Assembly: GCA_964544235.1 (NCBI GenBank)
Contig: CAZIZY010000013.1
Coordinates: 1-49,461 of the forward strand
DNA: 49,461 nt
Origin: an uncultured Nitrosopumilales archaeon
GTDB taxonomy: Archaea > Thermoproteota > Nitrososphaeria > Nitrososphaerales > CAZIZY01
Direction of reading: 5' to 3'
Below the pieces are notes generated by a model. That model had not been told where the DNA came from and did no database searches. It was given only the letters and a program-made list of their open reading frames with translations. Below, in pieces: positions 1 to 49,461 of this stretch; positions within the stretch are counted from its first letter, which is position 1; every line of letters starts with the position of its first letter. Position numbers and translations under genes: made by a program.

Positions 1-1033
1 ACCAAATCCAATAAAGAGTATTTGCTATGGGTAAATAAAGATCATTTAATTCTGAATGTGTATAGTATCCTCTTAATCCTTCAGAATATGGATGTATAGT
101 TTGACCTATTGGAAAAGTAGGTGGCATAAAATGAATTATTGGAAAAGTCTTGAAAGCTTTTTTATAATTCTCTAAATTATCTGTTAGCATAGATTTTACT
201 GGGGCTATCGTTATCCCCATCTTAATATCTTCATTATCTCTTAATCTCATTTTAATCGTTCTTTCTTCCCATCTTTCTATATTCAGTATAGTAACTTCAA
301 TTACTTCTGATCGTTTTTCATTTAATATTTGTGATAAATCTGATACATTATTTACTTCTATATCATTTACTTTCACTATGATTTCATTAATCATTATTCC
401 TGATTCTTGAGCAGGCATTCCTTCCATTGTATCAATTACTGTTAACCCGTTAACAGCTGGAGATAAACCTAATACAATCAAAAAAATTCCTAATAGACTT
501 ATCATTCCTATAATTACATTTATTGTTGGACCTGCTGATAATACTCTTAAACTTTCTCGAGCTCGAGATTCTTTCATTTTAGAATCATCTACTTCAACAA
601 ATGCTCCTATTGGTAATATTAAAAAAAATAACAATCCGCTTGATTTCACTTCAAATCCTAAACTCTTAGCTATGACTCCATGTGCTCCTTCATGAGCAAC
701 AATCCCAACTACGATTCCTATCCATCCGTAAATTATAGGTAGATAAGGATTAATTCCTGGAATAAGCAAAAGCGCTTGTGGACCTGTATCTCTTCCTGCT
801 TCACGTATATCTGGACTTGATATTAAAGCAGTTAATGTAAGTAATAAAAAAAATACTCCTATTGCCGCAATTATTGGCATTACTACAAGACTAATCCATG
901 AAGTCTTCTTAACTAATTTTTTTTTACCTAAAAAATTAAAAACTGAAGAAAATTTATCTGTTCTTAAAATTATAAATCCATATTTGAACTCTGAACGATT
1001 ATTTTTATTAATTTGATCTTGTTTATTTTCCAA
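1..1033 (-). CDS. Site-2 protease (M50 family) membrane metalloprotease with PDZ-like region, truncated by window edge
   Basis: Not in the ORF track. Translated by hand from TTG at 1033: ...IPGINPYLP...VAHEGAHG...LPIGAFVE...SAGPTIN. HExxH plus GAFVE/AGP are M50 signatures. Confidence 0.88.
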   Translation of the reverse strand, partial: MENKQDQINKNNRSEFKYGFIILRTDKFSSVFNFLGKKKLVKKTSWISLVVMPIIAAIGVFFLLLTLTALISSPDIREAGRDTGPQALLLIPGINPYLPIIYGWIGIVVGIVAHEGAHGVIAKSLGFEVKSSGLLFFLILPIGAFVEVDDSKMKESRARESLRVLSAGPTINVIIGMISLLGIFLIVLGLSPAVNGLTVIDTMEGMPAQESGIMINEIIVKVNDIEVNNVSDLSQILNEKRSEVIEVTILNIERWEERTIKMRLRDNEDIKMGITIAPVKSMLTDNLENYKKAFKTFPIIHFMPPTFPIGQTIHPYSEGLRGYYTHSELNDLYLPIANTLYWIW

Positions 1034-1063
1034 AATATTTCTACCCAGACTGTGAGACTTTAT

Positions 1064-3970
1064 TTATTCTACAAAAATAGCAGGTTTGAAAGGCTTCGCA
1101 AATGCTGCTTTACTTTTCGGATCTCTTTTTGATTCATCATTTTCTTTGTACACTTCTATCTCACATGAATATTCATTTTTATAAAATGATATAGATTCAC
1201 ATAATATTTTATATTCATTAATATTCAGAGAATTTCTTTTATCCTTAATTTCTTTTGGAATGTTAGAAATATCATTTACAATCTTCTTAACAAACTCTGA
1301 AACTTCTTTAGCATTAGATTTGAATTTTTGTTCTTTCATTAAATTTTTCATAATTTCTTGAATCGGGGCTCTCACGTCATCATTCATTCTTAAAATCTTT
1401 TGATATATTTCCATTTTCCATTCTGCGGCAACAAAATAAATTATTTTATTTGGTTTTATTTTTGTCACTCGAAGAATATTTGAAGTATCATCTAAAATTT
1501 GTTTTATAAGATCTTCACTCTCTTCGGCTTCTGGATTAATTTTTGATATATCCATTTTCGGCCATGATTCCTCTGAAATAAAACCTGATTTACCCATAGT
1601 TTCCCAAATTTCTTCACAGAAAAATGGAGCGAATGGAGATAATAACTGGATTCTAATTCTTAGCATTTCATTTAAAATAAAGTTAATTTTCGAACTTTCG
1701 TTTTTTACTGAGTTCTTTGTTCGTCGAATATACCATTGAACGTCTTGATCTAAAGAATAAACAATTTGATGTAATGCTTGTCTTACTCGAAGATTATTTA
1801 ATGAAATATCTGTTAATTCAATTGATTTATGAAGTCTTGATAACATCCATTTATCTATTAATTCCAATTCTCCTGAATATTCTTCATTTAACTTTAGATC
1901 AGATGATAGTTTGTATAATCTATCTAATCGATTCTGAAAGCTTTTAATCAATTCTATGCTCATATCTGCGTCTTGTAATAATTCTGAAGTAGACATTATA
2001 GCCAATCTTAATGGATCTGCTCCATATTCTTTTACTGCATCTTTAAGTGGAATTATATTCCCAAAAGATTTTGACATTTTTTTACCATCCATTAATACAC
2101 TTCCATTAACCATTATTCCTTTTGGCCAAAGTTTTTTTGGGAATAAAGCTGTATGAATAAATGTAAAAAATGTTAAATGATTAGGAACTAAATCTCTTCC
2201 TGAATGTCTTGCGTCTAACGGATAAAAATACTCAAATTCTTTTCGCATTTTATCTATTATTTCACTAGATAAATTAGATTCTAGAGCAATTTTATTTATA
2301 TCTCCTTTACCTAAAAATACGTAGTCAAACAATTCATCAGTTAATTCTTCAGATTTAATTGGAATGTTGTTAATAAATCCTGATATTGTATAATAAGCCA
2401 TGTAAATGACTGAATCTGAAAGACTTTCAATAATCCAATCTTTATCCCATGGTAAAGTTGTTCCCATTCCAGATTTACGAGCACATGCTTTTTCTTTTAA
2501 CCATCCGATTGTATAATCAAACTCTGGTTTAATTTCTGTTGGAATTAAGGTCATTTCATCTAAACAGTTTCTAGTTCGTTCTTTCCATTCTTGTTCTCCA
2601 TAATTTATGAACCATTGTTTTTCTAACGTTCTTACTACGCATTCTGTCCCACATCTGCATAGTACGGGACTGTTCATTATATAATACGTTAAATCTGCAA
2701 TATTATTATCAATCATATCATCTTTTATTTCTTCTTTTGCCTCGTTGACTGAAACATTAGCATATTTTTCTATCCTCTCATTCATTTTACCATTGTGAAA
2801 TTCATGTGCGTATAGCTCTGCAGTTATTTCTTCTAATTTATTATCATTTTGACCTTTAATTTCATTTTTATCTATAATTTCCTTAGCAGGTATCTCTCCA
2901 TATCCTTCCGAATAAATGACTGGAATTGGTTTGATACCTTCAATATCTTTTATATCAAAATTCGACTCATCTATTTTAATAGTTTTTTTGAAATCTTCTA
3001 AAGCCTGAAAATCATATGGCGCATGTGCTGGTACTGACATAACTATTCCCGTTCCATTTTTAGGATCGACAAATGAAGCTGGTAATAGCGGAATCTCAGT
3101 TTCAGTCATTGGATTTAAAGCATTCTTACCAATTAATTCTTTAACTGAAAATGAATTAATTTTTCCGGTATTCTTAATGTGTTTAATGTTATTTGCAGCT
3201 TCTTTAGTTAAAATCCATTTTTCATTATCTATTTCAATTTCAACATATTCTGAATCAGGATTTAGCCAAATATTTGTTACTCCAAAAATAGTTTCAGGTC
3301 TTAAAGTAGCTGTTGGGATTATTTTATCATCATACCTGAATTTAATTATGGTATATTGTCCGATTTCTGGTTCTATATCTCCTATGGTATCATGTTGCCC
3401 AACAGGATTTCCATCATTAGGACACCAACCTACTGGATGACTGCCTTGAGATATATGTCCTTTTGATTTAAGTTGACGAAATTGCCATTCAATAAATTTA
3501 TTATAGGGTTGATCTACTGTTGTAAACTCTCTTCTCCAATCAATTGAATACCCAATATTGATCATTCCTTGTTTAATTTCTTGATGAAAGTAATTTGCAA
3601 TTGCTATTGGTTCTTTAAACTCTCTTAAAGAGGATTCTTTAACTTTATAGATATTTTTAAATGTAGATATAAGATCCGAATCTCCAGACTCTAATCTTTT
3701 AGCCATTGCTAAAATCGGTGTACCTGTATAATGAAATCCCATTGGAAAAAGAACATTGTATCCTTTCATTCTTTTATATCGAGCGTTAACATCTGCTAAA
3801 GTGTATGTTCTCGCATGACCTATGTGCTGGGGTGAATTTGGATATGGATATGCTACCGTTAAAAAATACTTCTTTTTATTTCTGTTTATATCTATTTCAA
3901 AAATTTTAGCGTCGTTCCATCTTTTAATCCATTTATCTTGAATTTCTTTCCATTTTATATCTGATTTCAT
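1064..3970 (-). CDS. leuS: Leucine--tRNA ligase (archaeal type)
   Basis: AYPYPN..HIGH, TLRPET, GTGIVMSVPAHAP and KMSKS motifs; 968 aa. Confidence 0.97.
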   Translation of the reverse strand: MKSDIKWKEIQDKWIKRWNDAKIFEIDINRNKKKYFLTVAYPYPNSPQHIGHARTYTLADVNARYKRMKGYNVLFPMGFHYTGTPILAMAKRLESGDSDLISTFKNIYKVKESSLREFKEPIAIANYFHQEIKQGMINIGYSIDWRREFTTVDQPYNKFIEWQFRQLKSKGHISQGSHPVGWCPNDGNPVGQHDTIGDIEPEIGQYTIIKFRYDDKIIPTATLRPETIFGVTNIWLNPDSEYVEIEIDNEKWILTKEAANNIKHIKNTGKINSFSVKELIGKNALNPMTETEIPLLPASFVDPKNGTGIVMSVPAHAPYDFQALEDFKKTIKIDESNFDIKDIEGIKPIPVIYSEGYGEIPAKEIIDKNEIKGQNDNKLEEITAELYAHEFHNGKMNERIEKYANVSVNEAKEEIKDDMIDNNIADLTYYIMNSPVLCRCGTECVVRTLEKQWFINYGEQEWKERTRNCLDEMTLIPTEIKPEFDYTIGWLKEKACARKSGMGTTLPWDKDWIIESLSDSVIYMAYYTISGFINNIPIKSEELTDELFDYVFLGKGDINKIALESNLSSEIIDKMRKEFEYFYPLDARHSGRDLVPNHLTFFTFIHTALFPKKLWPKGIMVNGSVLMDGKKMSKSFGNIIPLKDAVKEYGADPLRLAIMSTSELLQDADMSIELIKSFQNRLDRLYKLSSDLKLNEEYSGELELIDKWMLSRLHKSIELTDISLNNLRVRQALHQIVYSLDQDVQWYIRRTKNSVKNESSKINFILNEMLRIRIQLLSPFAPFFCEEIWETMGKSGFISEESWPKMDISKINPEAEESEDLIKQILDDTSNILRVTKIKPNKIIYFVAAEWKMEIYQKILRMNDDVRAPIQEIMKNLMKEQKFKSNAKEVSEFVKKIVNDISNIPKEIKDKRNSLNINEYKILCESISFYKNEYSCEIEVYKENDESKRDPKSKAAFAKPFKPAIFVE

Positions 3971-3996
3971 ATGATATTCCTCATAATTTTCTTTTA

Positions 3997-6729
3997 TTAT
4001 TTTGAGATAACATTATTAATTATCTGTAAAACTGTTTCTTTAACATCTTTTATTTTTTTAACATTTTCTCCTCCACCTTGACCAAATCTTGAGTCTCCTC
4101 CACCTGATCCTCCTACTATTTTAGATGCCTCTTTAACAATTTCTCCAGCTCTAATTCCTTTGGAGATAGCTTCTTTTCCTACAAAAACAAATACTTTGAC
4201 CATTTTTCCTTTGTTCGCTAAACCTACATAAATTAATTTAGGCTCATTCATTATTGAAGAGTTCCCTAATTCAATGTGATATTCTTCATCTAAATCATAG
4301 TCCGAATTAAAATAGAGTTCAACATCTTTAATTTGGATTGCTTTTGAAGAAATTTTCTCTAATTTTAATTCTATCAATTCTTTTAATAAAATCTTCTTTC
4401 CTTTTTTCAAGTCTTCAAGTTGTGAAATAGTATTTGTAACTGCTTCAACAACTTTTCCACGTTGAGACTCTAAACTTTTAGCAATATCTTCTATATTCTT
4501 TTCTTGATTTTGTAATAATGAAAGAGCAATGTTTCCTGCAACAAATTCTAACCTTTCTACACCATCTTGTATTCTTTCACTTTTTAGAATCTTAATCAAT
4601 CCGATTTCTCCCGTTCGATTTACATGTGTTCCACCGCATGCTTCCACATCTACATCTAAGATATTCACTATTCTGATTTCTTTACCTGGAACCACTCCTC
4701 CTTGATATATTCTAAAATCATATTTATTTTCAGCATCAGCTCTATCAAAAAACTCTTTTTTTACTGGGATATCATTCATCACAATTTCGTTAGCCATTTT
4801 TTCAATCTCTAAGATTTCTTTTTTTTCTAGATGAGCGTGATGGGTTATGTCTAATCTAGCTATATCTATATCTTTAAATGAAGAATGTTGCCAAACCCAT
4901 GATCCGAGAACTTTTTTAGCTGAGGCATTAATAATATGTGTTGCTGTGTGATGTTTTTTCAGTATTTCTCTTCTAGTCTTATCAATAGTGCCTTTGATTA
5001 AATCCCCTTCATTTAATTCCTTTATATTATCTACTTGATGAAGTACAACTTCTCCTGATTTTATTACATCATTAACATTAACCAATCCTATTTTCCCATG
5101 ATCTGGCTCTTGACCTCCTGATCTAGGATAAAAGGCTGATTCTTTTAGTACCACGAATTTATTATCTATTATTTTTAGTATTCTAGATTCAAATTCTAGA
5201 CAATCCTGGTCCTGAAAATAAAGTAATTTCGTTTTTGGAACGTCTAATACCTCATTATTTAATTCTTCTTTCTTTGATTTTTCTGAAAGATGGGTTGAAG
5301 ATACTTTAGTGTAAAAATCTTGAGGAATACTGTCTATTGCACCATTTTCTTTTAATAATTCCGGAGTTATTCCATCACTATCATATAGTTTTACCAGATC
5401 ATTGTCCGTTAGAGACTTTTTAGATTTTAATAATGATTCTATAGTTTTATTTACGCGATTAGTGGAATTATTTAATCTGTCTTCTTCAACATTTAATATT
5501 GTTTTTATTTCTTTTTTATGTTCTCTCAATTCTGGAAAAATATTTGATAAATAATCAACATGTAAATTAGCTATATCTTCTAAGTCTACTTTCCATCCAT
5601 ATTTCTTAATTAATGTTGCTGCTCTTCGTAGTATTACTCTTAGATTATATCCTCCTCCAACGTTACTTGGTAATCCTCCATCAGATATTGCAAATACTAA
5701 AGTACGAACATGATCAGTTACTGCATACAATGATTCTATTGGCTCCATTATTGATGATAATTCTTTATGTGTCATGTTTAATTTTTTGGCGATTTCAATC
5801 TTTGAACCAACAACATCATGAGTTTCTTCTATATTTAATGTTCCAGCCAACTTAAAATACTCAATTAATAATTCTTTTTCATAATTTATTTTGCAAATAT
5901 TCTTTAATTCTTCAAGAACAGGACCAAATGTTGACTCATAGCTTGTAGGAGTACCTTGAGTCATCCATGTGAATCTTTCTAATCCTGCTCCCATATCCAC
6001 AACTTTTTCTTTCATAATGTTGTAATTATCTGGCGTCCCTTCGAATTCAGTAAACACCGCATTTCCAATTTCAAGACCTTTAACATAATATTCTAATGAA
6101 AACCCAAATGCACCATATCCTACCCATACATCTTCTACAAAGACTATATCTTTAGGATCGATTGCAAAGACGCTAGTTAAAAGCTCATAATCAAGGTCAA
6201 TACAATTATCTTTATAGTATCCCTCATTATTTAGGATACTATGTTGACCGATCATGCATAATGATGTATTATGTTTACCTGTTATTCCAACGTTAGCTAT
6301 GTCGTTAAATCTTAAACATATTTGAGGTACGATAAGTGGATTTGCAGGAAGATCAAATATTACCCTGTCTCCTTCTATTCTTTGAAAATCTATTATTGAT
6401 GCTACTGTAAAATATAAGTCAGGTCGCCATCTACAAACAACTGGGTATCTTCTTATACTTGAATGTCCTTTCTTAACAAAAAATCCTTCTATTTCTTTCC
6501 ATGTTTCAATGTAATCCATTTTTTTTGATGTTGGTGGATTTCCTAAAAACTCATAAAGTTGACAAGTTTGTTGTGGGCATTTTTCTCGTGACGAATCTAA
6601 AGTCCAAAAGAATGTCCCACAATTTGAACATGCTTTACGATCAAAATTCTTTTGTTCAAAGAGATTAACTTTATAATATTTATTTGGATCTGTAGAAAAC
6701 TTTTGCTGAAGATCCTTCTTTGTTGACAT
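3997..6729 (-). CDS. alaS: Alanine--tRNA ligase (archaeal type)
   Basis: RYPVVCRW, GLEIGNAVF, VDMGAGLER, editing motifs HTATH and CGGTH, C-terminal GGSGGG. Confidence 0.97.
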   Translation of the reverse strand: MSTKKDLQQKFSTDPNKYYKVNLFEQKNFDRKACSNCGTFFWTLDSSREKCPQQTCQLYEFLGNPPTSKKMDYIETWKEIEGFFVKKGHSSIRRYPVVCRWRPDLYFTVASIIDFQRIEGDRVIFDLPANPLIVPQICLRFNDIANVGITGKHNTSLCMIGQHSILNNEGYYKDNCIDLDYELLTSVFAIDPKDIVFVEDVWVGYGAFGFSLEYYVKGLEIGNAVFTEFEGTPDNYNIMKEKVVDMGAGLERFTWMTQGTPTSYESTFGPVLEELKNICKINYEKELLIEYFKLAGTLNIEETHDVVGSKIEIAKKLNMTHKELSSIMEPIESLYAVTDHVRTLVFAISDGGLPSNVGGGYNLRVILRRAATLIKKYGWKVDLEDIANLHVDYLSNIFPELREHKKEIKTILNVEEDRLNNSTNRVNKTIESLLKSKKSLTDNDLVKLYDSDGITPELLKENGAIDSIPQDFYTKVSSTHLSEKSKKEELNNEVLDVPKTKLLYFQDQDCLEFESRILKIIDNKFVVLKESAFYPRSGGQEPDHGKIGLVNVNDVIKSGEVVLHQVDNIKELNEGDLIKGTIDKTRREILKKHHTATHIINASAKKVLGSWVWQHSSFKDIDIARLDITHHAHLEKKEILEIEKMANEIVMNDIPVKKEFFDRADAENKYDFRIYQGGVVPGKEIRIVNILDVDVEACGGTHVNRTGEIGLIKILKSERIQDGVERLEFVAGNIALSLLQNQEKNIEDIAKSLESQRGKVVEAVTNTISQLEDLKKGKKILLKELIELKLEKISSKAIQIKDVELYFNSDYDLDEEYHIELGNSSIMNEPKLIYVGLANKGKMVKVFVFVGKEAISKGIRAGEIVKEASKIVGGSGGGDSRFGQGGGENVKKIKDVKETVLQIINNVISK

Positions 6730-6836
6730 GTCTATTTGATCATTGTATTATCAGAGCTTAATATCAATTTTTAGTCTAATTCTATTAATTACTAGTTAAA
6801 TACTACTAGCTTTTCTTAAAACCAGATATCTGATTA

Positions 6837-7574
6837 ATGAATCCAATAACTCTTGCATTATTAGGCCTATTCTTGTTTTATGGCCTCATGTATGTTATGG
6901 GGTGTCTTGTATACTACAAAAATGTGAAAGTTAATTATACCCGAAAAATAGGTCATTTCAGTATTTTCTTTATTCCAATATTCGCTGAATATTTTTTTCT
7001 TGATGGAGGAAATGGAATAACGAGTCTTCCATTCTTTTTATCTATTCTTATTGTAATTCATCCAAGTGTAAGAAGTAAATCTTCTTTCTTACAGAGATCA
7101 TTTTTGGCTCTTGATCGACCAGAGGATAGACCTTATACAGTTCGTTGGTTCTATACACAAGCTTTTACCACATTTATCGCAATTGTAATTCTAGTTATTT
7201 TAGCTACAGAACTTAAAGTTGATTGGTTTGGGATGAATCTTCTTTTAATTCCTCTTACTGCTATAGGAGATGGACTTGCAGAACCTATTGGTGTTCGTTT
7301 TGGAAAACATAAATACAGATCATTTAGCTTATTTCCACTTATAAAAAATAAATACTATCGAACTTTAGAAGGAAGCGCAGCAGTTTATATTTCGAGCTTA
7401 TTTGTATTATTATTTTATAGAAATTTCTTTATAATATCTCAATTTACATACGCATTACTTTTACTACCAATAATAGTAACTATTGCTGAAGCTATTTCTC
7501 CACATACTCAAGATTCGGCTTTCCTAAATTTATCAGCTGGAATTGGAATAATTCTTATCAAGCTGTTTATTTAA
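6837..7574 (+). CDS. Phytol/dolichol kinase-like CTP-dependent polyprenol kinase, integral membrane
   Basis: RKIGH, GDGLAEPIGVRFG and RTLEGS motifs; multiple TM segments. Confidence 0.75.
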   Translation: MNPITLALLGLFLFYGLMYVMGCLVYYKNVKVNYTRKIGHFSIFFIPIFAEYFFLDGGNGITSLPFFLSILIVIHPSVRSKSSFLQRSFLALDRPEDRPYTVRWFYTQAFTTFIAIVILVILATELKVDWFGMNLLLIPLTAIGDGLAEPIGVRFGKHKYRSFSLFPLIKNKYYRTLEGSAAVYISSLFVLLFYRNFFIISQFTYALLLLPIIVTIAEAISPHTQDSAFLNLSAGIGIILIKLFI

Positions 7575-7582
7575 AAAATTAT

Positions 7583-7804
7583 TTAAGGCAAGTTTTTTTT
7601 ATAAATTTGCTTTAAAGCGATTTTCACGCTATCATTTTGATTAATTGAATTTTCTTTTATTGCTTTTTCCCAAAATGATAAAATCTTTTTCCTATAATTT
7701 GAATACTCTGGATATGTTCCTTTCATTTCGGTATCCTTCACATCCTTAATATATTGAGTGAGATTTCTTTTTTTACTAATTAAAAACCCATTTTTTTCAC
7801 TCAT
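7583..7804 (-). CDS. Small hypothetical protein
   Basis: ATG-initiated 73-aa ORF filling the gap downstream of panB; no motif recognised. Confidence 0.5.
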   Translation of the reverse strand: MSEKNGFLISKKRNLTQYIKDVKDTEMKGTYPEYSNYRKKILSFWEKAIKENSINQNDSVKIALKQIYKKNLP

Positions 7805-7838
7805 TATATACCGCCGTATAAATTATTATGAGGTTTTA

Positions 7839-8684
7839 TTATTTAATTTTTTTTAAAAGTTTTTCATATTCATTCTTATTCATGTAAAATGAGTTATTAT
7901 CTTTAGGAAACTCATTTTCTATTACTTCTTTTTTATATTGGTTTAAAGCTTTAGTGATATTACTCCGAAGATTGGCATAACGCTTAAGAAATATTCTTTT
8001 CTTTTCGTCAAATCCTAAAAGATCATGCCATACTAATATCTGACCATCGCAATTAGGACCTGAACCTATTCCTATTATCGGTACTTTAGTGTTATCCATT
8101 ATAATTTTAGATACTTCATTAGGAACCATTTCTAATACAATTGAAAACACTCCCGATTCTTCGATTGACTTAGCGTCCTGAATTATTTTTTCAGCCTCTT
8201 TTGAATCTTGACCTGATCTTTTAAATCCCTTTGATAATGATGCTGATTGAGGTAATAATCCTATATGTCCCATTACTGGGATTCCTGCTTTAACTAATTT
8301 TTTGATTAAACCCGCATATTCAGATCCTCCTTCAATCTTAACAGCATTCACATTAGTTTCTTTAATTAATTTACCTGCATTCAATATTGCTAATTCATCT
8401 GAAACCTGATATGATAAAAAGGGCATATCTGAAATTATGATGGTATTTTTAGCAGCTCTAGTTACTGCTTTAGAAAACAATATCATTTCTTCGATAGTTA
8501 TTTGGACTGTATTATTATGACCTAACATTACCATTGCAGCCGAATCGCCTACTAATATGGCATCTATATCTGATTCTTCAGCTAATGATGCTGAATGAAA
8601 ATCATATGCAGTAGTCATGCATATTTTTCTTTTCCCTTTCAACATCGTAAAATCCTGTAATGTATTTGGTTTAATCACTGACAT
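7839..8684 (-). CDS. panB: 3-methyl-2-oxobutanoate hydroxymethyltransferase
   Basis: TAYD, ILVGDS, DMPF, VKIEGG, GHIGLLPQ, GIGSG..CDGQILV. Confidence 0.97.
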   Translation of the reverse strand: MSVIKPNTLQDFTMLKGKRKICMTTAYDFHSASLAEESDIDAILVGDSAAMVMLGHNNTVQITIEEMILFSKAVTRAAKNTIIISDMPFLSYQVSDELAILNAGKLIKETNVNAVKIEGGSEYAGLIKKLVKAGIPVMGHIGLLPQSASLSKGFKRSGQDSKEAEKIIQDAKSIEESGVFSIVLEMVPNEVSKIIMDNTKVPIIGIGSGPNCDGQILVWHDLLGFDEKKRIFLKRYANLRSNITKALNQYKKEVIENEFPKDNNSFYMNKNEYEKLLKKIK

Positions 8685-8688
8685 TTTT

Positions 8689-9468
8689 TTACACTCTCTT
8701 TGAAGCTTTTTCTAAGTTATTTAACATTCTTAACACTACTTTAGAAATATTATCTTTATTATCAAATGATTCCTTTATCTCTTTTAATTCTTTATTCGAT
8801 AATGATTTCATTTTATTAGCTTCTTTAATTAAAATGGGCATTATTCTTACAATATTATCCACTATCGTTATATCTGATGATCTCGAAGTTCGAGATAACG
8901 GATTTAAGTCTATTGTAATTACTGTTTTCCCCATTTTTTTTAACGCTTCAGCTCTATCTCCATCTTCTAGCGGAATTAAAACTACATCTGATATGAAAAT
9001 ACCTTTACTATCTACTGTTCTTCTAGTACTTTTGATTTCAGAAATTATCTTCTGATCATGTTCGTTAATTCCTAGTATTTCTTGTGCTCCTTCTTCTACT
9101 AGTTTTTTATTTATTTCCTTAATTCTCTTTTTATTACCATAAAAAAGATTAACTTCGAGTTTAGCTCCTGTAATTCTTGATAATTTAACTAATTCATTGG
9201 GACAAAGGGCTATTGAATTGCCGTTTACAGAAATTATTGCAAGTTTCGCTAATAAAATAGTGGCAATTGCAGCTTTACTGGCTTTAATTGATTCTTCACA
9301 GGTCTCTTCGCCTAAAATATAATCAAATGCTTCTCCACGCCCATGTGCAATTAATCCGGCAGATGCAACTACTTTATTTTCGAATGATTCAGTTATTTTC
9401 TTTCTAATAATTAATGAATGATACCTGGGATGATCTTTTCGAATTTCTTTAGCTTGAGTATGCACCAT
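8689..9468 (-). CDS. pps: Phosphopantothenate synthetase (archaeal PPS)
   Basis: HPRY, AHGRGEAFDY, PLEDGDR, IDLNPLSRT; adjacent to pantoate kinase. Confidence 0.93.
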   Translation of the reverse strand: MVHTQAKEIRKDHPRYHSLIIRKKITESFENKVVASAGLIAHGRGEAFDYILGEETCEESIKASKAAIATILLAKLAIISVNGNSIALCPNELVKLSRITGAKLEVNLFYGNKKRIKEINKKLVEEGAQEILGINEHDQKIISEIKSTRRTVDSKGIFISDVVLIPLEDGDRAEALKKMGKTVITIDLNPLSRTSRSSDITIVDNIVRIMPILIKEANKMKSLSNKELKEIKESFDNKDNISKVVLRMLNNLEKASKRV

Positions 9469-10348
9469 TATTATCCACCTTTGAAATTATTATTTGAACT
9501 TCATTTTGGATCGGCTCTAAATAATTTATAATTCTTGATACCTCTTTCTTTTCTATAAGAGTAAACACTCCTTCTCCAAACATTATCATTCCTGAATTAT
9601 ATCCTAATTCTTCGAATTTAGTTAGAGCCTTATTCACTCTCGGTGTCATTAAACCTATGCTCTTGGTAAATTCAGAAGAACATTTAAGAAATGTTTCTAC
9701 ATCGGGACTTTCTATAAGGCGATTTAAAAGAGGTCGACCTATTATATTTATTCGTTCTCTTAATACTTCATTATTTAACATTTTTGAGGTAGGCATTGGA
9801 CCATATACTAAAGCAACGCATATTAAATCAGCAGTTAATGGGATTTTATTAATTTCTCCAATTCCTGGTGCTCCAGCAACTGATCTAAGATCAATTCCTC
9901 CTTCTAATTCAGCTGATACAGTTCCTAATCCTGTTCTTACTGATACTTCTGCTTCATGAGCTAATTGTGCTGCTTCTACTCTAGTCATTCCTAACTCTAA
10001 TATTTCATTTAATGCAAGACTTAGGCTTAATGCTCCTGCACCACTTGTTCCAAAACCTGATCCGATTGGAAGATCCGTATAATGATTAACTTTAACGCTA
10101 TATGATTCACTCAAATTTTTTAATGCTTTTTCAATGACATATTTTGATGTATGCGCGTCTGCTCTTTCCAAATTATTAATTCTTATTTGGATTTCTTTTT
10201 TCTTATTTTGCTTTACACAAACTTTACTAATTACTCCTTCACTTATATTGACTCCAGCGCCTATAGATCCTGCTTTCAATATTTCTTTTTCCATACATAT
10301 TGAAAATAAACCTGTTATATGTCCTGGAGAAAAAGCTTTACTTTCCAC
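9449..10348 (-). CDS. pok: Pantoate kinase (GHMP family)
   Basis: PGHITG, GSIGAG, PIGSGFGTSGA, AHEAEV..TGLGTV, GAPG. Confidence 0.93.
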   Translation of the reverse strand: MESKAFSPGHITGLFSICMEKEILKAGSIGAGVNISEGVISKVCVKQNKKKEIQIRINNLERADAHTSKYVIEKALKNLSESYSVKVNHYTDLPIGSGFGTSGAGALSLSLALNEILELGMTRVEAAQLAHEAEVSVRTGLGTVSAELEGGIDLRSVAGAPGIGEINKIPLTADLICVALVYGPMPTSKMLNNEVLRERINIIGRPLLNRLIESPDVETFLKCSSEFTKSIGLMTPRVNKALTKFEELGYNSGMIMFGEGVFTLIEKKEVSRIINYLEPIQNEVQIIISKVDNNGAYSS

Positions 10349-10494
10349 AAGTTATTGACTATATTTAATCACATATTAAAATAGTCTATAAAAACTATAT
10401 AGATCTATATATTATTAGTTATCAATTCTTATTTTCCATTCACTAAATTATAGAAAAACCCATTTAAATCATTCAAAATATTTTATTAATAAAT

Positions 10495-11310
10495 ATGAAT
10501 GGATTATCTTTAAAGTCTCTTAATTCAGCATTATGTCGAGAAATTGAATTTAAGTTCAAATTAAAAGATAGAATTCCTATAGTTTTTCTCGATTACGATG
10601 GAACTCTTGTTCCTATTATAACCAATCCTAATGATTCTTATCTTTCACAAGAAACTTTTGATATTCTATCTAACCTTAAAAAATTTTGTGAAATTGGTAT
10701 TATTAGCGGACGTGATTTAAATGATGTAAAGCCTCGAATTAACCTTGATGGAATTACATACATGGGGAATCATGGATTTGAAATCATTGATTCATCAAAT
10801 AACTCATTTCAACAGAATCAATGGTTGAACTTTGTTTCTCTTTTTAATCAAATTGAATTTGAATTAAATTCATCTCTTAAGCATATCGATAATATTCAAA
10901 TTGAACGTAAAAAATATTCGATATCAATACATTATCGTCAATTAAATAATTTCGATATATCGAAATTAGAAGTAATTATTGATCAAAATGTCTCCAATTA
11001 TTCATCACTAAAAAAAATTAATGGGAAAAAAATCTTCGAGATCGTTCCTAATGTTAATTGGAATAAAGGTAAAGCATTAATTTTCTTATTAAATAAATTG
11101 AATTTGAAATCCAATGATATTATCCCAATATATGTTGGAGATGATGTGACTGATGAGACTGTTTTCTTATCTATTCGAGATATCGGTATTGGAATAGTAG
11201 TTGGTGATGATGATCGACTTACCTTTGCTAAATATTCCTTAAAATGTCATAATGATGTTAAATTATTTCTTAAAAATCTTATTTCTATATTAAAAGAGAA
11301 TAATTTTTAA
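10495..11310 (+). CDS. otsB: Trehalose-6-phosphate phosphatase (HAD IIB)
   Basis: FLDYDGTL, ISGR, GNHG, IHYR, WNKGKA, GDDVTDE. Confidence 0.9.
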   Translation: MNGLSLKSLNSALCREIEFKFKLKDRIPIVFLDYDGTLVPIITNPNDSYLSQETFDILSNLKKFCEIGIISGRDLNDVKPRINLDGITYMGNHGFEIIDSSNNSFQQNQWLNFVSLFNQIEFELNSSLKHIDNIQIERKKYSISIHYRQLNNFDISKLEVIIDQNVSNYSSLKKINGKKIFEIVPNVNWNKGKALIFLLNKLNLKSNDIIPIYVGDDVTDETVFLSIRDIGIGIVVGDDDRLTFAKYSLKCHNDVKLFLKNLISILKENNF

Positions 11311-11347
11311 TAATTTCCTTTCATTATTCTAATTTTTAATATTTACT

Positions 11348-12649
11348 TCATGCAAACCAAAACCAGTCACTTTCTATTTCGTTTACCATGTTGTTTTTCT
11401 CAAGATTAAATCTTGAATATGGTTTTGTTAAATGCCTTTGAGATCTTAAAGGAGGCAGATATATTCCAGGTTTAATATCTCTTTCAATGTGGCTCTTCAT
11501 TTTTTTAGCGTAAGGATATCTTTTTCCACATTTTTCACATCTATAACCTTTCATAAATCCCATTGATTCCATTCTTTTTTCACATTGTTTACAAATATCA
11601 TTCATGTATTTGTACGAATTATTCATCTCGAGAATTTCTATTTGTTCTACATTAAGTACTAATTTATGTTTAGTAGTTGGCTTCCTGATTCCCCCATATA
11701 TTTTCAAATAATCACCTTCATTTAGTTGAGTTGCAATCTTTCTCAGATCTCCTGATGGCTCGTAAACTGCACAAATACAACTATTATCTAATTTAATTAT
11801 TTCAAAATAAACATGTCCGCCTTTTTCTACCCATGCTTTCCTTGATAACTGACCATCAATGTATCCGGATGAATATGATTTTAATTTATTTACATCTAAT
11901 TGTTGATTAAGATGTTCTCCTGTTCCTTGATTACTTCTAAATATTATAAATGATTCAATCTTTTCACCTAACTCTACTAAATTTAACGCCTTAATCAAAA
12001 TCATAGGATTTTCTCCTCTAATTCCTACTAATACAGGGTCAGGACCATTAGGTGATACTAGTAATTTTTTTTTCTCTGAATCAATATTGCTAAAAGTATC
12101 TTTACCTGTTATTTCATCCATTTTCACTACAGAGTCATAATCTACATTTCTTTTCATTCCCCAGTTTTCTTTTTTTCTATACGCAATAATCTCAAACGTG
12201 TGATCTTTTTTGAAATCAGCTCCTATTGATGATAAGGCACCTATTACCCCTAATCCTCCATATGATAAAATCCCATTTTCTTTAATTATCCGTTTGGCTC
12301 GATTAATATTTATAATTCCATTTAATGCATCTTTATATAAATTCTTGATTTCAACATTTATTTTTTCCCCTTCATATAGAACTATTCCTGAATGAGATTC
12401 TTCAGGAGCTTGTTGTTTTACTATTTTACTTATTTTGTTAAACACATCTTTTGGATTATCCGCATGGAATCGAAAACATACTGCAGCATTTCCTTTAGTC
12501 TTCCATGGTACATTGGGGTTTAATCTTACGAGATTCGGATAATCGATAAATTCATAATTAATTAATTTTGATATTATTTTACTTGCAATATATGTAGTGC
12601 ATTGTCCTCCTCTTGAATCTGTATCATCTATCCCTACATGAATAAACAA
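11348..12649 (-). CDS. tiaS: tRNA(Ile2) 2-agmatinylcytidine synthetase
   Basis: GIDDTDS..G.CTT, LVRLNPNVPWKTKGN, GIRG, SNQGT, CxxC..CxxC zinc ribbon, RHLTKP. Confidence 0.95.
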   Translation of the reverse strand: MFIHVGIDDTDSRGGQCTTYIASKIISKLINYEFIDYPNLVRLNPNVPWKTKGNAAVCFRFHADNPKDVFNKISKIVKQQAPEESHSGIVLYEGEKINVEIKNLYKDALNGIININRAKRIIKENGILSYGGLGVIGALSSIGADFKKDHTFEIIAYRKKENWGMKRNVDYDSVVKMDEITGKDTFSNIDSEKKKLLVSPNGPDPVLVGIRGENPMILIKALNLVELGEKIESFIIFRSNQGTGEHLNQQLDVNKLKSYSSGYIDGQLSRKAWVEKGGHVYFEIIKLDNSCICAVYEPSGDLRKIATQLNEGDYLKIYGGIRKPTTKHKLVLNVEQIEILEMNNSYKYMNDICKQCEKRMESMGFMKGYRCEKCGKRYPYAKKMKSHIERDIKPGIYLPPLRSQRHLTKPYSRFNLEKNNMVNEIESDWFWFA

Positions 12650-12651
12650 TT

Positions 12652-12879
12652 TTAACTCTCTACGATAATCATTGTTAAACTTGCCTTTATATCATTAAAT
12701 TGCCTTATACTCATGATTGTTTTTTTCATTTCTTCCATAGTTTTCGCTTCGACTTTTATTATGATATCATATATTCCGTAAACAGTATTAATTTCAATTA
12801 TATTCTTTATTTTTCTTAAATTATCAACTATCTTCTCGTAACCTTTTTCCGTATTAACTAAAACATAAGCTGAAGGCAA
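12652..12879 (-). CDS. Lrp/AsnC ligand-binding (RAM) domain protein
   Basis: AYVLVN...VYGIYDIIIKVEA; 75 aa, directly upstream of tiaS. Confidence 0.85.
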   Translation of the reverse strand: MPSAYVLVNTEKGYEKIVDNLRKIKNIIEINTVYGIYDIIIKVEAKTMEEMKKTIMSIRQFNDIKASLTMIIVES

Positions 12880-13008
12880 AATAGATCTATTTCTTATTAT
12901 TTTATTACGTTTAAAAGTTAAGCTTTTTTGAGATTTGCTAATTATTCTTTAATTAATTTTAGAATTACCGCTTCAATTAAATATTAATTAAATTAAATTT
13001 TTAGTAGT

Positions 13009-13500
13009 TTGAATAGTCTGGGCGTAAATATAATTAGAGATGCTACTGTTACTTTATATAAATTCACTGATTTCTTTCAAGGTTTTGAGAAAATAGAACA
13101 AGTACGTGATCTTTTCAAGGAAGATACAGAAAAAGTCCTAAAAGATTTGAATATCGAATTCTTTTCTTCAAAAAGCGGATATATGGGGGTAAGTGATGAT
13201 GATGGTCATATTCGTATAAGTTCTCATTATTTGAAAACTGGTGATGAACGTTCAATCTATCTGGATATAATTCATGAACTCGTTCATGTGAGACAATTCT
13301 TCGAAGGTAAAGCTCTTTTTGATCGCAATTATGATTATTGTGATCGACCTACTGAAGTAGAAGCTTACGAAATAACTGTTGAGGAAGCTAAGAAAATAGG
13401 AATGACTTATGAAGAAATCGTAGATCATCTTCAAGTTGATTGGATGGATGATGAAGATTTGAAAAAACTAATTAATAACATAAAATTTAAAGAATTTTAA
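13009..13500 (+). CDS. Hypothetical zincin-like metalloprotein
   Basis: IIHELVHVRQ (HExxH) followed by PTEVEAY; start uncertain. Confidence 0.65.
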   Translation: MNSLGVNIIRDATVTLYKFTDFFQGFEKIEQVRDLFKEDTEKVLKDLNIEFFSSKSGYMGVSDDDGHIRISSHYLKTGDERSIYLDIIHELVHVRQFFEGKALFDRNYDYCDRPTEVEAYEITVEEAKKIGMTYEEIVDHLQVDWMDDEDLKKLINNIKFKEF

Positions 13501-13586
13501 TTTACCTGTAGTTTTTTTATTATTCTTGTAATTTTAAACTTGATTTAATATTAATTAATATATATTGTTAGATTCTAAAAGTAATA

Positions 13587-14567
13587 ATGGTACTTGCTTT
13601 ATCTCAAGATGATATAAAATCTCTATTAACTATGGATGATTGCGTTCAAGTTGTTGAAGAAGGATTTGCTCAATTATCTCTTGGAAAAGTAGAATTACCT
13701 TTAAGACCTGTTATTAACGTTAAAAAACAAGGCGATTTCTTAGTAATGCCTGGATATGTCGAAGATATGGGGATAATTGGACTTAAAATGGTTACTGTTT
13801 ATCCGAATAATTCTGCTAACTATAATTTACCTTCGATTATGGGCACTGTTCTTCTAGTTGATCCTTCCAATGGAAATCTTTTAGCAGTTATGGATGGAAC
13901 TCATCTAACTGCAATGCGTACTGGCGCTTCTAGTGGAGTAGCTACTAAGTATCTTTCTCGTCATGATTCTAAAACTGTTGGTATTTTTGGAAGCGGAGTT
14001 CAAGCTCGAACTCAAATCTCTGCAATTTCTACTGTAAGAGATATAACAAAAGTAAAAGTATATTCTTTGCATCGTTCTAATTCTGAAAATTATTCCAAAG
14101 AGATGAGTTCTATTTTAGGTATAGATTTTGAATCTGTAGATTCACCTATTGATGTTATGAAGAATTCTGATATTATTATCGCATCTACTAATTCTAAATC
14201 TCCAATCTTTAATGGTGATTGCGTTGAGGAGGGTATGCATATTAATGGAATAGGAACATATACTCCTGAAACTAGAGAATTTGATACTAAGACAATAAAG
14301 CAATCAAAAGTTTTTGTTGATTCTTATGAAGCTTCTTTATTGGAAGCAGGTGATTTATTGATACCTATCTCTGAAAAAGCAATAAATAAAAATCACATTC
14401 ATGCTGAAATTGGTGAAGTTATAACTGGGAAAAAATCAGGAAGATCTAATGACAATGAATTGACATTGTTTAAATCTGTTGGATTAGCAGTTCAAGACTT
14501 AGTTACTGCTAAAAAAATATATTCATTAGCTAAAGAATCTAACGTAGGAACTAAATTTATTTTATGA
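13587..14567 (+). CDS. Ornithine cyclodeaminase/mu-crystallin family protein (archaeal alanine dehydrogenase-like)
   Basis: LTAMRTGA, GSGVQA, HINGIG, EAGD, FKSVGLAVQD. Confidence 0.9.
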   Translation: MVLALSQDDIKSLLTMDDCVQVVEEGFAQLSLGKVELPLRPVINVKKQGDFLVMPGYVEDMGIIGLKMVTVYPNNSANYNLPSIMGTVLLVDPSNGNLLAVMDGTHLTAMRTGASSGVATKYLSRHDSKTVGIFGSGVQARTQISAISTVRDITKVKVYSLHRSNSENYSKEMSSILGIDFESVDSPIDVMKNSDIIIASTNSKSPIFNGDCVEEGMHINGIGTYTPETREFDTKTIKQSKVFVDSYEASLLEAGDLLIPISEKAINKNHIHAEIGEVITGKKSGRSNDNELTLFKSVGLAVQDLVTAKKIYSLAKESNVGTKFIL

Positions 14568-14614
14568 TTATCTTACAATAAAATTATTTTAAAACATTAA
14601 TTTAGGTTAATATT

Positions 14615-15253
14615 TTGTCTTCAAAATCACTAAAATGTAAATATTGTTCATCAGTATTTAATTCGCAAAGATCTTTATCTCAACACGTAAAAATAAAACA
14701 TTCTTCTCGATATTATTCATATAGGATATTATTTGTTTTATCTATCATTCTTGTGTCATCTTTTGTAATCTATAACATTGATGATTTTACCTCGCCTTAT
14801 CAACCAAAAGTTTCAGGACCAACGTTATTAGTTTCAGATTTTAATTTACCTATAATTGATTCTAATGGAATATCATCTAATAATATTGATTCATCTTATC
14901 TGAAAGGTAAACCTGTTATAGTGGAATTCATGGTATCATGGTGCCCATATTGTGAAAACATGGTCCCAATTCTAAATGCTCTCCATTCTGAATATGGTAA
15001 TGATATCAATTTCATTTCAATAGCATTATCTTGGAGTGAGTCTGATGAGATTGAAACTTCTCACTTTATCAGAAAACATAAACCATCTTGGATTCATGTT
15101 TTTGACGCAGAAAATTCTTTTGCTGAGAAATATTCTATCGACGCTACTCCTACTTTTCTAATATTTGATAAGGATGGATCTTTAGTAAAACGAATTGAAG
15201 GTGAAATATCTTACCAAGATTTAGAAATTGAGTTGAAGAATCTTGAAAATTGA
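14615..15253 (+). CDS. Membrane-anchored TlpA/thioredoxin-like protein with N-terminal C2H2 zinc finger
   Basis: CKYC-x12-H-x4-H, one TM helix, EFMVSWCPYC, ATPTF cis-Pro loop. Confidence 0.85.
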   Translation: MSSKSLKCKYCSSVFNSQRSLSQHVKIKHSSRYYSYRILFVLSIILVSSFVIYNIDDFTSPYQPKVSGPTLLVSDFNLPIIDSNGISSNNIDSSYLKGKPVIVEFMVSWCPYCENMVPILNALHSEYGNDINFISIALSWSESDEIETSHFIRKHKPSWIHVFDAENSFAEKYSIDATPTFLIFDKDGSLVKRIEGEISYQDLEIELKNLEN

Positions 15254-15689
15254 TTACTTTAATCACTTAAGACTGTTTAAAATAACACTGGTTTTATCGA
15301 TCTTCGGCGTATTAATCTCATCTTATCTGACTTTTCTTACTTTTCAAGATATCAAATCTTGTTCTCCATTAGATCTTTTTGATTGTGGCTTAGTTTTATC
15401 TAGTTCTTATTCTAAAATTCTAGGAATACCCATATCTGTTTTTGGACTGCTTTGGTTTATTGGTTCATTGATCTTATCTCTTCTTGGAATTTATGAATAT
15501 GATTCACGTAAAAAATTATTTATTTGGAGTGTAATATCTATTTTAGGCATAATTACTTTAACTTATGTTGAATTTTTTTTAATTAATTCTATATGTTTCT
15601 TATGCACTTTGACTCATATAATTGGAATAATTATATTTGTTATTTCTATTTTATTAAATAAAGAAAGAATATCATTTAGTTTTTTTTGA
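15243..15689 (+). CDS. Vitamin K epoxide reductase (VKOR) family protein
   Basis: C-x7-C loop, VLSSSYS, GIPISVFG, CFLC; four TM helices. Confidence 0.9.
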   Translation: MKIDYFNHLRLFKITLVLSIFGVLISSYLTFLTFQDIKSCSPLDLFDCGLVLSSSYSKILGIPISVFGLLWFIGSLILSLLGIYEYDSRKKLFIWSVISILGIITLTYVEFFLINSICFLCTLTHIIGIIIFVISILLNKERISFSFF

Positions 15690-16025
15690 AATAATATTAA
15701 TTAACTCTTTAGAAAAAATTGAGTTTGTTAATGCTGAACTGCATCCAGCGTTCATGCAATCTTTCATTAAATCTTTCCTAACATGTGGGTAGTAACCTAT
15801 TATTTCAACTTCAGTTGATGATCTTCTTATCTTTTTTATTGTTTCTATAGGATTTAATTGTGAATCTGAGAGATCAATAATTATTAAAGATGAATTATTT
15901 AATTCTGAATGATCATTAATTTCCCGTAAAAATGTTAATTCAATATTTTTATTTCTTGAAGCTTCTTTAATTCGTGATACCCAGAACATGTCTCTTACTA
16001 TCGCTATTATTTTCAATGTATTCAT
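15672..16025 (-). CDS. Stand-alone atypical receiver (CheY-like) domain protein
   Basis: LIIIDL, IIGYYPHV and AGC segments match the REC fold; 117 aa. Confidence 0.7.
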   Translation of the reverse strand: MNTLKIIAIVRDMFWVSRIKEASRNKNIELTFLREINDHSELNNSSLIIIDLSDSQLNPIETIKKIRRSSTEVEIIGYYPHVRKDLMKDCMNAGCSSALTNSIFSKELINIISKKTK

Positions 16026-16103
16026 ACGTATTCTATTATTCTAGTTTAAATAAAACTTAATTCTGATTATGTAACAGTTTATATTAGATTAGGAGCGCTA
16101 GAA

Positions 16104-17816
16104 TTGGATACATTAAATTTTGATATTATAATAGTTGGTGGAGGTGCTGCTGGTCTTCGGGCTGCTATGTCTGCTATTGAATATAACGATAAGCTAAAGA
16201 TAGCTATCGTTTCAAAAGTGTATCCGATGAGAAGTCATACTGTTTCAGCTGAAGGTGGAGCTGCTGCCGTTTTGAAAGATTATGATAATCTCGATTTACA
16301 TTGTTTTGATACTATTAAAGGAAGTGATTATTTAGCTGATCAAGATGTGGTTGAATATTTTGTAAATGAATCTCCTGATGAAATACTTAGACTAGAAAAT
16401 TGGGGCTGTCCTTGGAGTAGAGATTCTGATGGTAGAGTTAGTTCTAGGGCATTTGGTGGAATGAGTGTTAAAAGGACAGTTTATGCTGCAGATAAGACTG
16501 GATTTCACATGTTACATTCTTTATTTCAGCGAACTTTAATGTATGAAAATATAGAACGTTTTGATGAATGGTTTGTAACTTCTCTATTAACTGATAAAGG
16601 GAAAGTGACTGGATTAACTGCAATCGATTTGAAAACTGGAGAATTAAACGCTATTTGCGCTAATTCAGTTATTCTATCTACTGGAGGAGCTGGAAAAGTC
16701 TATAAATTTACTACTAATGCTTCAATATGTACGGGTGATGGTATGGCTTTAGCATATAGAGCTGGAGTTCCCATGAAAGATATGGAATTTGTTCAATTTC
16801 ATCCTACCCTTTTACCCGTTAATGGCATACTTTTAACTGAAGGAGCTAGAGGTGAAGGCGGTTACTTAGTAAATAAAGATAATGAGCGATTTCTTAAAAA
16901 TTATGCTCCTGAAAAAATGGAACTTGGTCCTCGTGATTTACTTTCAAGAGCTCTTCTTACAGAGATAAATGAAGGACGAGGATTTGATGGTCCTTATGGA
17001 TCATATATTGGTCTTGATTTACGTCATCTTGGTGAAGATGTTATTGAAACTAAACTTCCTTTAGTGAAAGAAATTAGTGAGAATTTTGCTGGAATAAATC
17101 CTTCTCAGGAACTTATTCCCGTTAGACCTGGAGAACATTACTCCATGGGTGGAATTAGTGTTGATATTACTGGAAGTACTTCCGTTAAAGGATTATTTTC
17201 TGCAGGTGAAAGTGCTTGCATCAGCCTTAATGGAGCTAACCGTTTAGGATCTAATTCGTTAACTGAATGTTTAGTGTTTGGTGCATATACTGGAAGAAGT
17301 GCCGCAGAACATGCTACAAATAGTAAAAACAAATCAAAGGAAATTGATGTTAACTCTTTGTTATTATCTGAAGAAAAAAGAATCTTTAGTAATTTGCTTG
17401 GAAAAGAAAAAAATACTGAAAAAGTATCTGTAATTCGAGATGAAATGCAACTAAATATGGATAATCTTGTTGGAGTATTTAGAAATGAGGAAGATTGCTT
17501 GAAAGCATGTAAAGTTATAAGTAAATTAAAATCCCGATTCAAAAAAGTCGGTGTATCTGATAAAGAAAGACCTTTCAATACTGAACTTGTTTCAGTTCTT
17601 GAACTTGATTTTATGCTAGATGTAGCTGAAGCTATTGCTCATTCTGCTCTTAATAGAAAAGAATCTAGAGGCTCTCATTATCGAAATGATTATGTTAAGC
17701 GTAATGATTCGAAATTCCTTAAACATTCTCTTGCGTATAAGACAAATGATGGGCTTAAACTCAAATATATCCCTGTCACTATAACTAAATGGAAGCCTCA
17801 AGAAAGAGTTTATTAA
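16104..17816 (+). CDS. frdA: Fumarate reductase/succinate dehydrogenase flavoprotein
   Basis: GGGAAG, RSHTVSAEGG (FAD-binding His), QFHPT, GANRLGSNSL, ESRGSH. Confidence 0.95.
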   Translation: MDTLNFDIIIVGGGAAGLRAAMSAIEYNDKLKIAIVSKVYPMRSHTVSAEGGAAAVLKDYDNLDLHCFDTIKGSDYLADQDVVEYFVNESPDEILRLENWGCPWSRDSDGRVSSRAFGGMSVKRTVYAADKTGFHMLHSLFQRTLMYENIERFDEWFVTSLLTDKGKVTGLTAIDLKTGELNAICANSVILSTGGAGKVYKFTTNASICTGDGMALAYRAGVPMKDMEFVQFHPTLLPVNGILLTEGARGEGGYLVNKDNERFLKNYAPEKMELGPRDLLSRALLTEINEGRGFDGPYGSYIGLDLRHLGEDVIETKLPLVKEISENFAGINPSQELIPVRPGEHYSMGGISVDITGSTSVKGLFSAGESACISLNGANRLGSNSLTECLVFGAYTGRSAAEHATNSKNKSKEIDVNSLLLSEEKRIFSNLLGKEKNTEKVSVIRDEMQLNMDNLVGVFRNEEDCLKACKVISKLKSRFKKVGVSDKERPFNTELVSVLELDFMLDVAEAIAHSALNRKESRGSHYRNDYVKRNDSKFLKHSLAYKTNDGLKLKYIPVTITKWKPQERVY

Positions 17817-17818
17817 AA

Positions 17819-18562
17819 TTGAAGAAAAAACAAATTAGTATTAAAGTAAAAAGATATCGGCCTACAGAAGATTCTGAACCATATTTCCAGGAGTATAAAA
17901 TACCGGTAAAACCTGATATGGTTGTCTTAGATGCTTTAAATTACATTAAAGACAATGTTGATGGTTCGTTAACATATAGATGGTCATGCAGAATGGGTGT
18001 TTGTGGAAGTTGTGGTTCAAATGTTAATGGTAAACCAAAATTAACATGTGAAACTTTCATTGATGATGTCGGTGATAATTTAACTGTTGAACCTATGGCA
18101 CGATTCCCAATAATTAAAGATCTTGTTGTTGATATCGATAGTTTTATGACTAAATTAAAGGATGTTAAACCGTGGATAATCAATGAAACCGAAAAACCCA
18201 TTGAAAAAGGAGAAAATCTACAGACTCCGGAACAAGTAGATCTCTATAAACAACAAAGTATGTGTATTAATTGTATGCTTTGTTATTCAGCTTGTCCTGT
18301 TGTAGGAACTGAAGATGATTTTATTGGCCCAGCTGCTCTTGCTTTATCATATCGATATAACATGGATTCACGAGATCAAGGTGAAAAAGAGCGCTTAAAG
18401 ATAACTTCTTCAGAAGAAGGTGTATATGGATGTTCTTGGATTGGTGAATGCACTTCCGTTTGCCCTAAAAATGTTGATCCAGCAATAGCTATTCAAAAAT
18501 TAAAACTCACTGGTTCTTTACAGACTATTAAAGAACTATTGCTCCCTAAATTTGTGAAGTGA
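17819..18562 (+). CDS. frdB: Fumarate reductase/SDH iron-sulfur subunit
   Basis: SCRMGVCGSC, CINCMLCYSACP, CSWIGECTSVCP. Start moved to TTG 17819, just after the frdA stop. Confidence 0.93.
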   Translation: MKKKQISIKVKRYRPTEDSEPYFQEYKIPVKPDMVVLDALNYIKDNVDGSLTYRWSCRMGVCGSCGSNVNGKPKLTCETFIDDVGDNLTVEPMARFPIIKDLVVDIDSFMTKLKDVKPWIINETEKPIEKGENLQTPEQVDLYKQQSMCINCMLCYSACPVVGTEDDFIGPAALALSYRYNMDSRDQGEKERLKITSSEEGVYGCSWIGECTSVCPKNVDPAIAIQKLKLTGSLQTIKELLLPKFVK

Positions 18563-18569
18563 TAACTTA

Positions 18570-18968
18570 TTGAGTAAAGAATTCAAACCTTATGTCGAAA
18601 AAAATAATAACTTTTGGTGGCTTACTAATCGCAGGTATTTCACTTATGCAATGAGGGAAATTTCTGGCTTAGTTATGTCCTTATATGTATTGATTTCTAT
18701 TTATGAAATTTCTCAGCTTACTAGCGGATCCTCTTCATTCATCGATTTTCGATTATTAGCTGCATCGCCATTAATGTTCATGTTTTCTGTAATTGCTTTA
18801 GCTTTTACTTTATTGCATACTATAACTTGGTTTGAGCTTACTGGTAAAATTCAAAAAGATCAGGTACCTAAAATATCAGGAAAATCTCCTCCTATATTTG
18901 CACTAGTCATAGTTAATCTGTTAATTCTTTTTGCGGCTTCTTATTTGATATACTTCTTATTCTGGTGA
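18570..18968 (+). CDS. frdC: Fumarate reductase membrane anchor subunit C
   Basis: KPYV..WW...Y..YAMRE and LHTITWF resemble E. coli-type FrdC; operon position. Confidence 0.85.
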   Translation: MSKEFKPYVEKNNNFWWLTNRRYFTYAMREISGLVMSLYVLISIYEISQLTSGSSSFIDFRLLAASPLMFMFSVIALAFTLLHTITWFELTGKIQKDQVPKISGKSPPIFALVIVNLLILFAASYLIYFLFW

Positions 18969-18974
18969 TAAAAA

Positions 18975-19334
18975 TTGAATAAAAAAATTCATGCTTTATT
19001 ATGGGGAGCTTTTTCAACTGGAGGATTTGTCGCCGCATTCCTTTTACCGTCATTTATTATCTTGAATAGCATACTTTTCCATCCTTCTGGAATTATTAGT
19101 TCTGATCCTATTTCTTATGAAAATGCGATTATTCGTTTTAATAATCCATTATTTAAAATGTATTTACTTGCACTTTTTTCTACAACATTAATTCATGGAC
19201 TTTATAGATTCAAAGCTTTCTTATTCGAAGTAGGATTCTTGCCTTATAAGAAACCTATAACTGGATTAGTATATTTGATTATATCTATCGGAACTGCATC
19301 TACGTTATTCTTCGTATTATCTTCTTTATTTTAA
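18975..19334 (+). CDS. frdD: Fumarate reductase membrane anchor subunit D
   Basis: LLWGAFSTGG and HGLYR resemble FrdD; three TM helices. Confidence 0.85.
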   Translation: MNKKIHALLWGAFSTGGFVAAFLLPSFIILNSILFHPSGIISSDPISYENAIIRFNNPLFKMYLLALFSTTLIHGLYRFKAFLFEVGFLPYKKPITGLVYLIISIGTASTLFFVLSSLF

Positions 19335-20038
19335 TCTTCTTTTAATACATACCTGTGAGTTAACGACGCAATAATTCCTCCAATTATTGGACCTACCCAA
19401 TATATCCAATGAGCATTAAAGTTACCTGAAATTAATGCGGGTCCAAAACTTCTAGCTGGATTCATGCTTGCGCCTGTAATAGGAACTCCAGCAAAATGAA
19501 GTATCACTACCATGAAACCTATTGCAAATCCAGCCCACCCTATGTTTGCTTTAGGTGAAACTGCTACTCCAAATATAGTGAAAACTAAGAAAAATGTTAA
19601 GATGATCTCAACAAATAATGCCGTTACTACGTTACCATTTATTACCATTCCTGGTTGATGTAGTCCCCATTGAACTTTATTCCCAATATCAAAAATTGTT
19701 CTACTGATACCTGACGCTATTACTGCTCCAATTATTTGAAATGTTATGTAACCTATTGCATTATTTACATTAATTTTGCGGCTAACTAACATGGCGATAG
19801 TTACAGCTGGATTAATATGACCTCCTGAAATGTGACCAACGGTATAAATCATTACTGATATAGCTAATCCATGGGCTAAAGCAATAATTATTAAACTTGA
19901 AGGGTCAAGAGTATTATTTCCAAGTATTGGAATTGCTACTATAACGGATAATGTTCCTATTAATACAAAAGTAAACGTAGCTATCATTTCTGCTATCCAC
20001 GCTTTAACATTTATTGATTTTTCGGACAAAGTTATCAC
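19331..20038 (-). CDS. MIP family channel (aquaporin)
   Basis: ISGGHINPAVT and GASMNPARSFGP, the two NPA motifs. Confidence 0.96.
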   Translation of the reverse strand: MITLSEKSINVKAWIAEMIATFTFVLIGTLSVIVAIPILGNNTLDPSSLIIIALAHGLAISVMIYTVGHISGGHINPAVTIAMLVSRKINVNNAIGYITFQIIGAVIASGISRTIFDIGNKVQWGLHQPGMVINGNVVTALFVEIILTFFLVFTIFGVAVSPKANIGWAGFAIGFMVVILHFAGVPITGASMNPARSFGPALISGNFNAHWIYWVGPIIGGIIASLTHRYVLKED

Positions 20039-20065
20039 TAATTCATATTTTACTGTTTAATTAAC

Positions 20066-20113
20066 ATTAAGTAAATATTCACTATCTAATTAGATAGTAA
20101 ATATTCACTTAAT
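20066..20113. repeat. 48-bp near-perfect palindrome built from two copies of AGTAAATATTCACT
   Basis: 24-bp arms with 2 mismatches; direct copies at 20070-20083 and 20096-20109. Confidence 0.85.
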
Positions 20114-20120
20114 ATAGAAC

Positions 20121-20762
20121 TTAGAAGTCTATCTTTTCTGTCACTAATAGTGCGCCTATAATTACGTGTGTTAGGCAAGCAAGTCCCCAAGAGACAAAAC
20201 CAAGTGTACCTGCGCCTGAAGCTCCAATGAATGGTGTTAGAACGAATACAATTCCTGATATTACTAAAAGTCCTTTTGTCCAATCCATCATATTCTTAGG
20301 CTTTGAAGAACCTGAAATTGTAGCTAATCCAAGGATTATCAGTCCTGAACCCCAAATCCAAGGTAGTAAACTAGTTGTAGCAGCTGCCATATGGTTAATT
20401 ACACCAGCAGTCATCTTATCGCCAGTGCTATATAGCCAACCTGATGATTGCCATAGACTACCAGATACGATAAACATAGTTAATGATGCAGCAAATGCAA
20501 GTTTGGAAAATGCAAGAAGAGTTTTGTATGTTGAATCAGCTTTCTTTATTAATCTTTCAGTAATAATGAAAGCACCTGTTTGCATCATTCCAAATGAAAG
20601 CCCTCCCATGAAAAGGAATGCTATTGTAAGATTGTTTTCCGCTAATAATTTTGCGTTCTCTATTCCCGGATCAGTTTGTCCAGCAGGCCATAAACCTGCA
20701 AATAAGGCAAAGAGCATTATTGCTCCAATGCTCATAAAAATGCCAACTATTTTATTGCTCAT
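20121..20762 (-). CDS. Hypothetical multi-pass membrane protein
   Basis: 213 aa, about six hydrophobic segments, no motif recognised. Confidence 0.75.
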   Translation of the reverse strand: MSNKIVGIFMSIGAIMLFALFAGLWPAGQTDPGIENAKLLAENNLTIAFLFMGGLSFGMMQTGAFIITERLIKKADSTYKTLLAFSKLAFAASLTMFIVSGSLWQSSGWLYSTGDKMTAGVINHMAAATTSLLPWIWGSGLIILGLATISGSSKPKNMMDWTKGLLVISGIVFVLTPFIGASGAGTLGFVSWGLACLTHVIIGALLVTEKIDF

Positions 20763-20846
20763 AATATACTTTAATGATGTTTTTTTGAAGATATAACAAT
20801 TATGTTTAGAAACCCATAATTATTCATAGTTCCTTATTTATTTATC

Positions 20847-21353
20847 ATGATTATTCCATATGAAAAAATAACCCCTACAATTAACGAATCAGCATTTGTG
20901 GCAGAAACAGCCCAAGTAATTGGAAATGTTTTCTTAGAGGATCTTTCTAGTGTTTGGTTTAATAGTGTTCTTAGGGGCGATATGGATAAAATAATCATTG
21001 GAAAACGTTCAAATGTTCAAGATGGTTGTATACTCCATTCCGAAATTGATGGGCCTGTAATTATTGGTGAAAATGTAACTTTAGGTCATGGTGTTATAGC
21101 TCACAGCTGTAAAATTGGATCTAATACTCTTATTGGAATTGGATCTATAATTCTAGATAGTGTAGAAATCGGTAAAAATTGTATTATAGGTGCAAATTCT
21201 TTAGTTACTGAACGAACTAAAATTCCTGATAATACCGTCGCATGGGGTTCTCCAGCTAAACCTGTAAAAAAAACTGGAGATAAAGAACTTGCTTTGATAA
21301 AAGCTGGTGCTAACGCTTATGTTAACCTTTCAACGAAACATAGAAATTCTTAA
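20847..21353 (+). CDS. Gamma-carbonic anhydrase family hexapeptide-repeat protein
   Basis: SVWFNSVLRGD, NVQDGCILH, LGHGVIAHSC. Confidence 0.92.
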   Translation: MIIPYEKITPTINESAFVAETAQVIGNVFLEDLSSVWFNSVLRGDMDKIIIGKRSNVQDGCILHSEIDGPVIIGENVTLGHGVIAHSCKIGSNTLIGIGSIILDSVEIGKNCIIGANSLVTERTKIPDNTVAWGSPAKPVKKTGDKELALIKAGANAYVNLSTKHRNS

Positions 21354-21363
21354 AATTTAGTTA

Positions 21364-21969
21364 TTAGCTAATAGCTATTTCTGTCCCTGAATCTTCTTTT
21401 TCGTCTATTTTATTAATTTTAACCTCTAAAATACCATTTTTATAGCTACTCTTGGCTGTTTTTGTATTAACTCTCTTAGGAAGTGACAATTTCTTTGAAT
21501 ATTTGTGTTTTTCTGAATCAACTATTATATTTAGTTCTTTATTTGTCGCAGTTAATTTAATGTCACTCTTTTCAACTCCTGGAATTTCTGCTATTATTGT
21601 TAATTCTTTTTCTGATTCTAATACATCTACTAATGGCTCTCTTACTTCGTTAACACCTATTCCTGATTTTATTTCCGAATTCTTCATATTTCCAAATTGT
21701 CTTATTACTGGTTTACCTTCAGGTCCTATAGTTACTGAATAACCATATACAAATGGACCAATTTCCTTTTTTGTACTTCCATCTTCTTGTTTCTTTTCTC
21801 GGACTAAGTTATCAGGTATCTCTTCTGGAAACTCTTTAATTTGATTGTTGATTCTGTCTTCAAATTCTTTCATTAATTCCTCTAAATCTCCAGAGAACAT
21901 TTTAAATGGAAATTCTATATCAAATGGTAATTTTTTTTTATTGTTGAAGAATTCTTCATCCCAACTCAT
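21364..21969 (-). CDS. Small heat shock protein Hsp20
   Basis: GPFVYGYS, EPLVDV, AEIPGV, YKNGILEV. Confidence 0.93.
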   Translation of the reverse strand: MSWDEEFFNNKKKLPFDIEFPFKMFSGDLEELMKEFEDRINNQIKEFPEEIPDNLVREKKQEDGSTKKEIGPFVYGYSVTIGPEGKPVIRQFGNMKNSEIKSGIGVNEVREPLVDVLESEKELTIIAEIPGVEKSDIKLTATNKELNIIVDSEKHKYSKKLSLPKRVNTKTAKSSYKNGILEVKINKIDEKEDSGTEIAIS

Positions 21970-22030
21970 ATTACATTCAACCTATACTTTGTATATCTAC
22001 TATATAAATAATGTGATTTTCATATTTTAC

Positions 22031-25000
22031 TTATTTAACTTCACTTTCTTTATCCTTTAACCATTTTAAAGCATTTCCAAAAGCTTGTGCTGTTTCTAAT
22101 GTGGTCATCACTGGAATTCCAAGTTCAACTGCTTTTCGACGTATTGAATATTCATCTTCAAGAATATGCTTGTATTTCGAAAGTGTTTCAGTTGAAGGTA
22201 TATTTATTATTAGATCAAATTTTCTTTCTACCAAAAAGTCCTGTAAATTAGGTTTCTTTTCAATTTCATCCATCTTATATAATATCTTAATATTATCAAA
22301 TTTATTTTCCTTTAGATATTCCCCAGTATGTTTTGTACTGAATATTATGTATCCTGTTTCCTGAAGTTTTTTAACTATTGGTAAAATTCTTTTTTTATTT
22401 TTTTCGCCTCCAATTGTTATTAAAATATTACCATTTTCTTTTGGTATTTTGTATCCTGCAGATTGAAAAGCTTTGATTAACGCATCATTAAATTCTTCAC
22501 TTATGGCTGCGGCTTCTCCTGTTGATTGCATTTCAACTCCAAGATGAGGATCTGCTCCCTCAATTTGCATAAATGAAAATTGAGGAACTTTAATTCCTAT
22601 CAATTCTTTTTCTTTTTTCATTTGGGTTATTGGTAGTTTATTATTAATCATTGATTCCGCCGCGATATCTATCAAATTAATTCCTTTTACTTTTGAAACG
22701 AAAGGCATTGATCTTGAAGCTCTTAAATTACATTCAATCACTAAAACATTATTATCTTTCACTAAAAATTGAATGTTAAATGGTCCTTTTACTGAAAGAG
22801 ACTTTGCAATTTTTTCCGTATATTCAACTATTTTATCTTTAATTGATTGTTTTATAGTGTAAGGTGGAATTACCATTACTGCATCTCCTGAATGAATTCC
22901 TGCTTTATCTATATGTTCAATTATTGCACCTATGTATACTTCCTTTCCGTTACTTACCGCATCAACTTCAATCTCTAATGCATCTTGAATAAATTTACTA
23001 ATAACTACTGGATATTCTGGACTGATAGTTGTCGCTTTAATTAAAAATTTCTCTAGATCCTTGGATGTCCATATAACTTTCATTGCAGCTCCACTAAGAA
23101 CATACGAAGGTCTAACTAGAATTGGATATCCTACCTTCTTAACAAACATATTTACATCATTCATTGAGGAAAATTGTTCCCATTCAGGTTGTGCAATTCC
23201 AAGACTATCTAATAATTTACTAAATTTTGATCGATTTTCTGCTCCATCAATACTTTTACTATCACTTCCTATAATCTTAATTCCTTTTTCTCCAATTTTT
23301 GGCGCAATATTATTTGGAGTTTGACCACCAACTGAAGTTACTACTCCTTCTGATTTCTCTTTATCATTGATATCTAAAATTCGTTCAAGCTTTATTTCTT
23401 CAAAATATAATTTATCACTCATATCGTAGTCAGTTGATACCGTTTCAGGATTACAATTGATTATGATCACTTCATCAAATTTTCTTTTCTTGAGAGACCA
23501 AACCATATGCATTGTTGACCAATCGAATTCTACAGAGCTACCAATTCTGTACGTTCCTGAACCAAGAACAATAACTTTTTTACTTTCTTTAAATTCAATG
23601 TCGTCTTTTTTATCTCCATAAGTTAAATACAAATAATTAGTTTTAGCGGGCCATTCTGCAGCTAATGTATCAATTTGTTTTATTGCTGGTACAATTCCAT
23701 TTGTTATTCTTGTTTTTCTCACATGATCAAAAGTTGTTCCTGTAATAGATGCTATATTTTCATCTGAGAATCCTAGCTTTTTAGATTGATATAACATTTC
23801 AGCATGTGATTTATCTAAAATTCTTTTCGAGTTACTTCTTAATTCTTTGTCTAATTGAACAATATTGTTAATTTTATTGATAAACCAAGGATCAATAAAT
23901 GTTAATTCTCTTATTCTATCTACTTCCATTCCTAAACTAAGCGCTTTAGCTACATGAAAAATTATTTCGTCATTAGGATGATTCAATAGATCTTCAATGT
24001 TTTGTTCTACTTTTTCATCATCATCTAAATCCATTACATTGTCTTTATTGATATCTGACATTCTTACTGCTTTTTGTAGTGCTTCTTCGAATCTCCTGCC
24101 TACTGCCATTACTTCTCCTACTGATTTCATTTGTGGACCTAATATTCGACTAGATCTATCAAACTTAGTTAGATCCCACCGAGGCATTTTTAGAACTAAA
24201 TAGTCAAGTGAAGGCTCAAAGCAAGAAGTAGTTACTCCCGTAACTTTATTCGTTAACTCTGCAAGTGTATATCCTAAAGTTAATTTCGTTGCTATGTACG
24301 CAATTGGATATCCTGTTGCTTTAGATGCTAGTGCTGATGATCTTGAGAGCCGTGGATTAATTTCTATTACGTAAAATTTTTCAGAATTTGTATCCAGAGC
24401 AAATTGAATATTACATTCTCCTAAGATGTTACAAACTTCAGCTGCTTCAATTGATATTCTACGAAGCATATGGTATTCTCTATTGTTAATCGTTTGTGAT
24501 GGAGCTACAACAATATTATCTCCAGTATGAACTCTCATACTCAAAACATTTTCCATATCACATACAGTAATTGAATTTCCTGAACAATCTCTCATTACTT
24601 CAAATTCTATTTGTTTCCATTGCCCTACATATTTTTCTACTAAAATTTGATTTGCTAAGCTACTTGATAATCCTCTCTGGGCTATTTCGTCAAGTTCATA
24701 TTCATTAGATGCTAATCCTCCTCCTTTACCTCCAAGAGTATAAGCTACTCTGATAATTACTGGATATCCGATTTCTTTTGCAGCTTTTCTAGCTTCTTCA
24801 ACTGAATTTACATCTTTACTTTGAGGAACAGGTATTCCTGCTTTCCTCATTTTTTCCTTAAATAATCCTCTATCTTCCGTGGCTTGAATTCCTTCTATAG
24901 GTGTTCCTAATACTTTGACATTATTTCTTTGTAAAATATTTTTCTCTGATAATTCTACTCCACAATTTAAAGCTGTTTGTCCTCCAAATCCAAGTAAAAT

Positions 25001-25276
25001 ACCATCTGGTTTCTCTTTCTTTATAACTTCTTCAACATATTCTGGTGTTACTGGATAATAATATATCTTATTAGACATACGAAGATCGGTTTGAATTGTA
25101 GCTATGTTTGGATTAACTAATACTGTTTCTATATTTTCTTCTTTGAGAGCTTTAAGACATTGGCTACCGGAGTAATCGAATTAGTGGCTATTTTATTAGC
25201 TTTCACCTGCTTCTCCGATCTTTATTGCCCCACTCCCTAGAACAAGTATTTTCTTCAAATTTTCTCTTTTTATCAA
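22031..25276 (-). CDS. carB: Carbamoyl-phosphate synthase large subunit in two exons (25276-25202 and 25180-22031), 1074 aa after splicing
   Basis: TTG at 25276 follows the SD AAGGAGGTGA and overlaps the carA stop. Exon 1 reads MIKRENLKKILVLGSGAIKIGEAGE. Exon 2 reads FDYSGSQCLKALKEE..NPNIATIQTD and runs in frame into the 1015-aa track ORF. Confidence 0.93.
25181..25201 (-). other. Putative 21-nt BHB mRNA intron in carB
   Basis: AGCTAATAAAATAGCCACTAA; central helix GGTG/CACT, bulges AA^A and AA^T, inner helix GCTA/TAGC. Confidence 0.88.
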
Positions 25277-26427
25277 AGTTTCACCTCCTTAAGAATCATC
25301 GATCGAAATTCATCGAAGATAAATTCCGTATCATATGGTCCTGGTGTAGCTTCTGGATGAAATTGAACAGCTAAACAAGATTTATTTTCATGTTTCATAC
25401 CTTCAATCGTGTTATCATCTGCATTAACAAACCATTTTTTTAATCCTATTCCTTCTATTGATTTCTCATCAACTGAATAACCATGATTTTGACTTGTAAT
25501 ATAACTTCTATTTGAAGGTATTTCGATACATGCTTTGTTCTGACCACGGTGACCATATTTCATTTTATATGTATCTCCTTCAAGTGCTAACGCTATAAGT
25601 TGATGACCTAAACAAATTCCTAATAGCGGAATATTCATTTCTATTATTTCTTTTATTGTTTTTATTGTTGAAGAGCATATTTTAGGATCTCCTGGACCAT
25701 TACTTACAACTATCCCTGCTGGTTTATGTGATATTATGTCTTTAATTGGAGTATCATATCTCACTCTAACGACTTTGAATCCTTTTTTCACTAAATTCCT
25801 TAATATTCCATTTTTTATCCCACAATCAATTACTACTATCGTATTATGATATTGATTTCCAATTGTGTTAAAATTCTTATCAGTTACTTCTTCAACTAAA
25901 TTCATTTGTTCATATGTTTTTGTTTCTTGAAGATTATTTTTTAATTCAGATATGTCTATTGGTTTCTCTGATGTTTCAAGGATACTCATCATCACTCCAT
26001 GTGTTCTAATTTTTTGCGTTAAGAACCTTGTATCCACGTCACATATTCCTGGAATATCTTCTTCTAATAACCATTCATTAAGATTCTTAACAGACGCCCA
26101 ATGACTAGGTTTTTCACAAAGTTCATGAATTATCGTCCCTCTAACTTGAATTTTATTTGATTCGAAATACTTCGGAAATCCATATTCATCTTTATTCTCA
26201 TATTTTGGAACTCCATAATTTCCTATCAACGGATAAGTAAAACAAAGAATTTGTCCACCATATGAAGGATCGGTTAATGATTCTGTATAACCTACCATTC
26301 CAGTGTTAAATACGGCTTCTCCAGTTACACGTTTTGGTGCGCCAAATCCTTTACCTTTAATTATTGTCCCATCACTGAGAAGCAAAACTGCTTCAAGAAG
26401 TTTTGATTCTTTTGTAATCGATGGCAG
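25273..26427 (-). CDS. carA: Carbamoyl-phosphate synthase small subunit
   Basis: GEAVFNTGMVGY, SNGPGDP, GICLGHQ, QFHPE. Start uncertain: CTG 26427 proposed, track uses TTG 26385. Confidence 0.93.
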   Translation of the reverse strand: MPSITKESKLLEAVLLLSDGTIIKGKGFGAPKRVTGEAVFNTGMVGYTESLTDPSYGGQILCFTYPLIGNYGVPKYENKDEYGFPKYFESNKIQVRGTIIHELCEKPSHWASVKNLNEWLLEEDIPGICDVDTRFLTQKIRTHGVMMSILETSEKPIDISELKNNLQETKTYEQMNLVEEVTDKNFNTIGNQYHNTIVVIDCGIKNGILRNLVKKGFKVVRVRYDTPIKDIISHKPAGIVVSNGPGDPKICSSTIKTIKEIIEMNIPLLGICLGHQLIALALEGDTYKMKYGHRGQNKACIEIPSNRSYITSQNHGYSVDEKSIEGIGLKKWFVNADDNTIEGMKHENKSCLAVQFHPEATPGPYDTEFIFDEFRSMILKEVKL

Positions 26428-26515
26428 ATTGTGAACCCTTTAACGAGGGCGTCAATAATTGTATTTAAGGTTATATCTTTAATTAATTCTTTTTTACAAA
26501 TAGCTTTAAAATTTA

Positions 26516-26830
26516 TTATTCGTTTTTTGTAATTGAATATATATGGCGGCCATTTGTGCCCCCTACTTTATTTATTAATCCTTTATTCTCTAACTTCTTT
26601 AGCATTCTTACAGCTATTGATGCTCTAACTCCCAATACTTTTGATGCACCATAAATTGTTACTGCTTTAAGTGGTAATAATGTCTTTATTGCTTGTTCAT
26701 CCTTTAGATTTGGATCAATTACACTAGTTATTTTTTTACCCACAAATTTAGAATTCTGTTTATTCTGATTAAAACTACTTTCAGATTTATTATCATTATT
26801 CTTATTGAAAGAATTATTTTTTGAACTCAT
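26516..26830 (-). CDS. rps25e: 30S ribosomal protein eS25
   Basis: KAVTIY..A..LGVRASIA..MLKKLE.KG.I winged-helix pattern with a low-complexity N-terminus. Confidence 0.8.
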   Translation of the reverse strand: MSSKNNSFNKNNDNKSESSFNQNKQNSKFVGKKITSVIDPNLKDEQAIKTLLPLKAVTIYGASKVLGVRASIAVRMLKKLENKGLINKVGGTNGRHIYSITKNE

Positions 26831-26917
26831 ATAATTAAATTAATAATTATACTTCCTTATGATATTTTTGTTTTTGTTATTATAACTGAAATTATTTACT
26901 TTAAATTAATAAATTAG

Positions 26918-27023
26918 TAGCCCGGGCCAGATTCGAACTGGCGTCACCGGCTAACCCCTATGATTAAGATCCAGAGGCCGGTATCCGTAGCCCTTTGGGG
27001 TTTGGCCGCTAGACGACCGGGCT
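26918..27023 (-). tRNA. tRNA-Gln(CTG) with two introns (D-loop 15 nt, 26987-27001; canonical 37/38 18 nt, 26953-26970)
   Basis: Acceptor stem AGCCCGG/CCGGGCT, anticodon stem CCGGC/GCCGG, TTCGAAT loop. Removing both BHB introns gives a 73-nt cloverleaf. Confidence 0.92.
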
Positions 27024-27095
27024 TCAGTATATTCTTTAAAGTTGAATCGGTTAAGCATTGTGTTCAGAGTGATATTCAATATTTATTACAAAATA

Positions 27096-28244
27096 TTACT
27101 CATTAATTCTTTCTAAAATTGGTGTTGCATGCTTTAATGCGGTTCCTGCTTCTATATTTGATCCATCTAATCTTAAACACATTTCTAAAGCTGTCAACGC
27201 CGCTATTACTTCTTTTGCAGTTACATTTCCAAAGTGCCCTATTCTTAGAGCCTTATCCCTAAGTTCTCCTAATGCAGTTGATAAGTGTACTCCAAATTTC
27301 TTTAACATCATTTTTTGTAGTTCTACCGCATTATCTCTATGAGTATAAAATGCAGTAACTGTGTTTGCTCTATATCCTTCTTCTGCAACTATATTACATC
27401 CTATTGAAGTCACTCCACTTCTAAACGCATCTGCGATTATCTCATGACGTTTCCATCTGTTTTCTAAACCTTCTTCTTTTATTATTTTAAGAGATTCTCT
27501 TAAAGCAAAAATTGATTGAACACTTGGTGTTGCAAGATATCTTTTTGGGTTATCCATTATTTTTTTCCATCTTAATAAATTCATATAATATGATTTAATT
27601 GGAGTTTTTCTCGATTCAAAAGCTTCTATTGCTTGTTTAGATATCGCTAATACAGCTACCCCGGGGATGCTAGCTATCGCTTTTTGTGAACCTGTTAACA
27701 CTATATCTGCATTTAATTCGTCAAAATTTATTTTACATCCAGCTATTCCTGCAACTGTATCTACTACTGTATATGCATTATTTTCTTTTGAAACTTTAAC
27801 AAGTTCGTTAATAGGATTTTCTACTCCTGTAGATGTTTCCACATGGGTCATAAATACCGCTTTGTAATCGCCTTTTTCAAGCTCTTGTTTTAAGATTTCA
27901 GGTTTAGCTGCCCCTCCAATTTCTGGCTTAATTTCAGTTACATTTGCACCATGAATTCTATTAATTTCAGAGAATCTTTCTCCAAAATATCCTGTAGCAT
28001 AAACTATTACATTATCACCTGGTTCTATTAGACTTATTACACTTGATTCCATTCCTACTGTTCCTGATCCAGTAATTAATATTGGTTCTCCTCCACCAAA
28101 AAGATATTTAGTTAATTCTATTGTTTCAACAAATGCCTCATACATTTCTTTTCCCATGTGAGATATTTGTGGACTACTCAAAATCTGAGTAACTCGTGGA
28201 TCTACCATTGTTGGACCTGGAGTTAGTAAAATTTCTTCTTTCAT
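27096..28244 (-). CDS. Class V PLP aminotransferase (serine-pyruvate/alanine-glyoxylate family)
   Basis: LLTPGPT, GSGT, HVETSTG, GSQKA, RIGHFG. Confidence 0.92.
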   Translation of the reverse strand: MKEEILLTPGPTMVDPRVTQILSSPQISHMGKEMYEAFVETIELTKYLFGGGEPILITGSGTVGMESSVISLIEPGDNVIVYATGYFGERFSEINRIHGANVTEIKPEIGGAAKPEILKQELEKGDYKAVFMTHVETSTGVENPINELVKVSKENNAYTVVDTVAGIAGCKINFDELNADIVLTGSQKAIASIPGVAVLAISKQAIEAFESRKTPIKSYYMNLLRWKKIMDNPKRYLATPSVQSIFALRESLKIIKEEGLENRWKRHEIIADAFRSGVTSIGCNIVAEEGYRANTVTAFYTHRDNAVELQKMMLKKFGVHLSTALGELRDKALRIGHFGNVTAKEVIAALTALEMCLRLDGSNIEAGTALKHATPILERINE

Positions 28245-28300
28245 AATTTTTCATACTTTATATTTCTTCCTTACAGAAAAACTATTCTATTCTTTTATCC

Positions 28301-30199
28301 CTATATTTTGTTTGGAGATTCAATTCCAAGTAAATCTAGTGTTTTTGTAATTGTATTCATGAATGCTTTTACTAATATTATTCTACTTTCTTTCAACTTA
28401 AGGTCATCTGTTTTAATTACAGGACATTTTTCATAAAATTCATTAAATGAAACTGCTAAAGACCAACAATATCTTGCAAGATGTTTTGGCGCTAAATTAT
28501 TAACTGTATCTTCCACAGCTATATCAAATTTTGATATGTTTCTGATCAATTTTTTTTCTGATGGCTCTATTAATAACTTCGTAACTTCTTCAGATACATC
28601 TATTCTATAATCCACTTTCTCTAGAATTCTAGAAGCTCGAGCTTTAGAATAAAGTAAATATGGCCCCGTTTCTCCTGTCAGTTTTAATGAATCAGAAATA
28701 TCAAATGTGATTATTTTATCTAGATCTTGTTTTAACATCTCATATCTTATTGATGAAGTTGTAATTGTTTCTGAAATATTTTTAATCCAATCATCATTTT
28801 CATTGGGATTTCTTAACTTAGTTTCTGAGTATGCTTTTTTATTTAGCGTGTCTAACAAATAATCTGCATTTACATAAGTTCCCTTTCTTCCAGACATGTG
28901 AACCATTGAATTACCATCTAAAGATAACCCAAATTCTTGAGCTGTTCTTTTGTTTAAAGTTACGACTTCATATTTTAAATGTTGGTAATTCTTAGCGACA
29001 TTTTCTCCATGTAACTGTTTAATTATCCATGTTACTATTTGTTGTAATCTTGTTTGTCTTGAATCAATAACCGTTATACTCTTTTCGACACCATTAAAAG
29101 AGAAATTATTTGATTTATTGTCTTTATCAGATGTAGCCCATATGGATGAACCATCTGATTGAGTTATAAATTCTTTATATTTGAATCTATCATCTATTAT
29201 TCCCAGTTTCCAAAATGCATTAGCGAGATCTTTAGCAATATACGTTGTTGTTCCATCACTTCTCACTAATACTTTTTCATCTCCTTCTACATCCACAATT
29301 ATGCATCCATCTAATTTACCTCCTTTAACTTTTTTAGCTATATTCCTCTTTTGTATTTTCTGAAGAACTTCTTCCCAAAGTTCACTATTCAAAATACTTG
29401 ATTCAAAACATAAAATATTATATTTCGCTCCAACTCTCCAACAAGTTTTCAATTGTTCTTCTAAGATTCTTTTTGATATATCTTTAGCGAATATTGAAAT
29501 TGCCGAATTATTTTTCTCCATTTCTTTTAATATTTGTTTAACTTTTAATTGGAGTTCTTCACTACCCTCAATTTTTTCATTAGCTTTTACATATACTGTA
29601 TCACCACAATAATGATCAAATTTTGTATTTGATGGCGAAGTAGTAGAAAATTTTAAATCTTTAAATCCTAGTATTAATTCTGCAACTTGTATTCCTGAAT
29701 CATCAATATAATTCATAATTGTCACATCATGATTAGTGAATTCTAATATTCTTGATATTGTATCTCCTAAAATTACATTTCTTAAATGTCCGACATGTAA
29801 AGCTTTATTGTGATTTACACTTGTATGTTCTACCATTACCCTCTTTTTATTTCCAATATTAATACTTCCATAGTCCTTGTTTTCTACCGCTAATTTTAGT
29901 ACTTTAGCCGAAAAAGTTGAATATTTTATTCTAAAATTTATATATCCATTTTCATGTGCGTATACTTCTTCAATTAAATCTAATTTTTCGTCTTTTATCA
30001 ACGAAATAATTTCTTCAGCAATTTCTTTAGTGTCTTTTTTAAGTATTTTTGTTAATTGAAAAGAAATATTTGTAGAAAGATCACCTAATTCAGGTTTTGG
30101 TGATTCTTCTAAATTAAATTGAATCTGAGATTGACCTATTTCTTCTGTAATTCTTGTAAGTGATTCTTTCGTTTGTGTTTTTAATTCTCGAAATGTCAT
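28301..30199 (-). CDS. argS: Arginine--tRNA ligase
   Basis: EHTSVN.NKALHVGHLRN, RSDGTTTY, MSGRKG, GETGPY, FNEFY. Confidence 0.96.
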   Translation of the reverse strand: MTFRELKTQTKESLTRITEEIGQSQIQFNLEESPKPELGDLSTNISFQLTKILKKDTKEIAEEIISLIKDEKLDLIEEVYAHENGYINFRIKYSTFSAKVLKLAVENKDYGSINIGNKKRVMVEHTSVNHNKALHVGHLRNVILGDTISRILEFTNHDVTIMNYIDDSGIQVAELILGFKDLKFSTTSPSNTKFDHYCGDTVYVKANEKIEGSEELQLKVKQILKEMEKNNSAISIFAKDISKRILEEQLKTCWRVGAKYNILCFESSILNSELWEEVLQKIQKRNIAKKVKGGKLDGCIIVDVEGDEKVLVRSDGTTTYIAKDLANAFWKLGIIDDRFKYKEFITQSDGSSIWATSDKDNKSNNFSFNGVEKSITVIDSRQTRLQQIVTWIIKQLHGENVAKNYQHLKYEVVTLNKRTAQEFGLSLDGNSMVHMSGRKGTYVNADYLLDTLNKKAYSETKLRNPNENDDWIKNISETITTSSIRYEMLKQDLDKIITFDISDSLKLTGETGPYLLYSKARASRILEKVDYRIDVSEEVTKLLIEPSEKKLIRNISKFDIAVEDTVNNLAPKHLARYCWSLAVSFNEFYEKCPVIKTDDLKLKESRIILVKAFMNTITKTLDLLGIESPNKI

Positions 30200-30223
30200 T
30201 TTCCCTCTAATCCTAAATAATAA

Positions 30224-30910
30224 TTAAAGAAATTTCTCTCTTATATGCTCAACTGATTCTATGAATCCTTTTCCCATTTTGTTTTTAGTTGAATAATTGG
30301 ATTTATCTTTAACATGATTTGGTGATTGACCCATTGAAACACTATAACTCGATCTTTCAAATAATTCTATGTCAGTTTCACTATCTCCAATTGCTATGGT
30401 TTCTTTCCATGTTAATTTTAATTTTTTAAGAATTTCTTCAAATCCGTTCGCTTTATTCACATTTTTCCCACAAATATGGTATCCATACCCTGAATCTGTT
30501 AGTGTTACCTCTAATTTATTTTCTTTAATTATTTCTTTACCATGCTCTATATCAAATGTTCTTTCAACAACAACTTCAGTAAGTCTAGGAAATACATTTC
30601 TAAGATTTACGTTATTAATTTCTTTAACAAGATGTTCATAAGCATTCAAACATTCAGTTTTATCATGATTAATAACTAAGTCTTGTGGTGAATATACAAT
30701 TACTCCGCCATTTTCAGCTACTGCCATTTTTGTTATCCCTAAAAATGATGCTAATGGGTATAGTTCATAGTGACTTCTTCCACTTGCTAAAATTACTTTG
30801 TATCCTGATTCTTCGAGTTGGCGTAATACTTGAACAGCTTGAAGATCTAATTTTCCTCCATTCTCTGTTATGGTTCCATCAACATCTACAGCGAAACATT
30901 TTATTGACAT
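30224..30910 (-). CDS. Phosphoglycolate phosphatase-like HAD hydrolase (archaeal Cof type)
   Basis: DVDGTIT, ASGR, AENGG, VNKA, IGDSETD. Confidence 0.88.
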   Translation of the reverse strand: MSIKCFAVDVDGTITENGGKLDLQAVQVLRQLEESGYKVILASGRSHYELYPLASFLGITKMAVAENGGVIVYSPQDLVINHDKTECLNAYEHLVKEINNVNLRNVFPRLTEVVVERTFDIEHGKEIIKENKLEVTLTDSGYGYHICGKNVNKANGFEEILKKLKLTWKETIAIGDSETDIELFERSSYSVSMGQSPNHVKDKSNYSTKNKMGKGFIESVEHIREKFL

Positions 30911-30988
30911 TAACCGATCATCTCTTGATATCTGAATAATATTATTACTAATATCCTTATAATAATGAATTGTATTTGATTCAATTTA

Positions 30989-31100
30989 GGATCCGTAGCC
31001 CAGCTAGGATTAGGGCGTCGAAATTACTTTAGTGCGTATGCCTCCGATTCAACTTTGAGTTGAAAGCCGGAAGTCCGGGGTTCAAATCCCCGCGGATCCG
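30989..31100 (+). tRNA. tRNA-Arg(CCG) with two introns (29/30 19 nt, 31021-31039; 37/38 17 nt, 31048-31064)
   Basis: Acceptor stem GGATCCG/CGGATCC, A20 and G73 Arg determinants. Spliced anticodon arm TCGGC-CTCCGAA-GCCGG; mature length 76 nt. Confidence 0.8.
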
Positions 31101-31107
31101 CATGTTC

Positions 31108-32277
31108 TCACTCTTTTTCTCTTAATAGTAATAAACCCATCATTAATGCTATTATCATTAATATTCCTGATAATGTAAAAGGACTGGATGTTCCGACTCT
31201 TTCATAAAGCAATCCTCCCATAAATGGACCAGGGACTCTTGCTAAACTAGCTATTGATTGTGATATTCCTAATATACTTCCTTGTTCATCTCTAGAGCTT
31301 TTTTTAGATATAATGCTTGGAACAATCGTCATCATTATTCCTATTCCTATTGATATGACGCCTGTTAATATTAAAAAAACTATGAAATTAGTGAATATTG
31401 GGATAATTAAAATACCAACCATTAACAATATTCCTATTGTTAGTAGTTTTTCATCTTTGATTCTCTTAGTTATTTTACCCATTAACCCTTGAATTGTTGC
31501 TTGCGTAATTCCAATATATACAAAAATTATTGACATCAATTTAGCGTCTAGATCAAAATATTCTATTCCAATTAACGGATAAATTACAGGAATCGTGAAA
31601 AATGAGAAATTACCGATAAAAAAAGTAGCTAGCAAGATCTTGGTCGTTTTATTCTTGAAAACTAATTTAATAGATTCTTTTAATTTCTTATTTTGTTCTT
31701 TTTCTTTTTTTGTTATTGATTCTGATAACCAGAAGAAAGCTAAAACTAAATTTATCGAAGCTATTCCTGCCGCTACTATTCCAGGAAAAGCAAATCCATA
31801 TGAAATTAGACTTCCACTAATTAAAGGCCCAACTATTGTCCCTATTCCAAATGCTGCCCCAATTCTGCCCAGCCATTTCACTCTATCTTTTTGTTCTGTT
31901 GAATCAGCTATGTATGCTTGCGCAACTGAAATATTTGATGCTCCTGCTCCTGCTAATAACCTTGAAATTAATAATATGTATATTGAATTTGCGAATACGA
32001 ATGTTACATGACCTAATATTGATATGATTAATGTTCCAATTATTATTGGTCTTCTACCTATTTTATCTGACATCTTTCCAATAACTGGTGATAATATGAA
32101 TTGCATTAATGATGATGCTGCTACTAACACTCCTAATATTATTGGAGTTGCTCCAAATAATTTACTATAGAATGGTAATAATGGTATTATTATTCCAATT
32201 CCAATGAAGTCTACAATTATAGTTAAAATAATTATCCAAAGTGATGATACTCTTTCTTTTTTCCCTATTTTTTTCAT
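31108..32277 (-). CDS. MFS transporter (TetA/DHA1-like)
   Basis: GKMSDKIGRRP motif A, AQAYIAD, about 12 TM helices. Confidence 0.92.
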   Translation of the reverse strand: MKKIGKKERVSSLWIIILTIIVDFIGIGIIIPLLPFYSKLFGATPIILGVLVAASSLMQFILSPVIGKMSDKIGRRPIIIGTLIISILGHVTFVFANSIYILLISRLLAGAGASNISVAQAYIADSTEQKDRVKWLGRIGAAFGIGTIVGPLISGSLISYGFAFPGIVAAGIASINLVLAFFWLSESITKKEKEQNKKLKESIKLVFKNKTTKILLATFFIGNFSFFTIPVIYPLIGIEYFDLDAKLMSIIFVYIGITQATIQGLMGKITKRIKDEKLLTIGILLMVGILIIPIFTNFIVFLILTGVISIGIGIMMTIVPSIISKKSSRDEQGSILGISQSIASLARVPGPFMGGLLYERVGTSSPFTLSGILMIIALMMGLLLLREKE

Positions 32278-32313
32278 CTAATGCACTACTATATGGATAA
32301 TTTCATAAACCTA

Positions 32314-33288
32314 TCATTCATTTGATATTTTTAATTCTTGGTCTAATGTCTCTAGAAAATATTTAATTTTATTTGAAGGTATTTGAGCTCCACTAGCTCT
32401 AGGATGACCTCCACCAAATCCTCCTATTTCTGTTGTGATTTGACCTATTAGTTCTCCTAAATGTGATTTACATTTAGATGAAGCTCTGATCGACATTTCT
32501 ATTTTTCCTTTTTCTTCATTCTTTAACGCTATTCCTACGGGAACATTAAACACTCCTAATAGTATACTAGCTACACTTCCTGATGATCCTTTATCATTTA
32601 TTACCCATGCTAAATTCTTCATAACTTTTCCTTCACTTTCAATTTGCTTTATTATTTCATTAATTTTTGCAGCTTGTTCTATTGATGATTCTACTACTCC
32701 TTCAATAGTGTGAGGCATTTTTCCATTGGCCATCTCTTTTATTAATTTCAATAAAAATTTTTCATTGGATTGTTTGATAACAATAGAATGTGATAACATT
32801 GATGCTTCATATAGTAAGAATACTCTATCTGAGTTCTCAATGATCTTTGAGGCCAAATATTTAGAATCCATGAAATCTCCTATTGCTCCGAATGCGGCTA
32901 TCATTGATGCTCTTTTTGGAATTTCTTCTTTAAACCTTTCATACACTAACATGGCACATGATTCTTCGATTGAATGAGTCACTAAAATTCCTTCTTTTTC
33001 TAGTTTATTTTTAATATCTTCATTAATCGGATGATGATCTATGTATTCTACCTTTCCTTTTTTAGCTAACCTTGATGTATGTTTGATGAAATCGTTTGCG
33101 TTTTTAGCATTTAACCCTAAATCGCAAATATATAAATTATTAACTTCTTTTACTGAGGCTAACGTCTTTATAATGTCTGAATAATCAGCTAACAGCGTTT
33201 TTCCTCCTTTAGCCATTCTTACTATTGTAGCAGAACAAATTCCATCTGCGTCTTTAACATGTGATATGCATAAAACATCATATTTCAT
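32314..33288 (-). CDS. DHH/DHHA1 family phosphoesterase
   Basis: HVKDADG, ICDLG, IDHH, GGGHPRASG. Confidence 0.9.
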   Translation of the reverse strand: MKYDVLCISHVKDADGICSATIVRMAKGGKTLLADYSDIIKTLASVKEVNNLYICDLGLNAKNANDFIKHTSRLAKKGKVEYIDHHPINEDIKNKLEKEGILVTHSIEESCAMLVYERFKEEIPKRASMIAAFGAIGDFMDSKYLASKIIENSDRVFLLYEASMLSHSIVIKQSNEKFLLKLIKEMANGKMPHTIEGVVESSIEQAAKINEIIKQIESEGKVMKNLAWVINDKGSSGSVASILLGVFNVPVGIALKNEEKGKIEMSIRASSKCKSHLGELIGQITTEIGGFGGGHPRASGAQIPSNKIKYFLETLDQELKISNE

Positions 33289-33299
33289 ATTTTCACCCT

Positions 33300-33860
33300 T
33301 TAATTTTTCTCCATTCTATGAATATATTGTAAACTATATATCCCAATAATTGTTAGAACTGTAAAAAACTTTGTAGCGAATGTTAAATTCCATGGATATT
33401 CTGGATTGGGTGCTTGATTAACTAAAGAATCTGGATTGATTATTCCCATAGTTGCTTGCTGACTCATAAGTGCGCTCCACGTACTAAAGTTATAAAATAC
33501 TTCATAAATGCTTATTGACGCTATTAAAAATGCTAGCATCTTGAGTATTCCTAACTTAAATGCTGATATTTTTTTAAATCTTTCTTTATTTAACTCCAAA
33601 AATGAGAACCATCCTATTAGTACAAAAGTGTACATCCATGTTACTGGTTTAGCATAAATAGGTAAAATTTCTGGTGAAGGTATCTCAAATGGCTTTCCAT
33701 TTATGTTAACTAATGTATCTCCTACAATATCTATTTCCCAAATTAAACTGCTTATTATTCCATAACTAATTATAATTAATGTAATTATTATTGATATTCG
33801 TAAAATTATTTTATAGAAATTATTTAATTTATTACTTTCATTCTTTTTGAAATAATTCAA
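33300..33860 (-). CDS. Hypothetical membrane protein
   Basis: Four TM segments; YEVFYNF and PWNLTFATK segments; co-oriented with csl4 and the DHH gene. Confidence 0.75.
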   Translation of the reverse strand: MNYFKKNESNKLNNFYKIILRISIIITLIIISYGIISSLIWEIDIVGDTLVNINGKPFEIPSPEILPIYAKPVTWMYTFVLIGWFSFLELNKERFKKISAFKLGILKMLAFLIASISIYEVFYNFSTWSALMSQQATMGIINPDSLVNQAPNPEYPWNLTFATKFFTVLTIIGIYSLQYIHRMEKN

Positions 33861-33882
33861 TTAAGCTTTCTCTCGTTTATTC

Positions 33883-34434
33883 TTAATTATCAAAATCATC
33901 TGCTAATTTTCGATCGTCATTAAATCCGCATTCAATACATTTCACTCTGTCTCTAGTTCTAATCACTTTCTCTCCACAAATACTACAAGAAGTAAATAAT
34001 ACTCCACATTCTCTAGGTTCCATTGTTAATGAAATTACCGAGTTAGCTGCGCTTACTACCTTAGCTCTAACTCGATCTCCACTCTTGCAAAGAGTTCTTC
34101 TTCTTCCTCTTTCAAATCCTTGATTTGCTTTTAATATTAGTCCTGATAAACCTGAACTTGTTAAAATTTCGTTTACATATTCGATTTTTATCGCAATAAG
34201 ACTTGGTTGGACTGTTTCCACTTTACCTACAATTAAATCATTTTTACGAATTACATTCTTATTTTTATGTGAATTATTTACTTTTATAGAATAATTCTCT
34301 TTATCAATCTCTGTTTTTCCTAATTGATTTGCTCTAATATTTCCTTTATCTATATACGTTCCTTTTCCAGCATTGAATTCTTCTATTATTGCAATACTGT
34401 CTCCCGGAATAACTTCAATATTTTTTTTTACCAA
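33883..34434 (-). CDS. csl4: Exosome complex component Csl4
   Basis: VIPGD..EEF..G.GTY, S1 domain (GDRVRAKV), C-terminal zinc ribbon and RK. Confidence 0.92.
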   Translation of the reverse strand: MVKKNIEVIPGDSIAIIEEFNAGKGTYIDKGNIRANQLGKTEIDKENYSIKVNNSHKNKNVIRKNDLIVGKVETVQPSLIAIKIEYVNEILTSSGLSGLILKANQGFERGRRRTLCKSGDRVRAKVVSAANSVISLTMEPRECGVLFTSCSICGEKVIRTRDRVKCIECGFNDDRKLADDFDN

Positions 34435-34451
34435 TTAAATCACTCAAAAAC

Positions 34452-35453
34452 CTAAAGCCAGTGAGACTTGCTTAAAAAGTCTCCAATCTCTTCTCCTTTA
34501 TATATTTTTATTAGTGCCTCGGCTTGAGGCATTGAAAGAATAGGCTTTGCAAATGAATGATCGTCTATTGATACTCTTGGACAGGCTGTTTGTATAAACG
34601 CATCTATGTCTTTTAATATTACTAATTTGTCTGATGTTATTTCTCTTTGTGCCAATAAATGTACTTTTTTACCAAATTTCTCAAATTCATTTTTAATCTT
34701 TAATGAGCGTTTAAGCATTATTTGTCCTTCTTTTAATCCAATTATTAAACCAAAATTATCTGCATCTCTAGCTCGATATATTGCTAATGTAGCTTTCTTT
34801 TGAAGTTCATTTGCAATAGTATTGATTTCTTTAACTTCATTAAAATATGGATCTATCATGTATGTGGGTTTTCCAGTTGAAAGACCGACTCCAATAGCAT
34901 GAAACCTACTTTGTCCAAGAAAAGCAAATGCATTCACTTTATCTTTTAGTTCAAAAGCAGGATAAAATTCACATCCAAATACTTGACCATCTTTCAGTTG
35001 TCCTTTACCTGTTCCTACATTAGCTTCTATTCCATTATTGTTAAAATAATCAACTATTTGATCAAGTTTATGAATATGTTGACTTGAAGTAGATATTCCT
35101 ATTTTCTTATGTGGTTTTAGCGTTTTAACAGCTTCCTCTAATACTTCCTCAAAAGAAACGTCATCAAATGCATTTATCATAAAGGTTCTTGTCCCAATTT
35201 TTTTCATCGATATTGAATGACCTATATTGAACGCGACCTCAGCTCCTAAACGTTCAGCATCTGCATCAGCTATGTCACAACTTCCATAACAAGGATCAGT
35301 TAACACAAATGATGAAATTTTAAATTTCTCTTGTAATTTCATGGAGATCTCGTTAGTTTTATTCAATAGAGCTTCAGGACAATTAAGTACAACGGTGCTT
35401 GGCTTGTTTGCTTCAACTTCTTTGAATATTGTTTCCTCATCTATTTGAATTAA
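34452..35453 (-). CDS. dph2: Diphthamide biosynthesis enzyme Dph2
   Basis: DPCYGSCD, GQVFGC, TACPR. The frame stays open upstream of the track start (IQIDEETIF..VVLNCPE) to 35453. Confidence 0.9.
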   Translation of the reverse strand, partial: LIQIDEETIFKEVEANKPSTVVLNCPEALLNKTNEISMKLQEKFKISSFVLTDPCYGSCDIADADAERLGAEVAFNIGHSISMKKIGTRTFMINAFDDVSFEEVLEEAVKTLKPHKKIGISTSSQHIHKLDQIVDYFNNNGIEANVGTGKGQLKDGQVFGCEFYPAFELKDKVNAFAFLGQSRFHAIGVGLSTGKPTYMIDPYFNEVKEINTIANELQKKATLAIYRARDADNFGLIIGLKEGQIMLKRSLKIKNEFEKFGKKVHLLAQREITSDKLVILKDIDAFIQTACPRVSIDDHSFAKPILSMPQAEALIKIYKGEEIGDFLSKSHWL

Positions 35454-35550
35454 TTAAATCATCTCTTATTCTTAACATTGTACCTTAAGTCGTTCTCGTT
35501 TATTATTTTTTCATTTATTGATAAATGGTTATTCTTCAATATAATTACAG

Positions 35551-36066
35551 TTATTTTCTTTTTTGCTGTTTTGGTTCACTTATTTCGGTGGTTAACATTT
35601 GTGTTCTAAATGGTAATTTACTTTTAGCTGCATCCATTGATTCTTTTATTCTATCCATTTTATTATTATAAGTTTTAACTTCGAATAAAACCGTTCCTGA
35701 TACAACTCTTGCTGCTCTGTTACTAGGTTTACCCCAAGCTCTCCTCATTCCTTCTTGAAGTCTATCTGCACCAGCAGTCGCTATCATTTTATTTTCGCGC
35801 AGAATAACATGTGGATAAGCTTTTACTAATAGATGATAACTTTCTTCTTCCTCGCTGAGTTTTTTATTCATAGCAACTCTAGCAGCTTCTATAGCATTAT
35901 GGGTAATTTGACCTCTTTGCTTAGATACTAATTGAACTTTAAGTTCATAATCTGGTTTCATCGTTCCCAGAGAAAATCTAGCTATTTTTACATTAGGAGC
36001 AGATGGAGCAAAAGCCTTACTTGTTAATGGCATTCCTCTGGAAAGCCTATAGTTACTTCCTTTCAT
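35551..36066 (-). CDS. rpl10e: 50S ribosomal protein uL16 (L10e)
   Basis: AIEAARV, YPHVILRENKM, AGADRLQEGMRRAWGKP. Confidence 0.96.
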   Translation of the reverse strand: MKGSNYRLSRGMPLTSKAFAPSAPNVKIARFSLGTMKPDYELKVQLVSKQRGQITHNAIEAARVAMNKKLSEEEESYHLLVKAYPHVILRENKMIATAGADRLQEGMRRAWGKPSNRAARVVSGTVLFEVKTYNNKMDRIKESMDAAKSKLPFRTQMLTTEISEPKQQKRK

Positions 36067-36127
36067 TTATATTATCACTTAATATGAAATTTTTCATAGA
36101 TAATTAACTTTACGTTTAATATCGTGC

Positions 36128-37894
36128 TTAATTATTATCAGATGCCTTTTCAATTTTTTTTAGTTGCCTAAGATACATTTTTTCAACTTCTTTACTTTCA
36201 GTTGCATCTTTAGGACTTTTATCTTTCCTTATTTTTCCTTTGAATTTTGGAAACCTTAGGGCTAATCCACTCCCTTTCCTAATATTATTAATTGAACAAG
36301 TATGAATTGGGCTTAACGTTATCTCTGATGCTATGATCTCAATTACCATATTAGGAATAAACCATACATCAGCTTTAATATTCGAATCTACTTTTTGATG
36401 TTTATTATTTATTTTATCTTTTTCGAGAATCTTTGGAAATTCTTCTAAGTCTTCATCAGTAAATCCTGATCCAATTTTAGTAATACTTCTAAAAAGATCA
36501 TTTTCTTTGTCGTATACTGCTAGTAAATATGTCCCATATTTTCCAGCACGTTTTCCTTTCCCATAAAACGCTCCAATTATGACTAAATCAAATGAATCCT
36601 CTATAGAATTCTTATAATCTCTTTTTAATTTTATCCAAGAATATTCTCTTGCTCCTGCTCTATATTTACTGGATAATTTCTTCGCAACTAAGCCTTCACA
36701 TCCATCTTTAATCGCGTTTTCCATGAATTCTTCTATTTCTTCAGGATCATCACTAATTTTTGATGGAACTACTTTAACGTCTTCATCTACTTTCACTATC
36801 CCTTCTAATATTTTTCTTCTATTACTGTAACTCTCATTCATTATTTCGTTGTTATCGCAGTAAAGGACATCAAAAAAGTTTAATGAAATTGGATATTGTT
36901 TTATTGCTTCTTCTATTCCATGTTTTCGACGACGATGCATTAATTCTTGAAAAGGAAGATATTCTTTTGTTTTGGAATTAATTGCTACAGCTTCAGCTTC
37001 AACTATAACTTCCTTTGCTCTAATTTGATTATTGACAATTTTAATCACATCTGGATATTGTATTGTAATGTTTTCAAGTCTTCTTGAATAAATCTTCGTT
37101 TCATCTTTTGATTTATGTATTTGAAGCCTTTCTCCATCCAATTTATATTCAATAGCACATTCACCTATTTTTTCTATGATTTCATTAGCTGATGATAACC
37201 TTTCTGCAAGCATAGGTCTTACGGGGTTACCTACTTTCAGTTTCAGTTCTTTTACAGCTTTTAATCCATTTGAAGCAACAATATTTGCTATTTTACCTAA
37301 ATCGCTAGTAATATTATAAGCTGATTCAAGTTCTTTTTTATTTTTCTTATCTTCAGTAAATGCTTCTGCGAGAGCATCTAATACAGTTTGATCAGCTATC
37401 CCTAATCTTAGTTTACCTACAACTGTACGCATTATATATTTGGCTTCAATTGGCTCTGAATCTGCAATAATATTGTTCAAGTACCTGATCTTAGTTTCTA
37501 TCGATTTTGAACCAGTTACGTTCGAAATTTTTTCTAACGTTTCATATACTCTTTCAACTGTAAGAGGCTCTGAAAAAAGGACACTTTGAGGCTTTGACTT
37601 AGAAGCAATTTCAGCTACTTTACCTATGTCTCCTACTTTATTGTATTCGTTTTCTAATTCTATTGAATTTTTTCCTGACGTTAAATGAATTGCTTTTAAG
37701 GCTAATTTATCTGATATTCCAATTTCTATTCCTTCATGTTCAGGTTTTAATTTTCCTTGGGTTAAGTAAATTATTTTATCTATATTAGATATTGACGTTT
37801 GTTTCAGTAAAGTCGTTAAAATACTCGTCATCTCAAGCCTTTTAGAAGTAAGTTCTAGGCTTTCGTATGTATCTGCTACAATTCTATAACGCAT
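36128..37894 (-). CDS. lig: ATP-dependent DNA ligase
   Basis: EYKLDGERLQIH, EGLVAK, WIKLK, LRFP. Confidence 0.97.
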   Translation of the reverse strand: MRYRIVADTYESLELTSKRLEMTSILTTLLKQTSISNIDKIIYLTQGKLKPEHEGIEIGISDKLALKAIHLTSGKNSIELENEYNKVGDIGKVAEIASKSKPQSVLFSEPLTVERVYETLEKISNVTGSKSIETKIRYLNNIIADSEPIEAKYIMRTVVGKLRLGIADQTVLDALAEAFTEDKKNKKELESAYNITSDLGKIANIVASNGLKAVKELKLKVGNPVRPMLAERLSSANEIIEKIGECAIEYKLDGERLQIHKSKDETKIYSRRLENITIQYPDVIKIVNNQIRAKEVIVEAEAVAINSKTKEYLPFQELMHRRRKHGIEEAIKQYPISLNFFDVLYCDNNEIMNESYSNRRKILEGIVKVDEDVKVVPSKISDDPEEIEEFMENAIKDGCEGLVAKKLSSKYRAGAREYSWIKLKRDYKNSIEDSFDLVIIGAFYGKGKRAGKYGTYLLAVYDKENDLFRSITKIGSGFTDEDLEEFPKILEKDKINNKHQKVDSNIKADVWFIPNMVIEIIASEITLSPIHTCSINNIRKGSGLALRFPKFKGKIRKDKSPKDATESKEVEKMYLRQLKKIEKASDNN

Positions 37895-38012
37895 TAAACT
37901 CTAATTACTATTTTGATTTATTTATATTATCAATATATTCACGAATAATGTTAAAAAAATAAAATTTAGATAAATATATAGTTAAACTGTTTAGTTTTTT
38001 TAATATATCTAT

Positions 38013-38231
38013 CTAATTTGATGATTTCATCGCAAGATCTATAATAGCGATTATTGCGCTTAATCCCACTAATACATATACTAATGTTCCTACTGCTCCT
38101 GCAGTTGCGTCCGCAATAATGGTAACCAAGTTAGTGTCAGCTACGCCGACAAGACCCCAATTAAGACCGCCTATAATTAATAGAATCTGTGCAATTTTAC
38201 TTAAAGGCTCAGGTATAGAACTGTTTGCCAT
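38013..38231 (-). CDS. DUF378 family small membrane protein
   Basis: LLIIGGLNWGLVG...VYVLVGLSA. Confidence 0.88.
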   Translation of the reverse strand: MANSSIPEPLSKIAQILLIIGGLNWGLVGVADTNLVTIIADATAGAVGTLVYVLVGLSAIIAIIDLAMKSSN

Positions 38232-38320
38232 TGTAATAGTTCATAAAGTAAAAATGATATATATGTCTATCTTTTTTTACCTTATACGTTTCTGGCTAAA
38301 TTATACCTTCTATAAACCCA

Positions 38321-38695
38321 TTATTTTTGCATAATTAATGAAATACTGTCGCCATTTGAGATTCGATTAAGTATATCTTTATCTGATTTTATTTTTCCTA
38401 TTAAACTCATTGATTTAGATACTTCCATATCTTTCAAAAAAATACCTATTGCTCCGTTTGAAGCTATGAATGAAATATCTCCCTTCTCAAATTTTTTCTT
38501 AGGTCTTTCAGATCCTATCTTTATAGGTGTTAGAATATATGCAAATGTTTCGTCTAATTTATTCATTCTTCCCTCAATAGGAATATTTCTAAGTATATTT
38601 CCTACGGCTGTTGGAGATAAGTGTTTAAATAAATTGACTTCAATTTCACCCTTATCTCTAATTATCATTTTTAAATTTACTTTTGATAATTCCAA
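38321..38695 (-). CDS. Cyclophilin-like fold protein
   Basis: HLSPTAV..P, GSERPK..FEKGDISF, IGKI. Confidence 0.75.
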   Translation of the reverse strand: MELSKVNLKMIIRDKGEIEVNLFKHLSPTAVGNILRNIPIEGRMNKLDETFAYILTPIKIGSERPKKKFEKGDISFIASNGAIGIFLKDMEVSKSMSLIGKIKSDKDILNRISNGDSISLIMQK

Positions 38696-38811
38696 ATTAT
38701 ATTATTCCTTTTTATTTACTTAATTCTCAATTATATTCGTTAATATTTAACATTCTTATGGTTTAGATCCAAAATCTTTATTTGTATTGATGCTTAAGTT
38801 TCACTCTAAAC

Positions 38812-39135
38812 TTGAGTAAAAGTGCGTCTAAGTCAAAATCTAAACAGAAAGTAAGTGTAAAAAAACCAACTAAATCTAATAACAGTAGTAAGAAACCTTT
38901 TGACATTAAAATCGGGTCTTCTAATTTAACTAGATTTGAAGAAGCTCGAATAATTGGAGCAAGATCGCTAGAACTTGCATATGGTGCCCCTATGTTTATA
39001 AAAATAAATTCCAAAATTCGAGATCCAATGTCAATTGCCAAAAAAGAGCTTAAAACTAAATCTCTTCCTATATCTATCCGAAGGTTATTGCCTAACGGTG
39101 ATTATCAAGATATCCCTGTTGATATTTTAGTTTAA
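38812..39135 (+). CDS. rpoK: RNA polymerase subunit Rpo6 (K)
   Basis: LTRFEEARIIGARSLEL..GAP, LPISIRR. Confidence 0.95.
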   Translation: MSKSASKSKSKQKVSVKKPTKSNNSSKKPFDIKIGSSNLTRFEEARIIGARSLELAYGAPMFIKINSKIRDPMSIAKKELKTKSLPISIRRLLPNGDYQDIPVDILV

Positions 39136-39193
39136 AACAAATATTGCTTATAATTAACCTTAATAGTCTCTACATCTTGATAGTTATTGATCA

Positions 39194-39526
39194 ATGATGT
39201 CTAACGAAAACAATAATGAAAACACTAGTAGACCTTCTACTTCATCACAACCACCAATTCCACCTAATACAGTGTTTGTAGGCAAAAAACCTGTTATGAG
39301 TTATGCTATGTCTGCATTAATTCAATTAGCTCAATCTGGTGAAATTACAATAAAGGCTCGAGGAATGGTTATTTCAAACGCTGTAGATGTTGCTGAAATA
39401 GTTAGTAAACGTCTTGGTAATAATGCATATGAAGTTAAATCTGTCTCAATTGATACTGAAAAAGTAGGCGCTCCAGGAGAGGAAAGGAACGTATCTACTA
39501 TTGAAATCAAATTAGGTAGAAAATAA
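39194..39526 (+). CDS. albA: DNA/RNA-binding protein Alba
   Basis: VGKKPVMSY, IKARG..IS.AVDVAE, VSTIEI. Confidence 0.95.
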   Translation: MMSNENNNENTSRPSTSSQPPIPPNTVFVGKKPVMSYAMSALIQLAQSGEITIKARGMVISNAVDVAEIVSKRLGNNAYEVKSVSIDTEKVGAPGEERNVSTIEIKLGRK

Positions 39527-39654
39527 CTTATTTATCTGTTTTATATTTCCGTCATTATAGACTTCTCCCTAAACTAAATTAGGCATTTTAATTTCTTTTA
39601 GTTATTTTTAACTATCAGGAAGCTTAAATGAAATGATATTCATGCTTTATTAAA

Positions 39655-39755
39655 GCGGGGGTCGCCAAGCTTGGTCAACGGCGCGAGGCTTAGGAGCTTC
39701 ATGTTAAGATACCTCGTCCTTTAGTGGTTCGTGGGTTCAAATCCCACCCCCCGCA
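39655..39755 (+). tRNA. tRNA-Leu(TAG) with canonical 16-nt intron (39695-39710)
   Basis: Acceptor stem GCGGGGG/CCCCCGC, long variable arm, BHB helix CTTA/TAAG. Confidence 0.95.
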
Positions 39756-39786
39756 CTTATTTATTTGCGGGAACCTTGAGAAATCG

Positions 39787-40464
39787 CTATTTTCTTTTTT
39801 TCAGATAAGTTTTACGGAATTTTTCAGAAGCTAAAATAGAACTAAGCGGTTTATACTGAATTATTAATTGTATAAATGGTCCGATACTAAACGCAAACCA
39901 TATAGTACCTATTCCTATATTTCCACCAAGAATAAAACCTGCTATAAGGACTATTGATTCCATTGAAGTTCGAGCTACAGCAATCGGAATTCCACGCTTA
40001 GCTAATCCTGTCATCAATCCATCTCTGGGTCCTGGACCCATTTCTGCTCCTATGTATAAAATAGTTCCCAAAGCCACTAATATTGGAGCAATTAATATCA
40101 TCAAAAATCTGATAATTAAATTATTAGTATTTGGTAACACAAACATCCAGACATCGATCATTATCCCTATTACAATTACATTAAGAATTGTTCCAATTCC
40201 AGGACGCTCTTTAAGTGGTAACCACAATATCATTATTACTGCACCAACTATTATGCTGATCATTCCTACACTCGTTAGATCAATATTCTTTCCAAAAATT
40301 TGACTACTAATATCAGTTCTAATAGAAATTCCTTGATGTAAGATATCCCACGGCCCTAATCCTAATCTTGCTTCTAACATTAGAGCTAATGCAAATCCAA
40401 ATACTATTAGGCCTATGTTGAGTCGAATAAATCGTTGAAAAAAGTTAGACATGTGTTTCATCAA
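39787..40464 (-). CDS. YczE/YitT-like membrane protein
   Basis: LGLGPWD, PGIGT, GPGPRDGLM, GGNIGIGT. Confidence 0.88.
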   Translation of the reverse strand: MMKHMSNFFQRFIRLNIGLIVFGFALALMLEARLGLGPWDILHQGISIRTDISSQIFGKNIDLTSVGMISIIVGAVIMILWLPLKERPGIGTILNVIVIGIMIDVWMFVLPNTNNLIIRFLMILIAPILVALGTILYIGAEMGPGPRDGLMTGLAKRGIPIAVARTSMESIVLIAGFILGGNIGIGTIWFAFSIGPFIQLIIQYKPLSSILASEKFRKTYLKKRK

Positions 40465-40533
40465 TATTAAAATTATATTTTTTTATGATTATTTCGATTA
40501 TTTATTTAGTTCTATTACTGTTTTCAGTATGGT

Positions 40534-41583
40534 TTGATAAACATGAATTATGACAATCATTTACTTCCAGGAATGATTCTCACTATATTTATCTCTGCTT
40601 TATCATTCTTATTATGGCAATTCTATCCTTCAATAAGCACTTTAATGTGGTCTTTTATCTTTAGCATTATATTAACTAACATTATTACTATTCCTAAATC
40701 AATGATTAACGGGATTAATTTCTCTTCAACTATTTTGCTTAAAACCGCAATAGTGATGTATGGATTGATAATTTCTCCTTTAATCTGGGTTCAAGTAGGG
40801 TTTGTTTTTCCTATAATTGTGATTATGGTTCTTTTAATATTCTTTATTGCTATAAAATTAGGACAAAAATTTGGATTATCTGATGAACTTTCTACTTTAA
40901 TAGGTATTGGTACATGTATTTGTGGAGCTTCAGCTATAGCTGCAACTGCTCCTGCAATAAAGGCTAAAGATGAAGAAATAGGAACAGCTCTTGCAACAAT
41001 AACTATTTTTGGCCTTATATCCATGTTTTTGTATCCTTTTTTATATCATTCAGGCCTTCAAGGAATATTGGGTAGTGACACAGCTTATGGCCTCTGGGTA
41101 GGTCTTGGAGTACATGATACTGCTGGCGTTATTGCAGCAGCTTCCCAAATAAGTTCGAACACTGTGAATACTTCATTGACATTTAAATCAATTCGAATAT
41201 TCATGATAGGTCCAATGATTATTTTATCTACGTTCTTGATTAATAAGAAAAATGAAAAATCATATTCGACTCCTAAATTATTTATTCCTACTTATGCAAT
41301 TCTATTTGTAGTTGCTTCTTTACTTTCTGGATTATTAGATTAAGCTAACCAATATAACTATACATATCTATTAATACGAGATTGGGTTCTAATCAAAGAT
41401 TTATTATCTGAATATTTTCTTCCATTTGTTTTAGGTACCGCGTTTGCAGGGGTTGGAATGAAAGTTAAATTTAATAACATTAAAAAAATTGGAGCAAAAT
41501 CATTTTTAATTGGGATTATAATTGCATTTATTGCAAGTTTATTTGCTTTTATTGTTACTTTTGTAATAACTAATTTCCTTTAA
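40534..41583 (+). pseudogene. YeiH/putative sulfate exporter family transporter with an in-frame TAA at 41341-41343
   Basis: GTCICGASAIAA and VHDT motifs. The same frame continues 79 codons past the TAA with the family C-terminus (AFAGVGM..KIGAKSFLIG). Confidence 0.75.
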
Positions 41584-41643
41584 ATTTTATTATTTTTTTG
41601 TATAGTAAAGTTTACAATCTTGTTTGTTATCATTCTTGTAGTT

Positions 41644-42795
41644 TTGATTGCAAACGAAAAATTATTAATGTTACCTGGTCCTACTACTGTTTCTCCAGCA
41701 GTACTTCGAGAAATGGCAAAACCAATAATCGGTCATAGAAGTAAAGAGAATTCTCTTCTAATTGCTGATACTAAAGAAAAAGCTAAAAAAGTTTTTCAGA
41801 CTAAAAATGACATGCTGATAATAACTGCTTCTAGTACAGGTGGTGTGGAATCTTCTATTACTAATGTTGTGAAAAAAGGAGATAATGTTGTAGTTACTGA
41901 TTTTGGAGAGTTTGGTTCTAGAGTAGCCCATCAAGTTGAATCTTCAGGTGGTAATGTAATTAGTATTAAAGCTCCTTTAGGTGAAGTTCCAAGTTTAGAT
42001 GAAACTAAACAAGCTTTTGAAAACCATGAGGAGATTAAAGCAGTATACGTTGTTTATAATGAAACTTCTACTGGTGTTACTTTTAGATGGTTAAGTGAAT
42101 TAGGAAAACTTGCTAAAGACAAAGGGGCATTCTATATTATTGACGCCGTTTCTATTTTAGGTGGCGATGAACTTAACGTAGATAATTTGGGTGTAGATAT
42201 ATGTGTTACAGGTAGCCAGAAATGTTTAGCTGCTCCTCCAGGATTATCATTGTTATCATTAAGTGAACGAATAAAAGATTACATGGTGAAGAATCCTATT
42301 GATCATCATTATTTTAATATTCCACGATATTTGAAATATTCTGCTACTGATGAGACGCCATTTACACCAGCTGTTTCTTTATTTTATGCTTTAGATAAAG
42401 CTCTTTCATTAATATTAGAGGAAGGCTTAGAAAATAGAATAAATAGACATCGAATTTGTGCTAATGCTCTTTATCAAGGTTTTGATTCTTTAGGAATTGA
42501 AAGATTTGTTAAATCCGATTCACGTTCGAATACAGTTCTAACTTTCCAGTATCCTGATCAAGTTCAAGATATTAAATTTAGACAGCAATTAGATGAAAAA
42601 TATGATGTTATTGTAGCTGGTTGTTTTGGTGAACTGAAAGGTAAATTATTTAGAATTGGCTGCATGGGTGAAATTAATCGAAAACATGTATTAACTACAG
42701 TTAATTCTGTTGGATTATTATTCCGTGAATTCGGTATTGAAGTTAATTTGGAAAAAGCTATATCTGATTCATTTAATGAGTTGAAATTTTTATGA
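41644..42795 (+). CDS. Class V PLP aminotransferase (serine-pyruvate/aspartate aminotransferase-like)
   Basis: MLPGPT, NETSTG, DAVS, GSQKC, FRIG; start set to TTG 41644. Confidence 0.92.
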   Translation: MIANEKLLMLPGPTTVSPAVLREMAKPIIGHRSKENSLLIADTKEKAKKVFQTKNDMLIITASSTGGVESSITNVVKKGDNVVVTDFGEFGSRVAHQVESSGGNVISIKAPLGEVPSLDETKQAFENHEEIKAVYVVYNETSTGVTFRWLSELGKLAKDKGAFYIIDAVSILGGDELNVDNLGVDICVTGSQKCLAAPPGLSLLSLSERIKDYMVKNPIDHHYFNIPRYLKYSATDETPFTPAVSLFYALDKALSLILEEGLENRINRHRICANALYQGFDSLGIERFVKSDSRSNTVLTFQYPDQVQDIKFRQQLDEKYDVIVAGCFGELKGKLFRIGCMGEINRKHVLTTVNSVGLLFREFGIEVNLEKAISDSFNELKFL

Positions 42796-42847
42796 TATTC
42801 AAGGTTTTTAGCGTAAAGTATTTTATGCATTCATATTCTTTATTGTA

Positions 42848-43678
42848 GTGATCTTAATGGGATTTGATGAAGGCTCACTTATACTGGTTAATTACACTGC
42901 TAACGTTAAAGATACTGGCGATATTGTAGAAACTACTATTGAAAAGGAAGCTAAAGCTAGAGGCGTACATGATCCTGTGAAAAGTTATGAACCTCAACTT
43001 ATTTCTGTTGGAGAAGGATGGGTTCTTCAAGGATTTGATGATGCTTTAAAATCTAGTAATGTTGGAGAAAAAATCTCTTTGGAACTTTCTCCTGAAAAAG
43101 GCTTCGGAGAAAGGGATTCTTCAAAAGTTCAAATGATTCCAATTAAAAAATTTGGAGAAAAGGCTGCTGATCTTCGAATTGGTTCAGATATTGAAATTGA
43201 TAATAAAATTGGTGTAGTTAGATACGTTGGTTCTGGAAGAGCTCAAATTGATTTTAATCATAGGCTTGCTGGAAAAACTTTAGTTTATAATGCTGAAGTA
43301 ACTAAAAAACTTGAAACGAATGACGATAAAGTTAGATCTCTAATTAGAAGAAGATTACCTATGGATGACACAAAACTCAAATTTGAACTCTCTGATTCTG
43401 ACTTAAAAGTAGAAATTCCTGATGAATATTATTTAGTGGAAGGGATTCAAATAATTAAACGAGCAATATCTACTGATGTCTTTAAGTTTGTTAGTTCAAT
43501 TAAAACACTCACATTCGCAGAAAAATTCTTAAATCCTTCTGATGAAACTCAAACTTCTACAAAAAATAATAAGTCTAAAAAATCAACAAAAAAATCTTCA
43601 AAAAGTTCCACAGTAAAATCTAAAACTAAGTCTAAACCTAAATCTAGTTCAAGTAAGAAAAAGCCTACAAGTAAATAA
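42848..43678 (+). CDS. Long-type FKBP peptidyl-prolyl isomerase (SlyD-like) with K/S-rich tail
   Basis: PEKGFGER, DFNHRLAGKTL. Confidence 0.92.
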   Translation: MILMGFDEGSLILVNYTANVKDTGDIVETTIEKEAKARGVHDPVKSYEPQLISVGEGWVLQGFDDALKSSNVGEKISLELSPEKGFGERDSSKVQMIPIKKFGEKAADLRIGSDIEIDNKIGVVRYVGSGRAQIDFNHRLAGKTLVYNAEVTKKLETNDDKVRSLIRRRLPMDDTKLKFELSDSDLKVEIPDEYYLVEGIQIIKRAISTDVFKFVSSIKTLTFAEKFLNPSDETQTSTKNNKSKKSTKKSSKSSTVKSKTKSKPKSSSSKKKPTSK

Positions 43679-43683
43679 TTTTC

Positions 43684-44730
43684 TTAAATTATTTCCGTTG
43701 ATTTAGCTAAATCATTGGCACTTTTATTGTCTAATTTTATTTTATTCAATATGGTATATCTTTCTGGTCTCGTACTTTGAGCTTTAATTAAAGCATTTAT
43801 TACCTGATCTTCACTAAGGCCTATTTCATTAGCTTTCGTAGGAATGTTTATTCTTTCAAATGTTTCTTTAGCTTTTTCCCAATCTAATCCATGGAGTTTC
43901 ATCATCATAATCGTTCCTAAAGCACATTTTTCTCCATGTAATCCGATTGATGGCGCAATTATATCTAACGCGTGACTGAATAAATGCTCTGATCCACTGC
44001 ATGGTCTACTGCTTCCAGCTATTCCTGCCGCTACTCCTGAACTAATTAATGCTTCAACAATCATTCTAGTACTTTCTATTCCTCCTTTTTTTATTAATTC
44101 TGATTCTGACAAAATTATTTCTGCACTTAGAAGGGATAAATTAGCAGCATATTGGCCATAGTATTCTTTAACATCATCTCTAGCTAACGTCCAATCTTTT
44201 ACAGCCGTGATTTTTGATACTAAATCTCCACATCCACTAACAAGAAGTTTTTTTGGGGCATTTGTTATTATGTTTATATCAGCTAAAATTCCTATAGGCG
44301 GTTTAGATAAATACGAATATGGTCTCTCTAAGTTCTTAATTGAAGCAAAAGGACTAGCAATTCCATCATGAGATCCACTAGTAGGAATATTAACAAAAGG
44401 AATTCCAACCTTATATGATGCAAGTTTTGCTACATCTGTTTTTCCTCCTCCTAAACCAATTATTACTGAAGCTATTTCTTCTCTACTTTTATCAACAATT
44501 TTATTAACTTCTTCTAAAGTTGTTGAATTAACTACATCATTACTTACTTGAAATCCTTCTGATTCTAATATTTGAATTAATTCATCTTTGATTGGAATAG
44601 TATGAGTTTGTCCTGATACTATCAGAACTTTTCCTGAGAAATTTAATTTTTTAAGAAATAAACCTGCTTCTTTAATCACATCATTTCCTACTAGTATTTT
44701 ATTTGGAAGTTCAGTAAGGTGATTTTTCAA
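43684..44730 (-). CDS. egsA: sn-glycerol-1-phosphate dehydrogenase
   Basis: PTSGSHDGIASP, SRPCSGSEHLFSHALD, LHGE, RPERYTIL. Confidence 0.95.
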   Translation of the reverse strand: MKNHLTELPNKILVGNDVIKEAGLFLKKLNFSGKVLIVSGQTHTIPIKDELIQILESEGFQVSNDVVNSTTLEEVNKIVDKSREEIASVIIGLGGGKTDVAKLASYKVGIPFVNIPTSGSHDGIASPFASIKNLERPYSYLSKPPIGILADINIITNAPKKLLVSGCGDLVSKITAVKDWTLARDDVKEYYGQYAANLSLLSAEIILSESELIKKGGIESTRMIVEALISSGVAAGIAGSSRPCSGSEHLFSHALDIIAPSIGLHGEKCALGTIMMMKLHGLDWEKAKETFERINIPTKANEIGLSEDQVINALIKAQSTRPERYTILNKIKLDNKSANDLAKSTEII

Positions 44731-44885
44731 TAGTTAGCCACTTTGGTTATTTCTGTAATTATATAATTACATGTTAATCTTAAATGTTTGATCTTATTAA
44801 GCACCAAAATATTTTTAATAATTTACTCAAGTTTATTATTAGATATTCTTAAGAGGTAATGTTCTTTTATTGATCTCGTTTTATA

Positions 44886-45569
44886 GTGAATAATATGGAA
44901 ATATACCCAATTGATGTTTATCGTTCTCCTAATATCGGTATATTTATTGAGGCTAATGAAAATTACCTCATAGTTCCTTATGGTTTTGCTTCCACAAAAG
45001 TCAAAAAAATCTCATCAGTTCTGAATGTTGATTCTGTACAAACATCTGTTGGGGATTCTAGATTAATAGGCGCTTTGTTGGCTATGAATAGTAACGGAAT
45101 TATCGTTTCAAAACTTATGAGTTATGCTGAAATTAATTTACTATCTAAAAAAACTGGATTAAATGTATCTAAGTTAGATAGTAAATATACTGCTTTAGGA
45201 AACCTTATTGTTGCAAATGATAAAGGCGGGTTAATTTCTCCACTTTTATCTAAGGAAGATGCTAAATTAGCTCATGATATCTTAGATGTTCCTCTTGAAT
45301 CAATGACTGTGGCATCTTATGATCTCGTTGGTTCAGTTGTTGCTGCTACTAATTCTGGAGCAATTGTTCATCCAGAAGCTTTAGATTCAGAACTTGAACA
45401 AATAAATTCTATTCTTCGTGTTAAAGCGTCATTAGGAACTGTTAATGGTGGTGTTCCATTTGTATCCTCAGGAATTGTTGCTAATTCTAAAAGTTTAGTT
45501 GTTGGTAGTTTAACAAGTGGCCCTGAATTAGTTATGCTTGGCCAAGCTTTTGACGATTATTTAACATGA
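44886..45569 (+). CDS. eif6: Translation initiation factor 6
   Basis: PNIG, ALGNLIVANDKG, VHP, GTVNGG, TSGPEL. Confidence 0.95.
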   Translation: MNNMEIYPIDVYRSPNIGIFIEANENYLIVPYGFASTKVKKISSVLNVDSVQTSVGDSRLIGALLAMNSNGIIVSKLMSYAEINLLSKKTGLNVSKLDSKYTALGNLIVANDKGGLISPLLSKEDAKLAHDILDVPLESMTVASYDLVGSVVAATNSGAIVHPEALDSELEQINSILRVKASLGTVNGGVPFVSSGIVANSKSLVVGSLTSGPELVMLGQAFDDYLT

Positions 45570-45603
45570 TTTAAATTCTTGATTATTTCTATTATGAATT
45601 ATA

Positions 45604-46020
45604 TTGAGTGAAGATATAATTCAAGGTAAAGTAAATGAACTACGAGTTCTCGAGAATTCGATTAACGAAATTAATTCACGACAGTCTATTATCAGTAGAG
45701 CTATGTTGGATTCTAATGCTTCTATTGAAGCAATAAAAACTCTTTCAGAAAACGAAAAGCAAGACACTCTTATGCCTATAGGTGGCGGAGTGTACTTAGA
45801 CGCTAAATTATCTAAACCATCGTCATTAGTTGTAAATATAGGGTCTAATGTTGCCGTTCAAAAAAGTGTTGAAGATACTATTCAATATCTTGAATCCCGT
45901 GCTAAGGAATTAGAACAAGCTGGAATTTCTTTGGAAGGACAAAAAATAGAACTTGTTAATAGAATTAATTCTATTCGTAATGAAGTTAATTCTCTTGTAG
46001 CTGGACAACAACCGGGTTAA
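45604..46020 (+). CDS. pfdA: Prefoldin alpha subunit
   Basis: LMPIGGG, VVNIGSNV beta-hairpins flanked by coiled coils; eif6-pfdA-ftsY order. Confidence 0.93.
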   Translation: MSEDIIQGKVNELRVLENSINEINSRQSIISRAMLDSNASIEAIKTLSENEKQDTLMPIGGGVYLDAKLSKPSSLVVNIGSNVAVQKSVEDTIQYLESRAKELEQAGISLEGQKIELVNRINSIRNEVNSLVAGQQPG

Positions 46021-46027
46021 TTTATCT

Positions 46028-46951
46028 ATGTTTGATAAACTTCGTTCAGCTCTTAATTCATTTCCAAATCAAATAATTAACAAGAATAATGATAAAAATA
46101 CTATTGATGACATTCTTTGGAATCTAGAAGTATCTCTTCTAGAAAGTGATGTTTCTCATGAAGTTGTTGAAGAATTAATTAAAAATCTAAAAAATAGAAT
46201 ATCTGAATTAAATTTTAATGATTCTAATGATAAATTTAATTTAATTAAAGATGAATTAATTCTAATAATTAGTTCTTTACTTTCAAATTCATCCAATTTT
46301 AATCTTATTGAAGAAATTCATAAAAAAAAATCATCTAACGAGCCTTATTTGATTGTATTTGTAGGAATTAATGGGACTGGAAAAACAACTACTTTAGCTA
46401 AATTAGCTCAATTATTAAAGAACAATGAATTAACTTGTGTTTTAGCTTGCGCAGATACTTATCGAGCAGGCGCTATTGAACAACTTATTGAACATTCAAA
46501 TCGATTATCCTTAAAGACAATTTCGCAAAGTTATGGTTCTGATCCTGCCGCAGTTGCTAGAGACGCTATTATTTATTCTAAATCAAATAATATTGATGTT
46601 GTTTTGATTGATACTGCTGGAAGAATGCAAACAAATCAAAATCTAATGGATGAAATTAAAAAAATTATTCGAGTTTCTACTCCAGATCTAAAAATCTTTG
46701 TTGGAGATGCTTTAGCAGGAAATGATGTTGTCTTACAAGCAAAAACGTTTTCTGAAAGTGTTAATTTTGATGCGATTATATTGACTAAAATTGATGCTGA
46801 TGTTAAAGGTGGATCTGCTTTATCTATTTCTTTTGTAACAGGTAAACCAATATTGTATTTAGGGAATGGTCAAGATTATGATTCATTAAAACCTTTTAAT
46901 GTAAACAATTTCATATCATTATTATTCGACGATATTGACCAACCTAAATGA
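46028..46951 (+). CDS. ftsY: SRP receptor FtsY
   Basis: GINGTGKTTT, DTYRAGA, DTAGR, TKIDAD.KGG. Confidence 0.97.
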   Translation: MFDKLRSALNSFPNQIINKNNDKNTIDDILWNLEVSLLESDVSHEVVEELIKNLKNRISELNFNDSNDKFNLIKDELILIISSLLSNSSNFNLIEEIHKKKSSNEPYLIVFVGINGTGKTTTLAKLAQLLKNNELTCVLACADTYRAGAIEQLIEHSNRLSLKTISQSYGSDPAAVARDAIIYSKSNNIDVVLIDTAGRMQTNQNLMDEIKKIIRVSTPDLKIFVGDALAGNDVVLQAKTFSESVNFDAIILTKIDADVKGGSALSISFVTGKPILYLGNGQDYDSLKPFNVNNFISLLFDDIDQPK

Positions 46952-47906
46952 AAAATTAACTAATCACATTCTTACTTTAGAAGAATTTTCTTCTAATGAT
47001 ATTAACTCTATTCTAGATCTTGCTGATTTATTAAAAAATGAAAAGAAAAATGGAATACGTAAAAAATTATTGGATGGGAAAAGCTTAGCGTTAATACTTC
47101 AAAGTCCTTCTACTCGAACTAGGGTAAGTTTTGAAGTTGGTATGTCTGAACTTGGAGGTAATGCTATTACGCTTGATAAAGGATTTCTTCAAAAAATTGG
47201 TAATAAAACTTTCGAAGTTCGAGGAGAAACAATTGAAGATACTTCTAAAGTCCTTTCGAGTTATGTTGATATAATTGGAACTCGATTTAGTAGTCATGAT
47301 GATCTAATACGGTTCTCAAATTTTTCATCAGTTCCCGTAATTAATTGCCAATCTAATCTTTATCATCCTTGTCAAACTCTTGCTGATTTACAAACTTTAA
47401 GGGAAGAGAAAAAAACACTCAAGGGCTTAAATGTATCTTGGGTTGGTGATGGGACTAATGTTTGTAATAGTTTATTAATTGGCTGCTCTAAAATGGGTAT
47501 TAATATTAATCTGTCTATCCCTAAAAAATATAGACAAATAGATTCTGTATTTAATGCCGCCTTGAAATTCGCTCAAGAATCAGGTTCAGAAATATCTTTT
47601 GTTGATGATCCAATTGAATCAGTTAAAAACGCTGACGCAATTTTCACTGATACTTTCGTTTCAGTTGGGTTAGAAAGTGAAAGAGAAAAACGACTTAGTG
47701 ATTTTATTCCTAAATATCAGATTAACCAAAATCTAATTAATAATTCTAAAAATGATGTTATTTTCCTTCATTGTTTACCGGCTCATAGAGGTGAGGAAGT
47801 TACTGATGACATTATTGATGGTCCTCATTCACGAGTATGGAATGAAGCTGAAAATCGTCTTCATGTCCAAAAGGCTTTACTCTGTCATTTTTTATTAAAT
47901 GATTAA
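46935..47906 (+). CDS. argF: Ornithine carbamoyltransferase
   Basis: STRTR, HPCQ, VGDG.NV, HCLPAHRGEE, AENR. Confidence 0.9.
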   Translation: MTNLNEKLTNHILTLEEFSSNDINSILDLADLLKNEKKNGIRKKLLDGKSLALILQSPSTRTRVSFEVGMSELGGNAITLDKGFLQKIGNKTFEVRGETIEDTSKVLSSYVDIIGTRFSSHDDLIRFSNFSSVPVINCQSNLYHPCQTLADLQTLREEKKTLKGLNVSWVGDGTNVCNSLLIGCSKMGININLSIPKKYRQIDSVFNAALKFAQESGSEISFVDDPIESVKNADAIFTDTFVSVGLESEREKRLSDFIPKYQINQNLINNSKNDVIFLHCLPAHRGEEVTDDIIDGPHSRVWNEAENRLHVQKALLCHFLLND

Positions 47907-47915
47907 TTTAACCTT

Positions 47916-48716
47916 TTAAATTCGAATTACTTCAAGATCTAGTTCATTAATCACGTCAATTAATCTCTTTTTTTCTTTTCCTAATCCTTTCCAATCTAAG
48001 GCTGCGTATCTAACTGGTTCTATTGATTTATTTTTCATCTGAATGACCATTTCTTTATCTATATATTGTAAATTATATTTTGATGCTACTGAAGCTAATG
48101 AAAATTCTGATTCTATTATAAACTTGGTAAATTTCTCTGAATAATGTGGACCTCCAAATCCTATTGCGACCTTGTTGCTTTTTGATATTCTTGAACAAGA
48201 TTTCCATATTGATTTAGAGACTAATTCAGCAGCATTTTCATTTACCCATTCTTTCATTGATGGCCCAATCTCTATAAAAATTGATGGTTTTCTTAATGAT
48301 GTGGGCCCATGATGTGTAGCCTCAATCACTTAATAGAACTCATTTAATTCATTAATTAAATTCCATAAAATCAACAAAAAATCTTTTAAAAATCCCGGAA
48401 ATGAAATAGCGATCTCTTTGCCGTTCCCTCCTAATCTAGCTTCAGATGAAAAATTCCCCGTAAAATGTGCTGATAATGTTGGTTTACCTTTTTCCGCTTT
48501 ATGTCTTGAAGCAAATACATACATATCTGCGTTAAATGGACTCAAATCGTTTATGTTTACTAAATCTTTATCCGTTGAAATTATTCTTAAATTATTCTTT
48601 TTATATATTTCATTTTTATTTGATTCTTCTTTTTCGAAATCATTATTCTCTATTAATTTCTTAACTATTGAGACTCCGGCTTGATCATTGTTTGAATATA
48701 TTACTAATATTTCCAT
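47916..48716 (-). pseudogene. dtdA: D-aminoacyl-tRNA deacylase (archaeal DtdA/DTD2) split by an in-frame TAA at 48330-48332
   Basis: N-half has SRH and HFTGN; C-half has EATHHGPT, FIEIG and GGPHY. The halves abut in the same frame; conserved position next to secE-spt5. Confidence 0.8.
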
Positions 48717-48781
48717 TATTTACGAAATATAGTGGAAAAAGGTATATATGGTATATTCTAAAAAATAATAGATAACCGACT

Positions 48782-48958
48782 TTGGGTATTAAACAATTAG
48801 TAATTTCTATGATAAGTACTTTAAAAATGGCTAGGAAACCTAATGCAGATGAGTATAAGCTTTACCTTAGACTTGTACTTCTTAGTACTGCTGTAATTGG
48901 GATAATTGGTTTTGCTATTCAACTTATTGGCTCACTATTAAATTTAGGAGGTTCTTAG
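48782..48958 (+). CDS. secE: Protein translocase subunit SecE/Sec61-gamma
   Basis: Not in the ORF track. 58 aa translated by hand: LKMARKP..DEY..., IGIIGFAI TM segment; directly upstream of spt5. Confidence 0.9.
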   Translation: MGIKQLVISMISTLKMARKPNADEYKLYLRLVLLSTAVIGIIGFAIQLIGSLLNLGGS

Positions 48959-48961
48959 TCT

Positions 48962-49461
48962 ATGAGTAATCCTCCCCAATCAAGATTCTTCGCTATAAAA
49001 ACTACTGGCGGACAAGAAAAAAATGTTGTAAATATGTCTGAAATTAGAGTGAAATTTAATAATAATCGTAAACCTGATGACGAACAACCTGTTGATAAGA
49101 TGCAAATCTACTCTATTATCCTTCCTGAGAATCAAAAGGGATATGTTTATGTTGAAGCACCTAACGCTCAAAGTGTTGGTCGCTGTATTACTGGAATGAA
49201 ACATGTGAAAAATATTGTTCCCGGGATCATGCAATTCTCAGATATTGATAAACTTCTTATTACTACTCCTTCTGTTGAAGATTTTGCTGTAAATGATTTG
49301 GTTGTAGTTACTTCAGGACCATTTAAAAGAATGAACGCGAAAATTGAAAAGCTTGATAACGCCAAATCTGAGGTAACTATAGGGCTTTTGGATTCTCCTT
49401 ATCCTCTTCCTGTAACAGTTTCAGCTATGCATGTTAAATTAGTTCAGTCATCTTCTTCGTA
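48962..49461 (+). CDS. spt5: Transcription elongation factor Spt5 (NusG), truncated by window edge
   Basis: Not in the ORF track. FAIKTTGGQE, KGYVYVEA, KOW motif VTSGPFK. Confidence 0.93.
   Translation, partial: MSNPPQSRFFAIKTTGGQEKNVVNMSEIRVKFNNNRKPDDEQPVDKMQIYSIILPENQKGYVYVEAPNAQSVGRCITGMKHVKNIVPGIMQFSDIDKLLITTPSVEDFAVNDLVVVTSGPFKRMNAKIEKLDNAKSEVTIGLLDSPYPLPVTVSAMHVKLVQSSSS

What the first reader, a model, noticed from the sequence alone, without database searches (positions are those of the whole stretch)
25181..25201. Candidate spliced bulge-helix-bulge intron in the carB mRNA
Seen in sequence: the minus strand reads GCA GGT GAA [AGC TAA TAA AAT AGC CAC TAA] TTC GAT TAC TCC GGT. A 21-nt insert with three in-frame stops splits the conserved CarB motif GE-FDYSG. 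The RNA folds as a BHB: central 4-bp helix GGUG/CACU, 3-nt bulges AAA and AAU, inner helix GCUA/UAGC with a 6-nt loop, and an imperfect exon-exon stem whose distal part is AUCGGAG/CUCCGGU. Established knowledge: the archaeal tRNA splicing endonuclease cuts after the second nucleotide of each bulge. Applying that rule removes exactly these 21 nt and joins GAA to TTC, giving a full-length 1074-aa CarB. The splice sites from structure and from protein homology agree independently, which a random insertion or sequencing error is unlikely to produce. The established precedent for an archaeal mRNA intron is cbf5. I know of no description for carB but cannot search the literature. Gene callers would report an N-truncated CarB, as the ORF track does.
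Basis: partly seen in the sequence, partly recalled or inferred. Interest (0 to 1): 0.95.

Follow-up and report, generated by a model that had tools for sequence, protein, structure and literature searches.

The report
Spliced mini-intron in archaeal carB mRNA
A 21-base intron of the kind normally cut out of archaeal tRNAs interrupts the gene for an essential enzyme (carbamoyl-phosphate synthase) in a small marine thaumarchaeon and in about half of its order, and a metatranscriptome contig shows it removed exactly, adding a gene to the one known case, cbf5.

Summary
Window 25181-25201 (minus strand) is a 21-nt insert with three in-frame TAA stops between the GEAGE and FDYSG codons of the genome's only carB.

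- In a scan of 401 genomes of the same order, 225 carry a 12-45 nt insert at this codon boundary and 122 have the boundary uninterrupted; a reversed-pattern control gave 0.
- Among 85 distinct inserts (17-32 nt), 43 are not multiples of three. All fit the bulge-helix-bulge rule, and the helices covary.
- Synonymous exon positions are constrained only where the intron is present: the exon-exon helix is complete in 80 of 82 intron-bearing genes and 7 of 61 intron-less ones.
- One metatranscriptome contig lacks exactly these 21 nt, while a DNA contig keeps them.
- The genome encodes two EndA paralogues, which fits an (alpha-beta)2 enzyme, and RtcB.

Ten literature searches found only cbf5 and one 5'-UTR case as archaeal mRNA introns.

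A second such intron sits in this genome's aEF-2 gene.

Caveats: the RNA evidence is one contig, the 3' bulge is relaxed, and enzyme involvement is inferred.

The parts
25202..25276 (-). carB exon 1: 25 codons, from the TTG start to the GAA of GEAGE
   Evidence: Translation. The TTG overlaps the carA stop as TTGA. Exon 2 begins at position 25 of the TIGR01369 profile, so about 24 profile positions are missing from it, and exon 1 supplies 25 residues. The choice of start codon is inference.
25181..25201 (-). 21-nt bulge-helix-bulge intron (three in-frame TAA)
   Evidence: Searches give the sequence; an RNA contig of run X17 has 21 letters left out at 25181, and the DNA contig of X10 keeps them. 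Searches show homologous inserts in relatives. The boundary can slide by up to 2 nt without changing the product, because AA stands on both sides.
22031..25180 (-). carB exon 2: 1049 codons plus stop
   Evidence: TIGR01369, 1382.8 bits, profile positions 25-1051 of 1052; the spliced product is 1074 aa.
25204..25207 (-). Central helix H, 5' strand (GGUG, in exon 1)
   Evidence: Pairs with 25183-25186. Across 77 distinct relatives the four H pairs form in 68, 77, 77 and 77 sequences. The third pair is C-G in 74, U-A in 2 (the window is one of them) and U-G in 1.
25183..25186 (-). Central helix H, 3' strand (CACU, in the intron)
25187..25200 (-). Inner stem-loop h' (GCUA, loop AUAAAA, UAGC)
   Evidence: In 77 distinct sequences, pairs 2-4 form in 77, 77 and 75, with C-G/U-A and G-C/A-U exchanges.
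25213..25219 (-). Distal exon-exon helix h, 5' strand (AUCGGAG, codons Ile-Gly-Glu)
   Evidence: pairs it with 25166-25172; six of six pairs form in 80 of 82 intron-bearing genes and in 7 of 61 intron-less ones.
25166..25172 (-). Distal exon-exon helix h, 3' strand (CUCCGGU, codons Tyr-Ser-Gly)
25273..26385 (-). carA (small subunit), directly upstream; its stop overlaps the carB start
   Evidence: TIGR01368, 449 bits. The RNA contig of X17 runs from 25043 to 25530 across the carA/carB boundary.

Best explanation
The 21 nt at 25181-25201 are an archaeal bulge-helix-bulge (BHB) intron in the carA-carB messenger.

Proposed mechanism:
1. In the transcript, exon 1 (GGUG) pairs with the 3' part of the intron (CACU) to form the 4-bp central helix.
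2. The intron's own stem-loop (GCUA/UAGC) closes the 5' bulge (AAA).
3. A 7-bp exon-exon helix (AUCGGAG/CUCCGGU) holds the 3' exon in place, so the 3' splice site (AA|U) lies in a relaxed bulge.
4. The splicing endonuclease cuts after the second nucleotide of each bulge. This genome has a catalytic and a non-catalytic paralogue, which fits the broad-specificity (alpha-beta)2 type.
5. RtcB joins the exons, and the GE|FD junction yields a 1074-aa CarB.

Without splicing, translation stops two codons into the intron. The remaining 1015-aa ORF lacks the N-terminal glycine-rich motif.

The intron sits at the same site in nine family-level groups of the order. I read this as old, with several precise losses.

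Shown: the insert, its conservation, the covariation, the constraint on exon synonymous sites, one RNA contig without the 21 nt, and the presence of the enzymes.
Inferred: which enzymes act, the order of events, and the age of the intron.
For: 1. Same site, variable length. In one search, 14 of 29 relatives' carB loci carry an insert exactly between GAR (E) and TTY (F). Of 11 named records, 6 carry one, among them records titled Cenarchaeum sp., Nitrosopumilus sp., Nitrosopumilaceae archaeon and Thaumarchaeota archaeon.

2. Order-wide scan. 225 of 401 genomes match the boundary with a 12-45 nt insert (the reversed-pattern control gave 0 in every row). 122 of 401 have it uninterrupted, and 54 match neither pattern.

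3. Fit to the BHB rule. Among 85 distinct inserts of 17-32 nt, 43 are not multiples of three. All 85 fit the rule anchored on the homology-defined boundaries: H forms 4 of 4 pairs in 74 and 3 of 4 in 11, and h' has 3-8 bp.

4. Covariation. In A1 (77 distinct sequences), 94.5% of cells pair, against 24.8-52.1% when partners are slid. The covariation score is 0.302 against 0.018-0.122 for slid partners, and 0 of 500 shuffles reach it. Four of five h' pairs change on both sides. The window's own H helix carries a U-A where 74 others have C-G.

5. Exon synonymous sites. Intron-bearing versus intron-less genes: Ile ATC 73 of 82 vs 18 of 61; Gly GGA 77 of 82 vs 11 of 61; Gly GGC 79 of 82 vs 18 of 61; Tyr TAC 81 of 82 vs 30 of 61. 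The distal helix is complete in 80 of 82 vs 7 of 61. Within families: f9 28 of 28 vs 0 of 18; f12 22 of 22 vs 5 of 15; f15 23 of 23 vs 0 of 6.

6. RNA. Metatranscriptome run X17 holds a 469-nt contig (depth 11.2) on 25043-25530 with exactly 21 letters left out at 25181. The DNA contig of X10 (7910 nt) keeps them, 0 of depth 8.58 without them.

7. Machinery. Two PF01974 genes are present (98.9 and 79.4 bits). One is closest to solved chains 2cv8_A, 3p1z_B and 2zyz_B and has GIDHAPY. The other has an Ala where the M. jannaschii enzyme has its His in the printed alignment. RtcB scores 570.8 bits. A review passage assigns alpha2beta2 enzymes to Thaumarchaeota. [quoted passage not shown]

8. The gene is in use. 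It is the only carB in the genome. dN/dS is 0.049 for the intron-bearing pair L006/L010, against 0.073 for the intron-less pair L026/L028.

9. Specificity. A genome-wide scan for this motif joining two abutting ORFs left 3 strict candidates in 1.05 Mb searched on both strands: carB, aEF-2, and one false positive of two overlapping genes.
Against: - The single-sequence fold is not significant (z -1.73, with 10 of 200 shuffles as good).
- The 3' splice site is not in a closed 3-nt bulge. Seven unpaired nucleotides separate it from the exon-exon helix, so the motif is the relaxed form. No cleavage of such a substrate by a thaumarchaeal enzyme was seen here.
- The outermost H pair is G.A in 9 of 77 sequences.
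- The two intron-bearing genes of family f13 have only 3 of 6 distal pairs, so the distal helix is not universal.
- The RNA evidence is one contig in one run. It differs from the window at 5 other places. The table that would show whether the joined form also exists as DNA was not given (table 5b), so an intron-less DNA allele in that sample is not excluded.
- The contigs of RNA runs X15 and X16 do not reach the site.
- Covariation counts come from related sequences, and the structure was derived from them, so the shuffle figures are not probabilities.
- The roles of EndA and RtcB are inferred from their presence.
Confidence: 0.9

Rival explanations
1. The RNA is processed as described, but by enzymes other than EndA and RtcB, for example another endonuclease that recognises the hairpin, or another ligase.
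For: No enzyme assay was possible. The 3' site departs from the canonical closed bulge.
Against: The 4-bp helix, the 3-nt 5' bulge and the cut after the second bulge nucleotide are the signature of the splicing endonuclease, and they hold in 85 of 85 distinct inserts. The genome encodes both EndA paralogues and RtcB. It also has intron-bearing tRNA genes.
Confidence: 0.04
2. Programmed translational bypassing: ribosomes hop over the 21 nt, as over the 50-nt gap of phage T4 gene 60 (recalled example), and the RNA is never spliced.
For: A stop codon lies two codons after the putative take-off site, and a hairpin lies in the gap.
Against: An RNA contig lacks the 21 nt. No matching take-off and landing codons are present: GAA precedes the gap, and no GAA or GAG precedes TTC. 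In the window and in the 85 distinct inserts the gap ends in A followed by A, G or T. Covariation links the exon to the 3' end of the gap in the way a BHB needs, which bypassing does not predict.
Confidence: 0.02
3. carB is a pseudogene, or is expressed as an N-truncated protein. The insert is an inactivating insertion, and the RNA contig comes from an intron-less strain or from contaminating DNA.
For: Three in-frame stops. The RNA evidence is a single contig with 5 other differences. Presence and absence of the insert vary within genera.
Against: - 225 of 401 genomes keep an insert at the same boundary with paired helices, yet the other 1049 codons stay open.
- dN/dS is 0.049 in an intron-bearing pair.
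- Exon synonymous sites are constrained only when the insert is present, which decay does not predict.
- It is the only carB in a 92.5%-complete genome.
- Both near-identical metagenome records (2 of 2) carry the insert.
Confidence: 0.02

Closest known systems
cbf5 pre-mRNA intron of Crenarchaeota (Watanabe 2002; Yoshinari 2006; Yokobori 2009, PMC2738675: abstract, passages and reference list read)
   Same: A short BHB-type intron inside a protein-coding gene. Splicing restores a conserved protein. The hosts have hetero-oligomeric splicing endonucleases. The distribution is patchy and read as one gain with lineage-specific losses.
   Different: The gene differs (carB, and aEF-2 in passing). 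The lineage differs: mesophilic marine and soil Thaumarchaeota (Nitrososphaerales), where a table legend of the 2009 paper lists Cenarchaeales and Nitrosopumilales among the taxa surveyed; that their cbf5 lacks the intron is recalled, not seen in the passages read. The intron lies only 25 codons into the gene. A distal exon-exon helix is maintained by synonymous-site selection.
Non-canonical tRNA introns and rRNA processing stems cut by archaeal EndA (review PMC4090602, passage; PMC5829648, abstract in the listing)
   Same: The same motif logic (4-bp helix, 3-nt bulges, cut after the second bulge nucleotide) and the same presumed enzymes. Relaxed motifs are tolerated by (alpha-beta)2 enzymes.
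   Different: The substrate is an mRNA that ribosomes can enter, and the exon part of the motif must also encode protein.
BHB intron in the 5' UTR of HVO_1309 in Haloferax volcanii (Schwarz 2020, PMC7714728, passage)
   Same: An EndA substrate in an mRNA. That paper states that cbf5 was until then the only other BHB intron in an archaeal mRNA.
   Different: That intron lies in an untranslated region. This one interrupts the reading frame.
IRE1-dependent unconventional splicing of HAC1/XBP1 mRNA (named in a PMC13149111 passage; details recalled)
   Same: It works alike: a very short intron is cut from an mRNA by a protein endonuclease at stem-loop sites and joined by a tRNA ligase, and this changes the protein made.
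   Different: The endonuclease is unrelated and the setting is eukaryotic stress signalling. The carB intron is not a member of this system.

Membership tests
Archaeal BHB intron (substrate of the splicing endonuclease) | 4-bp central helix flanked by two 3-nt bulges on opposite strands | tested here: met
   Window: GGUG/CACU with AAA and AAU. In 77 distinct relatives the H pairs form in 68, 77, 77 and 77 sequences. Bulge 1 is AAA or AGA in 74 of 77, and bulge 2 is AAU, AGU or AUU in 77 of 77.
Archaeal BHB intron (substrate of the splicing endonuclease) | Both bulges closed by flanking helices (strict hBHBh' form) | tested here: not met
   h' closes the 5' bulge. On the exon side the helix is not adjacent: 3 nt (GCA) and 7 nt (AAUUCGA) stay unpaired before the distal stem. 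This is the relaxed form, which the literature ascribes to (alpha-beta)2 and epsilon2 enzymes (listing).
Archaeal BHB intron (substrate of the splicing endonuclease) | A cut after the second nucleotide of each bulge gives a functional product | tested here: met
   The rule restores GE|FD in 85 of 85 distinct inserts, including the 43 whose length is not a multiple of three. In the window the product is 1074 aa without stops.
Archaeal BHB intron (substrate of the splicing endonuclease) | Helices supported by compensatory change | tested here: met
   116 cells change on both sides, against 6-33 when partners are slid. Four of five h' pairs show double changes. H pair 3 is C-G in 74, U-A in 2 and U-G in 1.
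Archaeal BHB intron (substrate of the splicing endonuclease) | The host encodes a splicing endonuclease and an RNA ligase | tested here: met
   Two PF01974 genes and one PF01139 gene lie above the curated cut-offs. TIGR00324 matches both paralogues.
Archaeal BHB intron (substrate of the splicing endonuclease) | The spliced RNA exists | tested here: met
   One RNA contig (X17, 469 nt, depth 11.2) lacks exactly 21 nt at 25181, and the DNA contig of X10 keeps them. This is one contig in one run. An intron-less DNA allele is not excluded.
Archaeal BHB intron (substrate of the splicing endonuclease) | Cleavage by EndA leaves a 2',3'-cyclic phosphate and a 5'-OH; the intron is released (often as a circle) | not testable with these tools
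   This needs an enzyme assay or circular-RNA sequencing.
Carbamoyl-phosphate synthase large subunit (CarB) | Full-length match to the equivalog model | tested here: met
   Exon 2 alone scores 1382.8 bits on TIGR01369 (cut-off 1027) over profile positions 25-1051 of 1052. Exon 1 supplies the missing N-terminus.

The most novel reading that the evidence does not exclude
The carB intron is one visible member of an undescribed set of endonuclease-spliced mini-introns in essential messengers (carB, and aEF-2 at two sites) that has persisted across much of the Nitrososphaerales, the order that includes the ammonia-oxidising archaea. In these organisms the making of CarB and of the translocation factor would therefore depend on the tRNA-splicing enzymes. 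The introns, which lie 25 and 22 codons from the start, could act as a checkpoint tying expression of these genes to RNA-processing capacity.
Probability: 0.5. Interest if true: 0.92.

Novelty: new member of a known kind. Interest (0 to 1): 0.85.

Why it matters
By the papers I could read, archaeal introns in protein-coding genes are a one-gene curiosity. Schwarz 2020 says cbf5 was the only mRNA case besides their own 5'-UTR intron. A 2025 structural paper cites only the cbf5 work for mRNA.

Here the same mechanism interrupts carB in 225 of 401 sampled genomes of an ecologically dominant order, and aEF-2 in others. Three consequences follow.

1. Annotation. Gene callers will report carB (and aEF-2) as truncated, frameshifted or pseudogenes. 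This can distort metabolic reconstructions and completeness estimates.

2. Coding constraint. It is a clear case of an RNA-structure constraint written into synonymous codon positions of the flanking exons.

3. Testability. It gives a way to ask how splicing competes with translation in cells without a nucleus, since unspliced RNA ends translation after 27 codons. It also allows study of how such introns are gained and precisely lost.

Tried and rejected
- Folding energy as evidence. It is not significant on the single sequence, so I did not use it as support.
- ARAGORN found no tRNA in the window, although Rfam finds two intron-bearing ones. ARAGORN's blank says nothing here.
- RNA runs X15 and X16. 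Their contigs end at 25250 and 25157 and do not reach the intron, so no conclusion follows from them.
- Scan outside the order. In 301 genomes of the phylum there were 3 matches among the 257 outside the order, all in family f25. On reading, these are an uninterrupted gene (GSGGIVIAQAAEFDY) hit in another frame. So I count 0 true hits of 257. The pattern requires the EAGE wording, which other lineages lack, so this does not show absence.
- Genome-wide motif scan of G000. The loose filter gave 667 candidates, mostly adjacent genes. The strict filter gave 3. The candidate on contig C44 is two overlapping genes and was rejected. An intermediate filter gave 9 with no further convincing case, and it missed aEF-2 because of its loop limit. 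The scan is therefore not exhaustive.
- CarB tree. Only the quick tree finished; 9 of 26 inner branches are open and one branch is long. I use it only to say that the intron state needs several changes: at least 6, of which 4 are forced by well-supported branches.
- dN/dS. Only 3 intron-bearing comparisons and 1 intron-less comparison had a computable dS, and two of those three had dS above 2. The other 5 pairs were saturated.
- Rejected readings. An intein is excluded by the stops and the 21-nt length. A group I or II intron is excluded by size. Frameshifting is excluded because the insert is in frame with three stops.
- Rows dropped before the counts. L001, L002, L045, L044, L050, L117, L118, L127 and L133 were dropped as duplicates of genomes already held, or as not carB. 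All loci without a family label were also dropped, including the named loci L033-L043.
- Literature. All ten searches found no description of a carB or aEF-2 BHB intron. The library lacks most subscription journals, and supplements were closed. A supplementary table of a thaumarchaeal genome or transcriptome paper could mention it.

Full report
WHAT IS THERE

On the minus strand the window reads GCA GGT GAA, then AGC TAA TAA AAT AGC CAC TAA (25201 down to 25181), then TTC GAT TAC TCC GGT. From the TTG at 25276 the frame gives 25 residues ending in GEAGE, then S**NSH*, then FDYSGSQ and 1049 open codons to 22031. A mechanical ORF list shows only a 1015-aa ORF starting at the ATG of 25078. Exon 2 alone matches the CarB equivalog TIGR01369 (1382.8 bits) from profile position 25 to 1051 of 1052, so about 24 positions are missing, and the upstream 25 codons supply them. 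Joining 25202 to 25180 in a script gives 1074 aa without stops. That product aligns in one HSP with each of five intron-less homologues. carA lies directly upstream (25273-26385; TIGR01368, 449 bits), and its stop overlaps the carB TTG.

THE ORGANISM

The window is contig 13 of a 1.05-Mb genome in 83 contigs, 92.5% complete, with a single carB. The closest named records are titled Nitrososphaerales, Nitrosopumilales, Nitrosopumilaceae, Cenarchaeum, Nitrosopumilus or Thaumarchaeota. Runs that hold the stretch are marine plankton, marine or seawater metagenomes. The genome is the only member of its family among those held.

THE FOLD

RNAfold gives GGUG/CACU, a 3-nt bulge AAA, and GCUA/UAGC around a 6-nt loop. 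A distal exon-exon stem is reached across an internal loop of 3 and 7 nt. The 5' splice site therefore sits in a proper bulge between two helices, and the 3' site sits in a relaxed one. The energy is unremarkable (z -1.73; 10 of 200 shuffles fold as well). The single sequence proves nothing by itself.

COMPARATIVE EVIDENCE

Among 29 relatives' carB loci, 14 carry an insert at exactly this codon boundary. Among 11 named records, 6 do.

A pattern scan of 401 genomes of the order found the boundary with a 12-45 nt insert in 225, and the reversed-pattern control found 0. The boundary is uninterrupted in 122, and 54 match neither pattern. These tallies include two unpublished genomes, G259 and G270; without them the first figure is 223 of 399.

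By family, inserts were found in:
- f3: 9 of 9
- f9: 40 of 97
- f12: 71 of 112
- f13: 2 of 4
- f15: 99 of 112
- f2, f7 and f10: 1 of 1 each
- the window's own family, f1

No inserts were found in the genomes searched of f4, f5, f6, f8, f11, f14 and f16-f20.

In 85 distinct inserts the length runs from 17 to 32 nt, and 43 are not multiples of three. Untouched, those would shift the frame. I anchored the BHB rule on the boundaries given by protein homology. Every one of the 85 has the central helix (4 of 4 pairs in 74, 3 of 4 in 11) and an inner stem of 3-8 bp.

On 77 distinct sequences, inner-stem pairs 2 to 4 form in 77, 77 and 75. They show C-G/U-A and G-C/A-U exchanges. The window's own central helix has U-A where 74 others have C-G. 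This is a compensatory change between the wobble base of a glycine codon in the exon and a base in the intron.

The formal count on a MAFFT alignment (A1) gives 94.5% paired cells, against 24.8-52.1% with slid partners. The covariation score is 0.302 against at most 0.122, and 0 of 500 shuffles reach it. These sequences are related and the structure was read from them, so the figures describe the data and do not give probabilities.

EXON CONSTRAINT

If the exons are part of the substrate, their synonymous sites should be constrained only where the intron is present. They are (82 intron-bearing and 61 intron-less genes, duplicates and unlabelled loci dropped):

| Codon | Intron-bearing | Intron-less |
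|---|---|---|
| Ile ATC | 73 of 82 | 18 of 61 |
| Gly GGA | 77 of 82 | 11 of 61 |
| Gly GGC (next to the splice site) | 79 of 82 | 18 of 61 |
| Tyr TAC | 81 of 82 | 30 of 61 |
| Six distal pairs all formed | 80 of 82 | 7 of 61 |

The contrast holds inside single families: f9, 28 of 28 against 0 of 18; f12, 22 of 22 against 5 of 15; f15, 23 of 23 against 0 of 6. The exception is f13, whose two intron-bearing genes form only 3 of 6 distal pairs. The window keeps ATC, GGA, TAC and TCC although its locus is 31% G+C.

RNA

Of the runs found, I laid three RNA runs and one DNA run from a study other than the likely source. Metatranscriptome X17 holds one contig of 469 nt (depth 11.2) on 25043-25530, minus strand, with exactly 21 letters left out at 25181. 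The DNA contig of X10 (7910 nt) covers 24500-26100 and keeps them. The RNA contig also crosses the carA/carB boundary.

Its weaknesses are these:
- It is one contig in one run.
- It differs from the window at five other positions, two of them shared with the X10 DNA.
- The tool did not report whether the joined form also occurs in DNA runs.

Against an intron-less allele: the two near-identical metagenome records that reach the site both carry the identical intron.

MACHINERY

The genome has two genes with the endonuclease catalytic-domain fold.
- One (182 aa) is closest to solved chains 2cv8_A, 3p1z_B and 2zyz_B and has the GIDHAPY stretch.
- The other (187 aa) aligns best with the M. jannaschii enzyme but has Ala at the place of that enzyme's His in the printed alignment. 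It also matches the non-catalytic NEQ261 chain.

I read this as an (alpha-beta)2 enzyme. This is the type a review assigns to Thaumarchaeota (passage). An abstract seen in a listing says that this type, like epsilon2, can cut non-canonical introns. RtcB is present. Two tRNA genes in the window itself carry extra nucleotides in the anticodon arm, 16 and 36.

RIVALS

- Pseudogene. This does not fit the conservation, the intact 1049 codons, dN/dS of 0.049 in an intron-bearing pair, or the exon constraint.
- Translational bypassing. It lacks matching take-off and landing codons, it does not predict exon-intron covariation, and the RNA contig contradicts it.
- Another enzyme. This cannot be excluded without an assay, but the geometry is that of EndA substrates.

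HISTORY

On a quick CarB tree of 29 rows the intron state needs at least 6 changes, 4 of them forced by well-supported branches. Since the site is identical and the intron ends are alike, I infer one old gain and several precise losses, as proposed for cbf5 (abstract). This is inference.

KNOWN OR NEW

Ten full-text searches found no carB or aEF-2 intron. A passage in Schwarz 2020 says cbf5 was the only BHB intron reported in an archaeal mRNA besides their own 5'-UTR case. A 2025 paper on these enzymes cites only the cbf5 papers for mRNA. Subscription journals and supplements were out of reach. I therefore file this as a new member of a known kind, with perhaps a one-in-five chance that it has been noted somewhere.

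IN PASSING

The same motif scan of the whole genome recovered carB and one more strong case. It is a 31-nt insert in aEF-2 (G000 contig 16, 31227-31257, minus strand), after codon 22, with central helix UUCG/CGAA. Exon 2 starts at position 23 of 720 of TIGR00490.

Across 30 loci, G000's own (L179) included:
- 16 have a 30-42 nt insert at that R|N site, in two registers with different but complementary central helices.
- 4 have a 28-29 nt insert inside the GTP-binding motif, between AHVDHGK and TT.
- 1 has an intein-like in-frame insert at that same place.
- 9 have nothing.

All 20 short inserts fit the BHB rule.

Noticed in passing
G000 contig C16, 31227-31257, minus strand (L178 2328-2358): A second mRNA intron candidate in the same genome: a 31-nt BHB insert after codon 22 of aEF-2, just before the G1 motif. 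The central helix is UUCG/CGAA. Exon 2 matches TIGR00490 from position 23 of 720.
   Followed up: yes
L179-L208 (aEF-2 loci: G000's own and 29 relatives'): 16 of the 30 loci, G000's own included, have a 30-42 nt BHB insert at the same R|N site, in two registers (UUCG/CGAA and CAGG/CCUG). 4 of 30 (L200-L203) have a 28-29 nt BHB insert between AHVDHGK and TT. L204 has an intein-like in-frame insert at that place (open frame 1355 aa, ending ...VHN before TT). 9 have none.
   Followed up: partly
window 30989-31100 (+) and 39655-39755 (+): Rfam finds two tRNA genes carrying 36 and 16 extra nucleotides in the anticodon arm, so both bear introns. ARAGORN found neither.
   Followed up: partly
window 25273-25276: The carA stop and the carB TTG start overlap as TTGA, with GGAGGTG five bases upstream of the TTG. 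The RNA contig of X17 bridges the two genes.
   Followed up: partly
L028 and L031 (carB of G010 and G036, family f11): Each carB match contains one in-frame TGA. I did not examine whether this is an error, a recoding event or another interruption.
   Followed up: no
G034:C9:14077-17355 and G023:C15:2196-5384 (family f8): carB matches in two pieces within one open frame of 1127-1132 aa. This suggests an extra in-frame segment of some tens of residues between the two halves of CarB.
   Followed up: no
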